Positions 1-41,341 of a stretch of DNA of 41,341 nt are shown here, in pieces. A program made the translations under genes and the position numbers. Location of the stretch: positions 1-41,341 of the forward strand of contig JBDHDE010000021.1 in assembly GCA_039591655.1 (NCBI GenBank), read 5' to 3'. The stretch's first letter is position 1; every line of letters begins with the position of its first letter. Source of the DNA: Gemmatimonadota bacterium. Lineage in GTDB: Bacteria; Gemmatimonadota; Gemmatimonadetes; Gemmatimonadales; GWC2-71-9. The notes under the pieces were generated by a model that was not told the DNA's origin, did not search any database, and saw only the letters and a program-made list of their open reading frames with translations.

Positions 1-1939
<1,939 letters not shown>

Positions 1940-2102
1940 GAGGAAGGTCCCGTGTGATCGTTGGAACTGCGAGCAGCAAGCTCCCGATAAGACCTCGCTA
2001 TAAGAACCCCTGGGGCGCCGTTGCTCAAGTCCGCCCGCAAAGAGCCCTGGACCGCGGCGATTCGGCTACCGCCATGAGGGCGCTCGGCGGCATCGTAGCC
2101 GG

Positions 2103-2789
2103 ATGGCGACACTGCGCCTGGCCGAGTCCCGCCCCGCCGAGCGTCCCCGGGAGCGGCTGCTGCACGTGGGGCCGGGCTCCCTCACCCTGGTGGAGCTCCT
2201 GGCGGTGCTCATCGGCTCGGGCACGCCCCGGGCCGATGCGGTGGAGGTCGCCCGGGCGGTCGCCCGGCTGGGCAACGGCGCGGTGCGCGATCTCGTGCGG
2301 CGTCCGCTGGGGGAGTTGGTCCGGCTGCCGGGAATGGGTCGGGCCAAGGCGGCCCGGGTGGTGGCGGCGCTGGAGTTGGGGCGGCGACTCGCCGGGGAGT
2401 CGGCCGAGCCGCGGCGCGAGGTTCGCTCCCCGGCAGACGTGTATCGCTGGTGCGCGCCGGCGCTCAGGGACCTCGTCGTGGAGGAGTTCCACGTTCTGGC
2501 CCTGGACACCCAGAACCGCATCACCCGGGACCTGCTCATTACCCGGGGCACCCTCACCGGCTCGCTGGTGCATCCCCGAGAGGTGTTCCGCCCGGCCATC
2601 GCCGAGGCGGCGGCCAGCGTCATCGTGGTCCACAACCATCCCAGCGGCAGTCCGACCCCCTCGCCCGACGACCGGGCCGTCACCCGGCAATTGGTGGAGG
2701 CGGGGAGGCTGCTGGACATCCCGGTGTACGACCACGTGATCGTGGCCGGGGACCGCCACTTCAGCTTCGCGGAGGCCGGGCTGCTGTAG
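2103..2789 (+). CDS. radC: RadC family protein (HhH + JAB/MPN domain)
   Basis: RPRERLL...ELLAVLIGSG, VHPREVF, HNHPSG..PS..D, DHVIV motifs. Confidence 0.95.
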   Translation: MATLRLAESRPAERPRERLLHVGPGSLTLVELLAVLIGSGTPRADAVEVARAVARLGNGAVRDLVRRPLGELVRLPGMGRAKAARVVAALELGRRLAGESAEPRREVRSPADVYRWCAPALRDLVVEEFHVLALDTQNRITRDLLITRGTLTGSLVHPREVFRPAIAEAAASVIVVHNHPSGSPTPSPDDRAVTRQLVEAGRLLDIPVYDHVIVAGDRHFSFAEAGLL

Positions 2790-2814
2790 CCCTGCCTGCC
2801 AGGCCCCTGGGGTG

Positions 2815-2844
2815 TTTACAAGCAGCCCCGAAACACCGCATTAT
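2815..2844 (+). promoter_or_regulatory. Possible sigma70 promoter for rel
   Basis: TTTACA (2815-2820), 18-nt spacer, CATTAT (2839-2844) in an AT-rich patch. Confidence 0.35.
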
Positions 2845-2925
2845 TCCTAGGGTAATTGGCTGCGGGTCGGGAGGGGTGAACCCCTGGCGGCCCGGGGCAG
2901 GGTAGAGGTGTCTCTAGGAGACTCG

Positions 2926-5118
2926 ATGGCGGCCACTAGCACGCTCCAAACCGCGGATGCCGAGTTCGCCCAGGCACTGGCCGAGCACGAGGATCGGCTG
3001 GACCTGGAGCTGGTGGAGCGCGCCTTCGGGACGAGCGCCGCGGCGCATCGGGGCCAGAAGCGGCTCTCCGGAGAGGACTTCATCTCCCACTCCATCGAGG
3101 TCGCCAAGATCCTGGTGCGCCAGCAGATGGACTCGGTCACCATCGCGGCCGCGCTGCTGCACGACGTGGCTGAGGACTCCGAGGTCTCGCTGGTGGACAT
3201 CCGCGAGGACTTCGGCGACGAGGTCGCCGACATCGTGGATGGCCTGACCAAGATCTCCACTCTCACGTTCCGCTCTGCCGCCGAGGAGCAGTCGGAGAAC
3301 TACCGCAAGCTGCTGCTCTCCATTGCCCGTGATGCCCGGGTGATAATCGTCAAGCTGGCGGATCGGCTGCACAACATGCGGACCCTGGAGCACCTCAACG
3401 AGGAGCGGCGGCTGTCCATTGCCCGGGAGACCCGGGAGATCTACGCGCCGCTGGCCCATCGCTTCGGGATGGCCGGCATGAAGAGCGAGCTCGAAGACCT
3501 GGCGTTCAGATTCCTGGAGTCCGAGGAGCACGGGTCGCTGGCGAAGAAGGTGCAGGCGACCCGCGACGAGCGCGAGGAGATGATCGAGCGACTCCAGGTG
3601 CCGCTGGAGGAGGCCCTGCGCCAAGCGGGCATCGCGGACTTCGAGGTCACCGGGCGGCCCAAGCACCTGTTTTCCATTCACCGCAAGATGCGCCAGCGGC
3701 ACCGGCCGTTCGAGGAGATCTACGACCTCATGGCCTTCCGGGTGCTGGTGAAGAGCGTACGGGACTGCTACCACGCGCTCGGCGTCATCCACCACAACTG
3801 GACGCCGCTCCAGGAGCGGATCAAGGACTACATCGCCTCGCCCAAGTCGAACGGCTATCAGTCGCTGCACACGACGATCTTTGGACCCGGCGGGCAGCTC
3901 TATGAGATCCAGATTCGCACCAGGGACATGCACCGCACCGCGGAGTTCGGGATCGCGGCTCACTGGGTGTACAAGGAGCAGCGCCTCCGGGACGAGCTCG
4001 ACACGCGGTTCGAGTGGTTCCGGCAGCTGCTCGAGCTGCAGCAGGATGCGCACAGCCCCGAGGAGTTCCTCGAGTTCCTGAAGATCGACCTGTTCCAGGA
4101 CGAGATCTTCGTGTTCACGCCGGACGGGGACGTGAAGCGGCTGCCGTCGCGGGCTACGCCCATCGACTTCGCGTTCGCCGTGCACACCGAGGTCGGGCTG
4201 CGGTGCCAGGGCGCCAAGGTGAACGGCCGCATTGCGCCGCTCCATCGGGCCCTGAAGAACGGCGACACGGTGGAGATCCTGACCGGCGCGTTCGCGCGGC
4301 CCAGCAAGGACTGGATGAGCCACGTCCGCACCGCCCGGGCGCGGCACAAGATCCGGCAGTGGATCAAGCAGGAAGAGGGGGAGCGCAGCGTCGGCCTGGG
4401 CAAGGAGATCCTGCAGCGGGAGCTGCGCCGCCGCAGGCTGGAGATGCCCGAGGAGGACACGCTCAAGCAGGCCGCGGAGCGGCTCTCGGTGAGCACGCCG
4501 GAGAAGCTGTTCCAGGTCCTGGGGCGCGGCGACACCCCCATCGGGCAGGTGGTCAAGGCGCTGTTCCCGGAGCACTCCAGCCAGGAGCTCCAGGCGCCGA
4601 AGCCCACGGGGTTCGGCCTGGGGCGGGTGATGGACCGGATCCGCCTCGGGCGGGGCGTGAAGATCCACGGGGTCGACGGGCTGATGGTGCGCTACGCCCA
4701 GTGCTGCCAGCCGGTCCCCGGCGATCCCGTGGTGGGATACGTGACGAAGGGACGCGGCATCTCCATTCACCGCGGCGACTGCCCCAACCTGCTCACGATG
4801 TCCGACGACCCCGAGCGCCGGGTGGAAATCGATTGGCAGGAGATGGAGGGAGAGGTGTTCGTCGTGTGCCTGGGCATCGTGGGCGAGGACCGGCGGGGGC
4901 TCTACGCCGATCTCATGGAGGCGATCTCGGGAACGGGCACCAACATCCGCAGTGCCGAGCTGTGGAGCCGGGACGGGGGCATGTTCGGCTCGGCGTTCGT
5001 CGAGGTGGAGAACCACAACCACCTCGCCAAGGTCATGCGCGCCATGCGGCGGGTGAAGGGGGTCTCGGCGGTGGAGCGGCGCGAACCGGCGGCGCGGGCG
5101 GCGAGCGAGGCGCAGTAG
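2926..5118 (+). CDS. rel: Bifunctional (p)ppGpp synthetase/hydrolase, long RSH (HD-SYNTH-TGS-ACT)
   Basis: Intact HD motif LLHDVAED, KLADRLHNMRTL, RIKDYIASPKSNGYQSLHT (RxKD type), TGS TPIDFAFAVHT, CCQPVPGD, C-terminal ACT. ATG at 2926 follows an AGGAG SD. Confidence 0.95.
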   Translation: MAATSTLQTADAEFAQALAEHEDRLDLELVERAFGTSAAAHRGQKRLSGEDFISHSIEVAKILVRQQMDSVTIAAALLHDVAEDSEVSLVDIREDFGDEVADIVDGLTKISTLTFRSAAEEQSENYRKLLLSIARDARVIIVKLADRLHNMRTLEHLNEERRLSIARETREIYAPLAHRFGMAGMKSELEDLAFRFLESEEHGSLAKKVQATRDEREEMIERLQVPLEEALRQAGIADFEVTGRPKHLFSIHRKMRQRHRPFEEIYDLMAFRVLVKSVRDCYHALGVIHHNWTPLQERIKDYIASPKSNGYQSLHTTIFGPGGQLYEIQIRTRDMHRTAEFGIAAHWVYKEQRLRDELDTRFEWFRQLLELQQDAHSPEEFLEFLKIDLFQDEIFVFTPDGDVKRLPSRATPIDFAFAVHTEVGLRCQGAKVNGRIAPLHRALKNGDTVEILTGAFARPSKDWMSHVRTARARHKIRQWIKQEEGERSVGLGKEILQRELRRRRLEMPEEDTLKQAAERLSVSTPEKLFQVLGRGDTPIGQVVKALFPEHSSQELQAPKPTGFGLGRVMDRIRLGRGVKIHGVDGLMVRYAQCCQPVPGDPVVGYVTKGRGISIHRGDCPNLLTMSDDPERRVEIDWQEMEGEVFVVCLGIVGEDRRGLYADLMEAISGTGTNIRSAELWSRDGGMFGSAFVEVENHNHLAKVMRAMRRVKGVSAVERREPAARAASEAQ

Positions 5119-5221
5119 CGCTCGGGGGTGGGCCACACCGCCGCGCCCTGCATTTGAAGTATCCTCCGCCAGCTCCCTCCCGCTCCCCCCGGCCCCCGCC
5201 ACTCCCTAAGTTTCACACACC

Positions 5222-7261
5222 ATGGCCACCTTCGACCTCGAGATGCCCTTCACGCTGGCCGGCGATCAGCCCAAGGCGGTGGCGGATCTGGCGGCCGGCC
5301 TCCAGCGGGGGGAGCGGTATCAGACGCTGCTCGGCGTCACCGGCTCGGGGAAGACCGTGACGATGGCGTCCGCTATTGCCGCGTTCGGTCGCCCGACGCT
5401 CGTGTTGTCCCACAACAAGACCCTGGCGGCGCAGCTCTACGGCGAGCTCAAGTCGTTCTTTCCGCGTAACGCCGTGGAGTACTTCGTCTCTTACTACGAC
5501 TACTACCAGCCCGAAGCCTACGTGCCGGCCACCGACACGTACATCGAGAAGGATGCCTCCATCAACGAGGACATCGATGCGCTGCGGCTGCGCGCCACGT
5601 CCAGCCTGGTGGAGCGGGACGACGTCGTCATCGTCGCCTCTGTGAGCGCGATCTACGGGCTGGGCGATCCCGCGGAGTACCGCGAGCTGATGGTGACGGT
5701 CGACGCAGGGGAGGAGCGTCCCCGCGATGCAGTGCTGGAGGAGCTGGTGCAGATCCAGTACCGCCGCAACGACGTCGTCCTGGAGCGCGGCACCTTCCGG
5801 GTGCGGGGCGATACCGTGGAGGTGCTCCCCGCGTATGAGGAGCAGGCTGTCCGTATCGAGTTCTGGGGTGACGAGGTTGAGCGGATCTCCAAGATCGATC
5901 CGCTGACCGGGAACTTGATCACCGAGCTGCAGCGCTGCGCGATCTACCCCGCCACGCACTATGTGAGGCGGCGGCCCACCATCGACCGGGCCGTGAACGT
6001 AATCCGAGAGGAGCTGGCGCAGCAGCTCAAGGCGTTCCGGGAGCACGGCAAGCTGTTGGAGGCGCAGCGCCTCGAATCCCGTACCATGTTCGACCTCGAC
6101 ATGCTGCTCGAGATCGGCACCTGCGCGGGCGTGGAGAACTACAGTCGTCACGTGGACGGGCGGCGCCCGGGCGAGCGGCCGGCGTGCCTGCTGGACTACT
6201 TCCCCGAGGAGTACCTCACGATCGTGGACGAGTCCCACGTCACACTGCCGCAGGTTGGGGGCATGTACCACGGCGACCGCTCGCGCAAGCTGACGCTGGT
6301 GGAGCACGGCTTCCGGCTGCCCTCGGCGCTGGACAACCGGCCGCTGAACTTCGACGAGTTCATGCAGCTCACCCCCCGGACGCTGTTCGTATCCGCGACG
6401 CCCGGCGACTTCGAGCTGGAGCTCACGGGCGGGGCCGTGGTGGAGCAGATCATCCGGCCTACGGGATTGGTGGATCCCGAGGTGGAGGTGCGCCCGGTGC
6501 GCGGCCAGGTGGACGATCTGTTGGCCGAGATCCGGCGCTGCGAGGCAAACAACGAGCGCGTGTTGGTGACGACACTGACCAAGCGCATGGCCGAGGATCT
6601 GACCGATTACCTGCAGCAGGCCGGCGTGCGAGTGCGCTACATGCACTCCGACATCGATACCATCGAGCGCATGGAGATCGTGCGGGGTCTGCGCCTGGGT
6701 GAGTTCGACGTCCTGGTGGGCATCAACCTGCTGCGGGAGGGGCTAGACCTGCCGGAGGTGGCCCTGGTGGCGATCCTCGACGCCGATCAGGAGGGATTCC
6801 TGCGCTCAGACCGGTCACTGATCCAGACCGTGGGTCGTGCGGCCCGCAACGTGGGTGGGCGGGGCGTGCTGTACGCCGATCGGGTCACGGGATCGATGGA
6901 GCGAGCCCTCAGCGAGATGAACCGCCGCCGTAGCCTCCAGGAGGAGCACAACCGGGAGCACGGGATCACGCCGGCCTCGATCCGCAAGTCGGTGGACCAG
7001 GTCCGGTTGGTGACCCGGGTGGCCGATGCCCGGGCGCCGCGACCGGAGGCGGCGCCCAAGGCGGGGGAGGGGCTCGACCGGGAGAGCCTGCTGGAGGTTC
7101 TCGAGCAGCAGATGCGGGAGGCCGCAGCCGAGTTGGACTTCGAGCTGGCCGCGCAACTGCGGGACCGGTTGTTCGAGCTGCGGGCCGAAGCCGATCCGGA
7201 GCGCCACGCTCCCCGGGGCGCAGTGCGGGCGGGGCGGGGCGCGGGGGGCCGGCGTGGCTGA
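5222..7261 (+). CDS. uvrB: Excinuclease ABC subunit B
   Basis: GDQP, Walker [41 protein letters not shown]-terminal UVR domain FELAAQLRD. Confidence 0.98.
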
Positions 7262-7664
7262 GAGCGTCACGCTGGCGGAGCTGCGCGCCACGGCGGCGCG
7301 CCTGTGGCAAGAGCTGGGCCCGGGGTCGGTGGTGTGGCTCACCGGCGAGCTGGGCTCGGGCAAGACGACCTTCGTGCAGGCGGTGGCGGATGCCGCCGAG
7401 GCGGAGCCGGCTCGCAGCCCGTCGTTCGCGTTGGTGCACGAGTACCCGTCACCCCACGGCCCCCTGGTGCACGTCGACTGCTACCGGCTGCGGGAGCCCG
7501 CCGAGGCGCTGGACCTCGACTTCCCCGGACTGGAGCGGCGGGCCCGCCTGCTGCTGGTGGAATGGCCGGAGCGGGCGGGCGACCTCGCCCCTCCTCCAGA
7601 CACGCACCTCCACTTGGCGCACGCCGAGGATCCGGAGCGCCGCGTCCTGGAGCGGGTCGCGTGA
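7254..7664 (+). CDS. tsaE: tRNA t6A biosynthesis ATPase TsaE
   Basis: GTG start overlapping the uvrB end; [34 protein letters not shown]. Confidence 0.93.
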
Positions 7665-8389
7665 GCCTGTACCTCGCCATCGATACGGCCACCGATATCG
7701 GGAGCGTTGCGGTGGGAGAGCCCGGGCGCACGGTGAGCGAGGTGGTCTTCACCGACCGCCGTCATGCCGCCGCGCTGGTTCCCGCGGTGGAGGAGGTCTT
7801 GCGCTTGGCGGGGGCCGGATACGGTGACCTCACGGGTGTCGCGGTGGCGGACGGTCCCGGGAGCTTCACCGGCCTGCGCATCGGGTTCGCCACGGCCAAG
7901 GGCATCCTGCGGGTGCACGAGGGGCTCGTGCTGCGCACGGCGCCGTCCCTCCTGGCCACGGCGTGGGTGGCACAGCGCTACGTGGCTGGGCCGGTGGCGG
8001 CGCTGTACGACGCGCTGCGGGGGGAGGTCTTCGGCGCGGTGTACGCCAGGGAGGGGGATGCCGTGCGCACGCTGGTGGCGCCGGTGCGCTCCACCCCTGA
8101 GGCGCTGGCCGAGCGTGCCCCGGTGCGGCCGGTCCTGGCTGTAGGGGACGGCGCGGTGGCGCACGCGGCGGCGATGCAGGCCTGGACGGGACGGGAGCCC
8201 CTCGGCCCGCCGGCAGGGGCGCCTAAGGCCGGAGCCCTGATCGAGCTGCTGGCCCTGGAGGGCGCCGCGGTGTTGGTAGCGGATCCAGCGGCGTTCGAGC
8301 CCGCGTACGGGCGCCAGGCCGCCGCCCAGGACAAGTGGGAGCAGAGGCATGGACGACCCTTGCCGCATTCGGGCGGCGACCCCCGCTGA
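7661..8389 (+). CDS. tsaB: tRNA t6A biosynthesis protein TsaB
   Basis: GTGA overlap with the tsaE stop; LAIDTAT, GPGSFTGLRIG, DALRGEVF, EPAY. Confidence 0.93.
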   Translation: MSLYLAIDTATDIGSVAVGEPGRTVSEVVFTDRRHAAALVPAVEEVLRLAGAGYGDLTGVAVADGPGSFTGLRIGFATAKGILRVHEGLVLRTAPSLLATAWVAQRYVAGPVAALYDALRGEVFGAVYAREGDAVRTLVAPVRSTPEALAERAPVRPVLAVGDGAVAHAAAMQAWTGREPLGPPAGAPKAGALIELLALEGAAVLVADPAAFEPAYGRQAAAQDKWEQRHGRPLPHSGGDPR

Positions 8390-8819
8390 CCTCGACGCCG
8401 TCGCGGCCATCGAGCAGCAGGTCTTTTCCGATCCCTGGTCGCGGGACAGCTTCGGTCGCCTGCTGGGGGGCCTCGCCCTGGTGGCGGACGGGGAGCAGGG
8501 TGTGAACGGCTATCTGTTCGCCCTCTGGGTGCAGGAGGAGAGCGAGATCCTCAACGTGGCCGTTCGCCCGGAGGTGCGCCGCCGGGGCATCGCCCGGTGC
8601 CTCATGTCCGAGGCCCTGGAGCGGCTCGCCCGGGAGGGTGTGCGGCAGGTCTTCCTCGAGGTGCGGGAGTCCAACGCCGGCGCCCAGGCGTTCTACGAGC
8701 GCCTCGGATTCAGCTTGGTGGGACGGCGGCGCCAGTACTATCGCCAGCCCCGCGAGGACGCCCTGGTTCTGGCGTGCCCGCTGGCGGCACCGGGGGAGGC
8801 GGCCGGCGTCGCCCAGTGA
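8349..8819 (+). CDS. rimI: Ribosomal-protein-alanine N-acetyltransferase (GNAT)
   Basis: IEQQVFSDPWS, NVAVRPEVRRRGIA, LEVRESN, RRQYY..PREDA; follows tsaB. Confidence 0.9.
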   Translation: MDDPCRIRAATPADLDAVAAIEQQVFSDPWSRDSFGRLLGGLALVADGEQGVNGYLFALWVQEESEILNVAVRPEVRRRGIARCLMSEALERLAREGVRQVFLEVRESNAGAQAFYERLGFSLVGRRRQYYRQPREDALVLACPLAAPGEAAGVAQ

Positions 8820-8876
8820 TTGACAAGACTCCCCAGACCGGTTTGCGTGTAGCGACTTCATCCCGATGCGAATCGC

Positions 8877-10493
8877 ATGAAGCAGATCGTTGAGTGCGTC
8901 CCCAACTTCTCCGAGGGACGCGACCGGGCGGTGATCGACGCGATCGCCCAAGCCATACGCCAGACGCCGGGGTGCACCCTGTTGGACGTGGATCCCGGAC
9001 AGTCGACGAACCGGACCGTCTACACCCTCGTGGGCTCGCTGGACACGGTGGTGGAGGGGGCGCTAGCCGCCGCCCGCGTGGCGCGGCAGCTCATCGATAT
9101 GCGGCAGCATCGGGGCGAGCACCCCCGCATGGGCGCCATGGATGTGTGCCCCTTCGTTCCGGTGGCCGGGGTCACGATGGAGCAGTGCGTGGCATGCGCC
9201 AGGGAATTCGGGCGGCGCGCCGCCGAGGAGCTGGGGATTCCGGTCTTCCTCTACGAGGCCGCCTCCGGGCGGGATCACCGTAAGGCGCTCAAGGACATCC
9301 GCGCGGGGGAGTACGAGGGGCTGGAGGAGAAGCTCACCCAGAAGAAGTGGAAGCCCGACTTCGGCCCGGCCCAGTTCGTACCTGAGTGGGGAGCCACCGC
9401 CACCGGTGCCCGGTTCTTCCTGATCGCCTACAACGTCAACGTCCTCGCCACCAAGAACCAGGCACACCGCATCGCGCTGGATCTCCGGGAGCAGGGCCGC
9501 GGGCCCGACCAGCCGGGACGCCTCCGGGCGGTGAAGGGCTTGGGGTGGTACGTGGGCGAGTACGGCCTGGCCCAGGTCTCCATGAACCTGGATGACTACC
9601 GCATCACCCCGCCGCACGTCGCGTTCGAGGCCTGCGCGGAGCAGGCGAACGCCCTCGGTGTCGCCGTGGCCGGCTCGGAGCTGGTGGGGCTCATCCCGCT
9701 GGAGGCGATGCTGCTGGCCGCCGACCACTACATCGAGCGAGAGGGCCTCTTCATCCTCGACGAGCGGCAGAAGATCCGGCTGGTGATCGAGCGACTGGGG
9801 CTCAACTCGGTGTCCCCGTTCGATCCGGATGAGCGGGTCATCGAGTACATGATCGAGAACGAGGGCGCCGAGCCGCTGGCGAGCCTCTCGGTGCGCGGCT
9901 TCGTCGAGGAGCTGGGGGCCCGCACGGCGGCTCCGGGGGGCGGCTCGGCGGCGGCCCTGATCGCCGCCCTCGGGGCCGCCCTGGGGGCCATGGTGGGGTG
10001 GATGACCTACGGTCGGCGGAAGTTCGCGGCGGTGGATGGCATCATGCGCCAGCAGATCCCGCCGCTGTACCGGGCCATGCACGATCTCATTCCCATGATC
10101 GACGCCGACACCAACGCGTTCAACGACTACCTGGCGGCCATGGGGATGCCGCGGGACAGCGACGAGGAGCGGGCGGCGCGGCATGCGGCCATGCAGGCCG
10201 GCCTCAAGCAGGCGGTGGATGTGCCCCTCAGCACCATGCGCATCGCCGACGGGTGCTGGGGCGCGATGGTGGAGCTTGCCCAGCACGGGAGCAGCGCGAT
10301 GCGCTCGGACCTGGAGGTCGGGGCCAAGGCGCTGGAGGCGGGCGTCTGGGGCTGCTACCGCAACGTGCTCACGAACCTCGGGGACATCGAGCATGCGGCG
10401 TTCCGCGACCAGGTGACGGAGGAGGCCGAATCCCTGGTGCGGCGTGCCGCTGGTCAGCTCGGCGAGGTGCTGCAGCTGCTCGAAGCCCGCTGA
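8877..10493 (+). CDS. ftcd: Bifunctional glutamate formimidoyltransferase / formiminotetrahydrofolate cyclodeaminase
   Basis: VECVPNFSEG, GEHPRMGAMDVCPF, IRAGEYEG, AQVSMNL; C-terminal cyclodeaminase domain with APGGGS, D.DTNAF, SDLEVG, NVLTNL. Confidence 0.95.
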   Translation: MKQIVECVPNFSEGRDRAVIDAIAQAIRQTPGCTLLDVDPGQSTNRTVYTLVGSLDTVVEGALAAARVARQLIDMRQHRGEHPRMGAMDVCPFVPVAGVTMEQCVACAREFGRRAAEELGIPVFLYEAASGRDHRKALKDIRAGEYEGLEEKLTQKKWKPDFGPAQFVPEWGATATGARFFLIAYNVNVLATKNQAHRIALDLREQGRGPDQPGRLRAVKGLGWYVGEYGLAQVSMNLDDYRITPPHVAFEACAEQANALGVAVAGSELVGLIPLEAMLLAADHYIEREGLFILDERQKIRLVIERLGLNSVSPFDPDERVIEYMIENEGAEPLASLSVRGFVEELGARTAAPGGGSAAALIAALGAALGAMVGWMTYGRRKFAAVDGIMRQQIPPLYRAMHDLIPMIDADTNAFNDYLAAMGMPRDSDEERAARHAAMQAGLKQAVDVPLSTMRIADGCWGAMVELAQHGSSAMRSDLEVGAKALEAGVWGCYRNVLTNLGDIEHAAFRDQVTEEAESLVRRAAGQLGEVLQLLEAR

Positions 10494-10712
10494 GCGAGCC
10501 TGGACCGCCGTCGCTTCGGTGATTCACGTCATATTGCCCAGCCCCATGGCCCCGCTACCCTAGCTTCCGCGACGCACCGGCGTCCGGGGGGGGTACACCC
10601 ATCCCCATTTGGGACCTTCGGGATGCGTTTGGGGTGTCCCAGGGGTGAGAGGCGGGTCGTTGGACCCGTCAGACAGCCCCGCATGGAATGGCCCCAAATC
10701 GCGTATCTTTGG

Positions 10713-10742
10713 TTGACAAAAGGACTTGCAGCCCCTTAATTT
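10713..10742 (+). promoter_or_regulatory. Probable sigma70 promoter for ssb
   Basis: Perfect TTGACA (10713-10718), 18-nt spacer, TAATTT (10737-10742). Confidence 0.55.
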
Positions 10743-10782
10743 GGGCCGGTCCGGGTCCCACCCCCCAACGTCGGAGGTCGCT

Positions 10783-11256
10783 TTGAGCCGTAGTCTGAAC
10801 AAGGTGATGTTGATCGGAAACCTGGGGGCCGACCCGGAGGTCCGCAGCACTGCCAGCGGGACACGGGTGGCCACGCTGTCAGTGGCTACCAGCCGGTCCT
10901 GGACCAACCAGGCCGGCGAGCGTCAGGAGAAGACGGAGTGGCACCGAGTGGTGCTGTGGAACAACCGGAACCGCGGGATGGCCGACATCGCCGAGAAGTA
11001 CCTGAAGAAGGGCGACCGGATCTATATCGAGGGACGGATCGAGTACCGCACCTGGGAGGATCGCGAAGGCAACACGCGGTACTCGACCGAGATCAACGCC
11101 CGCGAGATGCTCATGCTGTCGCCGCGAGGTGGGGGGATGGACGCAGACGTGCCGGCGCGGGCTCCCGCGCAGCCGGCCGTCGCGGATGGGCAGTCGGAGT
11201 CGTACAACGACTTCCCGGAGGCGCTTGATGAGGAAGACGACGATCTTCCGTTCTAG
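10783..11256 (+). CDS. ssb: Single-stranded DNA-binding protein
   Basis: TTG start after a GGAGG SD; SLNKVMLIGNLGADPE, EKTEWHRVV, acidic tail DDDLPF. Confidence 0.97.
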   Translation: MSRSLNKVMLIGNLGADPEVRSTASGTRVATLSVATSRSWTNQAGERQEKTEWHRVVLWNNRNRGMADIAEKYLKKGDRIYIEGRIEYRTWEDREGNTRYSTEINAREMLMLSPRGGGMDADVPARAPAQPAVADGQSESYNDFPEALDEEDDDLPF

Positions 11257-12433
11257 TTCGCTCGTGGTACTGTGCGCCGCCGTGGCGTCTGCGGGCGCCA
11301 CGGCGCAGGAGCCGGACACCCTGCAGCTTCCCCAGCGTCCCGACGTGCACATCGTCGTGGCAGGCGAGACGCTGTGGGATCTGGCACAGCGGTACCTCGA
11401 CGACCCGTTCCTGTGGCCGGAGATCTACCGACTCAATACCCTGGTGGTGGAGGATCCGCACTGGATCTTCCCGGGGGAGGAGCTCCGGCTCGGGCCGCTG
11501 GATACCACGATGGTCGGCGAGACCGTGGTGGTGGGACAGCCGGTGGTGGGCGATCCCGACGTGGACGTGAGTCCTCAAGTGGAGCAGGCGGTCCTGCCGG
11601 ACCAGCCGGTGGAGGATGTCCTCGTTCCCGACATGCCGCCGCCCGGTGCGCCGCCACCGCCGCCGCCTACGGAGACGGCGCCCACGGTGTTCGCCCGGAA
11701 GGACTACGGCGCGGGCGCCATCGCGAGCCTACGCTCTCCGGGATTCTGGTACCGGCCCATCAGGCTCGGCGAGTTCTACGCTGCCGGGTTCCTCACCGAG
11801 GGACAGGACCTTCCCTGGGGCAAGGTGCTGCGGGCCGTGGGCAAGCCCACGCTGAGTTCCCTGTCGGCGACGTCCTCCACCCTGATTTACGGCGAGGTTG
11901 CCATCGAGGCGCCCCGCGACGCGATGTACCAGCTGGGCGACTCGCTGCTCATGGCGAAGCTCACTCGGGATGTGCCCGGCTGGGGTAAGATCGTCCATCC
12001 CACCGGCATCGCGGTGGTCACGCAGGTGACCGATGACGGCGGCCGGGCCCAGATCGTCCAGCAGTTTGACCGCGTCTCCGACGGCCAGGTGGCGATTCCC
12101 CTGGAGCCGTTCAGGGACCCGGGAATGGTGGTGCCGGTGCCCCTGAATAATGGCCTGATGGGTGCCATCGTCGAGATCCGAGATCCGCGCGTCATTCCGG
12201 GGCAGCAGGATATCCTGTTCATCGATCGTGGACGCGAGGACGGCGTGGCGCTGGGTGACGTCTTCACGGTGCTGCGACCCGGTCAGCGGGAAGGGATCGC
12301 CCCGGACACCGTGGGTTACATGCAGATCGTGCACACCCGCGACCAGTCCTCGTCCGGACTGCTCATTATCATTAACGATCTGGGTATCGGGGTGGGCGCC
12401 CCCGTGCAGTTGTTTGCCAAGATGCCCACTTGA
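11228..12433 (+). CDS. Exported LysM peptidoglycan-binding protein (TsaP-like architecture)
   Basis: Signal peptide ending ATA|Q; LysM HIVVAGETLWDLAQRYLDDPFLWPEIY...DPHWIFPGEEL; Pro-rich linker; C-terminal IDRGREDGVALGD beta domain. Overlaps ssb by 29 nt. Confidence 0.85.
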   Translation: MRKTTIFRSSSLVVLCAAVASAGATAQEPDTLQLPQRPDVHIVVAGETLWDLAQRYLDDPFLWPEIYRLNTLVVEDPHWIFPGEELRLGPLDTTMVGETVVVGQPVVGDPDVDVSPQVEQAVLPDQPVEDVLVPDMPPPGAPPPPPPTETAPTVFARKDYGAGAIASLRSPGFWYRPIRLGEFYAAGFLTEGQDLPWGKVLRAVGKPTLSSLSATSSTLIYGEVAIEAPRDAMYQLGDSLLMAKLTRDVPGWGKIVHPTGIAVVTQVTDDGGRAQIVQQFDRVSDGQVAIPLEPFRDPGMVVPVPLNNGLMGAIVEIRDPRVIPGQQDILFIDRGREDGVALGDVFTVLRPGQREGIAPDTVGYMQIVHTRDQSSSGLLIIINDLGIGVGAPVQLFAKMPT

Positions 12434-12475
12434 GGCAGGCTGCGGGCTCCGCACACCATCCATCGGATTCCATGT

Positions 12476-12511
12476 CAACGGCCGCATCTCGCGGCCGTTG
12501 CGTTATAATTT
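12476..12511 (+). terminator. Hairpin after ssb-LysM, abutting a TATAAT -10 box (12504-12509) upstream of the epimerase-tol operon
   Basis: CAACGGCCGC-atctc-GCGGCCGTTG perfect 10-bp stem followed by cgttataattt. Confidence 0.5.
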
Positions 12512-12634
12512 CCTCCGGCGCGGTTGCCGGGAGGCGGCCGACGTGTGGTGGGCAGAGCCGGGCAGGCGGATGCGGCGCGGGCGCGGCGCGCGACACTGCT
12601 GCCCGAGGGACGAGCGAAAGGAACGGCTGACGGA

Positions 12635-13585
12635 ATGACGGAGCGGGTGCTGGTGACGGGAGGTGCGGGGTTCATCGGGTCACACGTGGCCGAGCGCTAC
12701 CTGGCAGAGGGGTTCGAGGTCACGGTACTGGACAACCTCTCCAGCGGTCGACGCGAGAACGTGCCAGCCGGAGCGACGTTCGTCGAGGCCGATGTGGGCT
12801 CCCCCGAGGCGCGTGACCTCATCGCCCAAGGCGGATTCACCGTGCTCAACCACCACGCCGCGCAGATGGACGTACGCGCCTCGGTGAGCGATCCGGCGTT
12901 CGACGCTCGCACGAACATCCTGGGACTGCTGAACCTCCTGGAGGGAGGACGGGCGGGCGCCCTGAGGCGGGTGGTGTTCGCCTCGTCCGGCGGCGTGGTG
13001 TACGGCGAGAGCGAGTGGCTCCCCCATGCCGAGACCGCACCCAAGCTCCCCGTCTCGCCCTACGGCGTCAGCAAGCTCACCTCGGAGTACTACCTCGCTG
13101 CGTATGCCCAGCTGTATCCGCTTCACGTGGTCGCGCTGCGCTACGCCAACGTGTTCGGCCCCCGGCAGAACCCCCACGGAGAGGCGGGTGTGGTGGCTAT
13201 CTTTGGGAGTCGGGTGCATCGGGGGGAGTCCCTCACCATCTTTGGGGACGGCCGGCAGACGCGGGACTACGTGTACGTCGACGATGTGGTGGACGCGAAC
13301 CTGCGCGCCACCGGCTGGAGCCCCACGCCGGTTGGGACGATCGATGACCTGGCCTTCAACGTCGGCACCGCAACGGAGACGAGCGTTAGCGAGCTTGCGG
13401 AGACGCTGCTCGACGCCTGCGGCGTGCGGGTGCCCGTGGAGCATGCCCCGGCCCGCCCCGGCGAGCTGGCGCGGAGCGCGGTGAGCGTGGAGAAGGCCCA
13501 GCGGCTGTGGAGCTGGCAGCCGCACGTCACACTGGCCGAGGGGCTCAAACGCACCTACGAGTGGATTGCGGAGGAAGCGGCATGA
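12635..13585 (+). CDS. NAD-dependent epimerase/dehydratase (UDP-glucose 4-epimerase-like)
   Basis: VTGGAGFIGSH, HHAAQMDVR, SSGG, YGVSK (YxxxK), LRYANVFGPRQ, QTRDYVYV. Confidence 0.92.
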   Translation: MTERVLVTGGAGFIGSHVAERYLAEGFEVTVLDNLSSGRRENVPAGATFVEADVGSPEARDLIAQGGFTVLNHHAAQMDVRASVSDPAFDARTNILGLLNLLEGGRAGALRRVVFASSGGVVYGESEWLPHAETAPKLPVSPYGVSKLTSEYYLAAYAQLYPLHVVALRYANVFGPRQNPHGEAGVVAIFGSRVHRGESLTIFGDGRQTRDYVYVDDVVDANLRATGWSPTPVGTIDDLAFNVGTATETSVSELAETLLDACGVRVPVEHAPARPGELARSAVSVEKAQRLWSWQPHVTLAEGLKRTYEWIAEEAA

Positions 13586-14295
13586 CGCTGCAGGTGGGAG
13601 GCGCGCTCCCCACGACCGCATGGGAGCTGGTTACCACGTCGAGTGTCGCCATCAAGGTGGTGCTCCTCGTCCTGGTGGCCTTCTCCCTCGTCTGCTGGTT
13701 TCTCATCGGCCTCAAGTGGGTGCAGTTCCGGCGGGTGCGCCGCCAGGGCGACAAGTTCTTCGACGCGCTGGAACGGACCACACGGCTGGAAGACGCGTAT
13801 CATACGGTGATGAAGCTGCCGCCGTCGCCCTACGGCCGGCTGCTGCGGGAGGGCGTGAACTTCTTCTCCGAGCTGCGTCCCGGGGCGCTGAAGCAGCGGG
13901 GAAGCCAGCAGGTGGAGGCGTTGCGGCCCACGCAGCTCGAGGTGCTCCGCATGGTACTGGCCAAGGAGGTGAGCGCCGAGCGCGACCTCATGGCGCGGTT
14001 CATTCCCTGGCTGGCGACAATCGGCTCGGTGAGCCCCCTGTTGGGCCTCCTCGGAACCGTGCTGGGCGTGATGGATGCGTTCATCGGCATTGCCGCAGGG
14101 GGATCCGGCAACATCTCGGCCATCGCGCCGGGTGTGGCCGAGGCGCTGGTCACCACGGTGCTGGGCCTCGCGGTCGCGATCCCGGCGGTGATGGCCTACA
14201 ACCTGTTCGCGAGTCGCCTGGGCGTGTTCGCCGGCGAGCTCGAGGGGTTCGCGCACGAGATCGTGGGGACCATGGCCCGGGAAGGGAGGGTGTGA
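13582..14295 (+). CDS. tolQ: MotA/TolQ/ExbB proton channel protein (TolQ)
   Basis: LATIGSVSPLLGLLGTVLG, IAPGVAEALVTT..GLAVAIPA; ATGA coupling; tol-pal context. Confidence 0.9.
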   Translation: MTLQVGGALPTTAWELVTTSSVAIKVVLLVLVAFSLVCWFLIGLKWVQFRRVRRQGDKFFDALERTTRLEDAYHTVMKLPPSPYGRLLREGVNFFSELRPGALKQRGSQQVEALRPTQLEVLRMVLAKEVSAERDLMARFIPWLATIGSVSPLLGLLGTVLGVMDAFIGIAAGGSGNISAIAPGVAEALVTTVLGLAVAIPAVMAYNLFASRLGVFAGELEGFAHEIVGTMAREGRV

Positions 14296-14298
14296 GCC

Positions 14299-14721
14299 GT
14301 GGCGGACACCGGACTCCGGGGTCACGGCGAGCTCCCCGTGATGGCGGACATCAACGTCACGTCGCTGGTCGACGTGGCGTTCGTGCTGCTCATCATCTTC
14401 ATGATCACCGCCCCAATCATGCAGGGCGGGGTGGACGTGCAGCTGCCGCGGGCTGAGGCCCGCCCGCTGCAACCCAGGGAGGGACTGGTCGTGTCCATAG
14501 ACCGGCAGGGACGCATCTTCGTGGACGAGACGGCCCTGTCGTTCGAGGATTTCCGCGCAGCATTCCCCGCCATGGTCACCGCGCGCCAGCCCAGCGGCGT
14601 CTATCTCCGCGCCGACACCCGGGTGGACTACGGACAGGTCGTGCGAGTGCTCGCGGCGATGCGGGCAGCGGGGGTGGGCGACGTGGGCCTGGTGGCCGAA
14701 CCGGAGCGGATAACGCGATGA
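14299..14721 (+). CDS. tolR: TolR/ExbD family protein
   Basis: INVTSLVDVAFVLLIIFMITAP, VYLRAD..VDYG.VV. Confidence 0.9.
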   Translation: MADTGLRGHGELPVMADINVTSLVDVAFVLLIIFMITAPIMQGGVDVQLPRAEARPLQPREGLVVSIDRQGRIFVDETALSFEDFRAAFPAMVTARQPSGVYLRADTRVDYGQVVRVLAAMRAAGVGDVGLVAEPERITR

Positions 14722-15422
14722 GGAGGGGACCCCGCAGACCGCTGCGGCGGGCGCCCGAGGCCCGCGGGACGAGCTTCGCGTTCTCGCTCACCGTGGCGCT
14801 GCACGTGGTGGCTTTTGGGGCGGTGTGGTCGGCTCCCACGCTGGTCCGCCACGTGGCGCCGCCGGTGTACACGGTGGAGCTCGTGGCCGCGCCGCGGACG
14901 CAGCCAGAGCAGCGCCGCGCGCCCGAGGCGGTGGAGCGGCCGGCGGAGCGTCCGGCGCCGGTGAGCGACCGGCGGCCGCGCCGCAGCACGGTTGCCGAGA
15001 CGCCGCCCCCCCCGGAGCAGCAGGCGGAGCGGGAGCCGGCGCCGCGCACCACGCCGGAGGTGGAGTTGGCCCCTGACGTCGAGCCCTCCACCGGGAGCGA
15101 TCCGGCCACCGTCAAGACCAGCGGCGTGGAGTTCCCCTACCCGGAGTACCTGCGGAACATCGTGGCCCAGGTGTACCGCCGCTGGCAGCGCCCGCCGGGC
15201 GACGTGTCGCTCCGCGCCGAGGTGCTGTTCTTCGTGCACCGGGACGGCTCCATCTCCAACTTCCAGTTCGTGCTGCGCTCCGGGAGCTTCGGGTTCGACC
15301 TCGAGGCGCAGGGGGCCATTGAAGCGGCGGCCAACGCCGACGCGTTCGGTCCGCTGCCGGTGGGCTACGCCGCAGACGTGTTGCCGGTGAGCTTCTTCTT
15401 CGATCCTACGACGACGCGATGA
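14718..15422 (+). CDS. tolA: TolA/TonB-like energy transducer
   Basis: N-terminal TM with SxxxxxxH (SLTVALH), Pro/Glu linker, TonB_2-like C-domain (FPYPEYL..I...W, SGS.GFD, FGPLP); lies between tolR and tolB. Confidence 0.8.
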   Translation: MRRGPRRPLRRAPEARGTSFAFSLTVALHVVAFGAVWSAPTLVRHVAPPVYTVELVAAPRTQPEQRRAPEAVERPAERPAPVSDRRPRRSTVAETPPPPEQQAEREPAPRTTPEVELAPDVEPSTGSDPATVKTSGVEFPYPEYLRNIVAQVYRRWQRPPGDVSLRAEVLFFVHRDGSISNFQFVLRSGSFGFDLEAQGAIEAAANADAFGPLPVGYAADVLPVSFFFDPTTTR

Positions 15423-16933
15423 CTCATCGCTCGCGGGAGGGGCCTACCTTCGCGAACTGCAGTTCGCCAGACTTCCGGGGATTCCCGACGTCCCTCGCAA
15501 ACGGTCTGCTTCCCTGCTCAGGCCATCCTGCGCAACGCGCTGCACTGACGTGCGCTCCGGCAGGCCCCTCCCGCTCGCTCAGCCCTCTTCTGGCGTTCGC
15601 CGCCCTCCTTGCCCTCTCGGTCGCCCCGCTGGCAGCCCAGGAGACGCCCATCGAGCAAGGCGTGCGCATCGGCATCACCTACACGCCGGGGTTGCGGCCC
15701 GGCATGCTCGTGCTGGGAGGCGAGCGCACCGTGGTGCTGGACTCGGCTCGCGCCATCCTGCGGCGCGATCTGGAGCTGAGCGACCGCTTCGAGATGATCA
15801 CCCTACCCGGCGGCGACAGCCTGCTGCTCGGCCTGACGGGGGTGGGGCCCGAGGCGGAGCAGGGAGGCGCCGGAGGGGAGGCGTTCATCAACTACTCCCT
15901 GTACGCTGCTCTGGGGGCCGAGTACGCAGTGGGGTTGCTACCGGGGGCCGATTCGGCGAGCGCCGACGTAACAGTGTACGACGTGCGGGGGGAGACCGCC
16001 CGCCGGAGCATCGCCCTGCGGCTCAAGCCCCTGGACCATCCCGATTTCCGCATGACGGTGCACCGGGCGGCCGACGAAGTCCTGCGAGCGGCCGCGGGTG
16101 AGCCGGGGTCCGCCGCCACGCGGCTGCTGTTCATTCAGCGCGGCCGGCTGTACCGCATCGACGCGGACGGAGCCAATCTCTCGGCCGTCTCGCCCCGCAG
16201 TGTGACCGCATTCTCGCCGGCCTGGGACCCGTCGGCGAGGCAGGTGGTGTACAGCGAGCTCTCCGGTGGGTGGGGGCGCCTGGTCGTGGCCGACCCGGAA
16301 GCGGACGGTGCCCGGCCCGTCTCCCCGACCTCGCGGTTGCTGAACTACGCCGCCGCGTTCTCGCCCGATGGGACCCTGCTGGCGTTTACCCGCAGCGGGA
16401 ACGACGGCACCGATGTCTACCGCTATAACCTCGCACAGGACTGTTGCTTAGAGCGCTTGACGGTCGGGAGATTTTCGGATAACCTATCACCCACGTTCAG
16501 TCCGGACGGACGGCAGATCGCGTTCGTCTCTACGAGGGCCGGGCTGCCGCAGATCTACGTGATGGCGGCGGACGGGACGGGGCAAGAGCTGTTCGCCCCC
16601 TTCGACTACGGCGTCACCGGGAGTTCGCAGGCGCCGGAATGGTCACCCGACGGCACCCGCATCGCGTTCCACCGCGATGTAATGGGGAGCCCCCAGGTCT
16701 TCATCATGGACGCGCGGTCGCGGGCCGTGCGACAGCTGACCAGTGCCGGGCGGAACGAAGACCCAACCTGGGCGTCCGACAGTCGGCATATTGCCTTCAT
16801 CTCCAGCCGGACCGGCCGACGCCAGGTGTGGGTCATTGACATCGAGACCGGCAGGGTGCGCCAGTTGACGACGGTGGGGGATGCCCGACTGCCGGCCTGG
16901 TCACCACGAATTCCGGAGCCTAGTAACCCATAA
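15419..16933 (+). CDS. tolB: Tol-Pal beta-propeller protein TolB, with a 48-aa palindromic insertion in its signal peptide
   Basis: TolB N-domain (ILRRDLELSDRFE) and PD40 repeats (SPAWDP, FSPDG, PTFSPDG, PEWSPDG, PTWASD, PAWSP); followed by pal. Confidence 0.92.
   Translation: MTHRSREGPTFANCSSPDFRGFPTSLANGLLPCSGHPAQRAALTCAPAGPSRSLSPLLAFAALLALSVAPLAAQETPIEQGVRIGITYTPGLRPGMLVLGGERTVVLDSARAILRRDLELSDRFEMITLPGGDSLLLGLTGVGPEAEQGGAGGEAFINYSLYAALGAEYAVGLLPGADSASADVTVYDVRGETARRSIALRLKPLDHPDFRMTVHRAADEVLRAAAGEPGSAATRLLFIQRGRLYRIDADGANLSAVSPRSVTAFSPAWDPSARQVVYSELSGGWGRLVVADPEADGARPVSPTSRLLNYAAAFSPDGTLLAFTRSGNDGTDVYRYNLAQDCCLERLTVGRFSDNLSPTFSPDGRQIAFVSTRAGLPQIYVMAADGTGQELFAPFDYGVTGSSQAPEWSPDGTRIAFHRDVMGSPQVFIMDARSRAVRQLTSAGRNEDPTWASDSRHIAFISSRTGRRQVWVIDIETGRVRQLTTVGDARLPAWSPRIPEPSNP
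15428..15578. mobile_element. Small palindromic MITE/REP-like insertion, in frame within tolB
   Basis: 13-bp perfect terminal IR GCGGGAGGGGCCT (15433-15445) / AGGCCCCTCCCGC (15562-15574); direct repeat CGCTCGC at 15428 and 15572 (144 bp apart); internal 16-bp palindrome GCGAACTGCAGTTCGC (15452-15467). Confidence 0.7.
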
Positions 16934-16946
16934 GACTGGAGCTCAC

Positions 16947-17576
16947 ATGAGACTCAAGTTCACTCTGACTCTGGGCCTTGCGGTAATGGTGGCGGCGGCT
17001 GCGTGCGGTGGCGGGCAGCCCGAGATGGCGCCGGAGCCCGACGCAGACTCGATCGCGGCCGAGCAGGCGCGGCGCGATTCCATCGCTGCAGAGCAGGCCC
17101 TCCGCGACTCCATCGAGCGCGCCCGTCGCCTCGAGGAGGAGCGCATCCGCCGGGAGCGCGAGGAAGCGACCCGTCGTGAGCGTGAGATCACGGATGCGGT
17201 AGCCGCGATGATCGCCGCGGTCATCAACTTCGACTTCGACAAGTCGAACATCCGTCCGGGCATGGACACCGAGGTGCTGGAGCAGAAGCTCGCCGTTCTC
17301 CAGGCCAACCCGGCGCTGATGATCGAGATCACGGGGCACTGTGACGAGCGCGGCTCCGACGAGTACAACATGGCGCTCGGCATGCGGCGCGCGCTCTCGG
17401 CCAAGCGGTGGCTCACCGACCGGGGCATCGATGAGGTTCGGCTCGCGGTGCGCTCGATGGGTGAGGAGCAGCCGGTCGACCCGGGCCACAACGAGGATGC
17501 CTGGGCGCAGAACCGGCGGAATGAGTTCGCAATCTCAGGTGGTGGCGACAAGCTGGTACAGCCATCCGGTATGTAA
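16947..17576 (+). CDS. pal: Peptidoglycan-associated lipoprotein (OmpA-like domain)
   Basis: Lipobox AAAC; INFDFDKS, GHCDERGSDEYNMALG.RRA, SMGEEQP, NRRNEF. Confidence 0.93.
   Translation: MRLKFTLTLGLAVMVAAAACGGGQPEMAPEPDADSIAAEQARRDSIAAEQALRDSIERARRLEEERIRREREEATRREREITDAVAAMIAAVINFDFDKSNIRPGMDTEVLEQKLAVLQANPALMIEITGHCDERGSDEYNMALGMRRALSAKRWLTDRGIDEVRLAVRSMGEEQPVDPGHNEDAWAQNRRNEFAISGGGDKLVQPSGM
17046..17114 (+). repeat. 30-bp tandem repeat encoding DSIAAEQARR-like units in the Pal linker
   Basis: DSI codons start at 17046, 17076 and 17106 (30-nt period). Confidence 0.7.
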
Positions 17577-18346
17577 CACAGCTCGGCCTCACCGCGGCGA
17601 CGGCCGTCGCCCTGGGCGCCTGCGCGCTCAAGGGCGACGTGCGTCGCGTTGAGGATCAGGTTGCAGAGCTCAAAGCGGAGACAGCCCGCGCCGACTCGGC
17701 GCGGGCTGTCTTGCTCGACCAGGTGCTGCTGTTCCAGCAGCGGCTGCTGGATTCCCTGCACGTGCTACAGCGCCGGGTCAGCATGTTCCAGGGTGATGTC
17801 CGCAGCGACATGACCGATGTGCAGCGGCAGCTCGTGCAGATACAGGAGCTCGCCGGGCAGAGCCAGCAGCGTCTCTCCGAGCTGCGGGGGCAGCTGGACC
17901 AGCGGCTACGGCAGAACGTGGTGCCCGGTGTCCCCGCCACGGGCGACACCGGCAGGGCCGCAGCCGGGGCGGCGGACATCACCGCGCAGGAGCTGTACAA
18001 CCTCTCGCTGCAGCAGCTGCGGCGGGGGAGTCCGGTGACGGCGCGGGCGGGCTTCAGCAAGCTATTGACCGACCACCCCACCCACCTGCTGGCGGCGGAC
18101 GCCCAGTTCTTCATCGGAGAGACCTGGGAGGAGACCGACTCGGACTCCGCGGCGGCGGCATACGAGCTCGTGATCCGCCACCATCCGGACTCGCGCCATG
18201 CCCCGACCGCCCTCTACCGCCTCGGACTGCTCGCCGAGCGGCGGGGAGACCAGCGTGCAGCTGAGGTGTACTACACGCGGGTCATCGCCGGGTACCCCCG
18301 TTCCGAGGAAGCCCAACTGGCGCGAACCAAGCTCGGCAATCCTTAA
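17564..18346 (+). CDS. cpoB: Tol-Pal-associated TPR/coiled-coil lipoprotein CpoB (YbgF); start codon uncertain
   Basis: Coiled coil plus C-terminal TPRs (LAADAQFFIGE, APTALYRLG, YPRSEEA); follows pal. An in-frame lipoprotein signal (LGAC, Cys at 17621) lies upstream of the first canonical start (GTG 17639); ATC at 17564 is a tentative start. Confidence 0.85.
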   Translation: MRYVTQLGLTAATAVALGACALKGDVRRVEDQVAELKAETARADSARAVLLDQVLLFQQRLLDSLHVLQRRVSMFQGDVRSDMTDVQRQLVQIQELAGQSQQRLSELRGQLDQRLRQNVVPGVPATGDTGRAAAGAADITAQELYNLSLQQLRRGSPVTARAGFSKLLTDHPTHLLAADAQFFIGETWEETDSDSAAAAYELVIRHHPDSRHAPTALYRLGLLAERRGDQRAAEVYYTRVIAGYPRSEEAQLARTKLGNP

Positions 18347-18379
18347 CCCCTGAGGCGCGGCCGCTCCGGGCCTCCCCCC

Positions 18380-21300
18380 ATGAAGCAGGCGAAGACTTCC
18401 GCGAGCGAGATGCCCTTCTTGGACCACCTCGAAGAGCTGAGGTGGCGCATTCTGTGGAGTCTCGTGGCCCTGCTCGTGGGGACGGCGATCGGGTTCTTCC
18501 TGGTCCAGCAGTACAACGTGCTGGAGCTGCTCAAGGAGCCCATCGCCCCGTATCTGCCGGACGGGAAGCTGATCATCATCCGGCCGGCGGACGCGTTCCT
18601 CATCACGCTCAAGCTGGCCATCGTGATCGGGGCGGTGCTGGCGTCGCCGATCATCTTCGCCCAGGTCTGGCGGTTCCTCTCGCCGGCGCTGTACAAGCAC
18701 GAGAAGCGGTACATCGTTCCCGCCTTGATGGCGGGCCTGGGGCTGTTCCTGGCCGGCGTGCTCATGGCGTACGTCTTGGTGCTGCCGGCGGTCTTCCGCA
18801 TCCTGTACGGTTTTCAGTTCGGCTTCCTCGAGTGGATGATCACCGCCGACGCGTACTTCGGGTTCGCGACGCAGCTCATCCTGGCATTCGGTCTCATGTT
18901 CCAGCTCCCCCTGGTCATGGTGCTGCTGTCGGCGCTCGACCTGGTGAGGCCGCGGACATTCGCCAGGCACCGCCCCATTGCACTGGTGTTCGGCGCCGTC
19001 CTGGCCGCGCTGCTGACGCCGCCGGACGTGGTGTCGATGATGATGATGATGGCGCCGATCCTGTTGCTCTACGAGGCGGGGATCATCGTGGCGCGCCTGC
19101 TGCGCAGGCGCCAGGCCGGGAGAACCATCGGCGGCGGCGCGATCGTGCTGGCCCTCCTCGGGGTGCCGGATGCGGCCCTGGCGCAACTGGAGCGTCCGCC
19201 CAAGCGGGGGGATCAGGATACGACCCGCGTCACTCAGGATTCGCTGGCGCTGCCGATCGACACGGCGGCCGCGAGGGAGCTGGGCCTCCCCACCGGACCG
19301 TCCCGCTCGTTTCCGTCGCTGGACTCGATCATGCGGGAGCTGATGACCCGGGAGGGCTACCGGGTCACGCGCTACGCCGGCGACAGCATCACGCTGTTCG
19401 GCGAGACCCAGGAAATCGTGCTGGAGGGATCCGCCATTGTAGAGCGGGAAGGGGCCACGTTGGAGGCGCAGACCGTCCGCTTTCAGGAGGCCGACTGCCG
19501 GCTACAGGCGGCGGGCGATCCCGCGCTGTTCGACCAGGGGACGGTGATGGTGGGGGAGGGAATGCGTTACGACACGTGCGAGCGCATCGGTACGGTGGAA
19601 AGCGCCCTCACCAGCTTCCGACAGTCCGGTGTCACGTGGTACCTGCGGGGACGCGGCATCGAGGTCGACTCGGGCTCCACCCGGCTGTACGGAGCCGCGA
19701 ACGACGTGACGAGCTGCGATCTCCCCACGCCCCACTACCACTTCGCGGCGGGCGAGATCAAGTGGGTCACGAACACCATCATGGTGGCGCGTCCGGCGGT
19801 GCTGTACGTGCAGGACGTCCCGATTCTCTGGCTGCCGTTCATCTTCCAGGACATGCGGCCCGGCCGCCGCAGCGGGTTGCTGGTGCCGCGCTTCGGGCTG
19901 AGCGACCTGGTGCGGCCCTCCTCCGGGTTCCAGCGCAACGTGTCGAACATCGGGTTCTACGTCGCGGCGAGCGACTACCTCGACTTCCAGTTCTCGCTGG
20001 ACTGGTTCTCCGGGAACTACATCGGGCTCAACGGCCAGATGCGCTACCGCTGGCTCAGTCAGTTTATGGCCGGCGGTCTCTCGGTCTCCCGCATCTGGGA
20101 GGATGGGGTGGACACCCTTCCCGGGGATCGCTCGCTGCGGCTGCAATGGAGTCACCAGCAGAACTTCAGCCAGCGAACCCGCCTCACCGCCAGTGTCGAC
20201 TTCGCGACGAAGACCGACGTGGTACAGCGCAATGCCGTGGATCCCTTCGTCCAGACCGCGACGCTCACGAGCCGCATCAACTTCAACAAGCAGTTTTCGT
20301 GGGCGACGTTGTCCCTCGGTGGCAACCGGACGCAGGACCTGAGCAACGGGACGGTCACGCAGACGCTGCCCACCATCACCCTCACGCCGTCGCCCATCAA
20401 CCTGGCGAGCAGCGTGACCTGGTCCCCCAGCTTCTCGCTCACCAACACCTCGGTATCCGGTCAGGGGCAGGGCGAGGTGCTCCCGCTGCCGGGGGGAGGC
20501 CTCGACACGGTGAAGGCGAGCCGGCGCACGACTGATTTCAGGCTCGGCACGCCGCTCAGGATCGGGCGGTGGAACTGGTCCAACGACGTGTCGATCTCCT
20601 CGTTTCGCAGTACCGGGCCACCCTTGCCCGTCCTGCTGCTCGATCCGGACAACCCCGCGGACACCGTCACCCGATTCTACAGTGAGGACTTCCAGACGGG
20701 GATCGATTGGAGCACGGGGATCAACCTGCCGCTGCTGTTTCCCTCGAGCTGGAAGCTGCAGCCCCGGCTGGGGGTGCGGAACACCACCGGCGGCCCGTTC
20801 TGGCTGCGCAACCGCAACACCGGCGGAGCCTTCGTGAGTCAGGGCAAGCGCCTCTCGCTGAGCGCCGGTCTCACGCCGACGGTGTTCGGGTTCTTCCCCG
20901 GGTTCGGTCCCTACTCCCGCATGCGGCACGCCATCTCGCCGATCTTCAACTGGGAGTACGCGCCCTCGGCGGAGGTCCCCGAGGACTACGCCCGGGCCCT
21001 CGACCCCACGGGGCAGAACCCCAGCCGCGTGAGCCCCGCCGTGCACCGGGTCAACCTGGGGCTGTCCCAGAGCTTCGAGGCCAAGCTCGCGCCGCGGGAC
21101 GACGACACCACCGGCGCTCAGCCGCCCCGCAAGGTCAAGCTGCTGAGCTGGCAGACCTCGGCCGTGTCCTACGATTTCGAGCAGGCCAAAGAGGAAGGGC
21201 GCAACGGATGGGCCACGGACCTGCTCAGCAACCAGTTCACCAGCGAGCTGCTACGGGGCTTCTCCCTCTCACTCACCCACGATCTGTGGGATGGTCCGGT

Positions 21301-21883
21301 GGGGTTCGACGGGACGCCGTTCGACCCCTTCCTCACGTCGCTCTCGGCACGGTTCAGCATCTCGGGCAACACCTTCCAGCGCCTCTTCGCGCTGTTCCGG
21401 GGTGGCGGCGGGCCACCGCCGGAGGAAGGCGGCCTGGAGGAGATCGGCCCCGAGGACCCCATGCAACCGCCGGGTTCGAGCTTGGGGCCCTCGACGCGCC
21501 TGGACCGCAACTTCTTCACGATGCCCACGAACACCGCGCGGGCCCGCGAGTTCAGGGCGACGTTCAACTACGACCTGCAGCGCACCCGCCCTCAGGAGGA
21601 CCCCGAGGGAAACGAGATCGACACGCCCGCCAACAAGGTGCTGGGGTTCTCGGTGCAGTTCTCGCCCAGCGAGCACTGGAACGTCAGCTGGAACACCCAG
21701 TACAACTTCACGACCGGCGAGTTCGACCAGCAGGTGCTGCGGCTCGACCGAGATCTCCATCGTTGGCGCGTGACGTTCGGTTTCATGCGGGCGCCCAACG
21801 GCAACGTGGCGTTCAACTTCTTCATCAGCCTCACCGACCAGCCGGAGATCCGCTTCCAGTACGACCAGCGGACGGTGAAGTAG
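18380..21883 (+). CDS. tatC: TatC fused to an LptD-like (LPS-assembly/OstA-type) outer-membrane protein
   Basis: aa 1 to ~240 is TatC (MPFLDHLEELRWR, WRFLSPALY..EKR, FQLP, LTPPD, LLYE). aa ~241-268 is signal-like (RRRQ...AIVLALLG..AALA|Q). The rest carries LptD-type TSCDLPTPHYHF, PAVLYVQDVPILWLPF, RRSGLL.P.FG, GFY.A.SDY.D and a C-terminal RDLHRW beta-barrel pattern. No internal stop. Confidence 0.88.
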   Translation: MKQAKTSASEMPFLDHLEELRWRILWSLVALLVGTAIGFFLVQQYNVLELLKEPIAPYLPDGKLIIIRPADAFLITLKLAIVIGAVLASPIIFAQVWRFLSPALYKHEKRYIVPALMAGLGLFLAGVLMAYVLVLPAVFRILYGFQFGFLEWMITADAYFGFATQLILAFGLMFQLPLVMVLLSALDLVRPRTFARHRPIALVFGAVLAALLTPPDVVSMMMMMAPILLLYEAGIIVARLLRRRQAGRTIGGGAIVLALLGVPDAALAQLERPPKRGDQDTTRVTQDSLALPIDTAAARELGLPTGPSRSFPSLDSIMRELMTREGYRVTRYAGDSITLFGETQEIVLEGSAIVEREGATLEAQTVRFQEADCRLQAAGDPALFDQGTVMVGEGMRYDTCERIGTVESALTSFRQSGVTWYLRGRGIEVDSGSTRLYGAANDVTSCDLPTPHYHFAAGEIKWVTNTIMVARPAVLYVQDVPILWLPFIFQDMRPGRRSGLLVPRFGLSDLVRPSSGFQRNVSNIGFYVAASDYLDFQFSLDWFSGNYIGLNGQMRYRWLSQFMAGGLSVSRIWEDGVDTLPGDRSLRLQWSHQQNFSQRTRLTASVDFATKTDVVQRNAVDPFVQTATLTSRINFNKQFSWATLSLGGNRTQDLSNGTVTQTLPTITLTPSPINLASSVTWSPSFSLTNTSVSGQGQGEVLPLPGGGLDTVKASRRTTDFRLGTPLRIGRWNWSNDVSISSFRSTGPPLPVLLLDPDNPADTVTRFYSEDFQTGIDWSTGINLPLLFPSSWKLQPRLGVRNTTGGPFWLRNRNTGGAFVSQGKRLSLSAGLTPTVFGFFPGFGPYSRMRHAISPIFNWEYAPSAEVPEDYARALDPTGQNPSRVSPAVHRVNLGLSQSFEAKLAPRDDDTTGAQPPRKVKLLSWQTSAVSYDFEQAKEEGRNGWATDLLSNQFTSELLRGFSLSLTHDLWDGPVGFDGTPFDPFLTSLSARFSISGNTFQRLFALFRGGGGPPPEEGGLEEIGPEDPMQPPGSSLGPSTRLDRNFFTMPTNTARAREFRATFNYDLQRTRPQEDPEGNEIDTPANKVLGFSVQFSPSEHWNVSWNTQYNFTTGEFDQQVLRLDRDLHRWRVTFGFMRAPNGNVAFNFFISLTDQPEIRFQYDQRTVK

Positions 21884-21902
21884 CCCGGCCAGCGGGAGGA
21901 AG

Positions 21903-22001
21903 TGTCCTCTCGCGAGGACATTGCGCCAGCCCCGCCATTCACAGTAAACCATTGACGGACAAGTAGTTATGTCGTCCAGCCGGGGCGGCACGCTCCCTGC
22001 T
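21903..22001 (+). promoter_or_regulatory. Sigma54-type promoter module: palindromic UAS, IHF-like site, -24/-12 box
   Basis: TGTCCTC-tcgc-GAGGACA (21903-21920); TAA-N4-TTG-N5-CAA-N4-TTA (21945-21969); cGGCACGctcccTGCt with GG-N10-GC spacing (21986-22001). Confidence 0.6.
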
Positions 22002-22041
22002 ATTCCTATGGGGGTGGAGACCTTATCGGGGGAGGCAACTC

Positions 22042-23199
22042 ATGCGGCGCATCATTGTCGGGCTGGCCCTGGTGCCGCTGGCGCTGGCGTGCGACAGCAC
22101 GACGGCGCCCGTGGGCGGAGTGCTGCCGGCACCGGCCAACGTGTTCTACGAGCTCGAGCCCAGCGGCGACCCCGACGCGCCCATGGGTATGCTGCTGGCT
22201 TGGGATCCCATCGTGAGCGATGTCCTCGGCGCCTACCGCGTGTACTCGCGGCCGACGTTCGACGGCGTCTTCGGCCTGCGGGGCGAGACCACGTCGATCA
22301 CCTTCCACGACAACGGCATCCCCGACCTCGAGTATTTCGTGGTGGCGGTGGACGTGGGCGGCCTGGAGGGCGTGCCCAGCGAGAGCGTGATCATCGACGA
22401 GCGGTTGCGGCTCGAGTCGCCGGCGTGGATCAGCAGCATCAGTCTCGACGAGGCGATCCACCTGGCGTGGTCGGACAACCCGTTCCTCAACGAGCCCGCC
22501 GGGTTCATGCAGTACCGCGTCTACAGCGCGTCGTTCTCGCTGGACGACCCCGTATGCGGCGAGTGGGGCCTCGAGGGCACCACGATCGCGCCGGAGTTCA
22601 TCGTGTCCGCGCTGCCCAACGGCGCGCCCCGCTGCTTTGGTATCTCGGCCGAGAGCATCGAGGGCTGGGAGAGCCTGTGGTCGCCCATCAGGGCGGATAC
22701 GCCGCGCCCCGACGCGCGGAACGTGGTGATATACGCCCGGCAGTTCGACGCGTCCCGTAGCGGGTTCCGGTTCTGGCTGGATTCCAACGGTGACGGGCAG
22801 GCCAGCCGCACCGAGCTGGGGCTGATTCTGGACGGCACGAGGCTCGACCTCGACTTCTACATCACGCGGGATGGGAGCAACCGGTTCTTCTTCCAGCCGG
22901 TGCTGCTCACCACCCGTATGCTGGACACGGGTCCCGTCGCTGACCTGACGGAGATCGACTTCGCCCCGGAGATCGGGTACTCGGGTGCACAGCACGAGGC
23001 CAAGGTGGGCTTCGGGTACGTGTTCGAGATGGACGGCGGTGACGGATTCCTCCGCTACGGGGGGATCCGGGTGAGCCACGTCGGCGTCGACTACATGATC
23101 TTCGACTGGAGCTACCAGACCGATCCGGGGAACCCGGAGCTGTCCATCGGCGCCGGCATCTTCACCGGCGGCGGTGGTGGGGTGATCATAGAGCGCTAA
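22042..23199 (+). CDS. Uncharacterised lipoprotein with two fibronectin-III-like repeats
   Basis: GGAGG SD; lipobox LALAC; two repeats of LAW...YRVYS...G.T...V.A...G.E; DSNGDG Ca-loop-like motif. Confidence 0.75.
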   Translation: MRRIIVGLALVPLALACDSTTAPVGGVLPAPANVFYELEPSGDPDAPMGMLLAWDPIVSDVLGAYRVYSRPTFDGVFGLRGETTSITFHDNGIPDLEYFVVAVDVGGLEGVPSESVIIDERLRLESPAWISSISLDEAIHLAWSDNPFLNEPAGFMQYRVYSASFSLDDPVCGEWGLEGTTIAPEFIVSALPNGAPRCFGISAESIEGWESLWSPIRADTPRPDARNVVIYARQFDASRSGFRFWLDSNGDGQASRTELGLILDGTRLDLDFYITRDGSNRFFFQPVLLTTRMLDTGPVADLTEIDFAPEIGYSGAQHEAKVGFGYVFEMDGGDGFLRYGGIRVSHVGVDYMIFDWSYQTDPGNPELSIGAGIFTGGGGGVIIER

Positions 23200-23209
23200 G
23201 CAGGGAAGC

Positions 23210-23314
23210 GGGAAACCGGAAACGGACGACAAGCGCCCCCGGGGTGCGTGGAACTGATGCCGTTCCGCAGCTCCGGGGGCCGAGTGTTCTGGTCAGCTGC
23301 CCCACCGGTTTCCC
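23210..23314. other. Nested inverted-repeat structure between the lipoprotein gene and hutH (terminator or REP-like)
   Basis: Outer IR GGGAAACCGG (23210-23219) / CCGGTTTCCC (23305-23314); inner hairpin GCCCCCGG..GGAAC / GTTCC..CCGGGGGC (23235-23280). Confidence 0.55.
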
Positions 23315-23353
23315 CTTTCCTCCTTCCCCCGTCAACGGTCTATATTGCCAGTG

Positions 23354-24876
23354 ATGTCCCAGACTGTCGTACTCACCGGTGATTCCCTCACCATCGCCGA
23401 TGTGGTCGCGGTCGCTCGCGAGTTTGCCCCCGTCGAGATCAGCAGCGAGGCCGCGGAGCGCGCCGACCGTTCCCGCGCGGCGGTGGAGCGCATGCTGGCT
23501 ACCGGGCAGCCGATCTACGGCGTGAATACGGGCTTCGGCAAGTTGGCCAACGTGAGTATCCCCCCCGACCAGCTCCTCGAGTTGCAGCGCAACCTCATTC
23601 GGAGTCACGTGGCCGGGGTGGGAGAGCCGCTTCCCGCCGACGTGGTCCGCGCGGCGATGCTGCTGCGTGCCAACGTGCTGCTGCGGGAGACCAGCGGCGC
23701 ACGCGCTGCGGTGCCGCAGACCATTGCCCGGATGCTGAACGCCGGCATCCACCCCGTGGTGCCGGAGCAGGGCAGCGTCGGGGCGAGCGGCGACCTGGCG
23801 CCCCTGTCGCACATCGCCCACGCGATGATGGGGGAGGGCGACGTCGCAGTGGCCGACACGTCGCCCCGCGGTGGGGGAGGGGCGGTGCGGGCGGCGGCGG
23901 CCGACGCGCTGCGCGCTGCCGGCATCGAGCCCATCGAGTTCCAGGCCAAGGAAGGTCTCGCGTTCATCAACGGCACCCAGGTGCAGACGGCGGTGCTGGC
24001 CCTCACGGTGCACGATGCGCGCAACCTGTGGCGCACGGCGCTGGGCGCGGCGGCGATGAGCCTCGAGGCGTTGTTGGGGACGCCGACCTCGTTCGACGAG
24101 CGGATCCACCAGGTGCGACCACACCCCGGGCAGGGGCGCGCGGCGGAGCTGCTGCGGGACCTGCTGGCCGAGAGTGAGATCCGCGAGTCCCATCGCGAGG
24201 ACGACCCCCGTGTGCAGGACGCCTACAGCCTGCGCTGCACGCCACAGATCCTGGGGCCGGTGGGCGATGCGGTCGAGTATGCGGGCGGCGTGGCCGCCAT
24301 CGAGCTCAACGCCTCTACCGACAACCCGCTGCTGTTCGACGGCGAAGTGCTCTCGGGCGGCAACTTCCACGGACAGCCGGTGGCCCTGGTGCTGGATCTG
24401 TTGGCAATCGCGCTGACCACGCTGGCCGGGCTCGCCGAGCGGCGGCTCGACCGGGTAGTGAATCCCGAGACTTCGCATGGCCTGCCGCCGTTCCTCACCG
24501 AGCAGGCGGGCCTCAACTCCGGACTCATGATGGCGCAGGTCACGGCCGCGGCGCTGGCCGCCGAGTGCCGCACGCTGTGCACGCCGGCCAGCGTGCAGTC
24601 CATTCCAACCGACGGCAACCAGGAGGACGTGGTGCCGATGGGGATGGCGGCGGCCTTCAAGGCGCGGCGCGTGCTGCGGAACGCACAGCGGGTGGTGGCC
24701 TGCGAGCTGATCGCCGCGGCGCAGGGAATGGAGTATCGTAAGCCGTTGCGTCCCGGACGTGGGGTGCGGCGGCTGTACGACCGGGTGCGCCAGGTCGTGT
24801 TGCCGCTCGAAGGCGATCGACCGCTCACCCCCGATGTGGAACGGGTGGCCGCGCTGGCCGCCCAGGAGGCGCTGGT

Positions 24877-24880
<4 letters not shown>
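23354..24880 (+). CDS. hutH: Histidine ammonia-lyase
   Basis: [23 protein letters not shown]-forming [39 protein letters not shown]. Confidence 0.96.
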
Positions 24881-26546
<1,666 letters not shown>

Positions 26547-26550
<4 letters not shown>

Positions 26551-27815
26551 GCACGCTCCTCGTCGGCGCCACACAGATCGTCACCTGCCGCGGTCCGGGC
26601 CGGGCCCGCCGCGGTCCGGAGATGGCCGAGCTCAACGTGCTGGAGGACGCCGCGGTCCTGGTGGCGAGCGACGGCACGATCGCAGCGGTGGGGCCGTACG
26701 CCGAGCTATCGACCGAGGTAGGCGGAGCGGACGTCCACGAAGTGGAGGGCGTCCTGTTCCCCGGCTTTGTGGACTGTCACACCCACGCGGTATTCGGTAT
26801 GGCCCGCTTGGCGGACCACGAGCGCCGCGCCCGGGGGGTCGGCTACAAGGAGATCGCGGCGGCGGGGGGCGGGATCCTCTCCTCGGTGCGCGACGTGCGG
26901 CAGCGCTCAGAGGACGAGCTCACCGATCTCACGCGCCGCCGGCTCACGCACCTGCTGGCCAACGGAGCCACCACCGTAGAAGTGAAGTCGGGCTACGGGT
27001 TGGAGCTAGCGGCCGAGCTCAAGCAGCTAGACGTGATCGCCGCCGTCGCGGCCGACGGTGGTCCCGCAGTGGTGCCCACCTTCCTGGGCGCGCACGAGGT
27101 GCCGGAGGAGTACCGGCCGCGCACGGATGAGTACCTGGACCTGGTGATCCACGAGATGCTCCCAGCGGTGGAGCGGCAGGGCGCGGCCCGGTTCTGCGAT
27201 GTCTTCTGCGAGCCCGGGGTGTTTACGGTGGAGCAGTCCCGGCGGGTGCTCGAGGCCGCCCGGCGCCACGGCATGGAGCCCAAGCTCCACGCCGACGAGC
27301 TCGATCCGTCGGGCGGTGCCGAGCTGGCCGCCGAGCTGGGGGCGGTGAGCGCTGACCACCTGGCGGCCATCTCCAAGGCCGGCATCGCCGCCCTGGGCGG
27401 GAGCGAGACGGTGGCGGTGCTGCTCCCGGGCACGATGATGTACCTGGGGCAGCGGCGTCAGGCCCCGGGGCGGAGCCTGATCGATGCGGGGGCGGCGGTG
27501 GCGCTGGCCACCGACTTCAACCCCGGCAGCTCGCCGGGAATGAGCCTGCCGCTCATGGCGACCCTGGCGGCCTCCCAGAGCGGGTTGGCTCCGGCGGAGA
27601 CCGTCACGGCTATCACCGTGAACGGGGCGGCAGCGGTGGGGGAGGCACACAGCCGGGGGCAGATTGCGCCGGGGTACCGGGCCGACCTGGCCCTGGCTGC
27701 GGTGCGAGACTGGCGCGAGTTGGTATACTGGTACGGCAGTAACCTGGTCAGCGAGGTGTGGGTCGGCGGAGTGCCTTGTCATCCACGCCAGAGTGGCCTA
27801 AATTTTTTGGTTTGA
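26547..27815 (+). CDS. hutI: Imidazolonepropionase; probable CTG start overlapping the hutU stop
   Basis: [65 protein letters not shown] lies 6 nt before CTG 26547. Confidence 0.95.
27776..27804 (+). promoter_or_regulatory. Sigma70 promoter embedded in the hutI 3' end, driving the TPR-polyprenyl synthase-tatA unit
   Basis: TTGTCA (27776-27781), 17-nt spacer, TAAATT (27799-27804). Confidence 0.65.
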
Positions 27816-27874
27816 AGGAGTTGGCGACGCCGTCTCTCCGATCCGTGACCATTCTCAGCCGGTAGAGGTCCGCA

Positions 27875-30514
27875 CTGAACGTCGAAAGAGCCAAGGACAA
27901 AGCCCGCAAGCTCGAGCTCAAGGACCAGTTCGATAAGGCGATCGATCAGTACTCCAAGATTCTGGCATCTCTGGAGGGCACGCCCGAACTGGACAAGGAG
28001 CTCGCGCTGTTCAACAAGGTCGGCGACCTCTACCTGAAGATCGGTCAGGTACAGGACGCGGTCGAGACCTACGAGCGGGCGGTGCAGTACTACGACGAGT
28101 ACGGCCTCGTCAACAACGCCATCGCGCTCTGCAACAAGATCCTCCGCAACGCCCCGGGGCGCACGCCCGTCTACCTCCGGCTCGCCAAGCTGATGGTGCG
28201 CCGGGGCTTCGTTGCCGAGGCGAAGCAGAACCTCCTGGAGTACGCCGAGCGCATGCAGCGCGCCGGCGAGGTGGAGGACGCCTTCAACGCGCTGAAGGAG
28301 TTCGCCGACCTCTCGCCCGACAACGAGGAGATCCGCCTGCTCCTGGCCGAGCAACTCAAGGCCGCCGCGCGCACCGACGAGGCACGGGAGCAGCTGGCCA
28401 AGCTGTATCACGAGCTGGAGTCGAGGGGAGACAGGAAGGGCGCCCGCACCACGCTGGAGAGGATGCGGCTCATCGACCCCGAGTACGACCCCGCGGCGGC
28501 GCCCAGACCCGAGAAGAAGGAGAAGCTCAAGACCCACGATCTCATCTTCCTGGACCTGGGTGATGAGCCACGCAAATCCGCGGCAGCAGCTGTGGTGGAG
28601 CCCCCGCCGCCGCCGCCGGCGCCCGAACCCGAGCCGATCATCACCGGTGCGTTCGAGGAGCCCGCCGGGGAGGCGCCCCCCACGGAGCCCTTGGAGATCG
28701 AGCATACCGCCACAGCGGAAGAGGAGCCTGCCCAGCCAGAGGTGCCGGAGGGGGAGCTCGAGATCGAGCGCACCTCCGCTGAGGTAGCGCTGCCGGACGT
28801 CGACGCGATCTCCGACCTGGAGGTGGGCAGCGCGTTCCAGGCGCCGGACGATGGGGTGGTATCGGCCCTGGACATCGAGCCGACGACCCTGGACGAGCCC
28901 GAAGCCCCCGCTCCCCCCGAGTTCGAGGCGGACACCGCCGCGGCGGCGACCCCGGCGGACGAAGCTGACCTGCCGCTCATCCTGCCGCAGGATGTGGACC
29001 CTGACGCCACCCTCCCCGGAGTGGTGGACGAGCCCATAGTGGTGGACGAGCCTGCAGTGGAGGAGGCCGCCGCCGGAGTGGCCCAGCAGGCGGAGCCCGA
29101 CATCGTGGTGCCGGAGCCCGATCTGGGGATCTCGGCGGAGGACCTGACGGCGTTCATGCCGCCGGATGAGCCGATGCTGCCAGAGGTCAAGGGGACCGCC
29201 GGCCTGGAGGTGCCCGAGTTGGACATCGGAGGCTTCGGCGAGGAGGAGCCGGAAGCGGAGCTCCCCGAGCCGCCGTCGCCCACCACGGACCCGTTCGGCG
29301 GCAGGATGATCCGCACGATCGACCTGGATTCCTTCGATACACCGGCGGGGACCACCACGGCCGAGCCCGAGGCCGAGCCTGCGGAGCAGCCGGTCCCAGA
29401 GCTTGCTCCGGAGGAACTGCCGCTCGCGGGGCTCAAGACGGGTGTCACGCCCAAGCTGGACGTCACCGCCCTGGAGTACCAGGTGGCTGACGATCCCGAC
29501 AACCCCGTGCTGCATCGCATGCTGGGCGAGGCGCTCCTGGAGCAGGGCGATCGGGAACGGGGTCTCGAGGAGCTGGACATCGCGCAGGATATCTACGAGG
29601 CGTCGGAGGATTGGTCGCACGCCGAGGACCTGTCGCGGGAGATCCTGCGCCTCGATCCCAACAGCGTGCGCCACCAACAGAAGTTGGTGGAGTTCGCGTT
29701 CCGGCGGGGAGACAAAGAAGGCCTCGCGGATGCCTATCTCGGGCTGGCCGACGCGCTGTTCCGCACCGGCGCCGCCGATCGGGCCCGCGCCGTGTACCAG
29801 CGCGTCCTGGAGCACGACCCCGAGAACGAGCGGGCGCGCCTGGGACTCCAGACCCTCGAGCCCACGGAGGAAGAGCCGCCGGCGCCCGAGGCGCCGCGCG
29901 AGCCGGCGCTCGCGCCGACCGCAGTGGCCGACTCCCCGCCGCAGGCGCCGCCCCCGGCGGAGCCCGCGCCCCCCCGCGGCGACTTCATCGATCTCGGGAG
30001 CCTGGTCCTGGAGCAGGACATGGCTCCGGCCAAGGACACCCGGATGCGCATCGAGGAGGAGGAGCCCACCGGGGACGAGCAACGCGACTTCGATGAGATG
30101 CTGTCGCAGTTCAAGAAGGGCATCGAGCAGAATGTGGACGAGGAGGACTGGCAGGCGCACTACGACCTCGGGATCGCGTTCAAGGAGATGGGCCTGCTCG
30201 ACGAGGCGATCGGCGAGTTCCAGAAGGCGCTGCGCTCGGCCGAGGGCCGGCTCCGCGCCGCCGAGGCCCTGGGGCTGTGCTTCTTCGAGAAGCAGCAGTA
30301 CTCGGTGGCCGCCACGGTGCTCAAGGGGGCGGTGGACTCCGGTTCGGGGGGGGATGAGGGTAAGGTCGGCCTGCTCTACTGGCTCGCACGGTGCGAGGAG
30401 GAAGTGGGCCGCGGCCAGGAGGCGCTGGGCCATTACCAGCGGGTCTTCGCCGTCGATATCCAGTTCAAGGACGTAGGGGACCGCGTGAGGGCGCTGGCAG
30501 GGGCCGGGAGCTAG
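27875..30514 (+). CDS. Large TPR protein with acidic/Pro-rich linkers, SgmX-like; probable CTG start
   Basis: Frame open from CTG 27875 (GAGGT SD; in-frame TAG at 27863): NVERAKDKARKLELKDQFDKAIDQY...LFNKVGDLYLK. Three TPR blocks; C-terminal FKKGIEQNVDEEDWQAHYDLGIAFKEMGLLDEAIGEFQKA. Confidence 0.8.
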   Translation: MNVERAKDKARKLELKDQFDKAIDQYSKILASLEGTPELDKELALFNKVGDLYLKIGQVQDAVETYERAVQYYDEYGLVNNAIALCNKILRNAPGRTPVYLRLAKLMVRRGFVAEAKQNLLEYAERMQRAGEVEDAFNALKEFADLSPDNEEIRLLLAEQLKAAARTDEAREQLAKLYHELESRGDRKGARTTLERMRLIDPEYDPAAAPRPEKKEKLKTHDLIFLDLGDEPRKSAAAAVVEPPPPPPAPEPEPIITGAFEEPAGEAPPTEPLEIEHTATAEEEPAQPEVPEGELEIERTSAEVALPDVDAISDLEVGSAFQAPDDGVVSALDIEPTTLDEPEAPAPPEFEADTAAAATPADEADLPLILPQDVDPDATLPGVVDEPIVVDEPAVEEAAAGVAQQAEPDIVVPEPDLGISAEDLTAFMPPDEPMLPEVKGTAGLEVPELDIGGFGEEEPEAELPEPPSPTTDPFGGRMIRTIDLDSFDTPAGTTTAEPEAEPAEQPVPELAPEELPLAGLKTGVTPKLDVTALEYQVADDPDNPVLHRMLGEALLEQGDRERGLEELDIAQDIYEASEDWSHAEDLSREILRLDPNSVRHQQKLVEFAFRRGDKEGLADAYLGLADALFRTGAADRARAVYQRVLEHDPENERARLGLQTLEPTEEEPPAPEAPREPALAPTAVADSPPQAPPPAEPAPPRGDFIDLGSLVLEQDMAPAKDTRMRIEEEEPTGDEQRDFDEMLSQFKKGIEQNVDEEDWQAHYDLGIAFKEMGLLDEAIGEFQKALRSAEGRLRAAEALGLCFFEKQQYSVAATVLKGAVDSGSGGDEGKVGLLYWLARCEEEVGRGQEALGHYQRVFAVDIQFKDVGDRVRALAGAGS

Positions 30515-30517
30515 CGC

Positions 30518-31507
30518 GTGAACCCCCAACTTGCCGGGGTGTCCCTCGCGTCCATTCAAGAGCCGGTCCGCGAGGAGCTCGACCAGGTCTTCGCCGAGCT
30601 CGGCCGGATCATTGCCGGCGATTTCCCCCTCATCGAGCGCGTGAACGAGCATCTGCTGCGGATCCGCGGGAAGATGTTCCGTCCCACCCTCCTGCTGCTT
30701 GCGGCACGCGTCACCGGCGGTGTGCGGCCCCGCATGGTCACCCTCGCGGCCGTGGTGGAGCTGATCCACCTGGCAACCCTGATCCACGACGACTCGGTGG
30801 ACCATTCGGTGCTGCGCCGGGGGCAGCCCACCGTGAACGCGCTGTTCACACACGAGATCGCGGTCATCATGGGTGACTACCTCTACTCGCGGGCCGTGGT
30901 CGAGCTGGTGCGGCTGGGCGACCTCGAGCCGCTGCGCGTGATGAGCCGGGTCACCAACGAGATGACCGTGGGCGAGATGCGGGAGATCACGTCGCATGAC
31001 GTCCTGGGGTTCACCCAGGACGACTACGATCAGCTGATCGACGCCAAGACCGCCTCTCTCATGAGTGGCGCCTGCGAGGTCGGCGCCCTCGACGCGGATT
31101 CCGGGTACGGCGACCCGCTGCGGCGCTACGGCCGCAACCTCGGCATGGCGTTCCAGATCGCGGACGACCTGCTGGACTACACCAGCAGCGAGGAGGTCAC
31201 CGGCAAGCCCGCGGGACTCGATCTCCGGGAGCACAAGATCACCCTGCCGCTGATCGCGGCGCTGCCCCAGATGGACGAGGGCGAGCGCGCGATGGTCCAG
31301 GCGCTGATGGATGACCCTACGCCGCAGGACGGGCACATCGCGGAAGTGATTCGCCTGGTCCAGGAGCGGGGCGGGATCGAGGCGGCGCGCGCCCGGGCCC
31401 TAGAGTTCGCGGGGCTGGCGGAGAGCGAGCTGGAGCATCTGCCGGCCGGCCGCGCCCGCGACGCACTGCGGGACTGCATCGCCTACGTGGTGGAGCGGAG
31501 GAGCTGA
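30518..31507 (+). CDS. Polyprenyl diphosphate synthase (IspB/HepT-like)
   Basis: GKMFRP, ELIHLATLIHDDSVD..LRRG, KTASL, FQIADDLLD, GKP.G.DLRE.K.TLP. Confidence 0.93.
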   Translation: MNPQLAGVSLASIQEPVREELDQVFAELGRIIAGDFPLIERVNEHLLRIRGKMFRPTLLLLAARVTGGVRPRMVTLAAVVELIHLATLIHDDSVDHSVLRRGQPTVNALFTHEIAVIMGDYLYSRAVVELVRLGDLEPLRVMSRVTNEMTVGEMREITSHDVLGFTQDDYDQLIDAKTASLMSGACEVGALDADSGYGDPLRRYGRNLGMAFQIADDLLDYTSSEEVTGKPAGLDLREHKITLPLIAALPQMDEGERAMVQALMDDPTPQDGHIAEVIRLVQERGGIEAARARALEFAGLAESELEHLPAGRARDALRDCIAYVVERRS

Positions 31508-31508
31508 C

Positions 31509-31781
31509 GTGGCCATCGGACCCCGCCGCCCGCTGTTCTACGTCTCGGTCCTGACCATCGGGTTCGTGCTGGGCGGGTTCCTCTCGGCGCTGCTCAAGCG
31601 GTTCCTGCCGGAGGGTCCGGCCAAGGAGCTGTTCACCTGGACCGTCACACCCTCCGTCGGTCCATTGCACTTGGACCTGATTGTATTCAGTTTGACAATA
31701 GGGCCGCTGGCCCTGCAGGTGTCGCTGCTGGCGATCGTCGGGGTCGTCTTGGCGTACCTGCTGGCGCGGTCGCTGTTTTAG
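31509..31781 (+). CDS. Small membrane protein (DUF4321-like)
   Basis: Two hydrophobic segments with a GPLHLDLIVFSLTIG...SLLAIVG pattern; tightly coupled to the upstream gene. Confidence 0.7.
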   Translation: MAIGPRRPLFYVSVLTIGFVLGGFLSALLKRFLPEGPAKELFTWTVTPSVGPLHLDLIVFSLTIGPLALQVSLLAIVGVVLAYLLARSLF

Positions 31782-31843
31782 GGTAGGGGGAATGGGGCAG
31801 GGGGAAGCGGGTCGGGCGGCAACGGGAAACATACGAGGCTGAT

Positions 31844-32089
31844 ATGCCATTCAATCTCGGCGTCACCGAGCTCGTCGTCATCATGGTGATCCTGCTGCTC
31901 GTGTTCGGTGCCAAGCGGCTGCCCGAGATCGGATCCTCCGTGGGCAAGGGGATCCGGGAATTCAAGAAGAGCATCCGTGAGGTGAAGGGCAGCATCGAGG
32001 AGGACGACGGCAGCGGGGCCCCGCCCCGGCAGATCGACGCGCCGGATGAGGACCCCTCCGGCGGGGAGCCGAAGAAGCTCTCGGAGTAG
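31844..32089 (+). CDS. tatA: Twin-arginine translocase TatA/E subunit
   Basis: LG..EL.....LLVFGAKRLPEIGSSVGKGIREFKK. Confidence 0.95.
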   Translation: MPFNLGVTELVVIMVILLLVFGAKRLPEIGSSVGKGIREFKKSIREVKGSIEEDDGSGAPPRQIDAPDEDPSGGEPKKLSE

Positions 32090-32137
32090 GCGGCGACCCC
32101 CGCAGGGGGGCGGGAGAGCCCTGAGGGGACCCCCGGC

Positions 32138-32180
32138 ACAAAGAGAAGCGGCGTCGCGGAGCCATGCTCCACGACGCCGC
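32138..32180 (-). terminator. Intrinsic terminator of the minus-strand PpiD gene (possibly bidirectional)
   Basis: GCGGCGTCG-c-GGAGC/cat/GCTCC-a-CGACGCCGC hairpin (32148-32180) followed on the minus strand by TTCTCTTTGT. Confidence 0.7.
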
Positions 32181-32200
32181 CATGCGTTCCAGCGCCTGGA

Positions 32201-34066
32201 CTAGAACCCCAGGGGACCCGTGGGGAAGGGGAGACTCGGGGTCGGGGCCTGCTGCTGGCGCCTCACCTCGGCGCGAAGATCCTCTACCTCGGCTTCCTCA
32301 CGCAGCGAGGAGAACACCACCTGGACCCGTGCCTGCTGCGCCTGGGGCAGGCCCTCCTGTCGCAGCGTACCGATCTGGCGTGCGAACTCGACGGTGTCCG
32401 CCGGGACCAGGCCCACCGATTCCACGAGCAGCAGGGCGAGCTGGGTGTCGAACGGTCCCGCCACCTCGCCGGGGCGCATGCCGAACGCGGCGCCGATCGC
32501 CTCCGGCGCACCCCGCAGTGCCGGGGTGGGCGTCAGCCTGGTGAACGGCCCCACCGTCTGCGGGGTGAGGTTGTGCCGCCGGGCTGCCTCTCCCAGAGTT
32601 GCCCCGTCAGCGACCTCCTGCAGCAGCGCGGCGGCCAGGCTGCGCGCTGCCTCCCACTGGAGCTCGCGCTTGGCGGAGCGGGTTACCTCGTCCCGGATCT
32701 CCTCCAGCGGCGGTGCCGCTTCGGGGAGCAGGCTGTCCAACCGGAACAGGTAGTAGGCCCAGTCGGTCTCGATGATCTGCGAGGTCTGTCCCGGGGTCGC
32801 CTCGAAGGCCCACAGGTGAATGTCCGGGATGACGAACCGTCCCAGCTGGAGCCGGTCGCCCTCGTACAGCCGACCCGTCGGTGCCAGCGGGAGGTCCATC
32901 CGGATCGCCACGCTGTCGAGGGCCGTCGGGTCGTCCTGGTCGGCTGCCAGCATGTCCAGCGAGTCCGCCCGCAGATCGACTTCCTCCAGGTGGTCCCCGT
33001 AGAGCTCGAGCGGAATGAGGATGTGGCTCGCGTGGTATGACGTGTCACCCTTCGACTCGAGCCGGATTACGTGGTAGCCGAACCGGGTGAGCACCGGTTG
33101 CGAGAGTTGCCCCGGTCTGAGGGCGAGGGCCGCCTCCTCGAACGGCGGCACGAACGCCCCCAGGTTCACCTCGCCCAGGTCGCCGCCGGTCTCGCGGTTC
33201 GCCGAGTCGGCCGACTCCCGGGCCGCGACCGCGGCGAAATCGGTGCCGTCGAGGATCTCCTGGCGCACCGCCTGGGCCCGGGTCAGCGCGGCGGCGGAGT
33301 CGCTGGCATCGGGACGGCGGGAGGTGGCCACGAAGCTCATGAACGCCTGCGCCGGCCGCTCGAACTCGTCGCGATGGTCGCGGTAGTAGCGGCGCAGGTC
33401 GTCGTCGGTCACCTCCACCTGCTCCTCGTCAACGGCCGTCTGCGGAATGATGGCCACCACGTTGGCCGTGGCCGAGTCGTTCTGGTCCCGGAACATGCGC
33501 CATAGTCTGGCGTCGGAGAGGTACACGTCCTCGGTCACGCGCTCCAGGAGCTTGATCCGCGGCAGCTCCTCGCGGTAGCGCGCCTCGAGAGCCAAGGCAA
33601 AGTTCGGGTCGACGCCGGAGCGCAGGTAGCGCTGGTACTTCTCGAGGTCGAACTGGCCCTCGGTCTGGAACTCCGGCACCTGTTGCAGCTCGGGGAGCGG
33701 GGCGTTCAACAGGAGCTGCCGGATCTCCTCGTCGCTCACCGTGATCCCCCGCCGCATATACTCCTCATTCAGCAGGATCTGCTGGATGAGCTGCTCGAGA
33801 ACCTGGTCCTCCAGCGCCCGTTGCTCCTCCAGCGTGGTAAACGTCGGGGCTCCGGCGAGGCGCTGCTGCTCCTGGGCGTTGCGCACGGCGGCGTAGAAGG
33901 TCTGCAGGTCGATGGCTCGCCCGTTCACCACCGCCACCTCGCTGGCCGTAGCGCCGGAGCTCTGGCCGGTGACGTCCATGCCCACCTCGAACACCATCCA
34001 ACCGACGAAGCTGACGGCGACGATCAACATGATCCAGGGCGCGATGGCCCGCATGGTCCGCATCAT
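32201..34066 (-). CDS. PpiD/SurA-family membrane-anchored periplasmic chaperone with parvulin PPIase domain
   Basis: AGGAG SD; N-terminal TM; SurA_N-like VAVVNG..I, F.TEGQFD.EKY; rotamase FAAVAARESAD...GGDLG...FVPPFEEAA.AL.PGQLS.PV.TRFGYHVI. Confidence 0.88.
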   Translation of the reverse strand: MMRTMRAIAPWIMLIVAVSFVGWMVFEVGMDVTGQSSGATASEVAVVNGRAIDLQTFYAAVRNAQEQQRLAGAPTFTTLEEQRALEDQVLEQLIQQILLNEEYMRRGITVSDEEIRQLLLNAPLPELQQVPEFQTEGQFDLEKYQRYLRSGVDPNFALALEARYREELPRIKLLERVTEDVYLSDARLWRMFRDQNDSATANVVAIIPQTAVDEEQVEVTDDDLRRYYRDHRDEFERPAQAFMSFVATSRRPDASDSAAALTRAQAVRQEILDGTDFAAVAARESADSANRETGGDLGEVNLGAFVPPFEEAALALRPGQLSQPVLTRFGYHVIRLESKGDTSYHASHILIPLELYGDHLEEVDLRADSLDMLAADQDDPTALDSVAIRMDLPLAPTGRLYEGDRLQLGRFVIPDIHLWAFEATPGQTSQIIETDWAYYLFRLDSLLPEAAPPLEEIRDEVTRSAKRELQWEAARSLAAALLQEVADGATLGEAARRHNLTPQTVGPFTRLTPTPALRGAPEAIGAAFGMRPGEVAGPFDTQLALLLVESVGLVPADTVEFARQIGTLRQEGLPQAQQARVQVVFSSLREEAEVEDLRAEVRRQQQAPTPSLPFPTGPLGF

Positions 34067-34149
34067 GGGTGTGACTCCTGCCGGAAGCCTTCTCGGGACC
34101 CCGCCGGGGCCCCTTGTGGAGGCCGCCGCCGGCCCCCCGAGAGCCGCTA

Positions 34150-34178
34150 AGTCTAAGTGTGACAAGGCGGAATCTCAA
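34150..34178 (-). promoter_or_regulatory. Sigma70 promoter for the PpiD gene
   Basis: Minus strand TTGAGA, 17-nt spacer, TAGACT. Confidence 0.55.
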
Positions 34179-34188
34179 CCCGGGCCGG

Positions 34189-34216
34189 TTGACAGTGCGT
34201 CAAAGTGCACTAGTTT
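34189..34216 (+). promoter_or_regulatory. Sigma70 promoter for the TPR-aroQ-efp-acc operon (divergent partner)
   Basis: TTGACA (34189-34194), 16-nt spacer, TAGTTT (34211-34216); overlaps the palindrome TTGAC-N5-GTCAA. Confidence 0.55.
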
Positions 34217-34254
34217 CGGGGGCGACACCACGCACAGGCCCGCAACCCCACGCC

Positions 34255-35913
34255 ATGGCCTATCAGAGCGAAATAGAGAAGCTCGAGCAGCGCTTCGGTG
34301 AGAAGCCGGAGCAGTGGTTCGCCGCCCTGGCGGACGCCTATCGCAAGGCCGGCGAGCTGGACATGGCGTTGGACATCCTCAACATCTGGGTCGAGAAGCG
34401 CCCCAACTACACCAGCGGCTACATCGTGCTGGGTCGCTGCCTGCTGGACAAGGAGCAGCACGACCAGGCCCAGACCGCGTTCCAGGAGGTCCTGGAGCTC
34501 GATCCCGAGAACATCATCGCCATCAAGGCGCTGAGCGATATCGCGGAGCGCCGCGGGGAGACAGACGAGGCCCGCCACTGGCTGGAGCGGCTCCTCGAGG
34601 TAGATCCGATGAACGAGGATGCGCACCAGGCGCTCGAGGCCCTGGGTGCGAGTGGTGCGGCCGCCACCGAGGAAGCGGCGGCGCCGCCGACCGCGGCAGA
34701 GCCGGAAGCCGGTGCCGCGGTGAAGTCCGGGCCGGCTCCCACGCCGTTCGGCGCGCTGTCCATCGCGGACCAGATGAAGCGCGACATGGAGGAACGGCGC
34801 TCGCAGCAGGCGGAGGCGGTGGAGGAGACCGAGGCTCCCGCCGTGGAGGAGGTGACGCTGGACATGGAGCCGGAGGCCGCGGCCACCGCGGAGCCTCCTG
34901 AGCCTGCGGAGCCTCTTGCCCTCGTGGAGCCGCCTCCCCCCATGGCGCCGCCCGCCCCCGTGGAGCCGGCTCCCCCCGCGGAGCCCGCTCCCCCAGTAGA
35001 AGCCACCGAGCCGGCGGGTGCTCCCAGCGGGGGGTTTGAGGCTCCGGATCTCAGTGTAGCCCCCGTCGAGCCGCACGCGGACGCTCCCGACCTGGACGTA
35101 GCGCCGCCGCCCCTGCCCGAGACGCTCCCCGAGACGCCGGCCCTCGAGGGACTGGAGGCTCCACCGTCCCTGCCGCCGCGGGAGTCGGTGCCCGTGGCCG
35201 GCTTGCAGTCCCTGGACAGCTTCGAGGAGCTTAAGGAGGAGGCGGTGGCGGAGGAGGCGCCCCAGGCGCCCGGGCTGCAGGAGCCCGACCTCCCGGTGTC
35301 TCCCCCACCCGCTCAGCCGGTGGCTGAGGAGGAGCTCCCCCTCATCATGCCGGAAGAGGTGGCGCCGGAGCCCGAGCCGGTGCTCACCGAGACGATGGCC
35401 GAGGTCTACGCCCGCCAGGGGCTCTACCGCGAGGCGGCAGCGATCTATGAGCAGCTGCTGGCCGCGCAGCCCGGCAATGAGCAGCTCCTCGCCCGGCTGG
35501 CCGAGGTGCAGGCCCAGGCGACTGCGGCACCGGCTGCGGTCGAGCGGGCCAAAGAGGCACGCTTCGCGGCGGCCACCACGGGAGGCCAATCGGTGCGGGC
35601 CATGCTGGCCGAGATGCTCGGCTCGGCGCCAGGAGAGGCTCCGCCCGCCGCGGCTGCGCCACCGGCGGCTGCGGCTCCCGCACCGGCGCCCCAGGCACCG
35701 GCGGCTGCCGTCCCCGAGGCGCCAGAGGCTCCTGCCCCACAGGAGCCCGAGGAAGCGGCGGAGCCGGAGGGGGATGACTTCTCGTTCGACCAGTTCTTCG
35801 GTGACGAGAAGCAGGAGTCCGACCGGACCTCCGGCCCCAGCACCCGTCGCGCCGCCGAGGAGGGGGGCAGCGACGACGACTTCCGCGACTGGCTCAAGGG
35901 TCTCAAAGGGTAA
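34255..35913 (+). CDS. TPR protein with a long Pro/Ala/Glu-rich disordered region
   Basis: N-terminal TPRs (FAALADAYRKAG, YTSGYIVLGRC, LDPENIIAIKAL), internal VLTETMAEVYARQG TPR, C-terminal FSFDQFF...DDFRDWLKGLK. Confidence 0.85.
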   Translation: MAYQSEIEKLEQRFGEKPEQWFAALADAYRKAGELDMALDILNIWVEKRPNYTSGYIVLGRCLLDKEQHDQAQTAFQEVLELDPENIIAIKALSDIAERRGETDEARHWLERLLEVDPMNEDAHQALEALGASGAAATEEAAAPPTAAEPEAGAAVKSGPAPTPFGALSIADQMKRDMEERRSQQAEAVEETEAPAVEEVTLDMEPEAAATAEPPEPAEPLALVEPPPPMAPPAPVEPAPPAEPAPPVEATEPAGAPSGGFEAPDLSVAPVEPHADAPDLDVAPPPLPETLPETPALEGLEAPPSLPPRESVPVAGLQSLDSFEELKEEAVAEEAPQAPGLQEPDLPVSPPPAQPVAEEELPLIMPEEVAPEPEPVLTETMAEVYARQGLYREAAAIYEQLLAAQPGNEQLLARLAEVQAQATAAPAAVERAKEARFAAATTGGQSVRAMLAEMLGSAPGEAPPAAAAPPAAAAPAPAPQAPAAAVPEAPEAPAPQEPEEAAEPEGDDFSFDQFFGDEKQESDRTSGPSTRRAAEEGGSDDDFRDWLKGLKG

Positions 35914-36357
35914 GTGCGCGTCGCGGTCCTCAACGGTCCCAACCTCAACCTCCTAGGATCGCGCGAGCCCGAGCTGTACGGGTCTGAGCGGCTCGAGGAT
36001 CTGGAGCGCCTCGTGCGCGGGCGGGCCGAGGAGCTGGCAGTGGACGTGGCGTGGCACCAGACGAACCACGAGGGGGAGCTCGTGGACCTGGTGCAGGCGC
36101 TGCCCCGCACGGCGGACGGCGCCGTGGTCAACGCCGCGGCGTTCACCCACACGTCGCTGGCCGTGCGCGATGCGTTCCTCGCGGTCGAGGTCCCGTTCGT
36201 CGAGGTGCACCTGAGCAACATCTTCGCCCGGGAGCCGGAGCGCCGGCACTCGCTCCTGGCTGACCTCGCGGTGGGGGTCGTAGCGGGCTGCGGCTCCCGC
36301 GGCTACGTGTGGGCGCTGGAGGCGATCGTGGCGCACCTCGAGAGCCGTGGGGACTGA
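35914..36357 (+). CDS. aroQ: Type II 3-dehydroquinate dehydratase
   Basis: LNGPNLNLLGSREPELYG, QTNHEGEL, NAAAFTHTS.A.RDA, EVHLSNI.ARE. Confidence 0.97.
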   Translation: MRVAVLNGPNLNLLGSREPELYGSERLEDLERLVRGRAEELAVDVAWHQTNHEGELVDLVQALPRTADGAVVNAAAFTHTSLAVRDAFLAVEVPFVEVHLSNIFAREPERRHSLLADLAVGVVAGCGSRGYVWALEAIVAHLESRGD

Positions 36358-37441
36358 CCGGCGGGGCGACCGCCGCGCGGCGCTGCTTCGGCTCCTCGCC
36401 CAGCAGGGGCTCGACGGCCTGATCGTCACGGCGCTGGCCAACGTCCGCTACCTCACGGGATTCACGGGGTCGGCAGGCGTGGCCGTGGTGCTCGCCGAGG
36501 AGACGCTGTTCTTCTCGGACTTTCGCTACCGCACCCAGTCGGACCACGAGGTGGGCGATCTCGCCCGGATCGAGATCACCACCAACGATCTGTGGGAGCG
36601 CGTCGGGGAGGTCTTAAGCGGGTACGCCGGAGTCCGCTCCCTGGGGGTCGAGGCTCGGGCGGTGAGCGTGAGCGAGCACGAGCGCATCGGCCGGGCGGTT
36701 AAGCGCGCCGCGCTCGAGCCCACCACCGATCTCGTAGAGGGGCTCAGGGTTGAGAAGGCGCCCGAAGAGGTGGCGGCGATCCGCCAGGCGGCCGAGCTAG
36801 CCGCAGAGGCGCTGGAGGCCACCCTGGCCACCGTGCGACCGGGCCAGCGGGAGGTGGACGTCGCGGCGCGCCTGGAGCACGAGCTGCGGCTGCGGGGCAG
36901 TGAGTGGCACCCATTTCACACCACGGTGGCCTCCGGCCCCCAGGCGGCGCTGCCCCACGCCCGCGCCACGGAGCGGGAAATCGGCGTGGGCGAGCTGCTG
37001 CTCCTTGACTTCGGGGCACAGGTGGATGGATACTGCGCGGACATCACCCGCACGGTGGTGGTTGGGGCGGCGGCCGACGAGCGGCAGCGCACCATCTATG
37101 CGCTGGTACGGGAGGCGCAACTCGCTGCGCGCGAGCACATGCGGGCCGGCATGACCGGGCGTGACGCCGACGCGTTGGCGCGCTCGGTGATCGAGGCCCG
37201 GGGCTTCGGCGACGCGTTCGGACACTCGCTGGGGCACGGGCTCGGGCTCGAGGTTCATGAGGCGCCCCGGGTGAGCTGCAAGAACGAGGACCCGCTGCCC
37301 GATGGAGCGGTGGTGACGATCGAGCCCGGCGTGTACGTTCCTGGGTGGGGTGGGGTGCGGATCGAGGACGACGTTCACTTGACGCCCGGCGGCCTCGTGT
37401 TGTTGTCCGACGGCGAGACACAATTGCGAGAGCTCACGTAG
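36347..37441 (+). CDS. Xaa-Pro aminopeptidase/dipeptidase (M24)
   Basis: YLTGFTGS, D.RY, ALPHA, DFGA..DGYCADITRT, HSLGHGLGLEVHE, TIEPGVY, RIEDD. Confidence 0.93.
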   Translation: MGTDRRGDRRAALLRLLAQQGLDGLIVTALANVRYLTGFTGSAGVAVVLAEETLFFSDFRYRTQSDHEVGDLARIEITTNDLWERVGEVLSGYAGVRSLGVEARAVSVSEHERIGRAVKRAALEPTTDLVEGLRVEKAPEEVAAIRQAAELAAEALEATLATVRPGQREVDVAARLEHELRLRGSEWHPFHTTVASGPQAALPHARATEREIGVGELLLLDFGAQVDGYCADITRTVVVGAAADERQRTIYALVREAQLAAREHMRAGMTGRDADALARSVIEARGFGDAFGHSLGHGLGLEVHEAPRVSCKNEDPLPDGAVVTIEPGVYVPGWGGVRIEDDVHLTPGGLVLLSDGETQLRELT

Positions 37442-37451
37442 GCTCGAGGCC

Positions 37452-38012
37452 ATGGCGACAACGGCGGATTTCCGGAACGGGTTGGTGCTCCAGATTGACG
37501 GGCAACTGTTCCAGGTTGTCTATTTTCAGCATGTGAAGCCGGGCAAGGGGGGTGCCTTTGTCCGCAGCAAGCTCAAGAACGTGCTGAGCGGTGCGGTGAT
37601 CGAGCGCACCTGGACGGCGGGCGAGCGGGTCAATGAAGTGCGGCTGGAGCGGCGGCCGGTGCAGTACTCGTATCACGACGGTCACCTCTACCACTTCATG
37701 GACATGCAGACATACGAGGACATCCCGATCAACGAAGAGGTGATCGGCGAAGGCCAGCTGCGGTACCTGAAGGAGGCGATGGAGTGCAGCGGGCTGGTGC
37801 ACGACGGCAGTGTCATCTCGATCGAGCTGCCCTTCTTCATCGAATTGCAGGTGGTGGAGACGGATCCCGGCGTGCGGGGCGACACGGCCCAGGGGGGAAC
37901 GAAGCCGGCCAAGCTGGAAACCGGCGCCGTAGTCCAGGTGCCGCTCTTCGTGGAGCAGGGCGAGATGATCAGGGTTGACCGACGCGAAGACAAGTACCTC
38001 GAGCGCGTATGA
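37452..38012 (+). CDS. efp: Elongation factor P
   Basis: HVKPGKGGAFVR, TDPGVRGDTA.GGTKPA.LETG, VPLFV. Confidence 0.98.
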   Translation: MATTADFRNGLVLQIDGQLFQVVYFQHVKPGKGGAFVRSKLKNVLSGAVIERTWTAGERVNEVRLERRPVQYSYHDGHLYHFMDMQTYEDIPINEEVIGEGQLRYLKEAMECSGLVHDGSVISIELPFFIELQVVETDPGVRGDTAQGGTKPAKLETGAVVQVPLFVEQGEMIRVDRREDKYLERV

Positions 38013-38518
38013 AAGACCTACAACTCCTCGAGCGGATGCTGGAGCTCCTGAACCAGACCGGGGCAGGGGCCATCGAGATCCGCAAAAATCTGTGGAGCAC
38101 GACTATCCGGGTCTCCAAGGACGCGGCCTTCGGGCACTCGGGGCCGGTGACGTACCAGGTGGCCGCTCCGGGAGGGTCGCCGAATCCGGATGGTGCAGCG
38201 GCGGAGACGCTTCCCCCGAGGAGCGGGGAAGCAGGAAAGGAAAAGGGGGAAGGGGCGGCGGCGGTGGAGACCCACCTCCATGAGATCAAGTCGCCGATGG
38301 TGGGCACGTTCTACGCGCAGCCGGAGCCCGGCGCGGAGCCCTATGTGCAGGTGGGGAGCCGCCTCAGCCCCGGACTCACGCTGTGCATCATCGAGGCGAT
38401 GAAGATCATGAACCCCATCGATGCTGAGGTGTCCGGCGTGATCAAGGAGATCGTGGTACAGGACGCGCAGCCCGTCGAGTACGGCCAGGTGCTGTTCAGG
38501 GTGGATACCAATGCCTGA
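38009..38518 (+). CDS. accB: Acetyl-CoA carboxylase biotin carboxyl carrier protein
   Basis: IKSPMVGTFY, biotinylation site EAMKIMN, PVEYGQVLF. Confidence 0.95.
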   Translation: MKDLQLLERMLELLNQTGAGAIEIRKNLWSTTIRVSKDAAFGHSGPVTYQVAAPGGSPNPDGAAAETLPPRSGEAGKEKGEGAAAVETHLHEIKSPMVGTFYAQPEPGAEPYVQVGSRLSPGLTLCIIEAMKIMNPIDAEVSGVIKEIVVQDAQPVEYGQVLFRVDTNA

Positions 38519-39680
38519 TCCCTCGAACCTCCCCCCGTTCAACTTCAAGGGGGCCATCACCGAGATGGTCCAGCGCAACGGCTCCGACCTGCACCTCAAG
38601 GTCGGCCGTCCGCCCACGATCCGGGTAGCCGGGGAGCTGCTCCAGCTCAACCAGGCGCTGCTCAAGCCCGACGAGCTGAAGGCGCTCGCCGAGCAGATCA
38701 TGACCCCGCGGCAGGTCAAGGAGTTCGCCGAGCACAAGGAAGCGGACTTCGCCATCGGGGTGCCCGGGGTGGGACGGTTCCGGACCAACGTCTTCCAGCA
38801 GCGCGGCACGCTGGCGTTCGTGTTCCGGGCGATTCCCTACGAGGTGAAGACGGTCAGGGAGCTCAACCTGCCGACGGTGCTGGAGAAGATCTGCCTCAAG
38901 CCCCGCGGCCTGGTGCTCGTCACCGGGGTGACGGGCTCGGGCAAGTCGACGTGCCTCGCGGCGATGATCGACCACGTCAACCGGAACCGCCGCTGCAACA
39001 TCATCACCATCGAGGACCCCATCGAGTTCCTGCACCGGGACGGCGTGTCCAACATCTCGCAGCGCGAGGTGGGAAGCGACACGCTGTCGTTCGAAGCGGC
39101 GCTGCGGCATGTGCTGCGGCAGGACCCCGACGTGATCCTCATCGGTGAGATCCGGGACCGCATCACCCTCGATACCGCCATGAAAGCAGCCGACACGGGC
39201 CATCTGGTCTTCTCCACGCTGCACACCACCGACGCCACGCAGACGGTGAACCGCGTCATCTCGTTCTTCCCGCCGCACGAGCACGGCGCGGTGCGGAGCC
39301 TGCTGTCCACGGCGATGGAGGCGGTGGTCTCGTTGCGGCTGGTGCCCACCAAGGACGGCCAGAACCGGGTGCCGGCCTGCGAGATCCTGATCAACACTGC
39401 GGCGGTGCGTGACAACGTCCGGGATGCCGAGAAGGCGCTGGCGATTCCGGACCTGATCAAGGAAGGGACGGTGCAGTACGGCATGCAGTCGTTCGACCAG
39501 TCCCTGATGCAGTGGTACCAGAAGGGGACCGTCACCTACGAGGCGGCCCTGTTCCATTCCAGCAACCCGAACGAGTTCGCGCTACGGGTGAGCGGGATCG
39601 AGGGGACCTCGGACCGTACGTTCGCCGAGGAGGCGATCAAGGGGTCCGACGACGCCGACATCGAGCGCTTCGACAAGTAG
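38511..39680 (+). CDS. pilT: PilT/PilU-family type IV pilus retraction ATPase
   Basis: [20 protein letters not shown], Walker [57 protein letters not shown] variant AVRDNVRD. Confidence 0.92.
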
Positions 39681-39681
39681 C

Positions 39682-41040
39682 GTGTTCAAGAAAGTCCTCA
39701 TCGCGAACCGCGGGGAGATCGCCCTGCGGGTCATCCGCGCGTGCCACGAGCTCGAGCTCGAGACAGTGGCGGTCTACAGCGAGGCGGACAGGGACTGCCT
39801 GCACGTGCGGTTCTCCGACGATGACGTCTGTATCGGACCGCCACCCTCACGCCTCTCCTATCTCCGCATCCCCAACATCATCGCCGCCGCCGAGCTGACG
39901 GGGGCCGACGCGATCCATCCGGGCTACGGCTTCCTGGCCGAGAACCCGATGTTTGCCGAGACCTGCGAGGCCTCCAACATCACATTTATCGGGCCCACCG
40001 CCGAGCAGATCCGGCTGATGGGCGACAAGGCAGCGGCGCGGCAGATGGTGCAGGAGCTGGACATCCCGGTCATCCCGGGCTCCGACGGCGCCATCGAGGA
40101 CGCGGATGCGGCGCTCAAGGTCGCGGAGGAGCTCGGGTTCCCGGTGATCATCAAGGCCGCCGCTGGTGGCGGGGGGAAGGGGATGCGGGTGGCGCTGGAT
40201 GCGGCGAGCTTCGCACAGGCGTTCCAGTTGGCGCGCAACGAGGCCCTCGCGGCGTTCGGCTCGGCGGAGGTCTACGTCGAGAAGTACCTGGAGCGGCCGC
40301 GCCACATCGAGATCCAGGTGATGGGGGACCGGCACCACAATGTGATGCACCTGTGCGAGCGCGACTGCTCGGTGCAGCGCCGCCACCAGAAGCTGATCGA
40401 GCAGGCGCCCAGCCCGGTGGTGAACCAGGAGCTGCGGGAGCGGATGGGCGAATGCGCCGTGCGCACCGTGGAGCGCACCGGCTACGTGGGTGCCGGCACG
40501 GTGGAGTTCCTGCTGGACGAAGACGGTCACTTCTACTTCATGGAGATGAACACGCGGATCCAGGTCGAGCATCCGGTGACCGAGATGGTCACCAACTTCG
40601 ATCTGGTGAAGGAGCAGATCCGCGTGGCCGCCGGCGAGAAGCTCTCCCTCACGCTTAAGGGCCAGCGGCTGCGGGGGCACTCTATCGAGTGCCGGGTGAA
40701 TGCCGAGGATCCGTTCCGCAACTTTCAGCCGTCGCCGGGGACGATCACGGTGTTCCATCCCCCCGGCGGCCCGGGGGTGCGGGTCGACACCCACATCTAC
40801 GCGGGCTACACCGTGCCGCCGTACTACGACTCGCTGATCGCCAAGCTGATCGTGCACGGCAACACCCGGGAGGAGGCGCTGGTGCGGATGCGTCACGCCC
40901 TCGAGTCGTTCATCATCGAGGGAGTGACGACGACCATCCCGTTCCTGCGGCGGGTGATCGAGCATCCCGACTTTGCCGCCGGCAAGGTGGACACTAAATT
41001 CCTGGAGCGAGAGACCCAGCTCTTCGAGCCTACGGGATGA
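39682..41040 (+). CDS. accC: Biotin carboxylase
   Basis: [64 protein letters not shown]. Confidence 0.97.
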
Positions 41041-41341
41041 AGCTCACCGTCTACTTCACGCCTCTGGGTGTCACCCCCAACGCAATAACAGGCAAACCGG
41101 TTCTCGTCGTGGACGTGTTGCGTACCACGACCACGATGATCGCCGCCCTGGCCAACGGGGCGAAGGCGATCGTGCCGGCGGCCACGGCCGAGGATGCGCT
41201 GCGCCTCGCCGCCAACCTGGAGCGCGACGCGGTGCTGCTGGCCGGCGAGCGCGGGGCGGAGCGCATCGCGGGGTTCGCCCTGGGGAACTCGCCGCTGGAG
41301 ATGGAGCCGGACACCGTCACGGGCAAGACCCTCGTGATGGC
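41037..41341 (+). CDS. comB: 2-phosphosulfolactate phosphatase (ComB family), truncated at the right edge
   Basis: ATGA overlap with accC; manual translation MKLTVYFTP...[10 protein letters not shown]...[21 protein letters not shown]. Confidence 0.88.

Follow-up and report, generated by a model that had tools for sequence, protein, structure and literature searches.

The tatC::lptD Locus

The window analyzed here, i.e., the whole stretch of 41,341 nt, carries tatC::lptD, confirmed as one gene in which a complete TatC and a full LptD are joined in frame (Table 1). The frame of 1167 codons is free of internal stops, as an earlier note on this DNA had described, and the division read there, about 240 residues of complete TatC followed by an LptD-like remainder of some 900 residues, was borne out by profile matches to both domains.

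Table 1. Features of the tatC::lptD locus and its surroundings (window coordinates).
Feature	Position	Strand	Evidence
tolQ, tolR, tolA/TonB-like, tolB, pal and cpoB-like genes	13507..18346	+	profile matches
tatC::lptD fusion ORF, 1167 aa	18380..21883	+	stop-free frame; Pfam domains; junction contigs without indel
TatC moiety, residues 1-241, complete, six helices	18380..19102	+	PF00902, 4b4a_A alignment, model helices
Purine run and in-frame GTG 19088 (Val237, inside TatC helix 6)	19073..19090	+	sequence
Signal-peptide-like linker, residues 242-268	19103..19183	+	sequence and comparison of 94 fusions
Gln269, predicted first residue of mature LptD	19184..19186	+	nearly invariant alignment column
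LptD moiety, 899 aa	19184..21883	+	PF19838, structure model, Foldseek
tatA, only TatA/B/E-family gene found in the genome	31844..32089	+	profile matches

The junction is crossed, without any indel, by Logan contigs of two sequencing runs, which belong to one study and possibly to the source sample of the assembly: that of run X1 spans 18421-21950 with 9 substitutions and 0 gaps, that of run X2 18421-19284 with 4 substitutions and 0 gaps. Although the source is a metagenome-type assembly of 149 contigs, the false joining of two genes during assembly or sequencing is practically excluded, both by these contigs and by the fused frame, present in 111 of the 121 genomes sampled from this Gemmatimonadales family. 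Among the best 120 of 1318 matches to the fusion protein, 119 carry the TatC and LptD Pfam domains, and the remaining one is an LptD-only fragment of 725 aa with 100% identity to the query. Where these best 120 are named in the database, the name is mostly "TatC" alone, and LptD is thus hidden in the annotations of this family. Searches of the genome itself (95% complete) yielded neither a second tatC nor a second lptD, either of which would make the fusion dispensable; the two moieties are the only tatC and the only LptD-family gene found. No description of a TatC-LptD fusion was found in the titles and abstract openings of the mainly open-access papers listed, and a term search in the text of a survey of bacterial TatC (PMC3827258) returned neither "fusion" nor "fused".

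The neighbourhood is as given in the earlier note, with the tol-pal-cpoB genes upstream on the same strand and tatA downstream; matches to the NCBIfam Tol-Pal equivalogs score below their cut-offs. Only 33 nt separate the cpoB stop from the fusion ATG, a spacing that makes a transcript shared by the fusion and tol-pal plausible. A promoter and terminator scan gave signals at chance level.

The TatC and LptD Moieties

The TatC moiety matches Pfam PF00902 with residues 15-226 over model positions 1-208 of 208 (E 6e-62, 209.5 bits) and scores 196.7 bits with TIGR00945 (tatC), whose cut-off is 132.7. It aligns over residues 1-234 of PDB 4b4a_A, end to end with the solved TatC, and the structure model places six helices within residues 13-244. 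H16, E18, E19, F99, P102, E108, P214, and D216 are invariant in 38 aligned sequences, and the hallmarks of TatC, namely the N-terminal HLxELR, TM2-3 loop and PD motifs, are present. The moiety resembles known TatC in full model coverage and six helices; the fusion adds a seventh hydrophobic segment and a tail of 899 aa. In a crude scan, two N-termini in the genome were Tat-signal-like.

The remainder is assigned to LptD by Pfam LptD_2 PF19838 (138.8 bits versus a cut-off of 22.5; best stretch residues 469-673, E 3e-40), while the Pfam search gave no match to PF04453 and the scores for the proteobacterial equivalogs PRK04423 and PRK03761 are far below cut-off. In the AlphaFold model (mean pLDDT 69.7, pTM 0.48) the fold is that of LptD, an N-terminal jellyroll with a large C-terminal barrel, laid out as a spacer up to residue ~298, a short-strand N-domain (~330-500) and a long-strand barrel (~520-1165). 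Foldseek ranks 1-15 of the model are all LptD (E 1e-24 to 2e-16, rmsd 10-13 A). Residues 245-298 have a pLDDT below 50, and the spacer between the Gln and the conserved N-domain measures 26-60 residues across the fusions compared. The short-strand N-terminal domain and long-strand barrel are shared with known LptD (PF19838; the E. coli and Pseudomonas LptDE structures). However, identity to the solved LptDs is only 10-12%, a PF04453 match is lacking, the three Cys all lie in the N-domain with none near the C-terminus, and there is no free N-terminus at synthesis.

Partners of LptD are encoded in the genome, namely LptE, LptF/G, LptB, and LptC (contig C2, 28168-28740), along with LpxC; an LptA-like match is weak, just under cut-off. 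An LptC gene was located in 36 of 39 genomes of the family. Three genes for signal peptidase I are present.

The Linker as a Probable Internal Signal Peptide

The linker quoted in the earlier note was found as given there, with A266-L267-A268 preceding Gln269. It consists of a basic n-region, a hydrophobic core (254-262) and a c-region with Pro263. Thus, n-region, core, helix-breaker and -3/-1 residues are those of a signal peptidase I substrate; what deviates is the position, which is internal instead of at a free N-terminus.

Signal features were scored across 94 fusions by a hand-made rule, other than SignalP. At least two R/K occur in the n-region of all 94 linkers, a G/P in the c-region of 91, and all 94 have a Gln 4-11 residues beyond the core. 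The residue just ahead of the first Gln past the core is A, G or S in 91 of the 94 (80 A, 9 G and 2 S), whereas at 4188 Gln elsewhere in the LptD moieties the share is 22%; since the fusion genomes are kin, these do not count as 94 independent trials. Position -3 is A/L/V in 88 of 94 (background 21%). Core-to-Gln distances range from 13 to 20 residues (sd 1.4), whereas n-region lengths vary between 7 and 43 (sd 6.2).

The same signature is found elsewhere in the genome: in 118 of 231 crude N-terminal signal candidates a small-x-small pattern is followed by Q (shuffled mean 21.7, maximum 31). About half of these candidates therefore have Gln at +1, as in the Q-rule of the Bacteroidetes type. 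That rule is described for Bacteroidetes in PMC5837995, in whose searched text "Gemmati" occurs 0 times. With PF05096 as the only glutaminyl cyclase family searched, no match was obtained in this 95% complete genome. Among free LptDs, a Gln lies at most 16 residues from the core in 49 of 60, and 37 have Ala at -1.

Two other kinds of signal were rejected. The Tat consensus RRx[FL][hydrophobic] occurs in 0 of 94 linkers, and a lipobox-like string, as for signal peptidase II, in 1 of 94, the +1 residue being Gln. A crude scan for internal signal peptides flagged 4 of 1414 ORFs in the genome; apart from the fusion, the three hits resemble ordinary helices or a normal N-terminal signal.

Distribution and Evolution of the Fusion

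Outside the family, tatC and lptD are separate and adjacent in 56 of 64 loci, and 43 of all 60 split pairs share a four-base NTGA overlap. The split genes of other Gemmatimonadota resemble the fusion in the order cpoB-tatC-lptD, in their domains and in the small-x-small signal followed by Gln. They differ in that tatC has its own stop and lptD its own start, usually combined in the NTGA overlap; neither signal exists in the fusion. As the two genes are adjacent and usually overlapping elsewhere in the phylum, the linker is the retained signal peptide of LptD, the counterpart of the N-terminal signal on free LptD in relatives.

The sampled tree implies approximately four separate fusion gains and six reversions. 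A single origin of all fusions was rejected (p-AU 2e-58) on an 18-row tree whose rows were chosen after the larger tree had been seen, so that this test was not blind. The reversions lie nested among fused genomes and retain the segment as the N-terminal signal of LptD; they comprise re-split pairs (G112, G048/G001, G148) and genomes in which LptD directly follows cpoB (G066/G172/G227, G025, G033). The earlier note had proposed that the fusion fixes TatC:LptD synthesis at 1:1. Given the repeated gains and reversions, and ancestral genes that already overlapped, a selected 1:1 coupling is unsupported, and near-neutrality of the fusion is the likelier explanation.

Fate of the Fusion Protein

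We consider it probable that the tail is exported by Sec and that cleavage by signal peptidase I after Ala268 leaves TatC in the inner membrane and yields an ordinary outer-membrane LptD. The earlier note had already suggested an internal Sec signal processed by signal peptidase I, and the comparison of fused and free sequences supports it well. Sec would insert the six TatC helices, with R242-R244 staying cytoplasmic, and the core 254-262 would serve as a seventh, N-in/C-out signal segment that starts export of the 899-residue tail. Signal peptidase I would then cleave A-L-A-Q between Ala268 and Gln269 at the periplasmic face, and the released LptD would proceed to BAM and LptE as usual. TatC would remain 268 residues long with its spent signal, unless trimmed by another protease. 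The gene may have originated by a frame-merging indel at an overlapping tatC stop and lptD start, a near-neutral and reversible change that would be tolerated because cleavage restores both products.

A more far-reaching reading makes cleavage a control point: signal peptidase I would gate Tat assembly and LptD release, perhaps via a transient or partly stable periplasmic tether, and the retained seventh helix would alter a TatB-less TatAC translocase. We regard this as doubtful; if true, it would explain both the retention of the fusion in 111 of 121 genomes and its renewed origin in other families.

Alternatively, LptD could be made mainly from an internal start, the genes being expressed separately. 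The start proposed in the earlier note, GTG 19088, exists with a purine run 7-15 nt upstream, but this part of the proposal finds no echo among relatives, as only 9 of 94 fusions have GTG at that codon and no other position is conserved. The purine run (GAGGCGGGG, 19073-19081) simply equals the codons of E232-A233-G234. Some in-frame ATG, GTG or TTG is present in 78 of 94 linkers, whereas 16 have none, and the GTG share of Val codons in the linker (0.54) hardly differs from that in the TatC body (0.52). SD-like motifs are enriched (25 of 160 linker candidates versus 60 of 1501 in the TatC body), yet in 16 of these 25 cases the motif shares bases with the Glu codon of a conserved LYE motif. SD sites are rarely used in this group (14 of 93 tatC starts have one), and a missing SD is therefore weak evidence against an internal start. 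There is also no stop, so ribosomes translating the sole TatC must continue into LptD. Taken together, these points make a predominant internal start unlikely.

It seems equally improbable that the chain stays uncut or partly cut, with helix 7 as an anchor and the disordered spacer tethering LptD to TatC across the periplasm. In hydropathy, the best 19-residue stretch of the linker (median 1.74) comes near TatC helix 6 (1.97), so that the linker could hold as a membrane anchor, and the low-confidence spacer of 26-60 residues after Gln269 may allow the geometry. An uncut anchor, however, gives no reason for small residues at -1/-3 and a Gln at fixed distance in proteins about 55% identical, and reverted genomes manage without any tether. 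Since LptC and an LptA-like gene are present, no part of the bridge needs replacing; a tether as a substitute for missing LptC was rejected on the presence of LptC here and in nearly all family genomes examined.

Separation by another protease of the rhomboid or RseP type, or elsewhere in the chain, is more improbable still. Marginal helices with helix-breakers are the kind of substrate that intramembrane proteases take, and the linker is such a helix, but its signature equals the ordinary signal peptidase I-type sites of this genome and those of free LptD.

Known Parallels

Processed polyproteins are considered rare in bacteria. The closest precedent for the predicted release of LptD by signal peptidase I would be FbcH of Bradyrhizobium japonicum, reportedly described by Thony-Meyer, James and Hennecke in 1991, a cytochrome b-c1 polyprotein in which one gene gives two proteins. 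In the FbcH chain, a polytopic inner-membrane protein reportedly precedes a signal-like segment, which lies internally and undergoes processing. The likeness lies in one ORF for two complete proteins with an internal signal-like linker. FbcH, however, joins two subunits of one inner-membrane complex, while the partners here belong to unrelated machines (Tat and Lpt) in different membranes; its segment is reportedly processed, whereas cleavage of TatC-LptD is predicted from sequence. In E. coli, signal peptidase I sites engineered behind internal helices served to free a passenger from polytopic fusions (PMC5449189). A site after an internal helix and a released periplasmic passenger are common to both systems, but those constructs are artificial and their helix is Tat-inserted, while the TatC-LptD site is natural and a twin-arginine motif is absent (0 of 94).

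Most of a widespread family thus encodes, in a single chain, parts of two unrelated envelope machines that work in different membranes. If the chain is processed as predicted, Sec can initiate export of a 900-residue barrel precursor at a seventh helix, and signal peptidase I can cut a natural site behind it. The route may be simple: for any two overlapping genes of which the downstream one has a signal peptide, a single indel would suffice to give a tolerated fusion. The repeated gains and reversions within the phylum provide natural controls.

Organization of the fusion gene

The in-frame fusion of TatC to LptD proposed in the earlier note was recovered in the profile searches. Within one frame, the entire Pfam TatC model is matched by residues 15-226 (E 6e-62) and LptD_2 by the tail (E 3e-40). 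The fusion passes the TIGR00945 cut-off and scores far under the cut-offs of the proteobacterial LptD equivalogs. In the 95% complete genome of the window (G000), the profile search returns it as the sole TatC match, LptD_2 matches are confined to it, and PF04453 yields zero matches. An AlphaFold model (38-row alignment, mean pLDDT 69.7, pTM 0.48) shows TatC helices that extend as far as residue 244 and a short helix (253-259) within a low-confidence stretch (245-298), followed by a domain of short strands and a barrel of long strands. Foldseek places LptD structures at ranks 1-15 and TatC structures from rank 16 on. Each half is an ordinary member of its own family.

Coordinates of the features discussed, in the window unless a contig is named
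Feature	Coordinates	Strand	Remarks
LysM gene	11129-12433
tolQ, tolR, TolA/TonB-like gene, tolB, pal, cpoB-like gene			upstream of fusion
tolB	15419-16933
Fusion ORF	18380-21883	+	1167 residues, single frame without stop
GTG codon of Val237	19088		within TatC helix 6
385-aa ORF	22042-23199		immediately 3' of fusion
tatA-family gene	31844-32089		single copy
LptA-like ORF (L204)	G000:C2:26897-28399		between lptC and lptB

Distribution in the phylum

A TatC search across 300 other Gemmatimonadota genomes gave matches in 122 of the 124 members of f1, the Gemmatimonadales family to which the window belongs; one match, a 30-residue fragment, was excluded, leaving 121. The fused frame occurs in 111 of them, 92 by DNA check, one (G007) from linker sequence at a contig end, and 18 called solely from an open frame of at least 1100 residues. 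Two of these 18, the unpublished genomes G182 and G057, enter into nothing else stated here. The 10 unfused genomes comprise four with adjacent split genes and six with tatC elsewhere. Beyond f1, a long frame was found in four of 172 genomes with a TatC match, and all four (G047, G228, G091, and G180) were confirmed as fusions. Among 64 non-f1 loci, a chosen rather than random set, we counted 56 split pairs (separate, adjacent tatC and lptD), four fusions, and four loci without visible lptD, of which two lie at short contig ends. Relatives bearing names are Gemmatimonadota or Gemmatimonadales assemblies. The fusion is real and clade-wide. At one locus (L152, in G054) the TatC match is split over two frames near residue 42, possibly by a frameshift or an assembly error, and the remainder is fused to LptD.

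We found no description of a TatC-LptD fusion in titles and abstract openings, and a term search in a TatC survey (PMC3827258) retrieved none.

A conserved signature in the linker

Of the 95 fused loci examined at the DNA level, 94 were scored; the other (G238) lacks the anchor motif and fits by eye. A conserved putative cleavage site, for which the earlier note had suggested a survey of related genomes, is present: the first Gln past the hydrophobic core follows at 4-11 residues in 94/94, preceded at -1 by A (80), G (9), S (2), V (2), or L (1), i.e., by A/G/S in 91, compared with 22% of 4188 other Gln in the same LptD parts. Position -3 is A, L, or V in 88/94 (background 21%), and G or P lies within the c-region in 91/94. 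The core-to-Gln span is narrow (13-20 residues, sd 1.4); the cytoplasmic n-region ranges from 7 to 43 residues. A twin-arginine consensus occurs in 0/94 linkers and a lipobox-like string in 1/94. Since the scored genomes are related to one another and we devised the scoring rule ourselves, the comparative support for a predicted cleavage site is strong, not proof.

The ordinary secreted proteins of G000 end their signals as the linkers do, with a small-x-small motif followed by Gln in 118 of 231 crude signal candidates (shuffled mean 21.7), resembling the Q-rule of Bacteroidetes; the paper describing that rule (PMC5837995) does not mention the phylum Gemmatimonadota. Instances of this Q-rule-like bias outside Bacteroidetes are tolB and the LysM gene of the window. 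A profile search of G000 for glutaminyl cyclase (PF05096) found none.

Origin and evolution of the fusion

Of the 60 split pairs, 43 have a tatC stop that overlaps the lptD frame as NTGA (GTGA 28, ATGA 6, CTGA 6, TTGA 3). At its N-terminus free LptD carries a basic-hydrophobic signal, with Gln at most 16 residues past the core in 49/60 and Ala at -1 in 37. Judged by sequence, the fused linker is the signal segment of free LptD minus stop and start. The six CTGA overlaps (L006, L010, L015, L029, L065, and L070) lie in the -1 frame, and in several of them lptD may start at CTG via translational coupling. The linker DNA of an independent fusion in family f4 (L037, G180) contains a short tandem repeat, possibly a trace of the frame-merging event.

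In a FastTree phylogeny of all 129 LptD moieties with at least 600 residues, the f1 exceptions nest, with starred support, within clades of fused genes. The genes were split again three times (G112; G048 with G001; G148), and the TatC part was lost three times (G066/G172/G227; G033; G025), if the direction of change is read by parsimony from an approximately placed root. In the five TatC-loss genomes LptD directly follows cpoB, and its N-terminal signal ends in a small residue plus Gln. Seven stand-alone f1 tatC copies fall inside a 34-row clade with f2 TatC (starred support of 99), which suggests acquired replacements. The TatC part is missing from the cpoB-lptD locus in the five of these genomes that were checked; the loci on which these two observations bear are L075, L077, L079, L080, L081, L087, L090, and L174-L178. 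G045, a possible intermediate, carries both forms. Non-f1 fusions have split genes as their sisters, which adds three or more origins; grouping all fusions in one clade was rejected (p-AU 2e-58) on an 18-row subset picked after the tree was seen.

This easy gain and loss, with an unchanged mature N-terminus, fits a fusion that cleavage would make nearly invisible to the cell. The fixed 1:1 synthesis advanced in the earlier note is therefore not borne out as a purpose of the fusion; a selected 1:1 device is not favoured, and retention in 111/121 genomes leaves room for one.

Proposed route and alternatives

Membrane topology and the pathway steps are established background knowledge. Most probably, Sec would insert the TatC part, the seventh segment would initiate export of the tail, and signal peptidase I would cut behind Ala268; released LptD would continue to BAM and LptE, leaving a TatC of 268 residues with the spent signal attached. 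The arrangement would work like FbcH of Bradyrhizobium japonicum; unlike FbcH, it joins unrelated machines of two membranes. Engineered constructs indicate that signal peptidase I is able to cut behind an internal helix (PMC5449189).

Synthesis of LptD from an internal start is unlikely. The GTG of Val237, named in the earlier note, recurs in 9/94 fusions, and 16/94 have no ATG, GTG, or TTG between helix 6 and core, so that a conserved start there did not hold up. GTG accounts for 0.54 of the Val codons in this region versus 0.52 in the TatC body. A point in favour of internal starts is that Shine-Dalgarno-like motifs precede 25 of 160 candidate codons there versus 60 of 1501 in the TatC body, although 16 of the 25 overlap a conserved Glu codon. 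Their absence is uninformative, since tatC's own start has one in only 14/93. In some genomes internal initiation may contribute to output; it cannot be a family-wide rule.

An uncleaved tether is geometrically possible, the spacer being 26-60 residues, but improbable: it leaves both the conserved site and the reversions unexplained, and 36/39 f1 genomes have LptC. Cutting by another protease appears very unlikely. An artefact is next to negligible, as contigs from two runs of one study, one run possibly the source sample, span the junction with substitutions only.

Neighbourhood and pathway genes

The cpoB stop lies 33 nt before the fusion start. By this spacing, a common transcript of the fusion and its upstream genes is plausible; a terminator scan gave chance-level output only. 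No tatB was found alongside the single tatA-family gene. The ORF following the fusion has a lipobox-like N-terminus and neither a Pfam nor an NCBIfam match. Besides three signal peptidase I genes, LptE, LptF/G, LptB, LpxC, and LptC, G000 encodes a weak LptA-like gene. The LptA-like ORF L204 is unusually long, with an open frame of about 500 aa, and scores slightly under the Pfam cut-off.
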